From a virus, in IMG/VR virus record IMGVR_UViG_3300031787_000063, positions 15,718 to 79,717 of that record: DNA of 64,000 bases; one strand, written 5' to 3'. The translations under genes and the position numbers were made by a program. The notes beneath the pieces were generated by a model. The model was given only the letters and a program-made list of their open reading frames with translations, did no database searches and was not told the DNA's origin. This document shows positions 1 through 64,000 of this stretch, one piece after another; positions within the stretch are counted from its first letter, which is position 1; each line of letters opens with the position of its first letter.

Positions 1-2
1 CT

Positions 3-1004
3 ACGTTTCTTTTCTTCATCAGTTTCTTGTTTAGCAGGTGCTTCCATTTGAGGTTTAGGTGGTTGTTGCGGCTGCTGTTGTTGAACTGGAGGTTGTTGCT
101 GTTGAGGCTGTTTCGGCTGCTGTGATTGTTGAGGTTGCTGTTGAGGTTGTTGCGGTGGTTGTTGCCCCATTTGTGGCATAGCAGGATTACTAGCCTGTTG
201 TTGCATTTGATCTCTTGTTGGAGTTGGCGGTTGATTTAACATACCTCTTAATTGATTAAATGGTTGTTGCATCATTTGTTGTTGACCTCCTGCCATAACC
301 TGATCTAATGTCGTTTGTAAGCTACCTAGAGAATTTCCGGCTGCTCCCATTTGTTGTGAAGGATTGATCCCTCCTGCAGACATAGACGGATCACGATCTT
401 TTGATCCACTAGGAACAAGTCGCCAATCTGCAGCACCTCTTCTACCATGCATTGGACCCGTAACCCATTTCATTCCCGGAGGTGCTGGGCGAGGAGGATT
501 TCTTCTATCATTTTGTAATCTTTCTTGCAAAGATCCCGGAGGCGGTCTATTAATAGGGTTTTTTCCTCTAGGAGGTTTTGCTCCTCCTATCATCCTTTCT
601 CCCAAACTCGCCATTCCACCAGAACCCGGACCTAAAGTTTGAAGTCTAGGCTTGTCAGTAGTAGATCTACCGTAAGGATTTAAGCCTTTGGCAGATTCCA
701 TTTCAGCTCGTCTTTCTTCTGGGGAAAGAGCCGCACGTCTTTCTTGTTGTGCTATTTGTTCTGGAGTCCTAGGGCTTAGTTTTTCCATTTCAACTTCTCT
801 ATCAAATAACTGTGCTGGAGGTTTTCCTCCTTCAACTGGTCTGTTATTGCTTGGAGGTCGCTGTACAGGTCTTTTTCCTCTTCTTGGACCGCTTAAACGA
901 AACGCTTCTGATGCTCGTCTAGCATTTTCAGGTGTGGTTCTACTACGGGATCTTGAAGAAGATCCTGAAAATCCGCTTAATGAATTAGCTAAATTACCAA
1001 ACAT
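3..1004 (-). CDS. Gln/Pro-rich low-complexity protein, probable internal virion (ejection) protein; runs off the window edge
   Basis: Not in ORF track. ATG at 1004 with AGGAGA RBS; hand translation MFGNLANSLSGFSG...QQPPQQPQQQ...AKQETDEEKKR stays open to the edge; lies downstream of tail genes. Confidence 0.7.
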   Translation of the reverse strand, partial: MFGNLANSLSGFSGSSSRSRSRTTPENARRASEAFRLSGPRRGKRPVQRPPSNNRPVEGGKPPAQLFDREVEMEKLSPRTPEQIAQQERRAALSPEERRAEMESAKGLNPYGRSTTDKPRLQTLGPGSGGMASLGERMIGGAKPPRGKNPINRPPPGSLQERLQNDRRNPPRPAPPGMKWVTGPMHGRRGAADWRLVPSGSKDRDPSMSAGGINPSQQMGAAGNSLGSLQTTLDQVMAGGQQQMMQQPFNQLRGMLNQPPTPTRDQMQQQASNPAMPQMGQQPPQQPQQQPQQSQQPKQPQQQQPPVQQQQPQQPPKPQMEAPAKQETDEEKKR

Positions 1005-1019
1005 GACTACTCTCCTATA

Positions 1020-3389
1020 TTATTTTTTTGTATTTGCGTTATTAAAACTTTGAGCCGTTGTTGGTTTATTCAAATCTTTTTTTTGTCTTAAAGTTTGTCC
1101 AGTTTTTATTAAATTGGGATTGTCACCTATTAAATCTTTGTTGGCTTCATAAGCTTCTTTCCAATTAGAATATCCTAAATCTTTATATCTAGTACCTAAA
1201 GTATCGCCTTTTTGAATAGTATACGATCCTCTATTTATAGCTTGATTTACCTGACCTTGCGTTGGCATATTAGGATTTGGTAACGCTGGTCTAGGAGCTG
1301 GTTTAGGTTGAACCGCAGGTTTAGGTTGATTCATTTTATCTACTTGACCTTGGATGTCAGCAGGTAAGGTGTATGTTTGTGGTTTTGCAGGAGGTTGGTT
1401 TGCAGGGGGTTGGTTTGCAGGGGGTTGGTTTGCAGGGGGTTGTTCAGCAGCAGGTTTTCTTCCTGCTTGTTGAGCTTGTAGTTTTTCCTGAGCCCGTCTT
1501 TTATCTCTTTCTAGTGGTGATTCATATATATTTAAGCCTGTTCGAGCTAAATCTGCACCAGATGATATTAAATTTTGTTTTGCAACAGCTTCATTCATAG
1601 CCATATTTGCAAGATCTCCACGAACTCCTCCAACTTGTTTTAGAGTTTCTAATCTAGTACCAGATTGAGCTTTTGCTAAATCTGCTTCTTCTTGAGTTTG
1701 TTGTCTAGATAAATTAGTTCCTCTTTGTATATCTTGTTCTAGTCTTTGACTAGCAGAGGCTTCTCTTGCTAAGTTAGTTTCAGATTGAGTTCCCATTACA
1801 GATTGTCCACCAGCCAATGCAGAAGCCAAAGCAGAACCTGCTCCAGTAGCTCCTTGTCCCATTCTAGCCATTTGCTCTAAAGCAGCAGCTCTAGCTCCTG
1901 CAGCAGCTCTACCAGCTCGAATATCTCCTTCTTGCTGCATTTTCTTTTCTTCAGCAGTTATTCCTCCGCCAGCAATTCTGTCTGCTATAAACTTTCTTTC
2001 CTGTTTATATCTTTCAGGATCATAAGTCATTTCTGCAAACTTTTTATCAGATGCTTGTAATTCTTCTAATTGTTCTTTTGAGTATCCTTTAGCTTTGCCA
2101 AATCCTTCTTGTCCAGCCTCATAAGCTAATGCTGCTTCTGCTGCACCTATTCCAGTATCTACTAATCCCCTATTTCTACCCACAAAGTTACCGATACCAG
2201 TAGTAATGTCATTAAAACCATCTCCTATACTATCAAAAAATCCACCTTGATCTGCTTGTCCGGCTGGACCTCTACCTGCTTGAAAACCATCTCCAAATCC
2301 AAAAAGATCTTTTAACATTGCAGTATTTTCTGATCCTTTTCCTCCTGCTCCTAAATCTGGAAGTTTAATGCCGGGAATGTTTGGAAGTTTCATACCTGAC
2401 ATTCCTAAACTTGGCAATAATCCGCTAGTGCTAAATCCAGCACCTAAATTTTGTATTGACTTTAACCAATCAGATCCTCCACCTCCAGCTCCCGACGATC
2501 CTCCTCCCATTCCCATATCTGGAAGTAGTCCCTGAGTAGCTCTTTGAAGACGATCCATTGAAAACTTACCGCCAGCAAGTTCATCAATCGCTTTAAATCT
2601 GGTTGGGTCCATATATCCACTAGCTCCTATTAACCCCATTGCAAGATCTCTATTATTGCCTGTTACGGCTCCGCCTAAGGCTCTAGAAAAATCTTCTCCA
2701 AATCCTAAAGCTCCTCCTAGACTTTGACCTATTCCCTTTTTATCTCCTGTAGCTAAGGAACCTATCAAATTTGAAGTATTTCCTCCAAATCCTAGTCCTC
2801 CGGCTAAACCTGATATTAAGCCTTTTTTATCTCCTGTTAATGCAGAACTTGCCATTCTCATAGCATTAGGGTTTGCTAAGGCACTCATAAAAGGATTACT
2901 GCTACCTGCAAAACTGCTCATAGCCCCAGATGATCCCAAACTACCCAATCCAGCTAACGCAGCTCCTTTTAAATCTCCCCTAGCTAATGCAGAGCCTCCT
3001 TGTAAAGCTTGCATCATTGTAGGACTAAAACCAGCTAAAGAACCTACTGCCCCAGCAGCTTGACCTAAATCAAATTTACCACTAGAAGCCATATTTCCTA
3101 AAGAGCTAACTGCTCCATAGGCTCCTCCAGTTAAAGCATTCCCTGCTAATTGTGTCAATAGAGGAGCGTATTGTTCCATTCCTTTTTTAGATTCTCTTGT
3201 TATATTAGAACCAGCTTTTACGATATCTTTACTACCAACAGTTCTTCCCACTTGGGATACAGTATCCCCAACACCTTTTGAAACACCAGTTCCAACATCT
3301 TTTACGGCTTTAGTAACTGTTTTTCCAACGTCTCCGATGGCTTTTCCAACAGATCCTAAAAACCCACCTTTCTTTTTTTTCCCACCCAT
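1020..3389 (-). CDS. Gly/Ala-rich internal virion (ejection) protein with C-terminal LysM-like domain
   Basis: 789 aa; Gly/Ala/Leu-rich N-half, coiled middle, QPPAN repeats, C-terminal YTIQKGDTL...YEANKDLIGDNPNLIKTGQTL LysM pattern; position after nozzle gene. Confidence 0.7.
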   Translation of the reverse strand: MGGKKKKGGFLGSVGKAIGDVGKTVTKAVKDVGTGVSKGVGDTVSQVGRTVGSKDIVKAGSNITRESKKGMEQYAPLLTQLAGNALTGGAYGAVSSLGNMASSGKFDLGQAAGAVGSLAGFSPTMMQALQGGSALARGDLKGAALAGLGSLGSSGAMSSFAGSSNPFMSALANPNAMRMASSALTGDKKGLISGLAGGLGFGGNTSNLIGSLATGDKKGIGQSLGGALGFGEDFSRALGGAVTGNNRDLAMGLIGASGYMDPTRFKAIDELAGGKFSMDRLQRATQGLLPDMGMGGGSSGAGGGGSDWLKSIQNLGAGFSTSGLLPSLGMSGMKLPNIPGIKLPDLGAGGKGSENTAMLKDLFGFGDGFQAGRGPAGQADQGGFFDSIGDGFNDITTGIGNFVGRNRGLVDTGIGAAEAALAYEAGQEGFGKAKGYSKEQLEELQASDKKFAEMTYDPERYKQERKFIADRIAGGGITAEEKKMQQEGDIRAGRAAAGARAAALEQMARMGQGATGAGSALASALAGGQSVMGTQSETNLAREASASQRLEQDIQRGTNLSRQQTQEEADLAKAQSGTRLETLKQVGGVRGDLANMAMNEAVAKQNLISSGADLARTGLNIYESPLERDKRRAQEKLQAQQAGRKPAAEQPPANQPPANQPPANQPPAKPQTYTLPADIQGQVDKMNQPKPAVQPKPAPRPALPNPNMPTQGQVNQAINRGSYTIQKGDTLGTRYKDLGYSNWKEAYEANKDLIGDNPNLIKTGQTLRQKKDLNKPTTAQSFNNANTKK
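1382..1443 (-). repeat. 15-nt tandem repeat encoding (QPPAN)3-QPPAK
   Basis: Plus strand repeats ggttggtttgcaggg units. Confidence 0.9.
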
Positions 3390-3391
3390 AT

Positions 3392-3745
3392 CTATATTTC
3401 CTTAAAATAAAATTCCATTTCTTCGGATTCGTTAAATAAGACCATCCCGTAACTTGATAATGCTAACCTAGATAATTCTTTATTATTAGCATCTTTGTGG
3501 ATTGATCCAGTTATTCTAGTTATTCCATTTTCTTTTGCAATAGAACAAACCTTATCTGCTAAACTTCTAGCAGCAAATCCTTTATTTCTCATTTCTGGAA
3601 TAACATATAAATCTTCAATATAACACTCATTATCTTCTTTATTTAAGTGGAATGTTATAAATCCTAAATTAGTGTAATGAATTCTAGGTCCAAATCCTTT
3701 TTCTTCTGAGTAATGCTTAAACATTTTTTCTAAAATATTGTCCAT
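3392..3745 (-). CDS. GNAT-family acetyltransferase-like protein
   Basis: YIEDLYVIPEMRNKGFA matches GNAT motif A (V-x-P-x-x-R-x-x-G). Confidence 0.75.
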   Translation of the reverse strand: MDNILEKMFKHYSEEKGFGPRIHYTNLGFITFHLNKEDNECYIEDLYVIPEMRNKGFAARSLADKVCSIAKENGITRITGSIHKDANNKELSRLALSSYGMVLFNESEEMEFYFKEI

Positions 3746-3749
3746 ACAA

Positions 3750-4073
3750 TTACTCTATTTCCTTATAATAAAAAATCATAGCACCCTCTTCAGTATAAGG
3801 AATAAAACCTAAGGCTAACATAAACTTATGAGATGACTCCCAATTAAGAGCTTCTCTATCAGTACATCCGTATGTTACTTTTGGTTTAGTTTTTTCGATT
3901 AGTTCATCCCATAGTTTTTTTGTAGCTCCAGATTTTCTATGCTCTTTCTCTACAAAAACATCTATGATCATAATTTCGGTTTCGTTTAATTGTCGATATG
4001 TTACGAAACTAAAATCGTTATATATGATTTTAGCTCCCTCTCTTTCTTCTATGTATTTTTCCCAGAGTTTCAT
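3750..4073 (-). CDS. GNAT-family acetyltransferase-like protein, paralog of neighbour
   Basis: IIDVFVEKEHRKSGAT motif, LGF near C-terminus, ends FYYKEI like the adjacent ORF (FYFKEI). Confidence 0.75.
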   Translation of the reverse strand: MKLWEKYIEEREGAKIIYNDFSFVTYRQLNETEIMIIDVFVEKEHRKSGATKKLWDELIEKTKPKVTYGCTDREALNWESSHKFMLALGFIPYTEEGAMIFYYKEIE

Positions 4074-4111
4074 ACTATCTCCAACATATCTCTATTAAAT
4101 ATTTGTTATTA

Positions 4112-4603
4112 TTAACTAATAGCTAATAAAATTAATCTATAGTTTACGCCCGGTTTTAACCCTGCGATATGACGTATGTACGAAGTAGAACCAATGGTTT
4201 CAGTAGTTAGAAATGGTGCTGCTATAGGAAATAATCCAGAGCTGTCTAGTCCTATGTTATCTCCATTTTCAGTAATTAAGGTGTCACCGTCCTCCGCAGC
4301 TAGAAATTCTCCTAATCCTGACTGACCAGCATCTAATAGAACTATATTAATACAAATATAACCTTTTAAATTTTTTAAATTAGTGAGAAGTCTTTGATTT
4401 ATCTGAGGTACTCCTGATTCATCTACTTTAGTGTCTAAGATCTTAAATTCAAAAGGTAAGTTATCGTCTACAGTAAAATTTTTATTAAATCCAATTACAA
4501 GTTTATCAATAAAAGGATTCAATATTCCACCTAGAGTATCAGCTAATTGCTTCTGCTCCTCTGGGAAATCATTGGTTTTTATCCTAACTGATTGTAATTT
4601 CAT
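4112..4603 (-). CDS. Hypothetical virion protein with acidic LxxEDGxxLITENG segment
   Basis: 163 aa ORF coupled to the nozzle gene (TAATG overlap). Confidence 0.6.
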   Translation of the reverse strand: MKLQSVRIKTNDFPEEQKQLADTLGGILNPFIDKLVIGFNKNFTVDDNLPFEFKILDTKVDESGVPQINQRLLTNLKNLKGYICINIVLLDAGQSGLGEFLAAEDGDTLITENGDNIGLDSSGLFPIAAPFLTTETIGSTSYIRHIAGLKPGVNYRLILLAIS

Positions 4604-7431
4604 TACTTATAATCTCTATCTGGTATCATATATCTTCTTAAAGATAATGTCAATCCATATAGTTGAAAAGATTCTAATGCAACTTTATGTATTAATTTAC
4701 ATCCTAAAAATCTACATCTCTGCTTTCTTAAAGGAACGTAAGTACGAACTTGGGATTGATCTCCTTGACCTCCCCAAATAGTTCCGTCTCCCCATGACAT
4801 TCCTCCAAAAGTTCCAGCAGATGTATTTTTTATAGTGATTTCTTCAAAGTTATCACTGATATCACTATTATACCCTACATCCACGGTAGAAAAAGATCTT
4901 CTTTCAAACATAAAAGTGGCTGTTGAAAATTGTTTATAAGACGCTGGATCTCCATCGTGTTGAGGAGCGTACTCTATTTCTGTAACGATTCCTTTATAAA
5001 TTAACAATTTACCCTGAACAAAAGCAGGTGGTACGTGTAAAGTTATTTCAAAATTTATGTTATTTAAATTAGTTATGTAAGATTCATACTTCTTAACACC
5101 TTCAGAACGATTATAATTTCTTAAAAAACTATTAGGGGATTCATTTAATCTATCAATCATTTTGTTATACTGAACTTGAATATTTTGAAAATCGGAAGAC
5201 GTAGTATATTCGTAATCAGTATTTCCATGACTGTCCGGACCAGACCAATCAGAAGAAGGGTCTGCCTGTCTTAATCTATCTCGTAATCCTATTAGAGTTG
5301 AATTTAAATTATCTCCAATAGAAATCTTAAGAGCATCGTAAAATCCTCTAACTTTCAACTTTCCATCCAAATCTAAATGTTTTAAAGTAGAGTTAATTTC
5401 TGTAATTGTTAGATACTGCTCTTGCAATACAACATCTCCAACTTTTAAAGATTGGAAAATTGGTAAAATTATGATATTTCCATTTAATTTATTTTGAGAT
5501 AGTTCTGTTATTAATTCTCGATCAGCGAAATCAAATCTATCAAAGTTTTTTCTTTCAGCTTCTACATAATTATCAGAAGATCCAAAATATAACCTATCTT
5601 GATGTTGATTTAAAGCTCCGCATGTTTTAGAAATTTTCCACTCAGTCCATGCTTGAGTCATTGTATTATATCTGTAACATACTGTTGCTATGGTGTCTGA
5701 TTTTTTAGCCACTGTCCAAAATAATAATGCTTTATCTGACTCATAAGCTACGCAAAAAGAAACTGTAGAAATTGCTGGAGAAGTAGCTAAAAATGGCAGT
5801 AATTTATCTTGAATTGGTTGAGATACTGATTCTATAGAAGATTCGTTTAACTTCATTACTCCTTGGTTTCCAAAGTAATAACACTGATTTCCTAAAGTCA
5901 CTGCAGTATCTGGAGATTTTATGATAGAAGTATTATCAAAAACTCCAACATCCCATGTAGGATTTGCTCCCGGATCTCCAGCTAATCTAAATACTCCATC
6001 ATTTTTTAAAATAAATAGAGATTCCCTTAGTGCAATTATTCTTTCTATTTGTTGATCTCTACTGCCGATATCAATGTAGTTAAGCAATGGAACAGCTTCT
6101 AATTCTTGGTATTTTGAATAGTATAATCTGTTTCCAAATTTTTCAGTGGTGCTGGTTAATTTTGTTGTTATAGTCGATCCGGTTCCAAGTTCAGGACTGA
6201 AATTTAAAACAATAGAAGCATCTGTAGTTCCTATGTAAAAATCATCATCTTCTAAGGTTTTCTTTTCCAATAAAATTTTACCCGGAGCTTCTCCATACAC
6301 GGATAGGTAGTAAGCAGATACTGTTTCATTTGCATCAGCGTTTACAATTCTTACAAAAGATTTTGCAGTTTCTTCTATAGTTCCTATTTTTATTTTTTTG
6401 GAAACAGCATCTTCTATTGTATCAAAAGTATAAGTAATTCCGTTAACAACAAGAGTGCTTGTTCCTGCTGTAATTCCGTCCATGTCGAGTAAAGTAAATA
6501 TAGCTCTGTGCCTAGTTCTAGTATTACCATAGAACATGTGCCCTTTAAACAAAGCAATGTCTTTAGCCGCAGGAGGTGGCTCATTTGCTTTAAGAGCACC
6601 TTCTCCGCTATATTGATTCGTATATAATGGAATTCCTGCTAATCTCAAATCTTCTGACAAAGAATCTACCACTATAACTTCTTTAGTTAAAAGTTGAGCT
6701 GCAGTAACAGATGATTCATATACTTGATATACTTCATCAGATGGAGTTCCAAAAGTAGACATTTCAGATCTATAAATTCTGTACTTGTATTCTGTAGTAT
6801 CTACTGTGTATGGAATTTGAAACTTTAATTGTACATTCCTATCTCCATCAGAATTATTAGAAATTACCATTGGAGTAGATGGAGCACCTAATATTAAATT
6901 TTGATTTCTGTCTGTATATAACCATAAAATTCTATAAGCAACGGTATTTCCTTTTTTAAAAAACCCAGAAGTACCAACTAATTCTAAAGTTCCGGCAATA
7001 GCTTTTGGACCTCCTGCATCTTGAATAACATTTGCAATTGAAAAATCAGAAGCCGAGGTTGCGGATATTTTTTTAACTCCATTTAAAGTAGTAATGTATA
7101 AATTGCTTTTAGCTTCTGCATGTTTTAATCTATATCCAGAAGATGCTTCATAATAATTTCCTGCAAAATTTGCAAAAGTTCCAAATCCATTATCATAAGA
7201 TAAAGTAGAATTAACGTGACGTATAATTCTTCCTTTATATTCTAGTAATTGTTTTATTGGAGAGCTTGTAGCAGGAGTGCTGTAAATAGCTATTCCTCTT
7301 CTAGGAGAAATAACGCCTTGTCTATCTATAACAGTATTATTTGCTTTTAGAAGTGCTCCGGGAGATATTTCTGTTAAGCTTTGATAGAATGTTTGTAAAC
7401 CTACGGCTTTTAGATTAATGGATTGTGCCAC
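4603..7431 (-). CDS. Tail tubular protein B / nozzle (T7 gp12- or P22 gp10-like)
   Basis: 942 aa beta-rich; N-terminal N-x7-G-x3-R-R-G; RLYYS...E-x-VP; follows adaptor gene in podovirus order. Confidence 0.7.
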   Translation of the reverse strand: MAQSINLKAVGLQTFYQSLTEISPGALLKANNTVIDRQGVISPRRGIAIYSTPATSSPIKQLLEYKGRIIRHVNSTLSYDNGFGTFANFAGNYYEASSGYRLKHAEAKSNLYITTLNGVKKISATSASDFSIANVIQDAGGPKAIAGTLELVGTSGFFKKGNTVAYRILWLYTDRNQNLILGAPSTPMVISNNSDGDRNVQLKFQIPYTVDTTEYKYRIYRSEMSTFGTPSDEVYQVYESSVTAAQLLTKEVIVVDSLSEDLRLAGIPLYTNQYSGEGALKANEPPPAAKDIALFKGHMFYGNTRTRHRAIFTLLDMDGITAGTSTLVVNGITYTFDTIEDAVSKKIKIGTIEETAKSFVRIVNADANETVSAYYLSVYGEAPGKILLEKKTLEDDDFYIGTTDASIVLNFSPELGTGSTITTKLTSTTEKFGNRLYYSKYQELEAVPLLNYIDIGSRDQQIERIIALRESLFILKNDGVFRLAGDPGANPTWDVGVFDNTSIIKSPDTAVTLGNQCYYFGNQGVMKLNESSIESVSQPIQDKLLPFLATSPAISTVSFCVAYESDKALLFWTVAKKSDTIATVCYRYNTMTQAWTEWKISKTCGALNQHQDRLYFGSSDNYVEAERKNFDRFDFADRELITELSQNKLNGNIIILPIFQSLKVGDVVLQEQYLTITEINSTLKHLDLDGKLKVRGFYDALKISIGDNLNSTLIGLRDRLRQADPSSDWSGPDSHGNTDYEYTTSSDFQNIQVQYNKMIDRLNESPNSFLRNYNRSEGVKKYESYITNLNNINFEITLHVPPAFVQGKLLIYKGIVTEIEYAPQHDGDPASYKQFSTATFMFERRSFSTVDVGYNSDISDNFEEITIKNTSAGTFGGMSWGDGTIWGGQGDQSQVRTYVPLRKQRCRFLGCKLIHKVALESFQLYGLTLSLRRYMIPDRDYK

Positions 7432-7433
7432 GG

Positions 7434-8429
7434 CTACCTCCTTCTATTTCTAGCAACTCCAGTCATCAATGCTCTATTAACTACTTTTCTTGGAGCACCC
7501 TCTACTCTATTATCGAGCATAGAGGACATCTTAGCTTCCATTTCGTTAATTTTATTAGTGGCATTATTTAATCCCTCAGTGTCTCCCATTGCTTCCAAAA
7601 TTCTTTGAGCTACTCTTTGAGCTAATACGGAGTGCAATTCTGTTGGAACATTAGGGATACAACTTTGTCCTGCTAAAGCAAAATAGTCACCTATTTCTAA
7701 ATCAACAGGTATATCAGAAGGATTAACATTAACTACTTTTGCACTAGAATTCAATGAAGTTATTGTTATGTTAATTTTTAGTACATTGTGAGGAGATTTT
7801 GATTTTATAAAATCATACTTTACAGATTCATTGTTAGTGCCGGGGATTGCAATTGCATAACCTGTAGGTATTGAATGTAGCGTGATATCTCCAGTTATTC
7901 TGTTTATATTAGAAATAATAGCTACCGCAGAGTCTTTAACTAAAGTATTGGGACGAAGATAATAATAAAAAGCAAGTCCTCCATAAGCTGCAGGACCAAC
8001 AGTAGGGTGAAGTACTATATCACTTCCCATCAGATAGAATCTTCTAAATCCCGTAAAATCATTAGAGCCAGTTCCACTATATAGACCTGTATAGCGATCA
8101 TCAATTGCAATCTGAGTCATTTCATACTCATTTTGAATAGGACCAGTTATAGTGTCTATGAAACAAATTTCTCTAAGTTTATTAGCTAAAGCTCTTTCAG
8201 GTATTGGATAATGAGATTTATTTGGAATAATAGGAGTCATTTCTCTGTAAATAAAATACTCCTCTTTTGTTTGCAAAACAGAGGGTACAAGACCAATCAT
8301 CATCTCTTCATTCATTAAGTCAATGAAGTCTTGATCTGTAAATGTATTTTGGTTATCAGGAACCAATGCTCTACGCTTAATTGATTTAAGCATTTCGCTA
8401 GTGGTTAACCCTACTTTTATGCCACTCAT
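7434..8429 (-). CDS. Head-tail adaptor / tail tubular protein A
   Basis: N-terminal helices, YYYxRP motif, C-terminal P-x-ELHSVL helical bundle typical of adaptors; synteny. Confidence 0.65.
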   Translation of the reverse strand: MSGIKVGLTTSEMLKSIKRRALVPDNQNTFTDQDFIDLMNEEMMIGLVPSVLQTKEEYFIYREMTPIIPNKSHYPIPERALANKLREICFIDTITGPIQNEYEMTQIAIDDRYTGLYSGTGSNDFTGFRRFYLMGSDIVLHPTVGPAAYGGLAFYYYLRPNTLVKDSAVAIISNINRITGDITLHSIPTGYAIAIPGTNNESVKYDFIKSKSPHNVLKINITITSLNSSAKVVNVNPSDIPVDLEIGDYFALAGQSCIPNVPTELHSVLAQRVAQRILEAMGDTEGLNNATNKINEMEAKMSSMLDNRVEGAPRKVVNRALMTGVARNRRR

Positions 8430-8791
8430 TATTTTTTCTTACTTTTTAATTCTTTAATTTGAGCTTCTAATTTAGCGATCTCATCCTCAACGTCAGACAT
8501 TTCACTAGAATCTTCCATTTCATCTTCAGATTCTTCGTCTTCCATCTCATCTTCACATTCTTCGCCCATTTTACCTTCTAGAACTTCTTCTGCTTTTTCA
8601 AGACCTTTTTTAAGTCCTTCTTTAGAATCAGATGCTACAGTTACTTTTTTCAAGCCATCTGCCAAATCTTCTCCCAAAATATCAGATAATTCTTTTGCCA
8701 TAGCAGCCTTAGCTTCCATGTGACGGTTCATTTTAGGACCGCCTTGTTCTTCGGCTTTTTTAGCCAATAGTTTCAAAAATTCTTCCATCAT
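8429..8791 (-). CDS. Acidic coiled-coil hypothetical protein
   Basis: 120 aa, Glu/Asp-rich C-terminus, GGGGA RBS. Confidence 0.6.
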   Translation of the reverse strand: MMEEFLKLLAKKAEEQGGPKMNRHMEAKAAMAKELSDILGEDLADGLKKVTVASDSKEGLKKGLEKAEEVLEGKMGEECEDEMEDEESEDEMEDSSEMSDVEDEIAKLEAQIKELKSKKK

Positions 8792-8824
8792 ATATTCCCC
8801 TTTGTAATGGAATCACACTTATTT

Positions 8825-8926
8825 TTATTTTTTTGTTTCGACAGCTACCAAATCAACAACAGCAAGAACATCGTTCTGTCCTGCTGCTATTAATTCTGTT
8901 AGTTCCGTTATTTTTTTATTAACCAT
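8825..8926 (-). pseudogene. 33-aa truncated duplicate of the 888-aa fibre N-terminus
   Basis: MVNKKITELTELIAAGQNDVLAVVDLVAVETKK* vs MANKKITELIELTTATENDVLPIVDLAVPETKKIKVS; one base short in an A-run gives TAA. Confidence 0.75.
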
Positions 8927-8928
8927 AA

Positions 8929-11595
8929 TTAATATTCTGTTTCTAAATAAACTGAAGAAATATCAATACCTACAGCCGCTGCAGTACTACCAGTATTTCT
9001 CCATAATTGCCATGTCAACAATTGGTTCACTGCTGGTATGTTTGTATTAATTGATCCAGAAGAAGCTACTCCCAGTCGTATATTTCTAACTTCGTAAAAA
9101 ACTGTTGTGGAGTTAGGAGCTGCATACAAAATAAGATGATACATATCAGTTGCTACGGTTGGTGATTTTGTGAAATCTGTCCCTAGATCAATTTTTGTTG
9201 CTACCCCAGCCCCGTCATTAAACATTATTTGAAAGTTAGCATCAGTAGAATCATGACCCATGCCGATAATATTTGTAAGTATACTAGGCTCACCAGCGGA
9301 GGGAAGAGTTAATGTTGAAGAAGTCAAACCTACAAAAGTACGAGCAGTGGGAACTAAAGCCGCATCACTAATTCCAAACCTTGTTTGAAAAAAGAATCCG
9401 CCAGCATTTGAAATATTGCTAAGACCTACCTGTAAAACTGCTGATCTTAGACCAGAGGATGAGCTTATTGCAGCAGCAGAAACAAATCCTATTCTTTTTT
9501 GCCAAGTAAACGAGTTTGTTGTTGCTATAGTTCTTGCTGTAGCTGTTCCAGTAGCAGTTGGAGCTATTTGTCCAATAACAGTAGAAGTGTTAGCGTTAGC
9601 GTTTGGAAGCCATAAAGATATGTTAGATTGACCGATGTGTGGTTGGAAAGGATATGCTCTTCCATCTTTGTTAATTTGTCCCATCATCTGTCTACCGCCA
9701 AAAGACTCAGAGTAAAGTGTTGCACCGGAAGCAGGAGCAGACGGTTGGGAAATTTCATCAAAAGTTAAACTAGATTCATTCCCTGTATGAGTAGAACGAG
9801 TTCTAAGATCGGCAGCACTAACATTATCCACGTCAGATAACCCAACTGCAGTCTTATCTAATGTTTGAAAAGTTTTATCGCCTCTGTAATATTGAGAAGC
9901 TGTACCTGCAGTGATTGTAGGTTCTTTTTCATTTAGTTGAGTTTGAATAGATGAAGTGGCATCAAGATAACCCAAAGTAGTTGTTGTAACGCTTGAGTTA
10001 GTAATTTTTCCACTTGAATCAGATGTTACGACGCTAGAAGGAGTTAAATCAATAGATACAACAGAAGATGCCGCCCCCGTAATTGTATCTTGTTTTTCAT
10101 TAATTTGTTGCTGAATTGTTGTTGCAGTATTAATTCCCTCAAGCGTAGCAAACTCTGCATTAGATACAACTCCGCCATCAATTTTAGCAGCATCAATAGT
10201 TACTGATTGAACTGCAGTTGTAAAGTCTGAAATTGTAGAAGCAAGCTGTGTACCAGTATGAGTTGAACGATCTCTAAGACTAGCTGCGGATATATTATCT
10301 ACATCCCCTAAACCAACTTGAGCTTTTGTAACGCTGTGGGGATTATTAGTTAAATTTGCATGTGCATCTACTTTAGCCTGAACTTCAGTAGAAGTTTCAT
10401 ATTGAGGATGCGGATCTAAAGCTTCAACGTGATTTGTCATTGTTGAAGATACAGAAGTGTAAATATTTTCTAATGCACTCTGTACGTTTGTTGCAGAAGC
10501 CACAGATGAAGTTAGAGATATGTCTTCAGAAGTGAGAACTATGTCTCCTTGGAATCCATTTACGGAAACAACTAAGCTTCCACCCGGAGATCTCTGCCAT
10601 TCAAGAGATTCAGATAGAATAACATCATCTCCAGCATAGAATACAATATCTCCAGCTCCAAAATTTACCGTACCTGCTGCAGAAACACGATAAATATGTC
10701 CAGCATCTGTAGTAGGATTTGATGGTCCATTTTGTAAGGTTGGAGTGTTAGTAGACGCATCCCAAGTTCCTTTATATTCAAGAACATTTCCGGGTAACAT
10801 ACTATTAGGAATTTTTCCAGAAATATCTAAAGTAGCCAGACCTCCTGCGACTCCATAATCATTTTCTATATCTGTAACTCTGTTTCCAATAGATATTCTA
10901 GCCGCTTCTTCAGAAGCTAAAGCATCATGAACTGCATCAACGCTTGGAGCATGAGTTGTGTCGTTATTTACAATAGATTGAGAAATTACTGCAGATTGAG
11001 CCGCAGACTCAAAATCGCTAATGGTAGAAGCTAATTGAGTTCCAGTATGATTAGAACGTAATGTAGCATCTACATTTGGAACTGAAGATAATCCTACTTG
11101 AGCTTTAGTAACACTGTGAGGATTTGAAGTGTCGCTAATATGCGATTGAATATTTGAATTTTTTGGCTCAAAATTAAGATCTGACTCTCCTTTAGTGTAT
11201 ACGTCTGCAGAGTTGGCTTTTAAGTTTAAAGCATCTTGAGTTGCTATACTAATGGGTTTATTGGCATCGCTAGTATTATCTACTTCAGATAAACCTACTT
11301 GTGATTTTGTAACTTGGTGTGGATTTGCTAAATCTGTTATGTGAGATTGTAAATCAGCATCGTCTGCTTTTAGATCTAGAGCAGTTTGAGTTGCATTTGA
11401 AATAGGTTTATTTACATCAGATGTATTATCTACATTAGATAAACCGACATCTGATCTGGTAAGATTTAACGAATTTTTTAATCCACTGACTTTTATTTTT
11501 TTAGTTTCAGGAACTGCTAAATCAACTATAGGAAGAACATCATTTTCTGTAGCTGTTGTTAATTCAATAAGTTCTGTAATTTTTTTATTTGCCAT
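8929..11595 (-). CDS. Tail fibre-like protein
   Basis: 888 aa; repeated NPHxVTKxQVGL, VDNTSDxNKPIS and RSTHTG(T)Q fibre motifs; YKGTWDA motif; lectin-like C-terminus. Confidence 0.8.
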   Translation of the reverse strand: MANKKITELIELTTATENDVLPIVDLAVPETKKIKVSGLKNSLNLTRSDVGLSNVDNTSDVNKPISNATQTALDLKADDADLQSHITDLANPHQVTKSQVGLSEVDNTSDANKPISIATQDALNLKANSADVYTKGESDLNFEPKNSNIQSHISDTSNPHSVTKAQVGLSSVPNVDATLRSNHTGTQLASTISDFESAAQSAVISQSIVNNDTTHAPSVDAVHDALASEEAARISIGNRVTDIENDYGVAGGLATLDISGKIPNSMLPGNVLEYKGTWDASTNTPTLQNGPSNPTTDAGHIYRVSAAGTVNFGAGDIVFYAGDDVILSESLEWQRSPGGSLVVSVNGFQGDIVLTSEDISLTSSVASATNVQSALENIYTSVSSTMTNHVEALDPHPQYETSTEVQAKVDAHANLTNNPHSVTKAQVGLGDVDNISAASLRDRSTHTGTQLASTISDFTTAVQSVTIDAAKIDGGVVSNAEFATLEGINTATTIQQQINEKQDTITGAASSVVSIDLTPSSVVTSDSSGKITNSSVTTTTLGYLDATSSIQTQLNEKEPTITAGTASQYYRGDKTFQTLDKTAVGLSDVDNVSAADLRTRSTHTGNESSLTFDEISQPSAPASGATLYSESFGGRQMMGQINKDGRAYPFQPHIGQSNISLWLPNANANTSTVIGQIAPTATGTATARTIATTNSFTWQKRIGFVSAAAISSSSGLRSAVLQVGLSNISNAGGFFFQTRFGISDAALVPTARTFVGLTSSTLTLPSAGEPSILTNIIGMGHDSTDANFQIMFNDGAGVATKIDLGTDFTKSPTVATDMYHLILYAAPNSTTVFYEVRNIRLGVASSGSINTNIPAVNQLLTWQLWRNTGSTAAAVGIDISSVYLETEY

Positions 11596-11605
11596 ATTTC
11601 TCTCT

Positions 11606-11821
11606 TTATTCGGGTTCTAGAATGTTGTTATCTTCCGTAATAAGTGCATGTCCATTTTCAGTTAGAATTAGAGTTGGAGTAAAAAATTCAATTCCTCCTA
11701 GTGTAACTCCATCTCCTCCGAAAAACTTTTTTAAATCAGTGTCAAAAACTATTTCCGCTTCTTCTAATAATAAGTTTTCTCGCAATGCTGTTGCTATACG
11801 GGGTACTTTTAAAATTGCCAC
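11606..11821 (-). CDS. Small fibre-associated protein
   Basis: 71 aa; EIVFDTDLKKFFGGDG knob-like motif and C-terminal LILTENGHALITED. Confidence 0.6.
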   Translation of the reverse strand: MAILKVPRIATALRENLLLEEAEIVFDTDLKKFFGGDGVTLGGIEFFTPTLILTENGHALITEDNNILEPE

Positions 11822-12027
11822 TAAGCCACCTCAAAAACTACAAGTCTGTCACCCCAATCTAATAAAGATCCAGTGTTTTCTCTTAATCCCGCATCAATAT
11901 CAAGGTCGTTTACTTGAGATTGATTAAAATCTATTATAGCAGATCCATAAGCTTGTGGTGTTACTTTTACAAATTGAAATTCTCCAGTTAAAGGATTAAA
12001 AACCAATTTTATATTTGCACAACACAT
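11821..12027 (-). CDS. Small hypothetical virion protein
   Basis: 68 aa with FNPLTGEF motif, coupled to neighbours. Confidence 0.5.
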   Translation of the reverse strand: MCCANIKLVFNPLTGEFQFVKVTPQAYGSAIIDFNQSQVNDLDIDAGLRENTGSLLDWGDRLVVFEVA

Positions 12028-12028
12028 A

Positions 12029-13015
12029 CTAAACCTTTTCTACTGAAACTATAGTGTTATTGGAATCGTAACCTATAACTACAGTAGCTAAGTGCTCTCT
12101 GTCTAATCCCTCGTTCTCTACTAATATAAAAACATCAGAGGTTCCGGAGGAAGCAGACGTTGTAACCCCTATAGTCTTATTACGAACATACAAGGAGTCT
12201 CCATTTATATTTGTTATAAATTTATTAGTGGCATCTAAAACTACTTTTGTCGCCTGTGCTATAGAATTCCCACTAGAACCTGTTGAAATTGCTACCATTA
12301 GTCCAACTTTCCCAGCTACTAAAGGATCAACTCCTGCACCATTTACATTATACCACACATAATATTTATCTACGTCATTTGCTGAATTTATTAAAAAATA
12401 CTTACTATTTAAATTATTAGAGTCTTTTCCGCTAGTATTTTTAGTGTATATTCCTGAATTAAAATCGTAGGAATTAGTTTTTATTCCTACTGTAGAGCTT
12501 GAAATTATAACATAAGTCATTGAATATACTGCTAAAAAATTAGAATCCATAGATATAGCTAGGGCTATTTTTTGAGCCATCAAAGACGTACTGTGACTTG
12601 ATAGTAAGTTTATTGCGATATCTCTGTAAACCCCCGGTACAGAAGGTGGAGTATTATTAAAATCAACATTAAACCATACTAAAACAGCTCCAATTTCATC
12701 GTATACTACAAAACCTTTTCCAGCCAAAGAAGCTGGGGTTTTATTATTTAAATTTATAGTTGTTTTATGAGCTGTACCAACTGAATCGGCATTAAATATA
12801 AACCGTGTTTTTTCATAGCATCCTTTAGAGTAGTAGTCAACTTGACTTATTAATTTGCAACCATTTGGTCCATCAATGTAGGACATTTCGAATTTACCAA
12901 AGTTAGCAGGAAGAAAGCTGTTAACATTAATAACATTAAAAGCCTGCTCTGCTTCATCGTGAGCAGAGGTAATTGCATTTGTATAGTCTAGTGAAGTTTT
13001 GCTTTTATCGGACAC
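12029..13015 (-). CDS. Hypothetical structural protein with internal duplicated domain
   Basis: Two related halves (LAGKGF...VWFNV...P...IAI and LNSKYF...VWYNV...P...VAI). Confidence 0.6.
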   Translation of the reverse strand: MSDKSKTSLDYTNAITSAHDEAEQAFNVINVNSFLPANFGKFEMSYIDGPNGCKLISQVDYYSKGCYEKTRFIFNADSVGTAHKTTINLNNKTPASLAGKGFVVYDEIGAVLVWFNVDFNNTPPSVPGVYRDIAINLLSSHSTSLMAQKIALAISMDSNFLAVYSMTYVIISSSTVGIKTNSYDFNSGIYTKNTSGKDSNNLNSKYFLINSANDVDKYYVWYNVNGAGVDPLVAGKVGLMVAISTGSSGNSIAQATKVVLDATNKFITNINGDSLYVRNKTIGVTTSASSGTSDVFILVENEGLDREHLATVVIGYDSNNTIVSVEKV

Positions 13016-13272
13016 TACTTCCTCATTTTGCTAGATAGCGATCTCCCAAAATACAAAGAAGCACAAATAATCAATAATTCCAAGCTATTGTCAACATCCA
13101 CACCTTCTACTATTTTAGCAAATTTATTTATTAAAGAAAATAAACTTACTATAAATGAAATTAATAGTAAAGTAAGAGAAACGCTAGGAAGTTTGCGAAT
13201 TGGATCTCTGACGAATATCAGAGGAATTCCTTCTTTTTGTAGTTTAGAAATCAATATTTTAATTTTATCCAT
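13015..13272 (-). CDS. Two-TM membrane protein, holin candidate
   Basis: 85 aa, two hydrophobic segments, LYFGR and basic C-terminus. Confidence 0.5.
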   Translation of the reverse strand: MDKIKILISKLQKEGIPLIFVRDPIRKLPSVSLTLLLISFIVSLFSLINKFAKIVEGVDVDNSLELLIICASLYFGRSLSSKMRK

Positions 13273-13273
13273 C

Positions 13274-13546
13274 TTATTTTTCGCCTATTTTTTTACTTCT
13301 ACCCCAAAGATCTCGACATGCCCAATATTGAGCACTTAATTTACTTTTCTTTTCATCACAAGAATGTCTTGCTCGAAATGATTTTTTAGCTTCCTTAGAG
13401 TAGTTGTGCTTATATCCATCAGCTCCGTAGTGTACAATTTTTTCTTGACCATTTTCACAAGCTTTCACCATCTTTTTTTTACCGGGACGAGTGGAAGATC
13501 TTGGAGAATTGCAGGATAATGTATCTCTTAATTTTTTAAATTTCAC
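13274..13546 (-). CDS. Small basic conserved phage protein (FRARH-x-C / YWAC-x2-LW type)
   Basis: KIVHYGADGY...KSFRARHSC...SAQYWACRDLW. Confidence 0.65.
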   Translation of the reverse strand: MKFKKLRDTLSCNSPRSSTRPGKKKMVKACENGQEKIVHYGADGYKHNYSKEAKKSFRARHSCDEKKSKLSAQYWACRDLWGRSKKIGEK

Positions 13547-13794
13547 GTTAGCCTACTTCTTAATTTTTTAAATCTAAGTTTTCCGTATTGTCTGCCTTCT
13601 CTAGTAGCTTTGTTTTTATCAGCCACGGCTCTTTTTTTTTGAGAAGGACTCAGTTCTTTCCAAGTTTTAGGAGTGTCTGCTGTAATTTTTTTAGAAGGTC
13701 TACATTTTGGAACGGTTTTTAACTTACCAGAACCGCACTCGTTTCCTTTTTGATCAGTCCATTTTTCAGCAAACCATCTTTTAAGCCCTTTCAT
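13543..13794 (-). CDS. Small basic conserved phage protein (LKRWFxEKW type)
   Basis: Start reassigned to ATG 13794 (ATGA overlap with upstream ORF); MKGLKRWFAEKW...CG...PKCRPSKKI...TPKT. Confidence 0.65.
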   Translation of the reverse strand: MKGLKRWFAEKWTDQKGNECGSGKLKTVPKCRPSKKITADTPKTWKELSPSQKKRAVADKNKATREGRQYGKLRFKKLRSRLT

Positions 13795-13928
13795 CTGTAT
13801 TTGCCGCCACGCTTTTTGTATTCTTTTACTATCCAAGCAGAAGCGTAAGCAGAAGGAAATACTCGAAACTTTTTTTTAGCCTCGACTTTCACTCTTGCAT
13901 ATAACTTAGAATCAGAAGGAGTATTCAT
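13791..13928 (-). CDS. 45-aa basic protein (PSAYAS...YKKRGG type)
   Basis: Below track cut-off; MNTPSDSKLYARVKVEAKKKFRVFPSAYASAWIVKEYKKRGGKYR*. Confidence 0.7.
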   Translation of the reverse strand: MNTPSDSKLYARVKVEAKKKFRVFPSAYASAWIVKEYKKRGGKYR

Positions 13929-13930
13929 AT

Positions 13931-14155
13931 TTATTTAATAATTCCTCTTTTTCTTCTAGCCTCTTCTTCCTTCTTTCTAAGTTCCTCGGAAGTTCTCTGT
14001 GCTCCTCTCATAGCAGGATCTTGTGGTCCACTAGAAGAAAGAGTGCTTCTTAATCTAGAAAAAAAACCGGGTTGATTTTTTTCTAATTCTTTCCGCTTTT
14101 TTTCTTCTTCCATTTTTCTTTTTAATTCTAGTCCTCTTTGTATAACATCTGCCAT
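13931..14155 (-). CDS. Small charged hypothetical protein
   Basis: ATG 14155 after AAGGAG RBS. Confidence 0.6.
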   Translation of the reverse strand: MADVIQRGLELKRKMEEEKKRKELEKNQPGFFSRLRSTLSSSGPQDPAMRGAQRTSEELRKKEEEARRKRGIIK

Positions 14156-14157
14156 AA

Positions 14158-14334
14158 TCACTCCTTACAATTACATCCTAATTTTTCTTTAAGTTTAGCA
14201 TATCTTTTTTTACCTTTATTAGATTTCGTGTATTCAGCCGCTACTTTTGGTTCAATCCCTACTTTTTTAGCAAATTCTGGATTTGTCTCGGCTGCTTTCA
14301 TAAATCTAAACTGTGCTTTACTTTTTGCTGGCAT
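14158..14334 (-). CDS. 58-aa basic protein (MPxKSxAQxRFM type)
   Basis: Below track cut-off; MPAKSKAQFRFMKAAETNPEFAKKVGIEPKVAAEY...; AAGGA RBS. Confidence 0.7.
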   Translation of the reverse strand: MPAKSKAQFRFMKAAETNPEFAKKVGIEPKVAAEYTKSNKGKKRYAKLKEKLGCNCKE

Positions 14335-14343
14335 TGGTTATCC

Positions 14344-17300
14344 TTACGGAGTTATTGTTTGTTTAACTACCCAAATCCCACTTTCTCTTCTTTCTGTAAC
14401 TAAATTAGATCCACTAGGACGAATTCTGTAAGTTCCATCTGTATTAGGATCTCCAAAATAAAATTCAGATGTTCTAGTGATTTTATTATTATCCATATTA
14501 AGTTCTGGAGCTTGTATAGTTACTGATCCTCTTGTTCCAGTTCCTGCTGCGTTTCCAGTTTGGATAAAAATATTACCACTATTAGCCGCAGTTCCTGTTC
14601 CTTTTATAAATGCGTCTCTTGTTTTGACAAAAACACTCCCAGAACTTATTTGTAAGTTACTTGCCGGATCATTATAGTTTGAATTTGATTGTGATTCTAA
14701 AAAAACATCTCCTGCTGTAAAAGTTCCATCCACTGTACCTTCAACTGCCGATCCTTGAAATCCAATTCCCCCAGAACTAGCACCTTTAGAAGTACCAGCT
14801 TTTACCATTGCAAAATTCCCAAGATTATTGGTTACGTTTACAACTATTTCAGGATATCCAGATCCTAAAGTAGACAGAAAGATCTGTTCGGTGCTGGAAC
14901 TATTTCTGATATTAATACCTCTAATACAATTTAATCCGAAATCATTAACAGTTAGCATTCCAAAATTACTTGTAGTGCTTATGTACGTATTATTTGCTCT
15001 TAGTCTAATATCTCCTCTAGTTCCACTTGTTACTGTTCCTGTCTCAATATCAATTGAACCAGAATTTCCAGAACCCGGTACGTTACCCGTTTGTAGTCTG
15101 GTGCTACCAGTAGAGCCAGAAGAACTTGCATTTAAAATTCTACCAGATCCAAAGATTGTACCTCCAGTATTCCCTCCAGTTGTGGAATCATTACGTCCTG
15201 ATAAAACAATAACTTGTCCAGTGGTGGCGGCTGTTGAAGTAGATATGGCAATACCAGATGCAACAAATATCCCACCTGTCCCGTTTAGTGCCGTACCTGA
15301 AATGATATCAATATATCCAGAGGAGCCACCATTTGCGTTTCCACTATACACCCTAGTTGGACCACTATTTCCAGAAGTATTTGGTGTTCCAGTTGTAATA
15401 ACTATTTGTCCAGTATTTGCTTGAGATGTAAACCCTGTTTGAATAGCTACAGCTTTAGAAGCAACTGTTGGAGTTGATACTTTATCTGCAGATGCTACAT
15501 ATAAATCTTCTGAATTTGTAACTGGAGGTTGGACAAATATAAATCCAGCTCCGTATGGATGTCCTATTTGTAAACCATCAATAAGGGTTGTTCCATTTAA
15601 TGTTGCGGCATTTCCTGAACTTGGAGTTATTTCCAGAGTTCCTGTCATGGTATCGCCAGATTTACTGACTTTATTAGACAATGCAGTAGAAGTAGCTGTC
15701 GAAATAGGTTTATCTGCATCGCTCGTATTATCTACATTAGAAAGTCCTAAATCTGTTTTACTTAATACAACAGTCCCTGTTTGATCATTTACAGAAGTAA
15801 CTCCAGCAGCTAGATTTAATACAACAGTCCCTGTTTGACCATTTACGGAAGTAACTCCCACTCCAGCAGCTACAGTAGCATCTACATAAGTTTTAACAGC
15901 TTTTTGAGTAGGATATAGAGTATCTGATGTACCTAAACCAGTGTCAGTACTTTTGTTAGAAATATTCTCAGCAGTAAATCCTAAAGAATTTTGCTTAGCG
16001 TCTAAAGCTGATTGAAGATCTGTTTGGAGTGCTAGAGTTCCGCCAATATCTCCCCAAGATGTGGATAGTATTACGTCTCCAACTTGACCATTTACAGATG
16101 AAACAGCTCCTCCAGCCCCTCCTTGAATATCAACAGTTACATTTCCATTAACATCAGAACTAGCAGTTACACTACTTCCTGTGAAGTTAATAGAAGCTAC
16201 TGCTGCCGTTATTTGAGTTCCTTCATCTTTTATAATTAAAGAAGATCCACCTCCTCCAATTACTAAGTCTCCAGATCCTAAGACAGAATTCCCATTAATA
16301 GTTTTAATGTTTGTTCCAGATACAAGAGTATCCTGTTTTCCAGAAAGTGCAGTAGAAGTGGCTGTAGATATTGGTTTATTTAAATCAGAAGTGTTATCTA
16401 CATTAGAAAGACCAACATCTGATTTTGTTAAAGTTTTATTTTTCCAAAGTGATGTGGAATTTTCATAAGCAATAACTTGAGCATCCGCAATGCCATTTAT
16501 TGACACATTGTGTAGTTCTTGTAATTCGTATCCATTTTGTATACTTACTTGAATTACCCCCACATTTTGATGCTTTCTAATTAAGTATCCAATAAACACT
16601 GCATGATTTGGAGCGGAAGGTTTTACATTTGTAATTCCCCCAGCGACTGTAGGACTAAGCCATAAAGGATCTCCTTCTGCCCATCCAACAATATCTGTAT
16701 TTAAATTTTCTAATCTTCCTTGTTCTACAATAATACCATCGGTCATGTTTGCAATATCTGTTTGCACAAGACCGTATGTTTTACTAGAAGTCATTTCTGA
16801 ATTTGCTTGAGCTAATGCAATTCTTGGTCTGTCTCCTTGTACTCCGCTCAAGTATATAGCAGTCATTTTTGGAACAACAGATCCAGTAGCATTAAATGCA
16901 GTTGTGATCAATCTCTCTGCAGATGTTGAAGCAGGGGCTCCTGCCGCATCAATTGTTAAAGTATTAGCTAAATCATTATAAGTTAATGTAATGTTTGAAC
17001 CAGCTACTAAAAGAGAATTAACTCTATCATCAACGGCTTCGCTAAAATCAGTTACATCAGTTGCAACATGTGTGTGAACAGTGTTAGCTTTTCCAGATAA
17101 AGCAGTGGCTGTAGCAGTGGATATAGGTTTATCAGCATCGCTAGTATTGTCTACATTAGAAAGACCAATATCTGTTTTATCAAGTACAACGTCTCCAACT
17201 TTTGTGTTTACCGAAGTAACTGGAGCCGTTCCTCCTCCTGTAGAATTAATGGTTATAGTATTTGCATCAGATGACAAACTAACATTTGATCCAGCTACTA

Positions 17301-18921
17301 GGGATTTAAATTGTAAAGTTTGTTGGTCTTTACTATCATAAATACCTTGTCCAGAACCTAAGTTTAATGCACTTTCTACTTTATTTGACAAAGATGGAAC
17401 TGTAGGAGAATCTGCTGTACCTCCTAAATCTCCAGCTAGTTTAACTAATCCTTTTACAGTAGTACTAGCATCTGGAGCACCTGCAGAAACTGTAGCATCG
17501 ACGTATGTTTTCACAGCTTTTTGTGTTGGATAAAGAACGTCTGACACACCTAACAAAACATCTGTACTTTTATTAACAACATCTTCTGGAGTAAATCCTA
17601 AAGAGTCCTGTTTTCCAGAAAGAGCAGAGGATGTTGCAGTGCTTATAGGCTTATCAGCATCACTAGTATTGTCTACATTTGACAATCCAATGTCTGATTT
17701 ATCTAGTACCACATCTCCGACTTTTGTGTTTACCGAAGTAACGGCAGATGTGGGAACTTCTGCTAGAGTGATGTATCCGGCAGGATTTGAAGCATCATAT
17801 TTCAAATCAAGTTGTGATTTATTTACTGCATCTTTAGGATCATTTCCATTTTCAACAAATTTTATAGAGTTAAGACTTAATCCCCCAGATATTGTTTGAG
17901 GTATCTCGTTTATTTTAAAATCAACAGAAGTTGTACTTGAATCAAAAGTTATAATTCCAGCAATAGAGTCGTATGTGTATATTGTTCCTAAATAATCTAA
18001 CCCTCCAGTTAAAACTAGAGCTTGCATTTGTTTTGATACTACTCCCGTAAAAAGATCACTTGAAACACCTCCTCCTACATTTTCGCTTCCATTAACAGAA
18101 AGAAAAATAGGGACGAATGTTCCGGGAACTAAAGGGTCTGGATAAAAATCTTGAAGTACAATTGAAAGAGGAGCGTTTTGCCCCATATTCAATGTACCTG
18201 ACATTGTATCTCCAGATTTATTAACCTTATTTATTAAAGCTGGTACGGTTGGAGAATCTGCTGTACCTGACAAGTCTCCTATTAATTTAACTATTCCTTT
18301 AGTAGACGCAGTAGCATCATTTACTGAAGGGACTTCTGCTAGAGTAATATACCCAGCAGGGTTACTAGCGTCATATTTAGAGGCTAATCCCGGAACTGTA
18401 GGAGAATCTGCTGTTCCTCCTAAATCTCCCGTAAGTTTTAGTATGCCCTTTGTAGATGAGCTTGCATCTGGAATAGATCCAGCTCCAGTTGATTGCAAAT
18501 TAATTGTTTTTGTAGCGTTGTCTCCAGTAATTGTAATGGAGTTATCGCTAGAAATAAGAGATAAAGTTTCAATGTCAGTCAGTTGATCGCCAGCAGGAAC
18601 ATCTATCTGAATAGCAGACCCACTGGCTTCATTAAAAGACGAAGCAATTACCTTTATGGCTACATCAAGTGCATCTAATACAGTGCATTCTAATTTAACT
18701 TCTTCGTAAGAAGAAATGTTAATTTTTTCATTAGCAAGTCCAGTTATTTCTTTTAAAAGAACAAAGTCATCTTGTCCTATTAATCTGGCACTAACTTGTA
18801 ATATATTTGATGGACCAGCATCTTCTACGACTACTCGAAGAATATTTTCTCCATCAATATTAATGACGCTTACAACTCCTGTTTGAGCTACGAGTTGATT
18901 AACTTTGGCTTTTGTATCCAC
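14344..18921 (-). CDS. Long tail fibre protein
   Basis: 1525 aa, GTG start after AAGGAG; four NVDNTSDxxKPISTAT, three KG-x2-KLxGDLxGTADSPTVP and several VTSVNxxxGxV repeats; Gly/Ser/Thr-rich beta-solenoid-like C-terminus. Confidence 0.8.
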   Translation of the reverse strand: MDTKAKVNQLVAQTGVVSVINIDGENILRVVVEDAGPSNILQVSARLIGQDDFVLLKEITGLANEKINISSYEEVKLECTVLDALDVAIKVIASSFNEASGSAIQIDVPAGDQLTDIETLSLISSDNSITITGDNATKTINLQSTGAGSIPDASSSTKGILKLTGDLGGTADSPTVPGLASKYDASNPAGYITLAEVPSVNDATASTKGIVKLIGDLSGTADSPTVPALINKVNKSGDTMSGTLNMGQNAPLSIVLQDFYPDPLVPGTFVPIFLSVNGSENVGGGVSSDLFTGVVSKQMQALVLTGGLDYLGTIYTYDSIAGIITFDSSTTSVDFKINEIPQTISGGLSLNSIKFVENGNDPKDAVNKSQLDLKYDASNPAGYITLAEVPTSAVTSVNTKVGDVVLDKSDIGLSNVDNTSDADKPISTATSSALSGKQDSLGFTPEDVVNKSTDVLLGVSDVLYPTQKAVKTYVDATVSAGAPDASTTVKGLVKLAGDLGGTADSPTVPSLSNKVESALNLGSGQGIYDSKDQQTLQFKSLVAGSNVSLSSDANTITINSTGGGTAPVTSVNTKVGDVVLDKTDIGLSNVDNTSDADKPISTATATALSGKANTVHTHVATDVTDFSEAVDDRVNSLLVAGSNITLTYNDLANTLTIDAAGAPASTSAERLITTAFNATGSVVPKMTAIYLSGVQGDRPRIALAQANSEMTSSKTYGLVQTDIANMTDGIIVEQGRLENLNTDIVGWAEGDPLWLSPTVAGGITNVKPSAPNHAVFIGYLIRKHQNVGVIQVSIQNGYELQELHNVSINGIADAQVIAYENSTSLWKNKTLTKSDVGLSNVDNTSDLNKPISTATSTALSGKQDTLVSGTNIKTINGNSVLGSGDLVIGGGGSSLIIKDEGTQITAAVASINFTGSSVTASSDVNGNVTVDIQGGAGGAVSSVNGQVGDVILSTSWGDIGGTLALQTDLQSALDAKQNSLGFTAENISNKSTDTGLGTSDTLYPTQKAVKTYVDATVAAGVGVTSVNGQTGTVVLNLAAGVTSVNDQTGTVVLSKTDLGLSNVDNTSDADKPISTATSTALSNKVSKSGDTMTGTLEITPSSGNAATLNGTTLIDGLQIGHPYGAGFIFVQPPVTNSEDLYVASADKVSTPTVASKAVAIQTGFTSQANTGQIVITTGTPNTSGNSGPTRVYSGNANGGSSGYIDIISGTALNGTGGIFVASGIAISTSTAATTGQVIVLSGRNDSTTGGNTGGTIFGSGRILNASSSGSTGSTRLQTGNVPGSGNSGSIDIETGTVTSGTRGDIRLRANNTYISTTSNFGMLTVNDFGLNCIRGINIRNSSSTEQIFLSTLGSGYPEIVVNVTNNLGNFAMVKAGTSKGASSGGIGFQGSAVEGTVDGTFTAGDVFLESQSNSNYNDPASNLQISSGSVFVKTRDAFIKGTGTAANSGNIFIQTGNAAGTGTRGSVTIQAPELNMDNNKITRTSEFYFGDPNTDGTYRIRPSGSNLVTERRESGIWVVKQTITP

Positions 18922-18939
18922 GATACTCTCCTTATACTA

Positions 18940-20835
18940 TTATACTATATCGGTTATGCAGTTTATAAGATAAAATTGATTGCTACTATTTACAAATTCA
19001 TATATATTAGCTCTATTAGCATTGACAGTAGTTACCATCATTCCAGCTTTTTGTCTTACACTTGCTGGAAAAGTAATACTTAATGCTCCTCCAGTGGTAT
19101 TGTTTGCTACTACTGTAAACCTTTTTCCCGGAATTCCATTAGAAAAAGTAATGCTAGTAGATGAAGTTAACGGTACATGGAAAACTGTTCCAGTTCTAGC
19201 TAGTAGGTCTATATCAGATATTCCTGCTGGAACAATGCCATTTAGAGTTGTTGGAATTACAGAGTTACCACCATCTGCATAAATATTTTTAGCATCAATA
19301 TATAAAGAACCTCTATTTACAAAAGAACCTGCAGATCCCGTGGTGAGATAAATATTTCCGCTAATTCCAGTTCCTGCTGCTGCTCCAGTATTTATAGTTA
19401 CATTTCCAGAATTTGCAGATGTTCCAGTTCCTTTAATCCAAGCAGGTCCACTTTTTACAAAAAGATTTCCAGAATTTACTTGAAGATTTGCTGCAGTAGA
19501 AGATCCAACATCTAAAGACATGGTTTCTAAGTACACTTCTCCAGCAGTATAAGTGCCATCAATCGTGGCTTTTACTCTAGATCCAGTAAAGGACATTCCT
19601 CCACCAGATGCATCAAGAATGTGAAATTGTCCACATGCAGCATAAGCATTAGCTGGATTATTTACTCCAATCCAAAGACTTGGATATTGCTCACTTTGCA
19701 TATCTGCCATCATAAAATTTTGAGTAGCAGAGTAAGGTGTTTCAGGTCTAACTTTTAAATTATTTCGAGTATCTACTCCATACTGATTTGCAATAATTCT
19801 TGGTTGATTATTAACGGTGTCGTAAATGTAAACTTCTCTTCCTTGTATGTTTACATTACCTCTAAATCCAGTACCAAAAACTGAACCAGTTGCAATATTT
19901 ACATTACCAGAATTACCACTAGAACCTGCAGCTACTTGACCAGAATTTATATATACTGGACCAGAACTACCTTGAGTAGAACCCGTTACAACATCTCCTG
20001 ATTTAAGAGCAGCTTGTCCTGATCCTGCAAGAGTATCGGATGTTCCCGTTGCAAGATATAATTCTCCTGTGCGACTAGGGCTTACTGTATTTCTAATACG
20101 ACCTGAATTTATTTGAATAGCACCAGTTGCTGATACGTTTGTTTGATTATCATAGCCTTGAATTACATTGTCAATTGGTCCAGTGTTAATAAATAAAAGT
20201 CCAGAGGTTCCTTCTTTAGATTTTCCACTATATATATTTACTCCTCCGCTAGGTCCGAGTACTGGAGGTAAAGCTGATCCTCTATTCTGACCGCTAAAAA
20301 TATTAACATTTCCAGTTATTCCATCAGTAAAGGTGTATCCTGAATATAAATTAATATCCCCAGTATTTCCAGTTCCAAAATTTTGACCGGAAAATGCTTG
20401 GAATCCACCAGTGTTTCCAGTATTACCTGCTAATATAGCTCCAGTAGCAATTATGGTTCCTAATAATGAATTATTTCTAGTTCCTATGGTCCAATAATTT
20501 AAATTAGTGCCAGACGTTATGGTTGCCGCACTTACTAAATCTCTATTGACAGAAGTAGCAGTTAAGTTATCTAATCCAGTATTAGCTCCTCCACCACCTC
20601 CGCCTCCACCGGGAAGGTTTAATATCGTATTTAAATTGTAATCAATTGTTTTATTTGTAAGTGTTTGTGATTGAGAGCTTGTGATTATCTCTCTAATTGA
20701 AGAATCTATGAATGTTTTTAATTTTTTATCAATGCTATTATGAAATAAAGCACCTTCTAAAAATAGATCATTGTCCACATCATCGGTTACTCCACGTAAA
20801 AGAATGCCTTTTACAAATTCTTTTAAAATAAACAT
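18940..20835 (-). CDS. Fibre/spike protein with Gly-rich beta-solenoid
   Basis: QTLTNKTI motif; repeated SG-x-V-x-I-x-(S/T)G; shares a segment with the 1525-aa fibre. Confidence 0.7.
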   Translation of the reverse strand: MFILKEFVKGILLRGVTDDVDNDLFLEGALFHNSIDKKLKTFIDSSIREIITSSQSQTLTNKTIDYNLNTILNLPGGGGGGGGANTGLDNLTATSVNRDLVSAATITSGTNLNYWTIGTRNNSLLGTIIATGAILAGNTGNTGGFQAFSGQNFGTGNTGDINLYSGYTFTDGITGNVNIFSGQNRGSALPPVLGPSGGVNIYSGKSKEGTSGLLFINTGPIDNVIQGYDNQTNVSATGAIQINSGRIRNTVSPSRTGELYLATGTSDTLAGSGQAALKSGDVVTGSTQGSSGPVYINSGQVAAGSSGNSGNVNIATGSVFGTGFRGNVNIQGREVYIYDTVNNQPRIIANQYGVDTRNNLKVRPETPYSATQNFMMADMQSEQYPSLWIGVNNPANAYAACGQFHILDASGGGMSFTGSRVKATIDGTYTAGEVYLETMSLDVGSSTAANLQVNSGNLFVKSGPAWIKGTGTSANSGNVTINTGAAAGTGISGNIYLTTGSAGSFVNRGSLYIDAKNIYADGGNSVIPTTLNGIVPAGISDIDLLARTGTVFHVPLTSSTSITFSNGIPGKRFTVVANNTTGGALSITFPASVRQKAGMMVTTVNANRANIYEFVNSSNQFYLINCITDIV

Positions 20836-20847
20836 TCATCCCACCAA

Positions 20848-21327
20848 TTATGTTTGAGCTATCCCAATACCTCTAAATTTAATAATACCAGAGTATGTGG
20901 CTTGATTCCCACTAAGAGCTGTTGCAGTATATTGAATTTGCCCACTGGGAGTTATGCTAAAAGTAACTTTTGAATTACCAAATCCCTCTTGTTGCAATCT
21001 CCATCCTACAGTAGTTCCTTGATATAATCCTGTAAGTTGGAATTCTTCATATCTTTGTTCAGTGTCCGTAGTTCTTGTAATGTTTCCACTAACTATAAAA
21101 GATCTAACATTTACAGAATCAAAAAACATACCTTGAATACTTTCTTGAGAAAGCTGTTCTGCATTTATTAATGCAGCAGTTTCAAGTAAATCGTAAGGAC
21201 CTCTGATTGAAGCAAGAACTTTGGTGACTTCTGCTGCCCAATTGGTTGCAGATTCCCCCCAAGGCTGTTGTTCTCCTTGTTCTGGATATTCAAAAGGAAC
21301 ATTGTTCACTATTAAAGTTACAGCCAT
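20848..21327 (-). CDS. Hypothetical structural protein
   Basis: 159 aa; AGGAG RBS; preceded by late promoter motif. Confidence 0.6.
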   Translation of the reverse strand: MAVTLIVNNVPFEYPEQGEQQPWGESATNWAAEVTKVLASIRGPYDLLETAALINAEQLSQESIQGMFFDSVNVRSFIVSGNITRTTDTEQRYEEFQLTGLYQGTTVGWRLQQEGFGNSKVTFSITPSGQIQYTATALSGNQATYSGIIKFRGIGIAQT

Positions 21328-21363
21328 ACACCACTCCTAGATATATTTGTTATTTAAGTGTAG

Positions 21364-21399
21364 AAAAAAAAAGGAGAAGCCGTAGCTTCTCCTTTTTTT
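21364..21399 (-). terminator. Intrinsic terminator after major capsid gene
   Basis: A-run + AGGAGAAGC-cgta-GCTTCTCCT + T-run; U-tracts on both strands. Confidence 0.9.
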
Positions 21400-21423
21400 G
21401 TTACATTGCATAACTCATTGAAT

Positions 21424-22638
21424 TTAAGCTGTGATTCCAGTGAAAACAAGCTGATGACCGATCTTTGTACAGAACAAAGCTTGGTTGGTATAACAACGGA
21501 TACCGATACCAGCATTATTTTCAAGATGATGGAAGAAATCCTCATTATTGAATGGGTTCTTGAAAGTAAGATCTGTAGAACCTACACGTAGCATTTGCTC
21601 ATGGTTAATAGCGTAAGCAAAACCTTCTTTTACGAAGATAGATGAAACAATAGTCATCTTACCATTCTGAGAGAAGAATTCAAGAGCTTCCGAACCATTT
21701 TGAGCAGTAGCTGACTTGTAGCTAACATCAAAACGTCTAGAACCTGCTTGCTCAGTCATTAGATCAGCCCAAGCTGCTGGGTTAACATAAACAGTCACAT
21801 CGGACTGAAGACCCTTGGCTACTGGCTTTGCAAGACCTTTAGCAAGTTTATTGAAACTAAGAGTACCGCCTACAGCGTGAGTGTTACCTCTCCAAAGAGA
21901 ATATTGAGAAGCAGAAATACCAAATAGAGATCCAGTATTTGTGATGATCTTATGAAGACCAGCCATCTCTTTACCTTTAGAACCATACTCAAAAATTACA
22001 TCTGTAGCAACTACGCCAGCAGGAAGTGCGTCAACTGTAACCGTTTTAAGGTCAAAATCAACTGCAGTTACTTTACAGTCACCACGAAGGTTTCCTACTG
22101 AATCGAAGATCTCAAGACGCATATTTTCTGCACCGCCCCAAATTCCCGGAGCCCATTGACCAACAGCAATTGAGATTACGTTACCAGCTACTGAACCAAC
22201 TTCAGCAAGACCAACTTGACCGTAAAGAAGACGAATTTCAAGCTTTTTAGAAATAGAATCCATCATAGCTTGGAAGATATACTTTGTAGCTTCTTCAAAT
22301 GCTCTTTCACCAGCAGAATCAGCAGCATACATAGTATCTAGTGCCATCGCAGAACGAAGCACCATTTGATAACCACGGATAGACGCTTGCTTAATTACAC
22401 CTGAAATAGGTGGATTAAGAGCAAAAGCACCTTCATCTGGCTCAGCAAAGCTTACGCCATGCTCCATACCAAGAATAACTGATTGGTTATAATCAGCACC
22501 CGGACGCTTTTCTTTGCGAACGAATTTGATAGCATTAAGAAGCTTAGTGCCATCTGGGATAAGATTTTCTAGTTTACCATCGTAAACTTTTTTGTACAAC
22601 CCGTTTAGATTGTCTAATGTGTTAACTGGACCGCTCAT
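21424..22638 (-). CDS. Major capsid protein
   Basis: 404 aa after scaffold, own late promoter and strong terminator; sequence features compatible with HK97 fold. Confidence 0.8.
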   Translation of the reverse strand: MSGPVNTLDNLNGLYKKVYDGKLENLIPDGTKLLNAIKFVRKEKRPGADYNQSVILGMEHGVSFAEPDEGAFALNPPISGVIKQASIRGYQMVLRSAMALDTMYAADSAGERAFEEATKYIFQAMMDSISKKLEIRLLYGQVGLAEVGSVAGNVISIAVGQWAPGIWGGAENMRLEIFDSVGNLRGDCKVTAVDFDLKTVTVDALPAGVVATDVIFEYGSKGKEMAGLHKIITNTGSLFGISASQYSLWRGNTHAVGGTLSFNKLAKGLAKPVAKGLQSDVTVYVNPAAWADLMTEQAGSRRFDVSYKSATAQNGSEALEFFSQNGKMTIVSSIFVKEGFAYAINHEQMLRVGSTDLTFKNPFNNEDFFHHLENNAGIGIRCYTNQALFCTKIGHQLVFTGITA

Positions 22639-22767
22639 ACTTTTCCTTTTTTATAAAATCAATTTTTTGTTTTTTATTTTTAAGCAATAAGTTTGTTTTA
22701 CTTCGATATTTTTGGGGCTATTGCTTGCCAAAAAGTCTGGTAAATCTTATTTACTCAACTATATTTG

Positions 22768-23694
22768 TTAACCTCTTAGAGAATTAAAGAAATCTTTTGC
22801 TCTAATTTTTTTAGGTTCGTCATCTTTTTTAGAAGAAACGCCTACATCTTCAGTTTTTAAAGCTGGTTTTGGAGTACCATTTTTAGGCTTAACTGATTGA
22901 ATTTGCTTATTTCTTATATTTCTAATTCTTTCTTTAGATACTAGATTTTCTACTTCGTCATCAGATAAAACACCTAGCATTTCAGAAATATCTCGTTTGT
23001 ATTGTTGTTTTACAAAAGGAATGAGATCTTGCATAGTTAGATCAATTCCATTTGCATAAGCAATATAAGCTAAGTCTGCTAATTTTTTAGAAATATACGT
23101 AGATTTAGGCAGTTGTCCAACTTCAATTGCTTGCACAATTTCATTTTCTAATTGCATTGCTGCTTCTTGTTGCAATCTAGCCTGTTCTTCGTGTCGTCTT
23201 TGTTCTTCTAGAGCTTCTTTTTCAGCCAGTAATTCTTCATATCTTCTTTTAGTTTCTTCAAGTGCAAGTTGCTCGGGAGTTTTTTGACTATCTTCTAAGT
23301 CTTCTCTTAGAATAGCTTCTGCAATTTGTCTTTTTTGTTCTTTACTTAAATTAAATTCTGGATTCATTATGACAGACATTGGATTTGAAGTAAATTGTTC
23401 CAAAAATTCGTCAACATCGGCTTGAATTTCTTGTAGTTGTTTTGCAGTAATTGATCTTTCTTGGAAAGCTTGCTGTGCAGCTTTTTCCATTTGGAGTGCT
23501 TTTGTAATTCTATCACGATCTCTTAGATTTACCCGTTCCTTAATCTCTTTGCCATTAACTTTGAGATTAAATTCTTCCCACTCTTCTTGACTCATTTGAT
23601 CTGGTTTTTCCGAAGCTTCTAAACCTTCAAAAGATTCTTCTGCTTCTGCAGATTCTAGAGATTCTGTGGATTCTGTTGAATTTTCGTCTGACAT
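22768..23694 (-). CDS. Capsid scaffolding protein
   Basis: Acidic N-terminus, LKVNGKE motif, long coiled coil, immediately upstream of MCP. Confidence 0.75.
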   Translation of the reverse strand: MSDENSTESTESLESAEAEESFEGLEASEKPDQMSQEEWEEFNLKVNGKEIKERVNLRDRDRITKALQMEKAAQQAFQERSITAKQLQEIQADVDEFLEQFTSNPMSVIMNPEFNLSKEQKRQIAEAILREDLEDSQKTPEQLALEETKRRYEELLAEKEALEEQRRHEEQARLQQEAAMQLENEIVQAIEVGQLPKSTYISKKLADLAYIAYANGIDLTMQDLIPFVKQQYKRDISEMLGVLSDDEVENLVSKERIRNIRNKQIQSVKPKNGTPKPALKTEDVGVSSKKDDEPKKIRAKDFFNSLRG

Positions 23695-23778
23695 ACATTT
23701 CCTTTTTACGCCCCAATGGGGTAGTGTAAAGTTAACACATCACATTATTGTGGTAGTGTCTATGTACTTATTTGTTAT

Positions 23779-24624
23779 TTATTTATAACCTAATTGTTGT
23801 TTTTTTCTTTTTAAATAATCAGCATAATTTAAATCTTCTTCTTCTGGTTCAGATGCTAATTCTCTAAATGCAGGACCAATTGGTTCTGGAATTTCTTCTT
23901 TTGGCTCAACATCTAATAATTCCACTGGATGAATTCTTCTATTTAAAGTATCCTGTTCTTGTTTTTTTATTAAATCTAATATTTCAGGATCTCCATCTGC
24001 TTTTTCTTTAAAAAATTGTTCTTTTCGCTTCTCGGCTTCAATTTGTTTTAATTGTTCAGATTCTCCGGTATTTAAATCACTAGAAGATAAAGCCTGTTCA
24101 GCTATAGCTAAAGGAACTGCTGCTCTTTTGCCAAGCTTAGAAACTTTTCCAACACCTTCCGCTGCAGATCTTAGTAATCTTGATTTTAATTGCTGTCTTG
24201 CTATATATTTAGCTGCTGGAGATGATGGTGGATGTATATTTATTTCGTCTGCCATATTCACAGGAATACTATAAGGTCCAGATTTTGTGCGTTTCATCAT
24301 TGCTTGAAATTTTTTTGTACCCGGTTTTAATTTTCCAGCTTTACCTTGACCTCTATATTCCTTTACTGCCTCTAATCTAGCTTGTTCCTTTATTTTAGCT
24401 TCTTTTATAGCTTGTCTTTCAGCTTTTCTATCTAAAGCTCTTTGTCGTTTAGAAGCTCTATTATGTTCTTCTATAAATTTTTCACTATCAACTAAATCAT
24501 TTGGATCTATTTTAGTTGTTTCTTGTTTAGAAGGGGTGGAAATAATTTGGTTTTCTTTTTCCATTTCTTCTATTTCTTTTAAATAATCTGCAAAAGTTTT
24601 TTCTTTTTTCGACATATTACTCAT
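23779..24624 (-). CDS. Charged hypothetical protein
   Basis: 281 aa; ends RKKQQLGYK, resembling RKKRLGYE end of neighbour. Confidence 0.6.
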   Translation of the reverse strand: MSNMSKKEKTFADYLKEIEEMEKENQIISTPSKQETTKIDPNDLVDSEKFIEEHNRASKRQRALDRKAERQAIKEAKIKEQARLEAVKEYRGQGKAGKLKPGTKKFQAMMKRTKSGPYSIPVNMADEINIHPPSSPAAKYIARQQLKSRLLRSAAEGVGKVSKLGKRAAVPLAIAEQALSSSDLNTGESEQLKQIEAEKRKEQFFKEKADGDPEILDLIKKQEQDTLNRRIHPVELLDVEPKEEIPEPIGPAFRELASEPEEEDLNYADYLKRKKQQLGYK

Positions 24625-25591
24625 AGCCTAACCTCTTCTTACGTTTATCTATTTCTTTTTGAACTTCGAGTTCTTGTATATCTTCTAATTGATCTAGCAT
24701 GATATCTGCTGGAGAAGGACCTCCCGGAATTGCAGAATATTTATCTTCTCTCATCGTTTGTTTTATTTCTTCTGGATCTTTTAATTTAGATCGTCTATAA
24801 ACTTCTGCCGCAGCATCTGATACTCCAGTTGGATCTACCAAAGCGGTCCCTTCTAGTGCGGCTCCTAAAGTATCACCGGATTTTAAAGATGTATACAACC
24901 CAGCCCCTGCCGCCATAGGTCCTAAAATTGATCTCAATCTACCCCATAACGAAGGTTTTACATTTAATTTTTCAGATTGCTTTAATATTTCTTTTATAGT
25001 TTTTTCATCTTGCGGTAATTCTCTAACTTCTCGTATTAATTCCTTAGGTTCATATATATCATCATAATGATGTCCTTTAACATAGGATTCTTCGGTAGTT
25101 GATTTAAAATCAGGTCTGATTAAATACTCAGATCCATGTTCTAATTCATGTCCAGCATCCGTTATAGCTTTTAATTTTTCAGATTCTGTATATGGTTTTT
25201 TAATTACCATAAAATCAGGAGCCCGTCGTGATCCTTTTTGATCTGGAAGAGAAGAATAAAATCCAGCATTATTTTTTAATGCTTCTTTTACTTCTATTCC
25301 TCTTTTTGTATAAGCTTCTTTTGGTTCTAATATATATCTTTTTCCCGGTGTTGGATTTTTTTCATATATAGAATTTAAAATATCTTCTATGGGACTATCT
25401 AGGGATACGCTTGACATTTTTTCATAACGTATAGCTCCTAAAGCTTGATCAATTAGATTAGCCGGATCATATCCCATCTCTCTTGCTTTTCTGATTAATT
25501 CTTCTGATTCCATCAAGGGGTTACTTGTGATGATATTTATCATCTTATTTATTCCAGCCGTATCTGCTTTTTTTAATCTTTTCTTCGTCAT
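24617..25591 (-). CDS. Hypothetical protein with HExxH motif
   Basis: Probable start MTKKRL at 25591 just after portal stop; AGHELEHG. Confidence 0.55.
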   Translation of the reverse strand: MTKKRLKKADTAGINKMINIITSNPLMESEELIRKAREMGYDPANLIDQALGAIRYEKMSSVSLDSPIEDILNSIYEKNPTPGKRYILEPKEAYTKRGIEVKEALKNNAGFYSSLPDQKGSRRAPDFMVIKKPYTESEKLKAITDAGHELEHGSEYLIRPDFKSTTEESYVKGHHYDDIYEPKELIREVRELPQDEKTIKEILKQSEKLNVKPSLWGRLRSILGPMAAGAGLYTSLKSGDTLGAALEGTALVDPTGVSDAAAEVYRRSKLKDPEEIKQTMREDKYSAIPGGPSPADIMLDQLEDIQELEVQKEIDKRKKRLGYE

Positions 25592-25592
25592 A

Positions 25593-27617
25593 TTACTCTT
25601 GAGGCTCTGCTGGAATTGTGCTTGTTGGTAAATTTTCAAAAGGAGCTGGAGGAGTTGCTGGACTTGGAGTTCCCGGCATTTCTTGGTTCATAGTTTGTTC
25701 TGAACCTTCCATTACTTGCCCTATGGATGATTGATCTTCTGCGTTTTGTGGAGGATTGTTAGCTAAATCTTGACCAGTAGGAGCTTGTTGTGGAGCTGGA
25801 GGAAGTTGCTGTTGATTTGTCATAGTAAGAACAGCAGGATCTGCACTTCGAGCAAGTTCTATGTGTTCTTGAATATGTTGTAAAATTACAGCAGATTTTT
25901 CTTCGTCCATTCTTACATCAATATCATTTAAAATAATTCTATGCCTAAGAATATGTTCTTTATGATCATCAATAATTAATGCAGGAACTTCTAATCCTTG
26001 TAATAGTTTTTCGTTTTCCTGCTGAATTAAATTACTCTGATCTACCGGACTTTCTAACATCCCATCTAGTCTACCAGTATTAATTACTTGAGCATATTGC
26101 TGAATAGAAAACTCTTCTGGTTTCATTTGCATTAATTGTTCTGCCATCTGAACACGACCAGCGGTTGTTTTTGCAAGAGGATTTCCTACATCAACAAGAA
26201 TTCTATTAATATCTGGAATATCCGTACTTTTAAAAGATACTAAGTACTGTTTGTTGTTTACCCCAACAATAGATGCTACTCTTGGAGCCAATGCATAATC
26301 TTGAAGAATTTCTAGAATTGCAACCCCTAAATCTTCAATTAATTGTACATATTGATTTTGAAGACCAGATTGAAACTGAATTGCCATTGATTGAATTAGA
26401 GCTAAAGAGTTTCCTGATCGTAAATTTTGAGCAGGATCTGGAGTACCTCTTGTAACAGAATTTATTCCAGATAACTGTTCCATTTTACTTTCTAATGTAC
26501 TAAGAAAGCTAAATGTTTCTTGGGAAGTTCCTAAAAGATTCAATACCTCTGGTTTTTCTGTACCTTGAATTACATTCAGTCCACCGCCAAGATTTGTAAT
26601 GTCGATGTTTGATCCTGATTTTACAAATAAGTTTTGAGTAGCAAATGCAATATTGTTGGACATTATTGCTGAATAAAGATGATTGATACCTTCTTGTAAA
26701 GGTAGTAAGTCAAATAAATTAGAATAACCAAAAGCTGTTCCAAGTATTTCATTTGGACTCATTTTAAATACTGGTATTCTCCTATATGGTAACATCGAAT
26801 CATGAATTATGATATCGTGATCTAAAAAAATTAACTCTCTGCCTTTTGGCATAGCATCTGTTTTTTTATGATACATTGTCCATACTTCAACTTCATCAGA
26901 ATCGTTCTTTTTAAATATTTGCAAAGAATATCTATCTCTAGAATTTTTAGTATCTAAAGCTAGAATTTTATCTTGAAGTTCTGGATATTTTGCAGCTAAA
27001 TCAAATTTATTTTTATAGGTACGTACTAAGATCCAATCATGGTTGTTATCTTCTCTATTTACATCAAATACTACATCAAATGGAGAAATATTGGTAAATC
27101 TCAAGTCTCCTTCAAATATCTTTTCTCCAGTTTCCTCATCCTCTTCAATTATTTTACCAGAAGTAGCATCCCATTCTACTTTTACATATCCAGATCCTAA
27201 AACCACACTCAATTCAACGGCTTTATTGATATATCTTTCTAATCTTTTTTCTCTCATGTAGTAATCTAAAAGACCATTAGCAAGAGTAACTTGAGCACTT
27301 GATTTGTAATCCGCATTAGCAGCCCTAGCTTCCATCGAAGGTCTACTAGAAGTTGTCATAACATACATGTGCTGAGCTAAGTTTCTAATATGGTTAACTG
27401 GAAGTTGGGCAAGTTCTCCTTGCTCTCCTCCAAAAGTAATGGCATGTCCTGATGTCATATCTGTAAAATATGCACCATGATATGCTGCCCAGCATGTTTT
27501 TAATTTTTCTAAATATCCATTTACAGTGAGAGTATTTTTCCAATCTGTAGCTTTTTCTAGCAAAACAGATGCGGTTTCCTTACCTTCTCTAGCTGCAAAA
27601 TATGTTTGTTTAGTCAT
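25593..27617 (-). CDS. Portal protein (P22-like)
   Basis: 674 aa after terminase; GYVKVEWD, ISPFDV, GYS-x4-LLPLQ-x2-IN, LSGINSVTRG; Gln/Pro-rich tail. Confidence 0.85.
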   Translation of the reverse strand: MTKQTYFAAREGKETASVLLEKATDWKNTLTVNGYLEKLKTCWAAYHGAYFTDMTSGHAITFGGEQGELAQLPVNHIRNLAQHMYVMTTSSRPSMEARAANADYKSSAQVTLANGLLDYYMREKRLERYINKAVELSVVLGSGYVKVEWDATSGKIIEEDEETGEKIFEGDLRFTNISPFDVVFDVNREDNNHDWILVRTYKNKFDLAAKYPELQDKILALDTKNSRDRYSLQIFKKNDSDEVEVWTMYHKKTDAMPKGRELIFLDHDIIIHDSMLPYRRIPVFKMSPNEILGTAFGYSNLFDLLPLQEGINHLYSAIMSNNIAFATQNLFVKSGSNIDITNLGGGLNVIQGTEKPEVLNLLGTSQETFSFLSTLESKMEQLSGINSVTRGTPDPAQNLRSGNSLALIQSMAIQFQSGLQNQYVQLIEDLGVAILEILQDYALAPRVASIVGVNNKQYLVSFKSTDIPDINRILVDVGNPLAKTTAGRVQMAEQLMQMKPEEFSIQQYAQVINTGRLDGMLESPVDQSNLIQQENEKLLQGLEVPALIIDDHKEHILRHRIILNDIDVRMDEEKSAVILQHIQEHIELARSADPAVLTMTNQQQLPPAPQQAPTGQDLANNPPQNAEDQSSIGQVMEGSEQTMNQEMPGTPSPATPPAPFENLPTSTIPAEPQE

Positions 27618-27639
27618 TAAAACCTCTAATATTATTTGT

Positions 27640-29076
27640 TTAATTCTTTTTAAAGCTGAACATTTTAATTAAGTGTTCCTCAAATCTTGTTTTTTCGGTA
27701 TCATGCAATCTAAAACTGCCATCTCCGTATGTCATTCCATATCCTTTAGGGTATGGATTACGTGTATACGATATGTTACGCACTAAATATGCTAAGGCAT
27801 CAATCAAATCGTAATGTCCTCCATCTAAGGATCTCTCGTACTCTGTCTTAGTTTTATTCCAAGTTGCGTTTTTTAAATGAAAAATCAATTGTTTACACTT
27901 TGGATTAATTATAATTCTTTCTTCTGCTATTAAAATTCGTATTTGGTTAATCCATGCATGTTTGTTATCCTTAGCAGTTGGAATAAAAGTTATACCATAG
28001 TCAATTCCAAGGTCATTCAATAAAATCAAGTTGTTATTATCAGACACCCTTAAGAATGGTCTTTTAAGACCCCACAACTCCTCTTCCGTTTTTTTTACAG
28101 AGGCGGCTAAGTTAGCAGTAGTAAAAGATTTTCCTCTGAAAGTAGCCTCATCTTCTATTACTATTTTCCCCGTAAGGAAATCATAATAAGCATATAATAC
28201 ACCAGTTAAGTCCTTAACTCCAATATCCATAGAAACATAAGAATCGTAATAGGGAGGTCTTTGGTAGTTTTTTACTATTCGTGCTAATGACTCATCGTTA
28301 GCTTCTGGAATTACTGCATGATCTTCATCAGTGATCATTATATTTAAATATTCTCTTTTGAAGTCTACTGAATCATACCCTCCAACTTCTTCAGCAAATC
28401 CATCAATATCTTCTTTTGTGTATCTTGGACATTGATAAATATCTCTTTTAATTAAGGTTTCTTTATATTCAGATTGTTTTACAATATCCCAAAACTCATG
28501 ACCCTGTGATCTTGGAAGAGTTGAGATAAGTATCATCGGTCCTCTAGTAGTGTTTAGTTTAGGATAAAGAACCGATCTAAGACCGTATTTTAAATTAGTC
28601 ATAAAGCCGCACTCATCCACTATGATCATGTGAGCTTTTGGACCCCTTGCTGACTCTATTTCTTCAGCATTAAATCCGTAAAGTTCTAACTTACTTTTTG
28701 TTGTAGGAAATACGTAAGATGATGAATCTCTATCGAATTTAGGTCTTATGTCTTGAGGAGCTGATTTAAATATTTCGTCAAAAGTAGCCTTAACAATTTT
28801 TTTACCTTGTTTTAATCTAGGTGCTACATAGCATATTGTTATATTTTTACGTGTTAACAGTTCTTCCACAGCCATGCCTAAAGCACCGTAGCTTTTACCA
28901 GACTGTCGAGAAAACACCGCAACGTGGGTTTTTCTTTTTATAGTTCGTACTTGATCTCTTAATACTTTTTGATTTGCATCCAAAAGAAAATCGGTGATCT
29001 TACCTTTTCTCCAGAGGATTTCTCTTGCTTGTTGAGGAGTTATATCTAGTGGAAGATTATTGTTCGCTTGTGTCAT
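27640..29076 (-). CDS. terL: Terminase large subunit
   Basis: Walker A SRQSGKS, RG motif, Walker B IIVDE, ISTxP coupling motif, FKREY, nuclease DIG...D...DLIDAL. Confidence 0.93.
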   Translation of the reverse strand: MTQANNNLPLDITPQQAREILWRKGKITDFLLDANQKVLRDQVRTIKRKTHVAVFSRQSGKSYGALGMAVEELLTRKNITICYVAPRLKQGKKIVKATFDEIFKSAPQDIRPKFDRDSSSYVFPTTKSKLELYGFNAEEIESARGPKAHMIIVDECGFMTNLKYGLRSVLYPKLNTTRGPMILISTLPRSQGHEFWDIVKQSEYKETLIKRDIYQCPRYTKEDIDGFAEEVGGYDSVDFKREYLNIMITDEDHAVIPEANDESLARIVKNYQRPPYYDSYVSMDIGVKDLTGVLYAYYDFLTGKIVIEDEATFRGKSFTTANLAASVKKTEEELWGLKRPFLRVSDNNNLILLNDLGIDYGITFIPTAKDNKHAWINQIRILIAEERIIINPKCKQLIFHLKNATWNKTKTEYERSLDGGHYDLIDALAYLVRNISYTRNPYPKGYGMTYGDGSFRLHDTEKTRFEEHLIKMFSFKKN

Positions 29077-29476
29077 CTACAACCTGCATGGCGAGTTGCA
29101 GCAATTGCTCATTATCCAGCGTAACTTTTGAAGATTTTTTAGACTTAGATTCCTCTAATGTCTTTCCTCGGATAAGCATTAAAGATTTAACATAAATTTC
29201 AAATGCTTTTACTTGGTTAAATTCTAGAGGCGAGACTTTTGCTGCTTGATATAATCTGCTAATCTCTAACTTACAAAGTTCTTCTTCATTAGAACCAACC
29301 GCTATTGTGCTGCTAGAAAATTTAGCTAACTCTTCTAAGTGACGCAGTTTATCTTTAGTAGCGTCTAACTCTTTTTGAAGTTTTAAATTAGTTTGAGTGA
29401 GCTTTTCTCCATATTTTTTAAGTTCTTCATTTTGAGTTAATAGATCCCTTACTTCCTCTGCTGGTATTATCTTCAT
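29057..29476 (-). CDS. Terminase small subunit candidate
   Basis: 139 aa helical protein overlapping terL start; positional inference only. Confidence 0.45.
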   Translation of the reverse strand: MKIIPAEEVRDLLTQNEELKKYGEKLTQTNLKLQKELDATKDKLRHLEELAKFSSSTIAVGSNEEELCKLEISRLYQAAKVSPLEFNQVKAFEIYVKSLMLIRGKTLEESKSKKSSKVTLDNEQLLQLAMQVVDDTSEQ

Positions 29477-29479
29477 TTA

Positions 29480-29755
29480 CTACCTCTTAGCAGTTAGATT
29501 CATGGCGGCTTTCAATCCATCCGAAGATACCTTAACTCTGTTAAGTTCATCTATGATATGTTGAACTTTAACATCCTGAGCCTCTATTCTTACAAGTGCT
29601 TGAGCTTCTAACTTCTTGGAATCAATATATTGCTTTGCAAGTATAAATCCAAGAACTCCTACTAAACATATAGCGTCAGCATAACCTGCTGAAAATGCTA
29701 TAATTCTAAGCACAAAAAGAGATACTAAAATGAGCATAAAATCTATTTTTCTCAT
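29480..29755 (-). CDS. Membrane protein (two TM segments plus coiled coil)
   Basis: First gene of the late operon; hydrophobic N-half. Confidence 0.6.
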   Translation of the reverse strand: MRKIDFMLILVSLFVLRIIAFSAGYADAICLVGVLGFILAKQYIDSKKLEAQALVRIEAQDVKVQHIIDELNRVKVSSDGLKAAMNLTAKR

Positions 29756-29850
29756 TAAACTTTCCTATGTTAAAAAAAGAGACTTTGTGTTAATCGCTTG
29801 TAAAATATTTTATTCCAGAAGGAACAATCGAACTTACATTGTCTCAGTTA

Positions 29851-29859
29851 TATTTGTTA
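29851..29859 (-). promoter_or_regulatory. Putative late promoter TAACAAATA (representative copy)
   Basis: Same motif in sense orientation at 4100, 21344, 22762, 23769, 45027; variants at 27633, 34505 and plus strand 30088. Confidence 0.75.
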
Positions 29860-30115
29860 TTATGCATAACCAAAAAATAATTTGGAGATCTTTTAAAATC
29901 GAGGTATATAATATTACTATACCGTACACGCAATTTTCGCAGTGAGTTTTAAACGAACTGCGATACGAATACTAGTATAACTCAATAGTATACTAATTAG
30001 GCTATAATTTTATGTAATTATTTTGACTTGGCAGATTACTAAGTATTTAAAAACATTGGTGACGCATTGCATTTTCTATGTAACTAATAACAAATGTATG
30101 CATGGAGGTTACTTT

Positions 30116-30517
30116 ATGATAACATTTAAAAAATCAGAAAAAAAGAAGTTTGGTAAATATTTTTCATCAAAAGAATTTGTTTGCTCTTGCGGTAAATGCA
30201 AGGATCAGTTTATTTCTCCTAAATTAATAGAGAAATTAGATCAAGTAAGAGAACAATTTGGAAAGCCTATAAAAGTAACGTCTGGGTACAGATGTCCACA
30301 GCATAATATTGCTATAGGTGGAAAAAATAATAGTTCCCATGTATCTGGATTAGCGGCAGACATTCAGCCAGCAGTTCTTAACCTAGATGATTTGGATCTT
30401 TTGTATGAGATATGCTATCATATATTTGATAATATAGGTGATGGTAGAGTTAAAAACTTTGTTCACGTAGATGTTAGGGAAGCTAAAAAAACTGGAAAAA
30501 GGCATTGGCTCTATTGA
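30116..30517 (+). CDS. Peptidase M15-family endolysin
   Basis: ATG 30116 after GGAGG; SGYRC-x2-HN-x3-GG-x3-SSH-x2-G-x-AADI and FVHVD zinc-binding motifs. Confidence 0.9.
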   Translation: MITFKKSEKKKFGKYFSSKEFVCSCGKCKDQFISPKLIEKLDQVREQFGKPIKVTSGYRCPQHNIAIGGKNNSSHVSGLAADIQPAVLNLDDLDLLYEICYHIFDNIGDGRVKNFVHVDVREAKKTGKRHWLY

Positions 30518-30795
30518 TGGATAAAAAAATAGGAAAAATAAACAGACTTTCTAAAAAAGTATCCAAAAAAGTTGGTTTGAATTATTATGACGTAGATGCT
30601 ATACTAAAGGTAGCAACTTATGAAATAATTGAGACTCTTAAAAATTCTCAAAAATTTTATTGGGAAGGATTGGGAGTTTTTTATTTGTCGATAAATGACA
30701 AAGGATTATCCGTAAGAATAAAGTTAAGCGAAGAACCTTATAACAGACTAAACGAAAAATCAGAGGAGAAGTCTGATGAAATTATTTTTGAATAA
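30517..30795 (+). CDS. HU/IHF-like DNA-binding protein
   Basis: Helix pattern LSKKVSKKVGL...VDAIL...IIETLK and GLGVF; beta-arm appears shortened. Confidence 0.65.
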   Translation: MDKKIGKINRLSKKVSKKVGLNYYDVDAILKVATYEIIETLKNSQKFYWEGLGVFYLSINDKGLSVRIKLSEEPYNRLNEKSEEKSDEIIFE

Positions 30796-31147
30796 TTCCC
30801 AAAGATCGTATCTTTTGGAAGTTTTTAAAGCATCTGAAAATAACGCTATAAATGGAAAAGACGCTGAATTAGCTGCTGCTTTTAGTGAGCTTTATGAAAA
30901 AATAAAGCCAACAAATGTAGCTTATTATAATTTAAATAGAAATGAAGCTGATATTATTGTAGAGTTTTGCGACATAGTATCCCATTCCTTAACTAAGGCT
31001 ATAAATTTCTTAAATAAAGACACTGAAAGACCTAGAGATGAAGTTGAAGATCTTTTAGATAAAGCAGAAAAAGCGAAAAAAGAAATAGAAGACGTATCTC
31101 AAGATTTAAGAAATAAAATCAAAGCTAATCCAGTAAAGGAAGAATAA
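30776..31147 (+). CDS. Hypothetical protein
   Basis: 123 aa, GAGGAG RBS. Confidence 0.6.
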   Translation: MKLFLNNSQRSYLLEVFKASENNAINGKDAELAAAFSELYEKIKPTNVAYYNLNRNEADIIVEFCDIVSHSLTKAINFLNKDTERPRDEVEDLLDKAEKAKKEIEDVSQDLRNKIKANPVKEE

Positions 31148-32169
31148 TGAATTTTGAAAAATTGCTTGGAATGGTAGATGAGCAAGTTGGAGAAGAGATA
31201 GAAAAAGACTGTAAGGAACAGATATGGTTTAAATTTGAAACACCCTCTGGAGTTTTTTATAGTCCATTTACTAAAAGTAAAAGTACTTTGACATATTTTA
31301 GCGGTCCTGAAGTTATGTCTAGTGAATTAAAAAATGCAGATCACTACGATGTTTTAACTGAAAATCTCGCAGAAGTTTACAAACCAAATCAACCTAGTAG
31401 CCAAGCTCAAGAAATTCCAAATGGCATATATTCTCACGAATATGGAAACTCTGGATCTCCAGAACGTCTAGTACCTTTTGACATACGGGAAGATAACTAT
31501 ATAGAACTCATGGAAAGTCTCAAAGAATTAGATTCTTCTATTGAAGACTTTGTAAATAATAGATCTTTATATGAAGATTCTTGTACTTCTTATAAATTGG
31601 GAGTTTTGCTGTTCGGTCCTCCGGGAACAGGTAAAACTAGCTACATGAGAAAACTTATAAGAAAAAAAGAAGCAATAGTTATATTTATGGATGGAGTTCC
31701 AACTAGAAAGTTTCTAGAAAAATTAGAACAATCTACAAAAAATAGACTTAAGATTATAGTGTTTGAAGAGGCAGTATCTCTTTTAGAATCCTCAGAAGAT
31801 ATTAGAGAAATGCTAGATTTTCTGGACGGAGCTAGATCAGTATCAAATGCAATCTATTTTCTTTCAACCAACTATCCAGATTCTATTCCAGAAAATGTAA
31901 TCAGAAATGGAAGAATAGATGTTTTTGTTAAAGTAGATTACCCTAATATATCAGCTAGAAAAAAATTAATTAATCTTTATCTAAAAAGAGAAGCCTCTGC
32001 TGAAGAACTAAAGTCTACAGAAAATATGCCAATTGTAGATATTCGAGAAATTTGTTTTATTCATAAAAAAACAGATAAATCCTTCGAAGATTGTGTTAAA
32101 ATAGTAGAAGAAAAAAACAAAATGATAAAAAAACATTTTGGTCGTGCTAAAGAAATTAGACTAGCCTAA
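31147..32169 (+). CDS. AAA+ ATPase
   Basis: GVLLFGPPGTGKT, IIVFEE, LDFLDG, STNYP, RNGRID. Confidence 0.88.
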   Translation: MNFEKLLGMVDEQVGEEIEKDCKEQIWFKFETPSGVFYSPFTKSKSTLTYFSGPEVMSSELKNADHYDVLTENLAEVYKPNQPSSQAQEIPNGIYSHEYGNSGSPERLVPFDIREDNYIELMESLKELDSSIEDFVNNRSLYEDSCTSYKLGVLLFGPPGTGKTSYMRKLIRKKEAIVIFMDGVPTRKFLEKLEQSTKNRLKIIVFEEAVSLLESSEDIREMLDFLDGARSVSNAIYFLSTNYPDSIPENVIRNGRIDVFVKVDYPNISARKKLINLYLKREASAEELKSTENMPIVDIREICFIHKKTDKSFEDCVKIVEEKNKMIKKHFGRAKEIRLA

Positions 32170-32185
32170 ATATCGGAGGAAATTG

Positions 32186-34039
32186 ATGAACAAATCAAAT
32201 CGTTTGTTAAGCGAAATCGTTGCCTACAGAACTTATGCGAAACATTTGAACGCTTTCAATCGAAGAGAAAGTTTAGAGGAAACTCTAAATAGAAACTTAA
32301 CTATGTATTTGGAAAAATATCCAAAACTTAGTAGAGATATTATTAAAGCATTTAAGCAAGTTCATGATTTTAATGTAATGCCATCTATGCGTTCTCTGCA
32401 ATTTGGCGGAGAAGCTATTTTTAGAAACAATGTACGATTATTTAACTGTTCTTTTGCTAACATAACTTATCCAAGAATTTTTGCAGAAGCATTGTTTCTT
32501 CTTTTATCTGGAACTGGATTTGGTTATTCTGTCCAAAAACATCATATTGAACAATTGCCTCTTCTCAGAAAGCCTAAAGAAGAGGGAATTTATGTAGTGC
32601 ATGATTCTATTGAAGGATGGGCGGAAGCTCTCAATCAGCTTATGTCTGCTTATTTTTATGGAGCAATACGTCCTATTTTTGATTTTAGTAAAGTAAGACA
32701 GAAAGGATCTTATTTAGTTACTACAGGTGCAAAAGCACCGGGACCAGAACCTCTGAAAAAAATGTTGGAAAAAGTAGAGGAACTTCTTGTAAAGTCTTTA
32801 GGTAGAAGATTAAATTCTCTAGAAGTTCATGATATCGTGTGCATGATAGCAGATTGTGTACTATCTGGAGGTATTCGTAGAGCTGCTCTAATTTCTCTAT
32901 TTGATAGAACTGATACTGCAATGTTAACGTGTAAACACGGATCTTGGTGGGAAAAGCATCCTCACAGAGCAAGAGCAAACAACTCCGCAGTTCTTCCTCG
33001 ACACGAAACAACTTTTGAGGAGTTTAAAAATGTATACGATATGTGTATTGCTTCTAATGCTGGAGAACCCGGATTTTTTTGGACAAATGATTTGGAATGG
33101 GGAACTAATCCGTGTGCTGAGATTGGTCTTCAATCAAACCAGTTTTGCAACCTCACAACAACTAATCTTACTGGAATAAAAAATGAAAAGGACTTTAACA
33201 ATCGTGTATATGCAGCCGCATTGCTTGGAACTCTCCAAGCTGGCTTCACTGATTTTCCTTATCTTTCTCAGAAATGGAAAGATGTCACGGATAAAGAGGC
33301 ACTTATTGGCTGCTCTTTCACCGGGATTGCCGACTCATCGAATCTCACTGGAGAACAACTTCAAGCTGCAGCTAGAACAGTACTCGAAGTCAACGAAAAA
33401 TACGCAAAAAAAATTGGAATCAATGTCGCTTCCAGAACTACTGCTATCAAGCCTGAAGGCACGGCTTCCTGCGTTCTTGGGTCTAGTTCGGGAATCCACG
33501 CTCGTCACAATGACTATTACTTACGTAGAGTAAGAATGAATAAAGACGATGAACTTGCTAGGTATCTCAGTAGAGTAGTGCCAGAATTAGTAGAAGATGA
33601 TATATTCTCTCCATCCGGAGTTGTAGTTACTATTCCACAAGAGTCTCCAGAAGGAGCTATTACTAGACATCAAGAAAGTGCAGACGCTTTGTTTGAACGA
33701 GTAAAGCACTACTACAATAATTGGGTAGTGCCGGGACACAGATCTGGAGCTAATACTCACAATATTAGTTGTACTATTAATTATAAACCAGAAGAAGTCC
33801 CATTTCTTTTTAATAAGCTATGGGAAGACAGATTTCAATATGCAGCAGTAAGTCTACTTCCTTTTTCTGATGCCATTTATCAACAAGCTCCATTTGAAGA
33901 TTGTACAAAAGAAACTTTTCAAAAATATAATGAAATGGTAAAAGAAATTGATTTGATGAAAGTTTTAGAATTGGAAGACAATACTAATAGGGCTGAGCAA
34001 CTAGCTTGTTCTGGCGGTGTTTGTGAATTAACTTTTTAA
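32186..34039 (+). CDS. nrdJ: Class II (adenosylcobalamin-dependent) ribonucleotide reductase
   Basis: PSMR, FNCSF, GGIRRAA, GEPG, GTNPCAEI, CNL, TTAIKPEGTAS, C-terminal CSGGVC; no nrdB in window. Confidence 0.92.
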   Translation: MNKSNRLLSEIVAYRTYAKHLNAFNRRESLEETLNRNLTMYLEKYPKLSRDIIKAFKQVHDFNVMPSMRSLQFGGEAIFRNNVRLFNCSFANITYPRIFAEALFLLLSGTGFGYSVQKHHIEQLPLLRKPKEEGIYVVHDSIEGWAEALNQLMSAYFYGAIRPIFDFSKVRQKGSYLVTTGAKAPGPEPLKKMLEKVEELLVKSLGRRLNSLEVHDIVCMIADCVLSGGIRRAALISLFDRTDTAMLTCKHGSWWEKHPHRARANNSAVLPRHETTFEEFKNVYDMCIASNAGEPGFFWTNDLEWGTNPCAEIGLQSNQFCNLTTTNLTGIKNEKDFNNRVYAAALLGTLQAGFTDFPYLSQKWKDVTDKEALIGCSFTGIADSSNLTGEQLQAAARTVLEVNEKYAKKIGINVASRTTAIKPEGTASCVLGSSSGIHARHNDYYLRRVRMNKDDELARYLSRVVPELVEDDIFSPSGVVVTIPQESPEGAITRHQESADALFERVKHYYNNWVVPGHRSGANTHNISCTINYKPEEVPFLFNKLWEDRFQYAAVSLLPFSDAIYQQAPFEDCTKETFQKYNEMVKEIDLMKVLELEDNTNRAEQLACSGGVCELTF

Positions 34040-34055
34040 ACTAAAAAGAGGATTT

Positions 34056-34313
34056 ATGATTACTAAAAAATCTGCAATAAAAATGACAAGATACGCAGAA
34101 CAAGTAGTTCATAAGTCCTCTTCTGCTATAAACGAGCAAATTCAACTGCATGCTATGATTGGAATGTCAGAAATGGAAATTTTTGTAGATAAAAAAACTG
34201 CCAAAAAAATCATAAACTCTCTGGAAAAAAAAGGCTATTATACTAGAATTACAGAGTTTTCAGCATTGGAAAATGATTGCAGACTTTATGTATCTTGGAT
34301 GTCCAGTATCTGA
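34056..34313 (+). CDS. Hypothetical protein
   Basis: 85 aa with GAGGA RBS. Confidence 0.55.
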   Translation: MITKKSAIKMTRYAEQVVHKSSSAINEQIQLHAMIGMSEMEIFVDKKTAKKIINSLEKKGYYTRITEFSALENDCRLYVSWMSSI

Positions 34314-34486
34314 TCTTTTTTCTTTTTCTCCCTACTGAGTTTCATTCTTTCTCTATTATAAATCCTGTAACAATCTGGACAAACTTTACCATTCCAAAGT
34401 TGACCTGATTCATCTACAAATCTTGTAACACTTCCTCTAGATTCTGGAATTTTAGGTTTATCTTCATTGCAAATTTTACATTTCAT
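34286..34486 (-). CDS. Small CxxC...CxxC zinc-binding protein
   Basis: MKCKIC...VCPDCY; AGGAG RBS and TAACAAATG motif directly upstream. Confidence 0.7.
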   Translation of the reverse strand: MKCKICNEDKPKIPESRGSVTRFVDESGQLWNGKVCPDCYRIYNRERMKLSREKKKKDQILDIQDT

Positions 34487-34532
34487 ATTTGTAACTCCTA
34501 TGTACATTTGTTATACTAGGATTGGAGGACTT

Positions 34533-34877
34533 ATGAATTCGATAATACGATTTCCACAAAGATTAAAATATTCTAAAATCAATCCCTTAGAAGATTTTTA
34601 TAGTAAGTGTTTAATTTCTATAAATAAAGATCCTAATTTATCTGGGGTTCAAGTTTGGGCTTTTAGCGTCAATAAAAAAGATTACAAAAAACTTACAAAT
34701 TTAGTAAAAAAACATGTCAAAAAACAATATCCATTCCTTTCTTATAAAGAAGTTAAATTTAATGTTGGGTTTATAATGCTAGACATAGGACCAAGAGTGG
34801 CTGAAATTCCTGAGGGATTTGTGGAAATTAATAAGGAGGAACTGTATGAAACTAGAAACAATGAAAGTAAGAAGTAA
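34533..34877 (+). CDS. Hypothetical protein
   Basis: ATG 34533 after GGAGG. Confidence 0.6.
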   Translation: MNSIIRFPQRLKYSKINPLEDFYSKCLISINKDPNLSGVQVWAFSVNKKDYKKLTNLVKKHVKKQYPFLSYKEVKFNVGFIMLDIGPRVAEIPEGFVEINKEELYETRNNESKK

Positions 34878-35143
34878 GGCATCTAGAAAATTTGGAATTA
34901 ATATTATTTTTTCAAAAGGAAATATTTATTTAGAATTAGGATTGGGAAAACTAACTTATATTATAGGCTTAATGAAATGAAATGTCCATTCTGTACCGAT
35001 CCATGTGGAAATGATCATTGTCCTTATTACGAAAAAAAAGAAGAGGATAAAGAATTAATAGGTCTTAAAGAGGAAAACAAAAGACTTAAAGAAACCATAA
35101 AGCTATTACAAGAGTGGATTATAAAAAGAACAATAAATACACC

Positions 35144-35359
35144 ATGAAATATTTGATTTTGTTTTTATTCATATCTTGCAAACCTAGAATAGTAGATAAG
35201 TATGACTATATAATAGTTCACAGTGGAGGTAAACAGATTTTGTGTGATTATAGAGATGATGATGGGGCATTCTCAAGATGCAAAGATTCTGAAGGAATTT
35301 CCTATCCTCATATATTCATACACGGAAATGGAGTTATTTTAATAAAGGATGAAAAATGA
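35144..35359 (+). CDS. Small lipoprotein candidate
   Basis: MKYLILFLFISC signal ending in Cys. Confidence 0.5.
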   Translation: MKYLILFLFISCKPRIVDKYDYIIVHSGGKQILCDYRDDDGAFSRCKDSEGISYPHIFIHGNGVILIKDEK

Positions 35360-35718
35360 TTTATTTAACTATAGCACTTTTATCAAGTCTTTATGGGGTT
35401 GATTCTGATTTAGCTATTAAATTAGCAAAAATAGAAAGTAATTTTAATCCAAAAGCTATGTCAAAAACAAAAGATGGAGGTCTGTTTCAATTGAATACAA
35501 GATATCACAAATTTCATAATCCTAATTGGATTTTTGATATTGAAATAAACAGTCATAGAGCAATGAAAACATTGGCAAATCTTAAGACTAAATGTAATTT
35601 AAAATTTAAAAATCATTTTGTGTTGTGTTATAATATGGGAACTAGAGGGGCTTCAAAATTAAAAAATCCCAACAATCAAACATATATTAAAAAATTAACC
35701 TCAGTTTGGAAAAATTAG
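35356..35718 (+). CDS. SLT-family lytic transglycosylase
   Basis: IESNFNPKAMS, GLFQL, YNMG motifs. Confidence 0.85.
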   Translation: MIYLTIALLSSLYGVDSDLAIKLAKIESNFNPKAMSKTKDGGLFQLNTRYHKFHNPNWIFDIEINSHRAMKTLANLKTKCNLKFKNHFVLCYNMGTRGASKLKNPNNQTYIKKLTSVWKN

Positions 35719-35725
35719 GAGAAAT

Positions 35726-35986
35726 ATGAAACTAGTAAAATATCCAGCAAGAACTATTATTATGAAAATGTTTTGCGATTGCGGAAAAGGTGAATTTGTA
35801 GTGCATGCGTCTACAAAAGAAGGATTTATTCACCGATGTACAAATAAAGAATGCGGAGCCGAAGTTGTGCTGGCTCAACAATTCCCAACTACTGCTGCCG
35901 AAATTGTAAACATCGTGGTGGAAGATTTAAATGAAAAAAAGGAAGAGTCTAATACACTAGAGATTGCAGAAGGTAAAGAAGAATGA
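35726..35986 (+). CDS. Small Cys-rich (zinc ribbon-like) protein
   Basis: CDC...HRC-x4-C. Confidence 0.5.
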   Translation: MKLVKYPARTIIMKMFCDCGKGEFVVHASTKEGFIHRCTNKECGAEVVLAQQFPTTAAEIVNIVVEDLNEKKEESNTLEIAEGKEE

Positions 35987-36642
35987 GAGTAGAGTTAATA
36001 TCCATAACAAAGCCAGTGAAAGAAGCTCTAACCGAGTTTTCATCTGAAGAACTTATGGCGTATGTAGCAAGGGTTTCCAATCCTAATAATCAAATGAATA
36101 CAGCTACATCAAGTAAACTACTTGGATATTGCATAAAAAACGCACACTGGTCGGTATTTGAGCATGTAAACATGACAGTTCAAATTACTACCAGTAGAGC
36201 AATTACTGCTCAGATTTTAAGACATAGAAGTTTTGTGTTCCAAGAATTTTCACAGAGGTATGCAGAAGCTACAAATTTCGAAATATATGAAGCCAGAAGA
36301 CAAGATGTTAAAAATAGACAAAATTCTGTAGACGATATGCTGGCAGATGATAAGGAATTTTTTAAAAATGCTCAGAATTATATAAATGAAGAAGCTATGT
36401 TGCTATATAATGAAGCGTTAGCTAGGGGTATAGCTAAAGAACAGGCTAGATTTCTTTTGCCGTTGTCTACTGAAACTACTTTATACATGACAGGAAATGT
36501 TAGAAATTGGATTCATTACATTCAACTCAGAAGTGAAAATGGAACACAAAAAGAACATGCAGATATTGCACTAGAAATAAAAAATATATTTAAAGAACAA
36601 TTTCCAGCAATATCGACAGCATTGGAGTGGGTAAATGAATAA
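35983..36642 (+). CDS. thyX: Flavin-dependent thymidylate synthase
   Basis: ARVS, HWSVFE, QILRHRSF-x-FQEFSQRY, AKEQARFLLP, TQKEH. Confidence 0.95.
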   Translation: MRVELISITKPVKEALTEFSSEELMAYVARVSNPNNQMNTATSSKLLGYCIKNAHWSVFEHVNMTVQITTSRAITAQILRHRSFVFQEFSQRYAEATNFEIYEARRQDVKNRQNSVDDMLADDKEFFKNAQNYINEEAMLLYNEALARGIAKEQARFLLPLSTETTLYMTGNVRNWIHYIQLRSENGTQKEHADIALEIKNIFKEQFPAISTALEWVNE

Positions 36643-37183
36643 TTCCAATCTTCCGCCAATTAGAGTTTTTATTTGGAATAGATTTTTATTCAATGATAAT
36701 TCTAATTATTCTGGGAAAATCGGAGCACATTTAGTTTCTGTTAGAGCTAGGCAAAATCAAGCATTGCAGTTTACGGTGCTATTAGATAATGGTGCTTTGT
36801 TTACAGGTCTTCCAGCCCATTCTATATCATTCAGGGAGGATGAATTTGATTCTATATTAAATTTGCAAGATGCTCAAATGTGGGACTGTATCAGTGACGA
36901 TATTGAAGTATTTACTATGGAAACTTTAAGATATGCAGAATGTGAGGTGTTCGGTAATCAAATTGCCGCATCTGGAAAATATCTGTTTACAATAGATTTT
37001 GTAGGAGAAGGGTATAGTAGACATCCTACTCACTGGAAACAGCTCCACGCAGTTCAAACTATGGCAGGACATTTTTTACTTTATCCACAATATAGAATTA
37101 GATTTACTGATAAGGCACTTTGCTCTGGAGAAGATCTTCCGAAATATCAAGCCAACGAAAAACATTGGATAGTAGGGAGTTAA
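36635..37183 (+). CDS. Conserved phage hypothetical protein
   Basis: 182 aa; NLPP, GALF-x2-LP, QMWDC, GKYLFTID. Confidence 0.6.
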   Translation: MNNSNLPPIRVFIWNRFLFNDNSNYSGKIGAHLVSVRARQNQALQFTVLLDNGALFTGLPAHSISFREDEFDSILNLQDAQMWDCISDDIEVFTMETLRYAECEVFGNQIAASGKYLFTIDFVGEGYSRHPTHWKQLHAVQTMAGHFLLYPQYRIRFTDKALCSGEDLPKYQANEKHWIVGS

Positions 37184-37184
37184 A

Positions 37185-37598
37185 ATGCTTACTTTGATTT
37201 ATGGAGGGATAACTCATCACTATCTTGCTTCAAATTTACCCTATTGTAATAGAATAAATAATGTTGGAACAATTCATAATGAGTACGTTATAATGATGAT
37301 AGGGAATAAAAACAAAATTGGAGTTCTTAAGGGAAAAGATTCTGCTTGCGGAGATATTGTAGGACCTATATCTTCTTTCCAAATATCTGAAAATGTTGAT
37401 TTTATGCTAGGGGGATACAATACTAATTTTGATAAGTTTAGAAAAATTGGCATAGAACCTCCATCGTATAATGGTATAACTCCAGTTATTGGATTTGACT
37501 TTAAAATACCAGTGTACAAAAAAGATAATTTTAAGGTTTCATTAGATAATTTAGTCTCAATAGGAATAATAACCCATGCAATAAGTGTGAGTTTTTGA
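37185..37598 (+). CDS. Beta-strand-rich protein, possible small outer-membrane barrel
   Basis: Alternating hydrophobic strands, C-terminal Phe; no clear signal peptide. Confidence 0.4.
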   Translation: MLTLIYGGITHHYLASNLPYCNRINNVGTIHNEYVIMMIGNKNKIGVLKGKDSACGDIVGPISSFQISENVDFMLGGYNTNFDKFRKIGIEPPSYNGITPVIGFDFKIPVYKKDNFKVSLDNLVSIGIITHAISVSF

Positions 37599-37852
37599 TG
37601 AAAAGAAGTAAAGCTTTAGAAATTATAGAACAACAATATGGAAAGTTTATTGACGATTGGCTTAAACTTGACATTACCGATGAAGAATCGTGTAAAAATT
37701 TTATACGGTTAGAAGAAAGAATTTTAACTGCTCTAGAAAAAGAAGGAATGTTACCACCTTTTACTTATCTAAAAAAAATAGGTACTCTAGATACTGCTTG
37801 GGAGCCAGAAGATGAAGAAGATAGTAATAAAGATAAAAGCTCCAAAAATTAG
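37598..37852 (+). CDS. Hypothetical protein (EGMLPP family, paralog of 39287)
   Basis: MKR...LEKEGMLPP...WEPEDE. Confidence 0.6.
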   Translation: MKRSKALEIIEQQYGKFIDDWLKLDITDEESCKNFIRLEERILTALEKEGMLPPFTYLKKIGTLDTAWEPEDEEDSNKDKSSKN

Positions 37853-37949
37853 GAAACCAGTGGCGAAAAAGCCTAATACTGTTATGAAATCTAAAAAAGA
37901 CTACACAAGAAAAATAAAACATAAAAAAAGTTGTTCACCAGAAGAATAA
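37812..37949 (+). CDS. 45-aa very basic peptide with YxRKxKH motif
   Basis: Below track cut-off; GGAG RBS; MKKIVIKIKAPKIRKPVAKKPNTVMKSKKDYTRKIKHKKSCSPEE*. Confidence 0.6.
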   Translation: MKKIVIKIKAPKIRKPVAKKPNTVMKSKKDYTRKIKHKKSCSPEE

Positions 37950-37980
37950 TGTTATTATATACGTAAGAAAAGGAGCAAAT

Positions 37981-38187
37981 ATGGCTAACACTTTTAAAAC
38001 TCGGTATTCAAATGTAAATGGAAAAGCAACTAAATTTAACAAAAAACTAACAACAGGAACTCTTGATTTTATTGTACGTAAAGCTGGAGTAATTCCTGCG
38101 AAAAGTATTGCTGCAATTATTCATCGACCTCTTAAAACGGTCCAAAGCGTAGCCTCCCGATTTGGAGTTTCTTTAAGAGTTGGATAA
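37981..38187 (+). CDS. Small basic HTH-like protein
   Basis: AAGGAG RBS; AKSIAAIIHRPLKTVQSVASRFGVSL. Confidence 0.55.
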   Translation: MANTFKTRYSNVNGKATKFNKKLTTGTLDFIVRKAGVIPAKSIAAIIHRPLKTVQSVASRFGVSLRVG

Positions 38188-38194
38188 AAAAATG

Positions 38195-38272
38195 GTGTCA
38201 CATACCTCATGAATCTTGATACTGCTAGACAGTATAGGGATTTTGTCAAGAAAGTTGTGAGGTTGGCGAGCT
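38195..38272 (+). ncRNA. 78-nt structured motif, copy 1 (unknown family)
   Basis: 57/78 ungapped identity to 61114-61191 by hand; ATACTG-ctaga-CAGTAT hairpin inside ATCTT/GGGAT helix. Confidence 0.6.
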
Positions 38273-38291
38273 ATCGCCTATCAAGGAATTT

Positions 38292-39540
38292 ATGCAACAA
38301 AAATTAGAATTAACAGCTATTGGATATGTTTTTACACTAGCAAATATATACCTTACAGTGAGTGGTAAACCTTTGGCTGGAATTGCTTTTGGATTAATTT
38401 CTTGTTATTTTTTTATAAAAGCTTTAATGATTAGAAAAAAAGATGATGAAGAAGATCGTTAATTTTTTAAAAACAGATTTAATGAGAATGTCCCCTTACG
38501 AAAGATGGAGACTGTGTTTCCAAGTTGTTCAAGTTATGATAACTCTTGGAGTACCTTTTATTGCGGTATGGTTAAGCAAAAATTGGAATTGAGTTTTTGG
38601 AATGGAGTTTTGGCTGGGGCAATAGTAACTTTTTTCGTATGCTCCGGAATTGTTGGGGAATTTTTCGTAAGTAAAGAGGTTTTCAAATTAAAAAGAATAT
38701 ATATTGATGGAAAAATATATAGATTATGTGAGGATAGATGAATTACTTTTTAATATTAATCGTACTTTCTGGATCTGGGGTATCAACCCAATCTATCCCT
38801 TTTGAATCAAGTGCTGGATGTCTTAAAGCATTATCATCAGTTTTAGAAATGGAAAAAGGAACTCACCTAACAATAAAATCAAGGTGTGTAAAAAATGATT
38901 AGTTTAATTATTGTGTGTGTTTACAACCTTTCTCTATTAGCTGGAACCGCATACTTAGTTCATAATGGGTGGAGTATATTTACATTTATCCCAGCATTTT
39001 TTCTTTTATTAGGAATAAAGTACAGGGAATGAATTTTATAAGTCAAACTTTAAGCAACTTAACTTCTGGAGGAAAACTATATGTTTTCTTTCAGATTATC
39101 TATTTGGCAGGTGCTCTATTTTTTACTTATGTGCAGATTCAAATCTTAAAAGAACTAAAAAAGCCAAATAATTGCTGTTGTGAAAAAAATGAAAGACCCA
39201 GAAATTAATCCTTATGCTATAATAGCTATGATGGTTCGAGTTGCTCTCTTGCCGTTCTTGTTACTACTTATATTGAGAGGTTGTCAATGAAAAGAGATGA
39301 AATGATTGGGGCAATTGCCATGAGATTAAAAATTCTACATTTACAAGAATTTAATCAGTTTACAGACGGAGAAATGCCATTGCCATATCTATTGGATAGA
39401 TTAGCATCAACCGCTCTAGAAACTGTAGAATTAGAAGGAATGTTACCTCCTCCAGATTACTCAGAAACTTATTATAGTAGTGATGAGCCGGGAGGATATC
39501 ATCCAAATAGATGGGAGGACGAAGATGAACAGGCGTAATT
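38292..39540 (+). other. Cluster of short, mostly hydrophobic ORFs
   Basis: Tightly packed 40-85 aa ORFs with RBS and overlapping stop/start codons; individual starts uncertain. Confidence 0.5.
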
Positions 39541-39797
39541 TTTTATTTCTAGCTTTTACAAGTGTCCTTGCTTGTACAATCATTAAAGCGGCTGCTTCTG
39601 TAAAAGTTTACGTTACGGAAGGTAAACTGGGGTATAAAATTCCGGGAAATGTTGGAAGACAGTGCAAAAACTGCAAACATTTTGAGACGAAAGCCGAAGA
39701 TGGAATTTGTAAACTTCAGGCTATGAAAAGCGTGATGAAATCACCAGAAGTACATGTCATTCCAGAAGCAACTTGTAACATGTGGGTACAAAAATAA
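39525..39797 (+). CDS. High-potential iron-sulfur protein (HiPIP) with Tat signal
   Basis: ATG 39525 after GGAGG; MNRRNFL twin-arginine signal; LGY...CKNC-x11-C-x21-CNMW. Confidence 0.75.
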   Translation: MNRRNFLFLAFTSVLACTIIKAAASVKVYVTEGKLGYKIPGNVGRQCKNCKHFETKAEDGICKLQAMKSVMKSPEVHVIPEATCNMWVQK

Positions 39798-40224
39798 TGG
39801 TAAATCGTTGGACTTCTGGATGTATGTATCGGCACTTGACATCTAAAGACTTAGACATCTTTGTAGTTAAAGTTAGATACCAAGATGAAAAAAGAGTTAA
39901 ATTGTTAATTCGCTGGGTTTATAAAACAAATGGAAACTTTGCAGATCTGCCCGGATTAAGAGATGGTAAAGATAATATAGTAGTCTCAGCAGATCAGTAT
40001 AAATATTGGAGTAGAATATGATTTTAGATTTTGAAAAATTTATTAAAGAAAAAGTAGGAGAAGCCATCGAGGGCAGCTTTATGGACGCAAGTATTTTTGG
40101 AACAGGCTATATTAAAGTAACTTTCGTAAATAATGATTTAAATGTGGAACATATTCCATTTGATAAAGTAGAAGAGGAGCTTGAGGCTTTCAAAGAATTT
40201 AAAAAAGAAGTTGGTAAGATGTGA
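39797..40224 (+). other. Two short hypothetical ORFs (39797-40021, 40018-40224)
   Basis: ORF track and overlapping stop/start codons. Confidence 0.5.
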
Positions 40225-40324
40225 ATGTCGAAAGAGTAGTTTCTATATTTTTTGTTGCATTATACAATATAGGACTACTCTGGATTATTGGGCTAGTTCT
40301 TAAAGCTCTATTAGAGCATAAAGA

Positions 40325-41230
40325 TTAACTTGGAGTATTTGAGTACGAATTGACGAGTCTTATAGTTCCGCTGAAATTAAAAATTCCCGGATATAAGTTT
40401 GAAATGCCTTCTGAAACTGTATCCATAACTAATACATAAGGGGTTACTGAATTGTTTAGATATACTTTGAACTCGTTAGTATTTTCTTGCACCATTCTTA
40501 TGGTTATATCAGACCCAGATGGAAGAATATTATCTAAATAAAAAAATTGGGATTTACTACCAACTCCAGAACTTCTTCTTAAAGTTATTCCACTTGGTCG
40601 TAATGAAATATCTACGCTATTTGAAGAAGCATCTACAAAAGTATCAAATAACCCTATTGTAACATCACCAAATTCTGATCCATCAGGAAGAATTCCTCCC
40701 CAATTTAAAACTTTTATCATATAAGTAACATCATAAGTAGCGACATTGTCTACACTTAAAGATCCTCCAATGGGAATTAAAGCTGATCCATGTTGATATT
40801 GATTCATACTAAAAGAATATGCGGCTCCTGTTGCTGGAACTTTATCAAATCCAGTGACAGGATCATATCCAAAACTATCAAATATCGTAAAATCAAAATC
40901 AGAAGCTACTAAAAATTGTCTAGGAATTTGTAAAACTCCACCATCTTCATCAATTATGGAAACTTTTACTACTTGAAAAACATTTCTAGCTTTTAAGGAT
41001 AATAAAATAGAAGCGGTTGGAGTGAGATTTGTTCCTGTTACGTCAAATTCTAAAGTTTTAGTTTGATTTCCCGGATTAGAGGTGTATAGAACGTCTACTT
41101 TTTTCCATCTAGTAGAATTAGAAAAATAACCATTACCAGATACTAAAGGATGTGCCTCCAATTCCACTTTATTAAGCGTAAAAATTGCAGGATTTCCTTT
41201 CGTAATAGTTGGTTTAGTTATTATTGCCAC
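40325..41230 (-). CDS. Late protein: shared N-terminal domain plus beta-sandwich/lectin-like domain
   Basis: GTG start; first ~115 aa homologous to the two upstream ORFs. Confidence 0.7.
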   Translation of the reverse strand: MAIITKPTITKGNPAIFTLNKVELEAHPLVSGNGYFSNSTRWKKVDVLYTSNPGNQTKTLEFDVTGTNLTPTASILLSLKARNVFQVVKVSIIDEDGGVLQIPRQFLVASDFDFTIFDSFGYDPVTGFDKVPATGAAYSFSMNQYQHGSALIPIGGSLSVDNVATYDVTYMIKVLNWGGILPDGSEFGDVTIGLFDTFVDASSNSVDISLRPSGITLRRSSGVGSKSQFFYLDNILPSGSDITIRMVQENTNEFKVYLNNSVTPYVLVMDTVSEGISNLYPGIFNFSGTIRLVNSYSNTPS

Positions 41231-41232
41231 AA

Positions 41233-42042
41233 TTATTCCTTGTAGTAAGCTGATGTAATGTTTCCAAAGTATGGTCTACCAAGAGGATAAAGCATACTCG
41301 AACTAGAATAACTGTGAACACTTACTCCATTTAAGTAAACTGTTACAGTTGAACCAATTCTTGAAAATTTAATTGTATTAGTTCCAGCAGCATTAAATGA
41401 ATACTGACCGGGAAGCCAAGTGTCACCGTTGGTATTAATTTCAAAATATGTGCCGCTTCTATTGATCATGGCAACACTTCCAGTGAAAACGCCAAGTGTA
41501 GTGTTATCTGCCATGCCGACACCGATTTCTAAACAATCAGCACCCTCAAATAAATAGTTCACTTCAAAATCACTAGAATAACCTGTTGATGATTTCATCA
41601 TATAAAACCAGTTTTGAGATGATGGATTAGTTAATACAGCCCCAACAGAGTTTGTAGTAGGTCCATTGGTTAAGTTCCAATTAATATACTCTATTAAGGA
41701 TATATCAAAATCTGCAGAGTTTAAAGATTCTCTTGGAATCTGCAGAATCCCATTGTCATAATCTACTATCAATAAACTTTCTACTTGGAATTCATCCCTT
41801 GCTTTTAAAGAAAATAGGATTGAACCAGTGGGAGTTGGGTTAACTCCACTAACATCAAACTTTACATCTTTAGACTGATTTCCCGGACTAGAAATATAAA
41901 TAATCTCCACTCTTCTCCATCTGGTAGAATCGGAGAAATAAGGATTTGATGTCACTAAAGGATGAGCTTCTAACTCTACTTTATTTAGAGTTATTAAAGC
42001 CGGAGTTCCTTTTTCAATAGTTGGTTTAGTTATTATTGCCAC
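41233..42042 (-). CDS. Late protein: shared N-terminal domain plus concanavalin-like domain
   Basis: GTG start; C-terminal IKFSRIGSTVTVYLNG. Confidence 0.7.
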   Translation of the reverse strand: MAIITKPTIEKGTPALITLNKVELEAHPLVTSNPYFSDSTRWRRVEIIYISSPGNQSKDVKFDVSGVNPTPTGSILFSLKARDEFQVESLLIVDYDNGILQIPRESLNSADFDISLIEYINWNLTNGPTTNSVGAVLTNPSSQNWFYMMKSSTGYSSDFEVNYLFEGADCLEIGVGMADNTTLGVFTGSVAMINRSGTYFEINTNGDTWLPGQYSFNAAGTNTIKFSRIGSTVTVYLNGVSVHSYSSSSMLYPLGRPYFGNITSAYYKE

Positions 42043-42052
42043 TTATAAATCC

Positions 42053-44998
42053 TTATGGAGTTGGTTTTAAAGATGCATTGAGTGTGATAATTCCTTCTAT
42101 GTCATCATTAGTGTATTGAAGTTGTCCAGAAGGTGTAGCACTTAGAGAAACTCCCGTAGGTCCCAATTCGGTACTAGGCAATCCATCTACGCTAAGATAT
42201 GTAATGGCATTAGAATAGTTCGAATCCCCCATTTCTACTCCTATTACTCCAGAATAAAATCTACCTTCGGAAATATAAGCAGTGGGTATTAAAGCTAATT
42301 GTTCATTTGATCCTGCATTCATTAAGGTATCTAGATAAATGTAATTAAATGCAGCATCAGGAATTCCTGTTAAAGCTGTAGTTCCATCTTGATTTAAAAA
42401 TCTTAGATTACCATTATAATAACTAGATTGATATCCTAAGTTAATTATGATGTAATTTTTAAATAAAACTATTGTAGTTGCTGCTGCCGGAATTTTTCCT
42501 CCATTAGAAGCATTTGCACAGAATGCTGTGTCCAGTGTTCCATCGGAATTTAATCTGATAAGATGATTTCTACCAGATCCCTTATATCCACTAAAAACTC
42601 CTCCGATTAATATTTTACCATTAGATTGAACTTTAACATTTCTAGTTTCGCTATTAAATGTGTACGAATCTACTGCATTAGTACAAAAAGCCTCATCTGT
42701 TGTTCCGTCAGAATTTAATCTAAGAAAATAACCTCTTCCGCCAATGTTATTATAATTATAGAATTGTCCTGCAACTAAAATTTTTCCGTCATTTTGAATT
42801 TCTACACAATATATTTGTCCAGAAAATTTATTACCATCAGAAGCGTTTATACAAAAAGATTCGTCCAATGTACCATCAAAATTCAATCTTACCAATCTGT
42901 TTCTATTAGAAAAATTATTATAACTAGTAAAATTTCCTGCAATTAAAATTTTTCCATCCGATTGAATCGCTATAGAATTTATCCTATCTATAAACTTATT
43001 TCCATCAGATGCATTGGAACAAAAAAAATCATCAAGAGTTCCGTCAATATTTAGCCTTACCAATCTGTTTCTATTAGGAACTCCTCCATAATCTGTATAA
43101 TCTCCAGCAACTAATATTTGACCATTAGGTTGAATTTTAATATCTCGAATTGTTGAAAATTTACTTTTTATAGTTTCACAAAAATCTATATCCAAAGTAG
43201 AATCGGAGTTAAATCTGACCAATCCATTATATCCAGAAATTGTATCATAACCAGTGAAAGTTCCTCCAATTAAAAATTTTCCATCCGACTGTATTGCTGT
43301 AGTCAGTACCGTGCTATTTATTTTAGCAGATTTACTAGAAACACTATCTGATAAAGTAGCATCTCTTGTTCCATTTGAATTTAAAACAGTTACAAAATTT
43401 CTATATTTAAAATTAGAGTAATTGGTAAAATTCCCCATTACCATAACTTTCCCACTACTTAACTCCAAAGCACATCTAGTTTCCGAATTAAATTTTAGAC
43501 CGTCAGTGGAATTTATTGTATAAGGAGCGTCTAAAGTTCCATCGGAGTTCAACGCTACAAAGTAAGTTCTAGTAGAGGCTCCTCCATAATTACTAAAACC
43601 ACCACATAACAAAATCTTACCATTTGATAACAATACAATTCTTCTTATGAAATCATAAGGACTCAGTTTATTAAATGTATTATCATAAAAAGTACTATCC
43701 ATAGTACCATCTGAGTTTATTCTTCTAAATCCAGCCGTGTTGTACGAACCATATACTTGTCCACCATAAAGTATTTTACCGTCAGGTTGCACTACTATAG
43801 AAAACACTGCAGGGTTAAGATTTTTATTATCCGAAGCATTTACGCAAAAATCATTATCTACTGTTCCGTCAGAATTTAATCGAATCATCCCACTTCTACC
43901 AGAAGTTCCAGCGTAGCTTGTAAAACCTCCTCCTACTAAAATTTTATTATCAGTCTGTAATGCTATTGTAATTACATTACCAGTAAACTTACCTCCGTTA
44001 GAAGCGTTAGCTATAAAGTCTGCGTCCGAAGTACCATCTGAATTTAAGCGGACCAAATATCCAGTAAAATCGCCACCCACAAGTATTTTACCATCTGACT
44101 GCTGAGCTACTGAAATTACGGTGCTACTAAATTTATTATTATCAGAAGCATTTACACAAAATGCGTTATCTACTGTACCGTCTGAATTTAATCGAACTAA
44201 TCTACTTCTACCAGAAATTCCACCATAAGTTTGAAAACTTCCGCCTACTAATATTTTTCCATCAGATTGGATTTCTATAGCATGAATTTCAGAATTAAAT
44301 TTATCATTAGAAGAAGCATTATTGCAAAATTCTACATCTAAACTACCATCTGAATTTAATCTAATTAGCCTATTAAAATTAGCAAATCCTTTTGAATTAG
44401 TGAAGGTTCCGCCAAGTAATATCTTTCCATCAGATTGTTTTTTAGCAAAGTTTATTACAGCATTAAAATCTGTAAAATCAGAAATAATTCTCAAATCGCT
44501 ATCTACTACGGGCATTTTTTTAGTAATAGAGTAATTGATATCAAAGCCGTATGAATTAGGGTTAAGTCGTGCGTTTTCAATATTTTGAGGGGAGCTTACA
44601 TTTGCAGAATATGCTTTTATAAAAGTAGCTGGGAGAGCTGGGTAATTGCCTGTACCTAGTGCTAAATCGAATTCTCCTGTAACTAAACTAGACCTTGGAA
44701 TTTGTAGGCTTCCTCCATCAAAGTCCGTAATTACCAATTTCTCAACAATAAAATCATCTCTAGAATCTGCTGTAACTAAAAATGTAGCAGTTGGAGAAGA
44801 TAAGGTTGCATTGAAATCCAAAAGCTCAGATTGACTACCAATCGTTGAAATGTATACAAGCCTAACACGATTCCAATTTGTAAGGTTTGAAAAATAAGGA
44901 TCTGCAAGTACTAGAGGATGTGCAGCAAGTTCTGTTTTATCTAATGTAAAAACTGCCGGGACACCTTTAGAAACAACTGGTTTTATGATTATTGACAT
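42053..44998 (-). CDS. Delta-60-repeat beta-propeller protein with shared N-terminal domain
   Basis: About 12 repeats of IQSDGKILVGGxF...LVRLNSDGTLDxxF. Confidence 0.85.
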   Translation of the reverse strand: MSIIIKPVVSKGVPAVFTLDKTELAAHPLVLADPYFSNLTNWNRVRLVYISTIGSQSELLDFNATLSSPTATFLVTADSRDDFIVEKLVITDFDGGSLQIPRSSLVTGEFDLALGTGNYPALPATFIKAYSANVSSPQNIENARLNPNSYGFDINYSITKKMPVVDSDLRIISDFTDFNAVINFAKKQSDGKILLGGTFTNSKGFANFNRLIRLNSDGSLDVEFCNNASSNDKFNSEIHAIEIQSDGKILVGGSFQTYGGISGRSRLVRLNSDGTVDNAFCVNASDNNKFSSTVISVAQQSDGKILVGGDFTGYLVRLNSDGTSDADFIANASNGGKFTGNVITIALQTDNKILVGGGFTSYAGTSGRSGMIRLNSDGTVDNDFCVNASDNKNLNPAVFSIVVQPDGKILYGGQVYGSYNTAGFRRINSDGTMDSTFYDNTFNKLSPYDFIRRIVLLSNGKILLCGGFSNYGGASTRTYFVALNSDGTLDAPYTINSTDGLKFNSETRCALELSSGKVMVMGNFTNYSNFKYRNFVTVLNSNGTRDATLSDSVSSKSAKINSTVLTTAIQSDGKFLIGGTFTGYDTISGYNGLVRFNSDSTLDIDFCETIKSKFSTIRDIKIQPNGQILVAGDYTDYGGVPNRNRLVRLNIDGTLDDFFCSNASDGNKFIDRINSIAIQSDGKILIAGNFTSYNNFSNRNRLVRLNFDGTLDESFCINASDGNKFSGQIYCVEIQNDGKILVAGQFYNYNNIGGRGYFLRLNSDGTTDEAFCTNAVDSYTFNSETRNVKVQSNGKILIGGVFSGYKGSGRNHLIRLNSDGTLDTAFCANASNGGKIPAAATTIVLFKNYIIINLGYQSSYYNGNLRFLNQDGTTALTGIPDAAFNYIYLDTLMNAGSNEQLALIPTAYISEGRFYSGVIGVEMGDSNYSNAITYLSVDGLPSTELGPTGVSLSATPSGQLQYTNDDIEGIITLNASLKPTP

Positions 44999-45265
44999 TC
45001 TTCTTCCTTAGAAAAGGTTCTTATTATATTTGTTATATTATTTCAGTAAATATTGATATATAAGTCATTACTATTTCGTACTCTTTATCAATAGCAGCAT
45101 CGTTCCGACCCGATTTTTTTTCGGCTGCTGTGACGCAGCGTAAGCTGCGGTATGCACTAAGTTGACAACGAGGTTGACAACCGTTTCTCAGTATATTTGT
45201 TTACATTGTAGATATATACTGTGCATAGATTATTATTCACCTATTCGACTTTTCCTAATAACTCA

Positions 45266-45274
45266 TGCTATAAT
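45266..45274 (+). promoter_or_regulatory. Extended -10 promoter TGcTATAAT
   Basis: Perfect extended -10 just upstream of AAGGAG RBS of ORF 45292. Confidence 0.7.
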
Positions 45275-45291
45275 GTTCATAAGGAGTACTT

Positions 45292-46648
45292 ATGAAAACA
45301 CCACTTAATATTGGCGATACTTACGAAGCTACTAGGCTGCTAAATCCAAAGAGATTCCCCAAGCAGGAAGATCCTCCTCGTTTTAAATTACTAGATATTT
45401 TTACAAAAGATAATACAGTATTGATAGAATTGGAAGATGGTACAAAGCAAGTAGAATCTGCTTGGTTTATAGAGTTCTATTGTAAGAAAGTATAACAAAG
45501 TTAATACGGTTTATTCTGCGGAGACAACATGGAGACAACATTTATTCTCATCGGAACACATCTTTTGTTTGCCGCATCCGTGTGCATAGTTTATACTATC
45601 TTTGAGGAGTCTATATGAACGATAAAGACAAAGAACCTTTTAAGTCTTGGTTTGAACAAGACAGAAAAGAATTTGAAGCAAGAGAGCCAGCAACATATAC
45701 AGACTCAGATGAGTGGTGTATGAGAAAAGGCTGGATAGCTGCTTGTAAATACAAAGATAAAGAATACTCTAACTTAATGGATGCTATGAGTAAGACAAGC
45801 CAGTACAATTTCAAACTCCAAGCTGAAAACAAAAAGCTACGTGAAGCTTTGCAATCAATCGGGTATTTTCATCTCAGACCAGAACAAGTAATCAGAACGG
45901 CTAGAGAAGCACTAAAAAAAGTGAACAAAGAATGATTTACATGCATAAGAAAAGCGGAGAACTTATCCTAATTAACTGGAGCAACGATATGGCTATACAC
46001 ATACAAAAAGAAGATAATCATGGAGTAATCTTCTATTCAGCATGGGTAGCTTTGGAAGATGAATATGAGTTCATTGGCGAACTGTAAAGGTGGTGCATAG
46101 ATGAAATACTTATCAATAATTTTTTTGGCTATAGCCTGTTCCCCTTATCACAAACCTCAAGTAGAGTATAGCGTACCTCCGGAGCTTTCAGATTGTAAGA
46201 TATTTACTATTTCTGATGGCTGGAAAGAATTGTATGTAGTCAAGTGTCCCAACGCTGATACGACCACTTCTTGGACCAGATCCTGTGGTAAGAATTGTAC
46301 CACTACAGAACATGTGACGGTGACTGAATGAGCCAGAAACCACAAAATAAAGTTAAACAAACTTCAGGTGGTATTGGAGTAGAACAGTATAATAAAGCTT
46401 TGGTTAGAGCTGCAATAGAAGCTACAAAGCTAACCTTTATAAAATCACCCTCTGACCGTCCTCTCGAAATAAATATTGTTGACTCTGTATATGCCGTTCC
46501 CGGAAAGGTTATGCTTGTCCCAAATGGCACAGAAGTCGATGATCCATCAACTCCATACAAAGATCGCATAAAGCAATTAGAGTACGAACTGGCTAAAGCT
46601 AAGAGAGCAAAGAAACATATTCTTAGTAATGTACGTACAGGTGCATAG
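45292..46648 (+). other. Cluster of small hypothetical ORFs (45292, 45615, 45932, 46101 lipoprotein candidate, 46328)
   Basis: ORF track plus hand-read 45932-46087; 46101 begins MKYLSIIFLAIAC and is Cys-rich. Confidence 0.6.
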
Positions 46649-46705
46649 ATATATAAACACCAATTCTGGCGTATGTATACTGCCCAAATCAAATTCAAAG
46701 TCAAA

Positions 46706-46740
46706 CCCACCTACCCCCCTTGGGGTGGGGAGGGGGGGGG
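46706..46740. repeat. C-tract followed by G-tract
   Basis: CCCACCTACCCCCC-TT-GGGGTGGGGAGGGGGGGGG. Confidence 0.9.
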
Positions 46741-46911
46741 ATACTTGACCAAAGCATTTCGCTCAGGATTAATACCTGACTGATTAACTCGGTCGGATAT
46801 AATACCTGACTAAACTAATAAGCTCGGATACTAATACCCGACAAAACCATTTTGCTCAACTAATATAATACCTGACTAAATCACTTCACTCAGTTATAGG
46901 GTATACCCGAC
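46741..46911. repeat. Six phased ATACYYGAC direct repeats
   Basis: Starts at 46741, 46772, 46802, 46834, 46868, 46903. Confidence 0.85.
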
Positions 46912-46924
46912 CAATCTAATCGGA

Positions 46925-46972
46925 TAGGCAAAGTTTACCTATCTTGTGCTTTTTTTTAAACCATGAGACAAT
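46925..46972 (+). promoter_or_regulatory. Sigma70-like promoter P1 with upstream dyad
   Basis: TAGGCAA-agt-TTACCTA then TTGTGC-N17-GACAAT. Confidence 0.55.
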
Positions 46973-47035
46973 GATTGTATCAGAAGGAATAAACCTTCTA
47001 AAAAGAAAAGGAAAAAAGAGATAACATTAAGACGA

Positions 47036-47083
47036 TAGGCAAAAAGTACCTAGCTTGAGTTATCAGAAAAAAAGAGATACAAT
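47036..47083 (+). promoter_or_regulatory. Sigma70-like promoter P2 with upstream dyad
   Basis: TAGGCAA-aaa-GTACCTA then TTGAGT-N17-TACAAT. Confidence 0.7.
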
Positions 47084-47089
47084 AGATAA

Positions 47090-47670
47090 GAGACAAGGAA
47101 ACGAGTCTCGATAATCAAACGAACGATTGACGCATAGCGGTAACACTATGATAAGATCGGGGTAGCAGTAAGGTCTGACCTGTAACGTGACCTGAGTGAG
47201 TACCATATCGGTACGGCTATGCAAAGTAGGAGTAATGCCCTACGATAGGTTTTGCGGTGGTGCATTTAGACTCGTCGAGTCAATCTATCAGTGAAGTCCA
47301 GCTTAAGCAACTGACTCGCTTTGACAAGCATAGGTACAGCGTTTGTCCCTTGTGGTGAGGGACTAAGTGAACAAAGTCACGAACTAACGCTTCGCAGTAT
47401 GTCGATAAGTACAGTAATCGAGTGTAGCAATGCGTCAACTATCAGGTTATAGATGATGCATCTCGTCTGGAAAGTATTACTGGAGATAAAGGGTATACTG
47501 TTTAGTGATTGAATGAGTACTGTATTGAGATTGTAGGGTACAAAAAGTATAGTTTTCCCTATCCTTTAGTAATGCAGTTTTATAGTTCGGTATTGCATAG
47601 GTAATCTTTACCTACGCTTTACTTGGTGTAAAGCTACATGGTACGATAGTCTCAGTACAGTATTCTTTTT
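47090..47670 (+). ncRNA. Putative large structured non-coding RNA (~580 nt), family unassigned
   Basis: No ORF of 60 aa or more; starts 7 nt after -10; many hairpins, long-range helices 47127/47430 and 47515/47648 with G-U pairs, ends in U-tract. Confidence 0.7.
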
Positions 47671-47826
47671 CTTACTGTATTAAAGAACGATTATTTTTAC
47701 GATATATCTATACTGGTTAAATTTTTAGGGTAATCGAGTCATGTTTTTTAAAACATTATTCAATTATCCCACAAATTCAACTAGTTACATTTTTGGGTAC
47801 AATGCCCAAAATGCATAGGAGGCATT

Positions 47827-48944
47827 ATGATTACAGTTTTTGTCAAGTTTAATAAACACTATGGGGTAGAGCGTATCTATCCTGATTGCCCGATTACGGA
47901 AATCTTTGCCGATATTGCCAAAACGAAAACTTTGAGCGAGAATGATTTAGTGAACATTGAGAAGCTCGGTTATAAAATCGAAGTCCGTCCCACTGTTTAC
48001 TATAAGTCCCCATGCGGTAGAGTTACTATTAACTTAGGAGAATAGTATGTTTAAAGTAGGTGCAGTATATCCCGATGGCAGTAAAGAAATAACTTACATC
48101 TCTAGTAGGTCTTTAGGTTGGATTCTTGCCATCATCAAGTCAAACAATAGAGAAGGCATCAGAACGCTTGTTCTAATAAAGGAGTAATATGAAATGTAAA
48201 GTGTATTGCTATGCAACATGGTCAGAATACTCAAGACTATTGTTCAAGTATAGAGGCATTAGAATCAGAGTACATAACTCAGGAGATATTAAATGAGAGT
48301 CTATGTGTATAGGAACATTCACCGAGGCGGTTACTCGGTTAAACATAGGGGCAAAGTGATTGCTCATGTTGAGTCAATCAGTCTTACTAATGTAAGATTT
48401 CTAGTAGGTCAGGCAGGTAATGCCAAAGTCCGACGAGAGAAGTCTAAGAATGTCCATGCAGGATGCTCAGGTATCTGGGTAGGTGATGTAAGTTTACTAG
48501 GTCAGTCAACTAAAGTGACATACAATCCTTACAAGTGGACTAGCTTTGTCAGGAAAGATGATGAGTCTAGTATTAAGTCGGCAAAGATTGCCGTAATTGA
48601 CGCATCTGGTATTGTTGCGATAGAATAATTATAGGAGTGAAGATATGCACCGAAAAGAATTTATATGTAGTACAGGTAGATATACTGCGGAGTACAAGTC
48701 AACCTATCGCTTAAGTTATAGGTATGAAATGCCTGACCGAGTGATTTACTTTACTCAAGAGGCGGTAGAAAATGCCCACCTTGATAACTACCTAGGTCAT
48801 GTAGTAGAATCATCTGGAGATTGGAAATGTGCAGGTTCTATCTCACATGATAAAAAACAATTACTTAGGGCAACAATTGCCTGTGGTACGCTTGAAAAAT
48901 GTAATACTGAAATGGTATTTGAATATGAAGTAGACTATGAATAG
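47827..48944 (+). other. Early small-ORF cluster (47827, 48293, 48645 and shorter ORFs)
   Basis: Strong AGGAG RBS before each; 48293 has VYRN-x-H...KNVHA...YNPYK pattern of a common phage hypothetical. Confidence 0.65.
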
Positions 48945-48952
48945 GAGGCAAC

Positions 48953-49531
48953 ATGGAATTATTGACGCAGAATGGTAAACTTAAGAAGACAAGTAAAGAA
49001 ACTGGACTCCGAGTATTTAACTTTGGTATCCCTGCTCAATCGACTTGCTTGTGGGCAGATAAATGTAAGAAGTATTGCTATGCATCTAAGGGTGCGTATA
49101 TCTGGTCAAACGTCAAGCCCGCTTTTGAGCGTAGACTTGAGGCAACTAAACAAGATAACTTTCCTCAGGTAATGATTGCCGAGATTGTCAAACGCAAAGC
49201 TGATGTTATCCGTATACATGATAGCGGAGATTTTTACTCAAGAGAATACCTTCACAAGTGGTTCAAGGTAATGGAGTCTTTACCTCAAGTAAAGTTCTAT
49301 GCCTACTCAAAAAGTCTACCATTACTTGATGGTGTAAAGTTACCTGCCAATTTCACTCTGATTAAATCTGAGGGCGGTAAACGTGATGATCTTATCAATC
49401 CTGACTCGGATCGTCATGCTCGTATCTTTAAAACCGAGGCGGAATTAATTGCCTCAGGCTATGCAAACGCATCAAACAATGATCTAATAGCAATAGGCAA
49501 CAATCCTAAGATTGGATTACTTGCCCACTAA
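48953..49531 (+). CDS. Gp88-like protein
   Basis: NGKL, C-x5-C-x3-CYA, RIHDSGDF, YAYSK. Confidence 0.7.
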   Translation: MELLTQNGKLKKTSKETGLRVFNFGIPAQSTCLWADKCKKYCYASKGAYIWSNVKPAFERRLEATKQDNFPQVMIAEIVKRKADVIRIHDSGDFYSREYLHKWFKVMESLPQVKFYAYSKSLPLLDGVKLPANFTLIKSEGGKRDDLINPDSDRHARIFKTEAELIASGYANASNNDLIAIGNNPKIGLLAH

Positions 49532-49545
49532 CAATAGGAGACAAC

Positions 49546-49809
49546 ATGAAAACTGAAGTAAAACAATTGAGAGAACTAGTCGGAAATAAAATCTTTTCGG
49601 TGGAGTTCGTGAAGAAAGATGGAAGCCTGAGAAAAATGGTATGCCGATTGGGTGTGAAGAAACATCTTAAAGGTGGAGAACTAGGGTATGATGCGGAGGC
49701 ATTGAATTACCTGACTGTTTTCGATCTACAATCTGAGGAGTATCGTACTATTAACGTCAACACTTTGAAGTCTATTACTTTTGAAGGTGTGACCTACGAA
49801 ATAGAATAA
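49546..49809 (+). CDS. WYL_2/Sm-like SH3 barrel protein
   Basis: FSVEFVKKDGSLRKM...VFDL...YRTIN. Confidence 0.7.
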   Translation: MKTEVKQLRELVGNKIFSVEFVKKDGSLRKMVCRLGVKKHLKGGELGYDAEALNYLTVFDLQSEEYRTINVNTLKSITFEGVTYEIE

Positions 49810-49818
49810 TTTGCCTAC

Positions 49819-49847
49819 TTCACAATGACTTAAACTTGATCTATAAT
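49819..49847 (+). promoter_or_regulatory. Sigma70-like promoter
   Basis: TTCACA-N17-TATAAT preceded by a TTGCCTA half-site. Confidence 0.7.
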
Positions 49848-49888
49848 TTAATTAACCGAAGCATGATGCTTCAAACAAAGGACTAAAC

Positions 49889-50635
49889 ATGACAACAGAA
49901 ATTGCAACACTTGATCAGAAATTCCACACTCTAACAGACAAGTATAAACTTGCTAAGACTAGTGAGATGGTTAAGACTATCGAAGGACTCGGATATAAGA
50001 TGGAAAAGTTTGTGGCTCTCAAGGTTCGTAAGAAAGAACGCCAAGGTTTTCAAAAGCATAGAGTTATCTTCACTTCACCGAACCTCAAGGCAACTGCTGA
50101 TGGTATCCCTCAATTACTTCTTACCAACTCGCATGATGGTACTAGTTCAGTCATCCTTCAGCTAGGCTTCTTCCGATTCATTTGCTCAAATGGTCTGGTG
50201 GTTGGTAACAATATCATTGAACCAGTACGAGTACGTCACTCAGGTAATGACTTCGATCAACGTCTGATCGTAGCGATCAACCATATCGTTGCTCAGGCTA
50301 GTAAACTTACCGAGTCTATTGACAAAATGAAATCAACTGTACTTACTCAAGCGGAAATTATTGCCTTCCAACGTGAGGCTTTACAAAATCGACTTGGTAA
50401 TGATAGTATCATTCACTCCTTCTCAATGCCAGTATACCGAGAGGAAGATAAGTCCACTGATTTGTTCACTGTGATGAATGTAGTACAAGAGAACTTAATT
50501 CGAGGCGGTGCAAGAGTATTGGTTGAGCAAGATGGTAAGCGTAAAGATAAAGCGGTTCGTAAAGTAAACAGCTTGATTGCTCAAACAGAAATTAATACAA
50601 TGCTTTGGGACTTGGCTCAACAGAAAGTAGCTTAG
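49889..50635 (+). CDS. DUF932-family protein
   Basis: LLTNSHDGTSS, GFFRFICSNG, RH-x-G, NVVQENL. Confidence 0.85.
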   Translation: MTTEIATLDQKFHTLTDKYKLAKTSEMVKTIEGLGYKMEKFVALKVRKKERQGFQKHRVIFTSPNLKATADGIPQLLLTNSHDGTSSVILQLGFFRFICSNGLVVGNNIIEPVRVRHSGNDFDQRLIVAINHIVAQASKLTESIDKMKSTVLTQAEIIAFQREALQNRLGNDSIIHSFSMPVYREEDKSTDLFTVMNVVQENLIRGGARVLVEQDGKRKDKAVRKVNSLIAQTEINTMLWDLAQQKVA

Positions 50636-50647
50636 TAAAAATAGTGT

Positions 50648-50724
50648 GGGGTTGTAGTTCAATTGGTCAGAGCGTCCGGCTCATAACCGGAGGGTTGCAG
50701 GTTCAAGTCCTGCCAGCCCCACCA
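50648..50724 (+). tRNA. tRNA with CAT anticodon (Ile2 or elongator Met)
   Basis: Acceptor GGGGTTG/CAGCCCC, TCCGG-ctCATaa-CCGGA, GCAGG-TTCAAGT-CCTGC, encoded CCA; lacks initiator features. Confidence 0.93.
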
Positions 50725-51342
50725 TTAACAAAAGGAATTGTATGAAGTTTAGATTAATGAATGGCGGTCTTAGTGTTGATAGCGATAAGCAAGCTATCGA
50801 GAATCTAATAAACAGAATAAACACAATCACTCAAGCAATTGAATTATTCAATCAGTCTGATTGGAAACTTGAGGAGGTTGCTATGTGGTTACAGTATGAG
50901 AAGGACTTGGCATTGGTTGAATCTAAACTATTGCAAGGGGAGAATCAACAATGACAGAGGAAGAATTGATAGAACTTGAGAAAAGAATTATCTTTATCAT
51001 ATCTTATTACGGATTAAGTTATGAGGAGGCTGATAAAATTAAACAAGTTTTAGATAAGAAATTAATTCAAATTAAGGATAGGAAAGTATGACCCCAGAAC
51101 TTTGACGCATTATGTCAAGGAAATTATTTCCTAGTGGACAGACGATAATAATTAGATTACAATAGAGGAGTTTATGACACTAGACAGAGCATTAAAAAAA
51201 ATGAAAAAAGGATTTAAGATTCAAGCAGGATGGTACTTGAGACATGATTATCTTTACATTGAAAATAATAAGATACTATGCGATGGTGGTTTTGAATATA
51301 AACTTTCTTTGAGAGAACTAAAAACTAAAACATGGAGGATTT

Positions 51343-53208
51343 ATGATTATAAATAATAACGCAGTTAAGATTGATTCAAACGTAGAGCCGAGTAAAGCTC
51401 TCAACTTTGGTATCTCTGATGTTCGCCTAGTGGTTGACATCTTGAGTAAGCTATATGCTTACCCTATTCGTACTCTGGTACAAGAGTATATCTGTAATGG
51501 TCGTGATGCTATGCGAGAGGCAGGTACTTGGGGCAAGTTACCTATCGAGATTACAGTACCTAATTCACTTGACCCCGTATTCAAAGTGCGTGACTATGGT
51601 GTTGGTATTTCGCCTGATCGAATGGCAAACATCTTTGTCAACTATGGTAGTTCTACTAAGCGTAACACTAACACTCAGACAGGAGGCTTTGGTATCGGTG
51701 CTAAGTCTGCCTTCTCTTACACTGATAGCTTTACAGTGACTTCATTCTACAATGGTGTACGTTACTTGTATGTTGCTCATCTTGGGGATGAGGGAGGTGT
51801 TAATCTTATCTCTCAGAATAATACAACTCAGCCGAATGGTGTTGAGATTAGTATTGGTGTTAAGCCTAAAGATATTGCAGAGTTCAGAGAGGCAGTTCAG
51901 AGATGTGTTAAATTCTGGGCAGAGCCTATTAAATTTTTCGGAAGTAAAGATATCTTCCAACTTAAACCGACTTTGACGCTCGGCAATATGACAGTGTATG
52001 ACGAGGCTTACCCTGCCCGTACAATCTTTTTGATTGATGGTATTGAGTACGAACTTATGACAGAACAACATCACTATTATTATGAACGTGAGAAAGATCA
52101 TTTACATAATAATGCTAGTACAGTAACTATCAATGTACCTAATGGTCATTTCAAGATTGCTTCATCAAGAGAACGTCTTGAGAATAACGATGACAATAAA
52201 GCCAAGCAAACTAAACTGCTGGAAGATTGCCGTAGGGAGATTGAAACTGTAATCGCTAACAAGATTAATCATCTTGGTCTTCCTCTTAAACTTAGAATTG
52301 AAAACAAACAATCCTTTTCAGGATTGAAACAAGTGGCTCGTATTGAAATTGAACTTGGCAAAGGATTTAAACTTAATAAAGATTATGTATATTGCCCTAC
52401 TGATAAGCCAACTCGATATGCTAGACGAGGACGTAGAGGTTCTACTCACTTTGAAATAAATCGTACTAATAGTCTCGATACTTCTGTAATGGTATACAGC
52501 AGTACCGACAATGGTAATAACTTGGCTCGTAAACTTAACTTCTATCTTGAATCAAATAAAGATAAAGTATTAATTCATGAGCATGATGTTTCAGACATTC
52601 CATTCCAAGATATTCTTTTTACTAATCGAATGGATGCAGACGCTTTGCCAATGCCTCCTAAGAAGTCTGCTCAACGTACACAAAAGAGTACAAGAGATGC
52701 TATCTGTTGGTCGATTAGTTCTGATGGTACTCGTTCTCAATGGACTGTTGAGAAACTAAACAAGTCACAAGATCCTATAGTGTATTTTGCAGAAGATACT
52801 TTGACAGATGAAATTAAAAAGATTGCAGAGTTCATTCAAGTAATTACAGTTCCTAAGTGTAACAAAGACTTAGTGCTTAAGAAAGGCATGACGCTTGAAC
52901 AGGGTAAAAAATACCTGCTATCCAAGAATAAGAATGATGTGTTAGGATTTCGTAACTTACCTCATAACTGGAATAGGGTAAATGTTCTTAAGAAATTTAA
53001 AAACACAAACATCAATAATAACTTAAGGAATTATCTGGTGTCTAATTTCCCAGACTTGAGCAAAGAGTTTAATACTATGAATAATGAATACGAACAATTA
53101 CAAAAGAAATACCCTTTGATTAAAGTGCTTTGTGGATTGGCTCACTATCAACGTGACCATATAGATATTTTAATTGAAGAAATTAACAAGCAATCGAAGG
53201 AGAAATAA
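51343..53208 (+). CDS. rIIA: rIIA-like protein (GHKL ATPase N-terminus)
   Basis: LY-x7-QEYICNGRDA, VRDYGVG, YGSSTK, GGFGIGAKS; upstream of rIIB. Confidence 0.85.
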   Translation: MIINNNAVKIDSNVEPSKALNFGISDVRLVVDILSKLYAYPIRTLVQEYICNGRDAMREAGTWGKLPIEITVPNSLDPVFKVRDYGVGISPDRMANIFVNYGSSTKRNTNTQTGGFGIGAKSAFSYTDSFTVTSFYNGVRYLYVAHLGDEGGVNLISQNNTTQPNGVEISIGVKPKDIAEFREAVQRCVKFWAEPIKFFGSKDIFQLKPTLTLGNMTVYDEAYPARTIFLIDGIEYELMTEQHHYYYEREKDHLHNNASTVTINVPNGHFKIASSRERLENNDDNKAKQTKLLEDCRREIETVIANKINHLGLPLKLRIENKQSFSGLKQVARIEIELGKGFKLNKDYVYCPTDKPTRYARRGRRGSTHFEINRTNSLDTSVMVYSSTDNGNNLARKLNFYLESNKDKVLIHEHDVSDIPFQDILFTNRMDADALPMPPKKSAQRTQKSTRDAICWSISSDGTRSQWTVEKLNKSQDPIVYFAEDTLTDEIKKIAEFIQVITVPKCNKDLVLKKGMTLEQGKKYLLSKNKNDVLGFRNLPHNWNRVNVLKKFKNTNINNNLRNYLVSNFPDLSKEFNTMNNEYEQLQKKYPLIKVLCGLAHYQRDHIDILIEEINKQSKEK

Positions 53209-53362
53209 TGGATAATATACTTATCGAATTAGGCTCTGTCATCGAGGAACTTAGAGTGAAGCAATCGAATAGTGGTTGCCAACAAGAAGAAGAAAATTAC
53301 GAAAAACTAATAACTGTTTTAAATAAAGTGTACGATGAACTTGTATACACTAGGAGTTTATA

Positions 53363-54208
53363 ATGAACTATATTATTTTACCACAAAGTCTGATACTTAA
53401 CCACGAAGGTACAACAACTACAATTAACAAAGCTGATGGACGCTATGATAAAGTTCTTCAGAAAATTAAGGAAGGTAAACTTGACGAGATTATTCCTCTG
53501 TTGTCTGTTGCTGATTCTCTTAGTAAGCGAGGTTTCCAAATTGTTGACGGAGTAGTTCACGTTGATGGTGATGCTCTGCCCGAATCATTGTCGACTAGAG
53601 TGCTTGACTTCTTTAATAACAATCTTCCGTTTGAACCTCTGTTAAAGTTCTGGGCTAAGTTAAAGACTAACCCTAGCTTCAACAGTAGACAGATGCTCTA
53701 CAAATTCCTTGAGCATAATGGTCATCCTATTACAACCGAAGGTAACTTTATTGCTTATCGTGCAGTTCGTAATGACTTCCTTGATAAACACACTGGAAAG
53801 ATTGATAACTCAGTAGGTAATGTTGTGGCTATTGATCGTAATAAGGTTGATGATAACCCGAACAACACTTGCTCTCATGGTCTTCATGTAGCTACACTAT
53901 CTTACGCTCAGAGCTTTGCATCAGGTGATGACAAGCTATTAGATGTTGAAGTTGATCCTTCTGATGTTGTTGCCGTTCCTACAGATTACAATGGTACTAA
54001 AATGCGAGTGTGTAAGTTCAAGGTTGTTGCTGAGTCTCAGGGACTCATTGATAAACCTCTAGTAACTTCTTCTTATCACATTCCGTATGACCCTGATTGC
54101 GATGACGGAGAGTATGATGACGAAGATGATACCAGTGGAGTATGTCCTTCTTGTGGGCAAGAAGATCAATGGGATAGATTTTGTTCTAACTGTGGGGAAG
54201 AATTATGA
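53363..54208 (+). CDS. rIIB: rIIB-like protein
   Basis: NPS, LYKFL, PIT-x-EG-x-FIAY, VDDNP-x3-CSHGLH, VVAVP-x-DY-x3-KMRVC. Confidence 0.88.
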   Translation: MNYIILPQSLILNHEGTTTTINKADGRYDKVLQKIKEGKLDEIIPLLSVADSLSKRGFQIVDGVVHVDGDALPESLSTRVLDFFNNNLPFEPLLKFWAKLKTNPSFNSRQMLYKFLEHNGHPITTEGNFIAYRAVRNDFLDKHTGKIDNSVGNVVAIDRNKVDDNPNNTCSHGLHVATLSYAQSFASGDDKLLDVEVDPSDVVAVPTDYNGTKMRVCKFKVVAESQGLIDKPLVTSSYHIPYDPDCDDGEYDDEDDTSGVCPSCGQEDQWDRFCSNCGEEL

Positions 54209-54643
54209 TTACAGTTTACTTGACGTTCAAAAAAAGAATATCTGAGTATTCTTTTCAAACATTAACAGAAGCTCTTGTGTTTGCTAGAACTAAAGACATA
54301 GGTACTAGCTTTCAAATAAGAGAAGGTAAAACACTTCTAGCCAAAGGCAAGATAGAAGATTTAAAGGATTGGTACAAATGAAAACAAGTAATGATATAAT
54401 GTATGATATACCCCTGACTGATCCTAAGTTGGAGAAGGGTAAGTTTGTTGCAACTATTAGATATCAGATACCTAGCAGGATTGTGCTACATGGTAGAAGA
54501 AAAACAAGCCCGAAGTTTGATACAATGTACGGACTTATTTATTGGTTGAATAAACAACCCTACCACATGGAGTATGCTATCTTTAGAATCGACAAGGATA
54601 TTATGATAAGACATGGATTTAAAAAATTAGGAGAGGATATAGT

Positions 54644-54877
54644 ATGACAAAGAAATTTATAATCACATATTATAAGAATAGAAAATTATATTCGCATGAC
54701 GCTTCGAGGTATGTTAATCTAAGTGAGTGTAAGGAACTCATGGACGCAGGATATATTGTGCAATTTGTAGCTCACAAGACAGGAGAAGATGTAACGGAAC
54801 AATGCCTTAAAGAAATGCTATGTAAGTTTTCAATTAAAACAGAGACATTAATTAAACTAATCAGGAGAGCAGAATGA
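54644..54877 (+). CDS. Stand-alone PhaR-type (PHB accumulation regulator) DNA-binding domain
   Basis: YKNRKLYSHDASRYVNL...KTGEDVT matches NRxLYD-x3-S-x-YV-x-L...TGED-x-T. Confidence 0.8.
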   Translation: MTKKFIITYYKNRKLYSHDASRYVNLSECKELMDAGYIVQFVAHKTGEDVTEQCLKEMLCKFSIKTETLIKLIRRAE

Positions 54878-55114
54878 ATCCACAAAAGAAACTACTTCAA
54901 CTTGACTTGGCAAAAGATATTTTACTGGCAGAGATTACTGGAATTAGAGCCTCTGGACAAGTCGCAGGTACGGAGATTCTAGATTATGCAACTATGTATG
55001 AAAACATCTACAGAGAAGTAGAAGCTGTTACTGATTTTATGGAAGAAGAAGCTACTAAAAATATGGCGGATTGGCAAGTACAACAAAGTGGATTGGCTAA
55101 CCCAGAGGTAGCTA

Positions 55115-55453
55115 ATGAAGAAAAATAAAGCAGAGAAACTTGTAAGACAGCAACTTACGCAGGCTGGATTTTCTTTGGATAAACAAAGAGATGAGAGACA
55201 TAATGGGATTGATATCGTTGCTATGAAAGATGGCAAAGTATTGCTCATAGAAGTTAAGAAAGCCAAACGTCATAACAGAGCTTGGCAGGTTGATCCTGTA
55301 TCTGAGAAACAAAAAACAACGTGCAATACTATAGCTATTGTATTACCAGATGATACAGTATTATATGAGCCAATGTCTCAGCATATAAAGCTATGTGCGA
55401 AGAATGGGATGAGGTATCTTACCGAGATGGTCAATCTGTGTATGGTACTTTAA
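55115..55453 (+). CDS. Small PD-(D/E)XK nuclease (resolvase-like)
   Basis: AE-x6-L-x3-GF, GIDIVA, LIEVK. Confidence 0.7.
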   Translation: MKKNKAEKLVRQQLTQAGFSLDKQRDERHNGIDIVAMKDGKVLLIEVKKAKRHNRAWQVDPVSEKQKTTCNTIAIVLPDDTVLYEPMSQHIKLCAKNGMRYLTEMVNLCMVL

Positions 55454-56607
55454 TGGGCTGAACTTTGGGCTTTAACAAAAGGGGCAAAATGTTTTCATTT
55501 ATTATTGCTATGTTCCAAATCTCTTTAATTTTGGGCATATTATTTTTAGGGTTTGTTATTGCAGTAAATTGCTTTAGCTTAGTTATTGTTTTAATAGGTA
55601 AAACTATTGGCATTACTTTGATATTAATAGTCAGAACAATCGAGGGGTTATATGGTTTCGGTAAAATTTTATGCGGAAGATAAGAATACTAAACACAGAA
55701 CTTCATCAACTGTGGTTTTTTTTAATGAACTAGACGAGGCGGTGCTTAGCTTAATTGAATTGAATCGTAACAAAATTTTAAATGCTATGCCAGATTGTCG
55801 AGTAATTACAGTTATTGCAGATGAGGGAGATCAAAATGATCAGCTTTTTGTATAACGTATTAGATTGGGATTTAAAAAAATCTTTGATAGTAGGTGGATT
55901 ATTTGATATAATTTTTGTAGTATTATTAGTATGGAGCGTATCATGAAAAAAGTTACAAGAACAGTTTACATGACTAAAGATGCTATCAATTTAATTGATA
56001 AAGACATCAACGCCACTGATAAGTATTCTATCTTTTCTAATAAAGAAGAAGGTACTATCGAGGTTGATATTACTTTGAGTGTTCAAGAAGAATTTAGAGT
56101 GACAGAAGATGTCCTATTAGATATCGTTGCAGGGCTTACTCCTTCTCTATCTGAAAAAGAACACGAAGAAAAACTTAACAAAATTCTAGTGCATCTTAGG
56201 TCAATAGGGGCTGAGATTTGATTTATGTTTGATAGCTATGATAACACTGAAAAAACTTATGAGATTATTTATTCAGATAAAACCACTGTTGAGTTAACTA
56301 CTCAAGAGCTTTACGAATTTTTTATTTTCACCGATACTAATATCGGAGGTGACTTTTCAGATTTAAAAAAAAGACTTGACTCTGGATATGCTGTAATGGG
56401 AGATCACATGGAATGGGATTGGGGTCTTGGCTGTAATAACTACAAAGGTAGAATTACAATAACGAGGATAACTCCTCCTAAAATTCCAAAAGCTACACTA
56501 CAACCCTTTCAAAGTGGAGCGTGTGATCACAAGGGAAAGTATATTAACCAAGCAGGAGGGGTGCGTTTTTGGGTGTGTCCTAAATGTAAAAAAGATCTAG
56601 GAGATGC

Positions 56608-57456
56608 ATGATTAGATTATCCCATTCTGCTAAAGAAAAATATGAACAATGTCCTTATAAATACTATTTACATTATGTAATGAAGTATCGTTCTTCATTA
56701 CAAAGTTCTGCTTTATGTTTTGGTAACGCTTTAGATATAGCACTCAATACTATGCTTGAAGGCGGTAGTAACTATCACGAAGTATTTGATTACGAATGGA
56801 ATAAATACGAGGAAATTTGTGATAGCATTGAGTTTTACAAATCCGATTTAGACAAATCCTTGCTAACTGAATCGGAGCTACAGCTATCAGAACATAAGCA
56901 GAACTTCCTTTCTTTATCCAGAAAAGGCAGAAAACTTCTAGATGCGTACAAGGAAAACATTATGCCTCGTATAAAAGAAGTGATATCAATTCAAGGTGAA
57001 GTAACTATTTGTGGGTATGACGATCAAAACAACCAAACAGAAGACAGCATTTATGGGAAGTTGGATTTGATTGCTCTTATTGAAGATGACGATGGAAAGA
57101 TAAGACACGCTCTACTTGATAACAAAACCACTAGCGAACCTTATCCTAAAGATGCCGTACAAAAGAAAGATCAGCTTGCTTTGTATGCGGCAGGATTTTC
57201 TGATATAGAATGGTTTGGTTATCTAACTCTAAACAAAAAGAATTTCAAGACTCAAATTATACTTGATAAGATTGGAGAGGATAAGAAACAAGAAGTACTT
57301 GGAAAATTTGTAGATACTCTTAATAAAATAAAAGATAATCAATTTGAGAAGAACACAAAATCATGTTATGCTTTCGGTAGAAGATGTGAGTTTTGGACAC
57401 ATTGCCACAAAGGTTTTTTTAGCAAGGACATTTACCAAGAAACAAAGGAGAAGTAA
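56608..57456 (+). CDS. RecB/Cas4-like PD-(D/E)XK exonuclease
   Basis: LSHS...CP, G-x-LDL, LDNKT, QLALYA, C-terminal C-x6-C-x5-C. Confidence 0.85.
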   Translation: MIRLSHSAKEKYEQCPYKYYLHYVMKYRSSLQSSALCFGNALDIALNTMLEGGSNYHEVFDYEWNKYEEICDSIEFYKSDLDKSLLTESELQLSEHKQNFLSLSRKGRKLLDAYKENIMPRIKEVISIQGEVTICGYDDQNNQTEDSIYGKLDLIALIEDDDGKIRHALLDNKTTSEPYPKDAVQKKDQLALYAAGFSDIEWFGYLTLNKKNFKTQIILDKIGEDKKQEVLGKFVDTLNKIKDNQFEKNTKSCYAFGRRCEFWTHCHKGFFSKDIYQETKEK

Positions 57457-57857
57457 TGTCTATTTATATTATGACGGTTGGAGACTTAGCAAAGAAAAGA
57501 GGAGAGCCAGTTGGAGAATTTGTAAAGAAGGTTCAGTCACTTGGCTTTGATGCAGGATCTCATGCCAAGAGACTCACTCAAGAAGATTTAAATTCTCTTA
57601 TTCCACTACTAGAAGGAACATCTGGAGTTGAAATTAAAACGCAAGAAAGTAAAGAGTTAACTCCAACAATGCAAAATCCTAATGTGCTACTTATTAACTT
57701 GCCAAATGGAAAGAAAAGTGTAGCACTAGTAGATGCCACTATTAACGATCTTGGAAAGATTGATGTGAGAATTATTAGTCATAGTACAGAAGATTCTTTA
57801 GGAGAGGCATTGCTAGAATTTAGAAAACAAATGGGTATCCACATGGGGGTAAATTAA
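57456..57857 (+). CDS. Protein with IF2 N-terminal-like helical domain
   Basis: MTVGDLAK...EFVKKVQSLG...SH-x3-L-x2-ED resembles the IF2_N pattern. Confidence 0.55.
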   Translation: MSIYIMTVGDLAKKRGEPVGEFVKKVQSLGFDAGSHAKRLTQEDLNSLIPLLEGTSGVEIKTQESKELTPTMQNPNVLLINLPNGKKSVALVDATINDLGKIDVRIISHSTEDSLGEALLEFRKQMGIHMGVN

Positions 57858-57858
57858 C

Positions 57859-58476
57859 ATGAGCAAAAATCTTTACCAAAAGATGGCTTCAATTATGAAA
57901 GAAGTCGAAACAGTTTTCAAAGGTGCTAACATCAGTATGGGCAATGGCAGATCATACTCGGCAGTTAACCATGATGATGTTGCTAGGCTTCTACACAAGC
58001 CACTAGCCGATCAAGGAATCATTACAAAAGTATCTGTGGAGAAAGTAGAAATATCCTCAAGAGAGAAGGTTAATAAATATGGAGATGCTTCTCTAGAATA
58101 TCGAGCTGATGTGTGGGTTGAAGTAACTTTCATTAATGCAGATAACCCAGAGGAGCGTGAAGTGTGTAAGAGCTTCGCCTATGCTTTCGACTCCGGAGAC
58201 AAAGCAGTTGGTAAAGCTGAAAGTATGGCAGTGAAGTATGTATTCCTCAAGAACTTTGTACTCGAATCCACTGATAACGAAGAATCTAGGGATCATGAGA
58301 ACACTTTCAAAGCTCCTCCAAAAAAGAGTATTGTAGAAGAAGTGCAAGCAAAAGCCGCTAAACCTGCTTCAGTTCCTCCTTCTGCTCCTGTAAAGAAAAC
58401 CGTAACTTTTGGCAAACCTAAACCAGTAGTTGCTCCAGTAGATAGTGGAGTGGACGCTAATGACATTGACCTATAA
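57859..58476 (+). CDS. ERF-family single-strand annealing protein
   Basis: NLYQK, Y-x4-D, FINADNPEE, DSGDKAVGKA-x-S-x-A-x-KY. Confidence 0.85.
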   Translation: MSKNLYQKMASIMKEVETVFKGANISMGNGRSYSAVNHDDVARLLHKPLADQGIITKVSVEKVEISSREKVNKYGDASLEYRADVWVEVTFINADNPEEREVCKSFAYAFDSGDKAVGKAESMAVKYVFLKNFVLESTDNEESRDHENTFKAPPKKSIVEEVQAKAAKPASVPPSAPVKKTVTFGKPKPVVAPVDSGVDANDIDL

Positions 58477-58485
58477 GGAGATTAT

Positions 58486-58782
58486 ATGAGCGATAAGAAA
58501 AACAAACCATCAGTACTTCGTCGAGACTTCGGAGAGTTCCTTGAAGCTCCAAAGAAAGATCCAAAAGAAAAGACTCGTTACTACATTAAAGTAACAGCTA
58601 AGAAAGAAGTTTTGGATTTGATTAAAGAAAATACTATACTAGAACTCGAAGCACCTGACGAGAAGTATAAACGTATGATTGCATCTGGAAAGTTAACTGA
58701 TGAACAAGTTGAGAGTGCTACAAAAAGTATTGAGAAAATTCCAAAGTTTTTTGTTAAGCGAGTAATTGCTAAGATTAAATAA
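58486..58782 (+). CDS. Hypothetical protein
   Basis: 98 aa, AAGGAG RBS. Confidence 0.6.
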   Translation: MSDKKNKPSVLRRDFGEFLEAPKKDPKEKTRYYIKVTAKKEVLDLIKENTILELEAPDEKYKRMIASGKLTDEQVESATKSIEKIPKFFVKRVIAKIK

Positions 58783-58786
58783 TAAT

Positions 58787-58808
58787 AAGGCAGGGAAACC
58801 TGCCTTTT
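58787..58808 (+). terminator. Intrinsic terminator
   Basis: AAGGCAGG-gaaa-CCTGCCTT followed by T-run. Confidence 0.8.
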
Positions 58809-58823
58809 CTGTGTGGAGGTTTC

Positions 58824-64000: not shown

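Follow-up and report, generated by a model that had tools for sequence, protein, structure and literature searches.

A sequence present twice in a viral genome

The right-hand 64 kb of a 79,717-bp viral record from IMG/VR (the window analyzed here) contains two similar segments, at 38195–38272 and 61114–61191, that raise the question of what kind of element they represent and what that element does. Aligned without gaps, the segments are identical at 57 of 78 positions, in agreement with the initial annotation of this DNA, and all of the invariant blocks that the annotation listed are present in both. At the base composition of the window, the probability of at least 57 matches in 78 positions is 4.5e-17, and ~2e-7 such matches are expected by chance over all position pairs. 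A 30-nt pattern taken from the central conserved blocks had no chance matches in shuffled sequence. The whole 79,717-bp record contains exactly two copies, both on the plus strand, and a covariance model run on the window returned the same two copies only. We refer to the copy at 38195 as copy A and to the copy at 61114 as copy B.

Distribution of the motif in viral and metagenome contigs

Copy A follows a conserved gene for a 68-aa HTH protein (37981–38187, plus strand), the stop codon of which lies 6 nt before the motif. Using a search pattern consisting of GTGTCACATAC, a gap of 12–42 nt and then AAAGTTGTGA, we identified seven more viral contigs, and in most of the contigs found in this way the motif begins a few bases past the stop codon of a homologue of the 68-aa ORF. 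We gathered a second set of loci through the HTH protein rather than through the motif, which makes the sampling unbiased. Within this set, the motif follows the HTH gene in all but one lineage of related viral contigs (it is absent after L019/L020) and in 10 of 11 metagenome loci (absent in L051), identifying the HTH gene as its syntenic partner. At the L051 locus (1163–1330), which follows the most divergent HTH homologue (54% identity), a GC-richer, hairpin-prone non-coding stretch of ~150 nt stands in the place of the motif.

Our collection amounts to 27 distinct instances from ~20 contigs, all of them uncultured viral or metagenomic, and a further copy in a bacterial MAG. Whole-record scans revealed two or three copies per viral genome, always in sense orientation – two in this genome, two each in G002 and G003, and three in G005. 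A covariance model built from ten instances picked up all instances in ~200 kb of related DNA, with no additional matches.

At the gathering threshold, Rfam 15 yielded only two tRNA matches in the whole window; at E ≤ 10 it returned nothing relevant for either copy, riboswitch and ribozyme models included; and at E ≤ 1 it gave zero matches in ten other instance-bearing loci. A literature search for the box sequences returned only chance primer matches. No cultured relatives of the phage were found by DNA or protein comparison, and an HTH-protein scan of 185,579 species genomes gave no match.

Predicted fold and covariation

From 5′ to 3′ on the plus strand, the motif comprises a hairpin (P1), an optional insert, an A-rich joiner, a 3′ box, a linker, a second hairpin (P3) and, in about half of the instances, a U-run. 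Pair statistics were obtained from a model-based alignment of 26 sequences. Standard pairs fill 98% of pair cells, compared to 32–62% when partners are slid by one to three columns, and none of 500 shuffles reached any observed pairing measure. Eight pairs in total are changed on both sides.

P1 consists of GGUG and UACC around a UCACA loop and is sometimes extended outward, reaching 7 bp in L048. Two of its four pairs have double-sided changes (G-C to A-U in three sequences and U-A to C-G in one), and a G-U pair is kept in 26 of 26 sequences. P3 lies 3–5 nt past the 3′ box and has 4–6 bp with a conserved GCU or GCUA loop. All five of its pairs are changed on both sides and 95.5% of its cells are paired, with the variants GGCG/CGCC, AGCG/CGCU, GGUU/AACC, AGUU/AACU, GGCU/AGCC, GUGC/GCAC and GACG/CGUC. 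RNAalifold independently predicts both hairpins, and we consider the comparative support for P1 and P3 to be good.

The invariant 3′ box, (A)AGUUGUGAG, is preceded by the A-rich joiner and followed by a linker that is usually (GA)GGU, with GAGAGU or GAGUGU in some instances. The initial annotation had paired TCACA with TGTGA. As RNA, the five UCACA/UGUGA pairs are standard in 26 of 26 sequences, and the pairing is backed by a single event in L050, the sole sequence that diverges here, in which both sides are changed (UCACC with GGUGA). The other positions are invariant and thus uninformative for covariation. A search for more variants, using a pattern that leaves the P1 loop free, returned only chance matches in coding DNA, and a profile built from divergent HTH proteins for the same purpose added no viral contigs to the set. 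With one compensatory event, the comparison lends moderate support to an H-type pseudoknot between the P1 loop and the linker.

The insert between P1 and the joiner measures 0 to ~60 nt and usually forms a hairpin, the sequence of which is unrelated between lineages; L025 has no insert at all (...ACC-C-AGUUGUGAG). An ATCTT/GGGAT helix that the initial annotation had drawn belongs to the insert and gains support from L059, where both sides are changed to give the compensatory ACCUU/GGGGU.

In copy A, P1 can be read directly at 38194–38206 (GGUG 38194–38197, UACC 38203–38206, loop UCACA 38198–38202). The insert, P2, extends over 38207–38250 and pairs AUCUU 38213–38217 with GGGAU 38237–38241 outside an inner stem (AUACUG 38219–38224, CAGUAU 38230–38235) with the loop CUAGA. 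The joiner and 3′ box occupy 38251–38264, where the A-rich joiner leads into invariant AAAGUUGUGAG and the linker GUU; UGUGA 38256–38260 would pair with UCACA 38198–38202 as a pseudoknot or long-range helix. P3 follows at 38265–38278 (GGCGA 38265–38269, UCGCC 38274–38278, loop GCUA), with no U-run after it and the ATG of the next gene at 38292.

Copy B, also on the plus strand, has P1 at 61113–61125 (AGUG 61113–61116, UACU 61122–61125, loop UCACA 61117–61121), with an outer A-U pair in place of the G-C pair of copy A. Its insert (61126–61168) has AUCUU.../...GGGAU like that of copy A and a partly different inner stem. The A-rich joiner and 3′ box (61169–61183) contain AAAAGUUGUGAG, with UGUGA at 61175–61179, and the linker GUGU. 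P3 and what follows it occupy 61184–61202: GGCG 61184–61187 and UGCU 61193–61196 enclose the loop region GGCUG and include two G-U pairs, and a terminator-like A+UUUUU lies at 61197–61202. A terminator scan calls neither P3 of copy A nor copy B, where the stem is weak, with two G-U pairs and U5.

The 3′ strand of P3 lies past the end originally given to the repeat, and we therefore redefine the element as 38194–38278 for copy A and 61113–61196, plus the U-run to 61202, for copy B. An alternative TGTCA/TGGCG helix that had been suggested is unsupported, TGGCG being the 5′ strand of P3.

Two further pairings were considered. A fourth helix, formed by the A-run before the 3′ box and the U-run after P3 and enclosing the 3′ module, was rejected when permuted controls did equally well (372/2000). 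Many minimum-energy folds contain an ACCU(C/U)/(G)AGGU pairing with the linker, which competes with P1 and cannot form where the linker is GAGAGU or GAGUGU; we regard it as a possible second state. Single-sequence folding-energy z-scores were not better than those of shuffles.

Read from the opposite strand, the G-U pairs of all three helices (P1, P2 and P3) become A-C mismatches, and in copy B and L006 the plus strand folds with far greater stability than the minus strand. Both observations argue that the functional molecule is the plus-strand RNA, which has the same sense as all flanking genes.

The analyses also bear on explanations other than RNA structure. Spacing between the boxes leaves a remainder of 0, 1 or 2 on division by three in 14, 3 and 9 of the 26 instances, respectively. 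Because the spacing does not keep to multiples of three, and because the inserts bear no relation to one another, there is no conserved peptide, and codons for the same residue never differ between copies A and B – in line with the earlier view that conservation is not at the protein level. The end of an insertion element or MITE was rejected on the grounds that the motif is syntenic after the same HTH gene in ~20 contigs, with two to three copies in one orientation; we found no transposase among its neighbors. Neither a match in Rfam, nor insertion-element features, nor a conserved peptide – any of which the initial annotation had named as evidence against its proposal – was thus observed. 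Three other candidates were rejected: a tRNA or tmRNA (ARAGORN and Rfam call tRNAs only at 50648 and 60948, not the motif), a sigma-54 promoter of the form TGTCAC-N5-TTGC (TTGC occurs in two lineages only) and N4-type hairpin promoters (an ORF for a giant virion RNA polymerase is lacking).

These results provide good support for the motif being a previously undescribed family of conserved structured RNA; the general category, a phage leader or intergenic regulatory RNA, is already known. With 27 instances, helices that covary in the alignment and no Rfam counterpart, the ‘new RNA family’ of the initial annotation is supported. Its further characterization there as a small RNA is only one of several readings if a free-standing molecule is meant, and nothing that we found specifically supports the suggested protein-binding decoy.

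Genomic settings

We observed the motif in three settings. In type A, which includes copy A and most instances, the motif starts 6–33 nt past the stop codon of an HTH gene of 63–68 aa, and the next start codon lies 5–25 nt after P3. An extended −10 site (TGnTATAAT or one mismatch) is present 220–247 nt upstream of the motif in 10 type-A instances. For copy A, the promoter-like site before the HTH gene is at 37931–37958 on the plus strand (TTGTTC, 16 nt, then TGTTATTAT at 37950–37958), 235 nt upstream of the motif. In type B (L058 and L009b), the extended −10 site is 21–23 nt upstream of P1 and a small gene follows the motif; L009b has a U7 run after P3. Overall, extended −10 sites are found either 21–23 nt or 220–315 nt upstream of the motif.

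The sequence TGnTATAAT occurs 13 times in the whole window, where 5.7 occurrences are expected. Nine of the 10 plus-strand occurrences are in plus-strand gene blocks (at 29247, 29696, 35626, 39215, 45266, 54392, 55904, 60789 and 61210). These sites are probably host-type promoters of the phage.

In type C (copy B, L003 and L059), a conserved non-coding cassette has the motif as its final domain. The extended −10 promoter-like site of the cassette is at 60770–60797 on the plus strand (TGGAGA, 16 nt, then TGATATAAT), and copy B stands at the 3′ end of a non-coding leader of ~390 nt. Upstream of copy B, the cassette (60798–61112) contains a ~140-nt leader common to two other phages and then a variable insert, which in the window is an 84-nt tRNA at 60948–61031. 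Directly upstream of copy B is a 57-nt element (61056–61112, plus strand; AUAGCGGGGCGGGAG...CUUACAGA) that forms one unit with the motif there and has ~50 nt identical in three phages. The loop UUUGUUAGUUU of this element can pair with AAACUUACAGA downstream, and CCGCUAU near 60820 can pair with AUAGCGG at 61056. The related phage L003 (2640–2880) has two tandem units of 57-nt element and motif, the first of which has a short insert, lacks P3 and runs straight into the next 57-nt element.

Just past the U-run of copy B lies a perfect extended −10 site, TGCTATAAT, at 61210–61218. This site overlaps the ‘acceptor’ strand GGGGATG of a ‘tRNA top half’ noted previously at 61205–61355, a region that may begin a new transcript instead of forming the 5′ end of a tRNA-like RNA; the Rfam tRNA model scores only 15.8 bits on 61301–61352. 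On one side of copy B is a tRNA, which ARAGORN calls Val, and on the other a T-arm-bearing RNA. At L010 (1800–1900), the motif comes after the HTH gene and is followed by a stretch with T-arm-like GGGGTTCGAGTCCC, so that a tRNA-like RNA appears to adjoin the motif again; Rfam at E ≤ 1 gave no match on the L010 locus.

The 68-aa HTH protein has 134 homologues among metagenome proteins. Its AlphaFold (AF2) model is a three-helix HTH (pLDDT 80.6), the best fold matches of which, all weak, are ECF sigma region 4 and GerE/LuxR HTH domains; the protein also weakly matches PHROG 323, ‘transcriptional regulator’. The only relative in a database phage, at 38% identity, is encoded by Flyfo siphovirus Tbat2_3 (L090; OL617042.1, 33450–33692). 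The surroundings of the gene are there lambdoid and nin-like, with a Ser/Thr phosphatase gene on one side and, on the other, a 205-aa gene upstream of tRNAs and a holin. No motif follows the HTH homologue in Tbat2_3.

Genes downstream of the motif are mutually unrelated and include a small membrane protein, a dUTPase-like protein and assorted small ORFs. After copy A, the interval 38292–39300 contains very small ORFs with hydrophobic segments (56, 49, 78, 54, 45 and 79 aa). Their order is conserved in L009 and they have no family matches; they are possibly holin-like or membrane proteins.

A single copy in a bacterial genome

We scanned one genome per prokaryotic species with the search pattern and obtained a single match, in the MAG contig DATION010000003.1 (L091, 905–1000). 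The MAG is 0.9 Mb in size and is labeled Candidatus Udaeobacter, an NCBI label that is a poor fit for a 0.9-Mb genome. Its relatives and 400 sampled genomes of its phylum measure 0.4–2.1 Mb, from which we infer that the MAG is CPR-like.

The motif lies in a 615-nt gap between an aminoacyl-tRNA-synthetase-like ORF and ruvA, where a 33-nt core is followed by a canonical terminator, GAGGG-AGCAGA-CCCUC-U6, and then by a TTGACA-17-TAAATT promoter. The small ORF before it is unrelated to the HTH family. The MAG and the phages have only the core in common, a pattern that shows the P1/pseudoknot core to be the portable unit, with a terminator-type hairpin coming after it. We did not find the motif in 60 relatives of the MAG using the covariance model, or in 400 genomes of its phylum using the pattern with two mismatches. 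This lone bacterial copy offers a rare indication of which host the phages use, and hints that they possibly infect small-genome (CPR-like) bacteria.

Candidate functions

We tentatively rank first the reading in which the motif is a cis-acting leader RNA that modulates termination, placed like the put sites of HK022 or the nut sites of lambda. The nascent motif RNA would fold and act in cis, its target being either the polymerase that transcribes it or its own P3/U-run terminator, and would thereby set the amount of read-through into downstream genes. The motif would then be an antitermination or attenuation module, positioned like HK022 putL/putR or lambda nutL/nutR. Loop and linker are near-invariant though the linked proteins are only 45–60% identical, which suggests that the partner of the RNA belongs to the host and is conserved, as RNA polymerase is, and is not a phage protein that evolves quickly.

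This suggested partner and a promoter-proximal position like that of early-operon antitermination sites are the reasons for the ranking. On its 5′ side the motif has a promoter or a small promoter-proximal HTH gene, and what comes directly after it is the next gene or a run resembling a terminator. The hairpin next to the core is a terminator in some genomes and a short triloop hairpin, also conserved, in others; about half of the instances have a U-run after P3, and the MAG copy has a canonical terminator. Our confidence is nonetheless low because the fold is neither that of put (two long stem-loops) nor that of nut (boxA and a pentaloop boxB), and because the other half lack a U-run. In addition, P3 at 4–5 bp is short for a standard terminator, and the terminator scan did not call P3 of copy A. 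Several observations would suit other readings equally well: next genes that lack an SD and start 5–11 nt past P3 also fit translational control; copy B, L009b and the MAG copy resemble the 3′ end of a discrete RNA, as expected of an sRNA; and the double change in L050 fits a symmetric DNA site.

A riboswitch-like or factor-responsive element is a reading that we regard as rather doubtful. Here, an H-type pseudoknot of ~34 nt would sense a small molecule, an ion, temperature or a protein, and its folding would gate the P3/U-run terminator or the SD-like GAGG in the linker. The minimal forms are suitably compact (L025 lacks the insert, and L042, L043 and the MAG copy have 11–13 nt), the loop and junction bases are invariant, and the A-rich third loop passes at once into a hairpin, as in the preQ1-I layout. 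The pseudoknot covers the first bases of GAGG, an ACCU../..AGGU helix competes with P1 in many instances, and L009a, L054, L005, L055, L058, L036 and L013 have an ATG 5–11 nt past P3 without its own SD. However, the competing helix is missing with the linkers GAGAGU and GAGUGU, no Rfam riboswitch was matched even at E ≤ 10, and the unrelated downstream genes have no metabolic theme.

It is similarly doubtful that the motif is a trans-acting sRNA or the 3′-terminal domain of longer RNAs. Such an RNA would have its own promoter or be cut from the 3′ end of the HTH mRNA, would end at P3 and the U-run, and would either have its target in the host or the phage or else titrate a protein; the initial annotation had proposed a small RNA or a protein-binding decoy. 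Its best cases are L009b and L058, with an extended −10 site 21–23 nt upstream (and, in L009b, U7 after P3); copy B, which ends a ~390-nt non-coding transcript with a U-run, followed by another TGCTATAAT; and the MAG copy, with its strong terminator and then a new promoter. Only these four have the appearance of a discrete RNA or of an RNA 3′ end. About half of the instances are without a U-run and abut the next start codon, and are thus most simply read through. Most fill a gap between genes on the sense strand or a 5′ leader, which makes a cis element at least as likely as a free sRNA. No candidate target was identified, and the single-stranded stretch that is invariant, besides being short, is taken up by the pseudoknot.

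A small self-cleaving ribozyme or processing signal, which would free the HTH mRNA, or the cassette's tRNA-like RNAs, from downstream sequence, is improbable. Strong conservation of the core beside peripheral stems that vary, the presence of several copies in a phage genome and tRNA-like neighbors in copy B and L010 would all be in keeping with such a role, as would a pistol-like order of elements in which a hairpin-loop-to-linker pseudoknot precedes a second hairpin. Yet no Rfam ribozyme model matches at E ≤ 10, and a helix around the 3′ module fares no better than permuted controls (372/2000).

The symmetric DNA site mentioned above would be an operator, with the TCACA/TGTGA boxes as half-sites bound by the adjacent HTH protein. 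The boxes do form an inverted repeat next to the HTH gene, the linked protein resembles DNA-binding HTH domains of the sigma-4/GerE type, and a symmetric operator would also be expected to show a double change like that in L050. We nevertheless consider an operator very improbable: box spacing ranges from 3 to 60 bp without helical phasing, the G-U pairs kept in P1, P2 and P3 are meaningless in duplex DNA, and copy B, L058, L061 and the MAG copy are far from any HTH gene.

Least probable of all is a mimic of a tRNA-Val anticodon arm with its codon (GU-CAC-AU, as U33, anticodon CAC and A37, with U-GUG-A), serving as a decoy or as a structure that binds ribosomes or enzymes, with a link to the cassette's tRNA-like RNAs. 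In its favor, no instance departs from CAC/GUG, not even L050 with its flanking-pair change, L048 has a 5-bp stem and a 7-nt loop, and copy B lies between the ARAGORN-called Val tRNA and the T-arm-bearing RNA. Against it, the stem mostly has only 3–4 bp, ‘position 37’ is a pyrimidine in L050, neither ARAGORN nor the tRNA model of Rfam detects the motif, which is otherwise in no way tRNA-like, and the resemblance may be coincidence in a 5-bp helix.

If the motif targets RNA polymerase or its own terminator, it would provide a second case, independent in structure, of elongation control by RNA alone; a sensor or ribozyme would be a new compact class. In either event, the minimal forms, at 45–50 nt, are small enough for direct biochemistry. 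To our knowledge, structured regulatory RNAs of phages are few and nearly all come from cultured model phages; the present family comes from an uncultured phage clade that carries other non-coding RNAs too.

Comparison with known systems

The pistol ribozyme is compact and is built in the order hairpin, linker, pseudoknot partner and second hairpin. Our motif is compact and has the same order of elements; it differs from pistol in lacking the enclosing P2 helix and in having no match to the Rfam Pistol model. In the preQ1-I class, the loop of a ~34-nt hairpin reaches over an A-rich joiner to pair with a segment on its 3′ side, and a terminator or SD comes directly afterwards. The motif likewise has a hairpin loop pairing with a 3′ segment across an A-rich joiner, whereas its conserved bases are different, its gene context is not metabolic and its joiner can accommodate a large hairpin.

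Intrinsic terminators resemble the motif in the GC-rich hairpin and U-run present in about half of the instances and in copy B, and the hairpin of the MAG copy is canonical. The differences are that P3 has only 4–6 bp and a conserved GCU loop, that half of the instances, including copy A, have no U-run, and that a conserved upstream P1/pseudoknot module is foreign to terminators.

Lambda has two nut sites per genome, one right after a promoter and the other after the 66-aa HTH gene cro; nutR lies between cro and the terminator tR1. Both nut and our motif have a conserved linear segment followed by a small hairpin, and both are sited after a promoter or a small HTH gene. Unlike nut, the motif has no boxA-like CGCUCUU, the loop of P3 is GCU(A) rather than a GNRA-like pentaloop, and the linked HTH protein resembles sigma-4/GerE rather than Cro. 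We recognized no gene for an N-like arginine-rich protein.

HK022 encodes two put RNAs of ~70 nt that are similar in sequence, the first close behind PL and the second ~270 nt past the PR start (PMC9378689). They act on RNA polymerase without protein factors, suppressing pausing and termination, and fold into two long stem-loops in a V shape with a triplex in stem I (PMC9378689). This activity of put works through the zinc-binding domain of the beta′ subunit of the polymerase. The motif is like put in having two to three similar sense-strand copies per genome, in its size range and in its promoter-proximal placement. It differs in fold – a 4-bp hairpin, a loop-linker pseudoknot and the P3 triloop hairpin, against two long irregular stem-loops and a minor-groove triplex – and we saw no sequence resemblance between the two; the phages that carry the motif are unrelated to lambdoid phages.

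It is conceivable, though on balance unlikely, that the motif represents a new class of protein-independent, polymerase-directed antitermination RNA, put-like in function and structurally unrelated (a mini pseudoknot and a triloop hairpin), which would be used by a clade of uncultured, mostly freshwater phages and be common to one 0.9-Mb CPR-like bacterium. We know of no such RNA other than put, and a second, unrelated solution would, if real, show the put-like strategy to be general.

Follow-up and report, generated by a model that had tools for sequence, protein, structure and literature searches.

The stretch at positions 47090-47670 of the window (the whole piece of DNA analysed here, 64 kb long, bases 15718-79717 of a 79.7-kb IMG/VR phage record) raises the question of what a phage specifies in some 580 nt without a reading frame of 60 aa or more, and what the product does. 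An earlier note had read it as an immediate-early ornate RNA, possibly a scaffold or an anti-defence decoy, that it could assign to no family; this overall reading is partly supported, namely as regards a large plus-strand structured non-coding RNA outside the Rfam families. With high confidence, the region is regarded as a genuine, conserved, plus-strand structured RNA that is present in RNA libraries. The best explanation is a non-coding RNA covered by no Rfam family, some molecules of which may begin as far upstream as about 46980.

The region and its relatives

The longest open frames of the region measure 53 and 52 aa (minus strand) and 43 aa (plus strand), which confirms the lack of any frame of at least 60 aa, and the region is indeed GC-richer than its flanks (G+C 0.43-0.47 versus 0.30-0.39). 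All helices and motifs described earlier that were checked are in place. The minimum free energy is -177 kcal/mol for the plus strand and -148 kcal/mol for the minus strand, with z = -3.9 against shuffled sequences for both strands and none of 100 shuffles as stable; for the relative L002 z is -5.1.

The statement that no family could be assigned held against Rfam 15: in an Infernal search of the whole window only two tRNAs passed, the best score between 46700 and 47900 was 18 bits to unrelated families (E above 1), and L088, L089 and L090 gave no consistent Rfam family. ROOL (RF03087), GOLLD, OLE, HEARO, raiA and the other Rfam 15 families did not reach the gathering threshold. A likeness of GAAGUCC to CR-I of RNase P was dropped, having no Infernal support. 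Elsewhere in the window (60948-61031) ARAGORN reports a tRNA-Val with the unusual anticodon AAC, whose Rfam tRNA score is only 43.8 bits.

By blastn the region matched none of 50,697 phage records, and no close isolate of the phage was found, the best terminase match being 27% identical. A second IMG/VR phage (L002) was reached via the neighbouring gp82-like gene, and three further loci (L088, L089, L090) came from one metagenome pattern scan. As L088 differs from L002 by one base, the comparative set comprises four distinct sequences (window locus, L002/L088, L089 and L090) in two subtypes; L089 and L090 were found with a pattern of the 3' domain, and invariance there is partly by construction. 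Type A (window locus and L090) aligns over its full length with a mean column identity of 84% (A7) and a BLAST identity of 73%, type B is made up of L002 and L089, and BLAST alignments between the types are confined to the promoter plus 5' hairpin and to the 3' part. Within IMG/VR the RNA occurs in only two records, that of the window phage and one related record; about 19 further close relatives of the neighbouring gp82-like protein were found in Logan, ENA and JGI. Searches for core-motif patterns in IMG/VR and in 185,579 species genomes returned chance matches only (among them L091-L097, located in coding DNA), with a later one yielding nothing, and two matches from a scan of genome contigs were rejected as chance by model R2. 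When model R1, which represents the 3' domain, was run on 80 loci of distant phages carrying a gp82-like gene, no homologue emerged, and neither phage genome contained a second copy of the domain.

Table 1. Features of the RNA locus and contigs from RNA libraries (positions in the window)
Feature	Positions	Strand	Remarks
Promoter unit P1 (predicted)	46925-46972	+	dyad TAGGCAA-AGT-TTACCTA 46925-46941
Promoter unit P2 (predicted)	47036-47083	+	dyad TAGGCAA-AAA-GTACCTA 47036-47052
5' hairpin GAGAC-N10-GTCTC	47090-47109	+	GAGAC 47090, GTCTC 47105; loop motif GAAACGA
Central multi-helix domain (type A)	47110-47512	+	RNAalifold, window locus versus L090
Hairpin Ha, conserved loop CUUAAGCAA	47290-47320	+	common to both subtypes; 4 double changes
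Three-way junction	47338-47391	+	covariance model across subtypes
Closing helix, 5' arm	47515-47536	+	pairs with 47644-47665
Promoter-like unit P3	47598-47647	+	inside closing helix; dyad TAGGTAA-TCT-TTACCTA 47598-47614
Closing helix, 3' arm	47644-47665	+	pairs with 47515-47536
Alternative hairpin	47654-47681	+	AGTACAGTA (47654-47662) pairs with TACTGTATT (47673-47681)
U-tract	47666-47670	+	directly after closing helix
Leader hairpin TTTGGG-TACAATG-CCCAAA	47792-47810	+	covaries in L089 (UCGGG/CCCGA)
Conserved 72-aa ORF	47827-48045	+	RBS GGAGG 47818; present at 4/4 loci
RNA-library contig X10	47012-47701		depth over RNA 17.7, downstream genes 2.6-4.4
RNA-library contig X12	47033-47533		depth over RNA 7.7, downstream genes 2.5-2.8
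RNA-library contig X13	47049-47529		depth over RNA 7.8, downstream genes 4.2
RNA-library contig X15	46991-47377		depth over RNA 6.3, no contig placed on downstream genes

Conserved architecture

The central domain contains the hairpins GTACC/GGTAC, GTAGG/CCTAC and CATAG/CTATG, a long-range pairing of CTATGC with GCATAG and a variable arm in the shape of a Y (47243-47290) whose architecture is retained in L090. For type A, RNAalifold predicted 96 pairs over the 430 nt at the 5' end, of which 12 carry changes in both partners (for example GUAGG/CCUAC to GGUGG/CCACC and GUGA/UCAC to GUAG/CUAC); for type B, 11 of 63 pairs carry double changes, including four consecutive pairs of one helix. Compensatory changes, the absence of which would have spoken against an RNA, keep the fold in L002/L088, L089 and L090. 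When the minimum free energy structure of a single sequence was laid on its partner sequence, 10-16 double changes were counted versus a mean of 4-8 in slid controls; owing to this modest enrichment the whole-molecule drawing is only partly right and is untrustworthy in detail.

Both subtypes share hairpin Ha and a three-way junction in which helix P (AGCGTT 47338 / AACGCT 47386) encloses, in this order, hairpin X (47345-47363), UAAGU, hairpin Y (47367-47380) and GAACU, the joiners UAAGU and GAACU being invariant in the conserved core. The helix closing the junction reads AGCGUU/AACGCU in type A, UAGUCUC/GAGAUUA in L002 and UAGCGGU/ACUGCUA in L089. A covariance model across the subtypes, trained on type A only (window 47284-47395 and L090), matched the homologous places in L002 (2886-2996, 43.1 bits, E 3.7e-8) and L089 (1514-1641, 25.9 bits, E 3.7e-4). 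In the four-sequence alignment of the core, which was fitted to the covariance model so that pairing is favoured, 99% of the cells are paired and 15 of 27 pairs show double changes, versus 0-3 in slid controls; the observed value was reached by none of 500 shuffles. The peripheral arms vary in sequence but keep their shape. Two subtypes with one common core point to the latter as the putative functional centre.

At the 5' end, a CCCUG/UAGGG stem encloses the same GAAACGA loop in L089, and the hairpin stem is weakened in L090. The RNA-library contig X15 carries G>T at 47105, by which the innermost pair of this hairpin is broken. For the proposed long-range pairing of TTGACGCAT (47127) with ATGCGTCAA (47430) the positions are correct, but the pairing is unproven by comparison, since it shows no variation wherever it occurs and L090 has lost its 3' partner.

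The closing helix, for which 18-nt arms had been given and were recovered at 47515 and 47648, has 21 pairs with 96% of the cells paired in the four sequences, four double and eight one-sided changes. Its departures from Watson-Crick pairing, said to be G-U pairs on the plus strand, amount to 14 G-U cells versus one A-C cell and favour plus as the RNA strand. Consensus energies were -117.5 versus -86.2 and -85.0 versus -57.3 kcal/mol for the forward sequence versus the reverse complement. No open frame is conserved, and a conserved small ORF as the explanation of the region, which the earlier note had named as a way to refute it, is thereby removed; mismatches fall on the three codon positions as 49/49/55 and 51/41/44, with no 3-nt periodicity.

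A run of four to six T follows the closing helix in all four sequences. The stable helix with its U-run looks like an intrinsic terminator, of an atypical kind in that the helix encloses 105-130 nt. The claim that the RNA ends in the U-tract stands as to the T-run itself, but one RNA contig (X10) extends 31 nt beyond it. The 3' arm AGUACAGUA (47654) has a second partner in UACUGUAUU (47673), a downstream copy of the 5' arm. The nine pairs of this alternative hairpin are standard throughout the comparative set, in which one double change (UA to AU, in L089) and four compatible single ones occur, and the hairpin and the closing helix are mutually exclusive through their shared 3' arm.

Transcription signals, flanking genes and RNA libraries

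The predicted promoters are of the sigma-70 type with a spacing of 16-18 nt. P1 has TTGTGC (46944-46949) and GACAAT (46967-46972) 17 nt apart, P2 has TTGAGT (47055-47060) and TACAAT (47078-47083), likewise 17 nt apart, and P3 has TTTACT (47618-47623) and TACGAT (47642-47647) 18 nt apart, with a GCTTTAC/GTAAAGC hairpin (47616/47628). In a promoter scan P2 matched the hexamers at 9 of 12 positions; P1 and P3 match at 8 of 12 each by hand count, below the cut-off of the scan. P2 is 81% identical to L002 2738-2817. In the 64 kb there are exactly three copies of the dyad TAGGYAA-N3-KTACCTA: those at 46925 and 47036 abut the -35 hexamers, and the third, at 47598, lies inside the 3' domain. A composite pattern (right dyad half, TT opening the -35 hexamer, spacer of 16-18 nt, TAnnAT) was found in the 64 kb at P2, P3 and one unrelated site, with 0.13 expected. 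Two to four more units of the same layout, about 100-110 nt apart, lie upstream at L002, L089 and L090; the unit at 245 of L090 has TTTACT as its -35 hexamer, away from any RNA structure. From this layout of dyads and hexamers across loci we infer that the RNA stands behind a tandem promoter array and that its 3' domain holds a third promoter-like unit.

The inner helices of the 3' domain had been taken for RNA structure. Their positions are as described, but the dyad and the GCUUUAC hairpin do not covary: across the sequences the dyad 'hairpin' of P3 departs only by unpaired cells, and the invariance of ACCTACGCTTTAC...GTAAAGC in L089 and L090 was imposed by the search pattern. Because covariation is lacking and the layout is that of the upstream promoters, the inner 3' domain (dyad, TTTACT, GCTTTAC hairpin, TACGAT) is probably a promoter unit acting at the level of DNA and not an RNA ornament. 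Imperfect promoter dyads (window 46925 and 47036; L002 2744; L089 1182, 1361 and 1847) always read GGCA...TACC and never GGTA...TGCC; as this mispairs (C-A) on the plus strand and would pair (G-U) on the minus strand, a protein-bound DNA half-site TAGGYA fits better than a plus-strand hairpin.

Just upstream of P1 (46739-46914) lie five or six phased copies of ATACYYGAC(T/A/C)AA, 30-35 nt apart, with ACTTGAC(C/T)AA repeats at the corresponding place in L002 and L089; these could represent degenerate promoter units, sites for a regulator or iterons. Between these repeats and the last upstream ORF there is a G/C-rich palindrome, CCCACCTACCCCCC-TT-GGGGTGGGGAGGGGGGGG (46706-46740), which is not followed by a T-run; a barrier, a genome end or a pac site are possible. 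L089 has a 41-aa ORF (1273-1398) with a strong RBS (AAGGGGAGGGG) between P1 and P2, where the window locus has a purine-rich spacer with a hairpin. The RNA had been placed at the head of the early region; it does head the unit that starts from the promoter array (about 46740-47083), but small plus-strand ORFs (45162-46783) precede it. Divergent from these, on the minus strand (42053-44998), a 981-aa protein with 11 DUF5122 beta-propeller repeats is encoded, probably a receptor-binding or tail-fibre protein.

Downstream of the RNA the 72-aa ORF, whose product belongs to a viral family of unknown function, is found at all four loci, and the genes upstream differ between loci; at L090 the RNA comes after a 71-aa ORF and has no promoter of its own. 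TACAAT at 47798 was dropped as a -10 hexamer, since it falls in the loop of the covarying leader hairpin. Proteins encoded by the phage include RIIA-like, DUF932, gp82/gp88-like, WYL_2, ERF, PD-(D/E)XK, DnaB, class II RNR and ThyX ones. No reverse transcriptase was found among the 40 ORFs scanned, which leaves retron- or template-type readings without support. The WYL_2 protein (87 aa, 49546-49809, 2 kb downstream) has an Sm-like SH3 barrel (Pfam E 1.2e-7) and is conceivable as a nucleic-acid-binding partner of the RNA.

The stretch was found in twenty public runs, mostly freshwater metagenomes, six of them metatranscriptomes. Logan contigs of four freshwater RNA libraries, from four studies that may be one campaign, were placed on 46000-49000. 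Over the RNA region (46991-47701) the contig depth is 2-7 times that of the downstream genes (6.3-17.7 versus 2.5-4.4), contigs giving no strand, ends or reliable level; the coverage gaps at 46000-46990 and 47702-47861 were left out of the evidence. The RNA had been said to start 7 nt after TACAAT. The motif is there, but it cannot be the sole start: all four contigs begin at 46991-47049, downstream of P1 and upstream of the P2 start, so that at least part of the transcripts must start at P1 or earlier. Contigs X12 and X13 have their ends no more than 4 nt apart, where the 5' arm of the closing helix finishes; this is a weak hint of a processing site, with RNase III as the first enzyme to consider.

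Possible functions and known systems

The preferred reading, with a probability of about 0.45, is that of an abundant phage RNA acting early and in trans. Tandem sigma-70-type promoters, each abutted by a TAGGYA-N5-TRCCTA dyad, would transcribe it, and the 21-bp long-range helix with the U-tract would end it. The molecule would consist of the 5' hairpin and a multi-helix domain made up of the core (Ha and three-way junction) and of variable peripheral arms, of which there are two subtypes. It would be produced abundantly as infection begins and would act stoichiometrically, either as the RNA component of a ribonucleoprotein or by titrating a host or phage protein (sponge or decoy). P3, inside the terminator helix, would serve the downstream genes separately; its transcripts, starting near 47653, would be free of the 5' arm and hence of termination, and would open with the alternative hairpin. 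This reading is preferred because of the number of promoters, the terminator-like end, the depth relative to neighbouring mRNAs and the conserved junction core with variable arms, an organization typical of RNAs with tertiary structure; action in trans is itself a guess from abundance, promoter number and architecture. The comparison behind it covers only four distinct sequences, two of them obtained via the 3'-domain pattern. More tentatively, the RNA may represent a new class of large ornate RNA, mass-produced by tandem promoters at the onset of infection and acting in trans, for example by sequestering a host factor of defence or gene expression or by self-assembling, with a terminator that houses the promoter of the next genes and one 3' arm for two transcripts.

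Several of these observations also suit a role in cis, in which the early operon would have the RNA as its leader, attenuator or insulator. Together with its terminator, the RNA would set the flow from the strong tandem promoters to the 72-aa gene and beyond, with regulated readthrough, occlusion of P3 or processing as the route, and it would play no part away from its own transcript. The constant position upstream of the 72-aa gene amid changing upstream genes, the contig that passes the U-tract to 47701, the two conserved and mutually exclusive partners of the 3' arm and the promoterless element of L090 behind an ORF all fit such a role, and the first, second and fourth of these count against the preferred reading. 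We consider this reading less likely than the preferred one: some 420 nt of conserved multi-junction architecture far exceed the needs of known attenuators and put/nut-type sites, the alternative partner lies downstream of the U-tract and therefore cannot serve as an antiterminator, and a candidate antiterminator upstream (AGTACAGTA at 47408 with the 5' arm) was dropped, as it is not kept in type B. The library depth is greater over the RNA than over the downstream genes, which the promoter-like P3 can supply.

That a homo-oligomeric, RNA-only assembly is the functional entity, as in RNAs of the ROOL, GOLLD and OLE kind, which form such assemblies (PMC12286853), appears distinctly improbable. 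The size (about 530-585 nt) is that of ROOL, the RNA is phage-borne like ROOL and a multi-junction molecule with variable peripheral arms, and the CUUAAG of the Ha loop is self-complementary in three of four sequences (UUAA in all four); against this, ROOL, GOLLD and OLE stay unmatched in Rfam even at E up to 10, the tRNA genes are not adjacent, and the loop palindrome, rich in A/U, is disrupted in L090. Least credible, and very improbable in our view, is a region that serves mainly as DNA-level control (promoter array, operators, possibly an origin or packaging site) with incidental RNA folding. Dyads abut every promoter and recur in the 3' domain without covariation, imperfect ones have the C-A mismatch on the plus strand, and phased repeats and a palindrome lie just upstream, but these DNA motifs account for no more than some 50 nt of the 3' domain and leave the central 420 nt unexplained. 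Such a reading is largely contradicted by covariation, with plus-strand G-U pairs in many helices and matches of the cross-subtype model, and RNA contigs cover the region.

Among known systems, ROOL and GOLLD are similar in being ornate, multi-junction ncRNAs of more than 500 nt, often phage-borne and with transcription signals of their own, and ROOL has about the same length. Both frequently adjoin tRNA genes, whereas here the nearest tRNA (Met, 50648) is 3 kb downstream; their junction layout also differs, and the present RNA comes from a freshwater phage. The RNA is filed with the large ornate phage and bacterial RNAs (GOLLD, ROOL, OLE; PMC12286853) as a member of none of those families. 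The largest catalogue of phage structured-RNA candidates, a comparative prediction in IMG/VR phage contigs (PMC10690425), holds motifs of 29-151 nt with at least three unique sequences each; the present RNA is 4-20 times longer and occurs in only two IMG/VR records. HK022 put and lambda nut are likewise RNA elements that directly follow early promoters and precede a terminator; they are stem-loops of 30-70 nt, whereas the RNA here is about ten times larger and has no sign of antitermination. The T7 early region has the tandem host RNA polymerase promoters A1, A2 and A3 and a long untranslated leader with RNase III sites. Shared with this locus are several strong sigma-70-type promoters that open an early unit one behind the other, at intervals of about 100-125 nt, ahead of a long stretch without translation; the closing helix of about 20 bp could be an RNase III substrate, with contigs stopping at 47529 and 47533. 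The T7 leader, however, is no conserved multi-junction RNA closed by a terminator, and at the present locus the RNA is set apart from the genes by a terminator-like helix that holds a putative promoter. 6S RNA and CsrB/RsmZ are abundant RNAs that sequester a protein stoichiometrically. The likeness to them lies in the conjectured mode of action only, as Rfam is negative and the RNA has neither a 6S-like open-promoter bubble nor repeated GGA loops.

To our knowledge, very few bacterial or phage ncRNAs of more than 500 nt with conserved complex structure have been described, namely GOLLD, ROOL, OLE and HEARO, and each such large RNA raised new questions, RNA-only quaternary assemblies included. 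The candidate adds direct evidence of presence in environmental RNA, two subtypes with one core, and an unusual layout with a tandem promoter array, a putative promoter inside the terminator-like helix and a 3' arm of apparent dual use. Its rarity (four known sequences) slows access to its biology; the length of the RNA suits in vitro transcription and cryo-EM, by which its architecture becomes accessible without cultivation of the phage.
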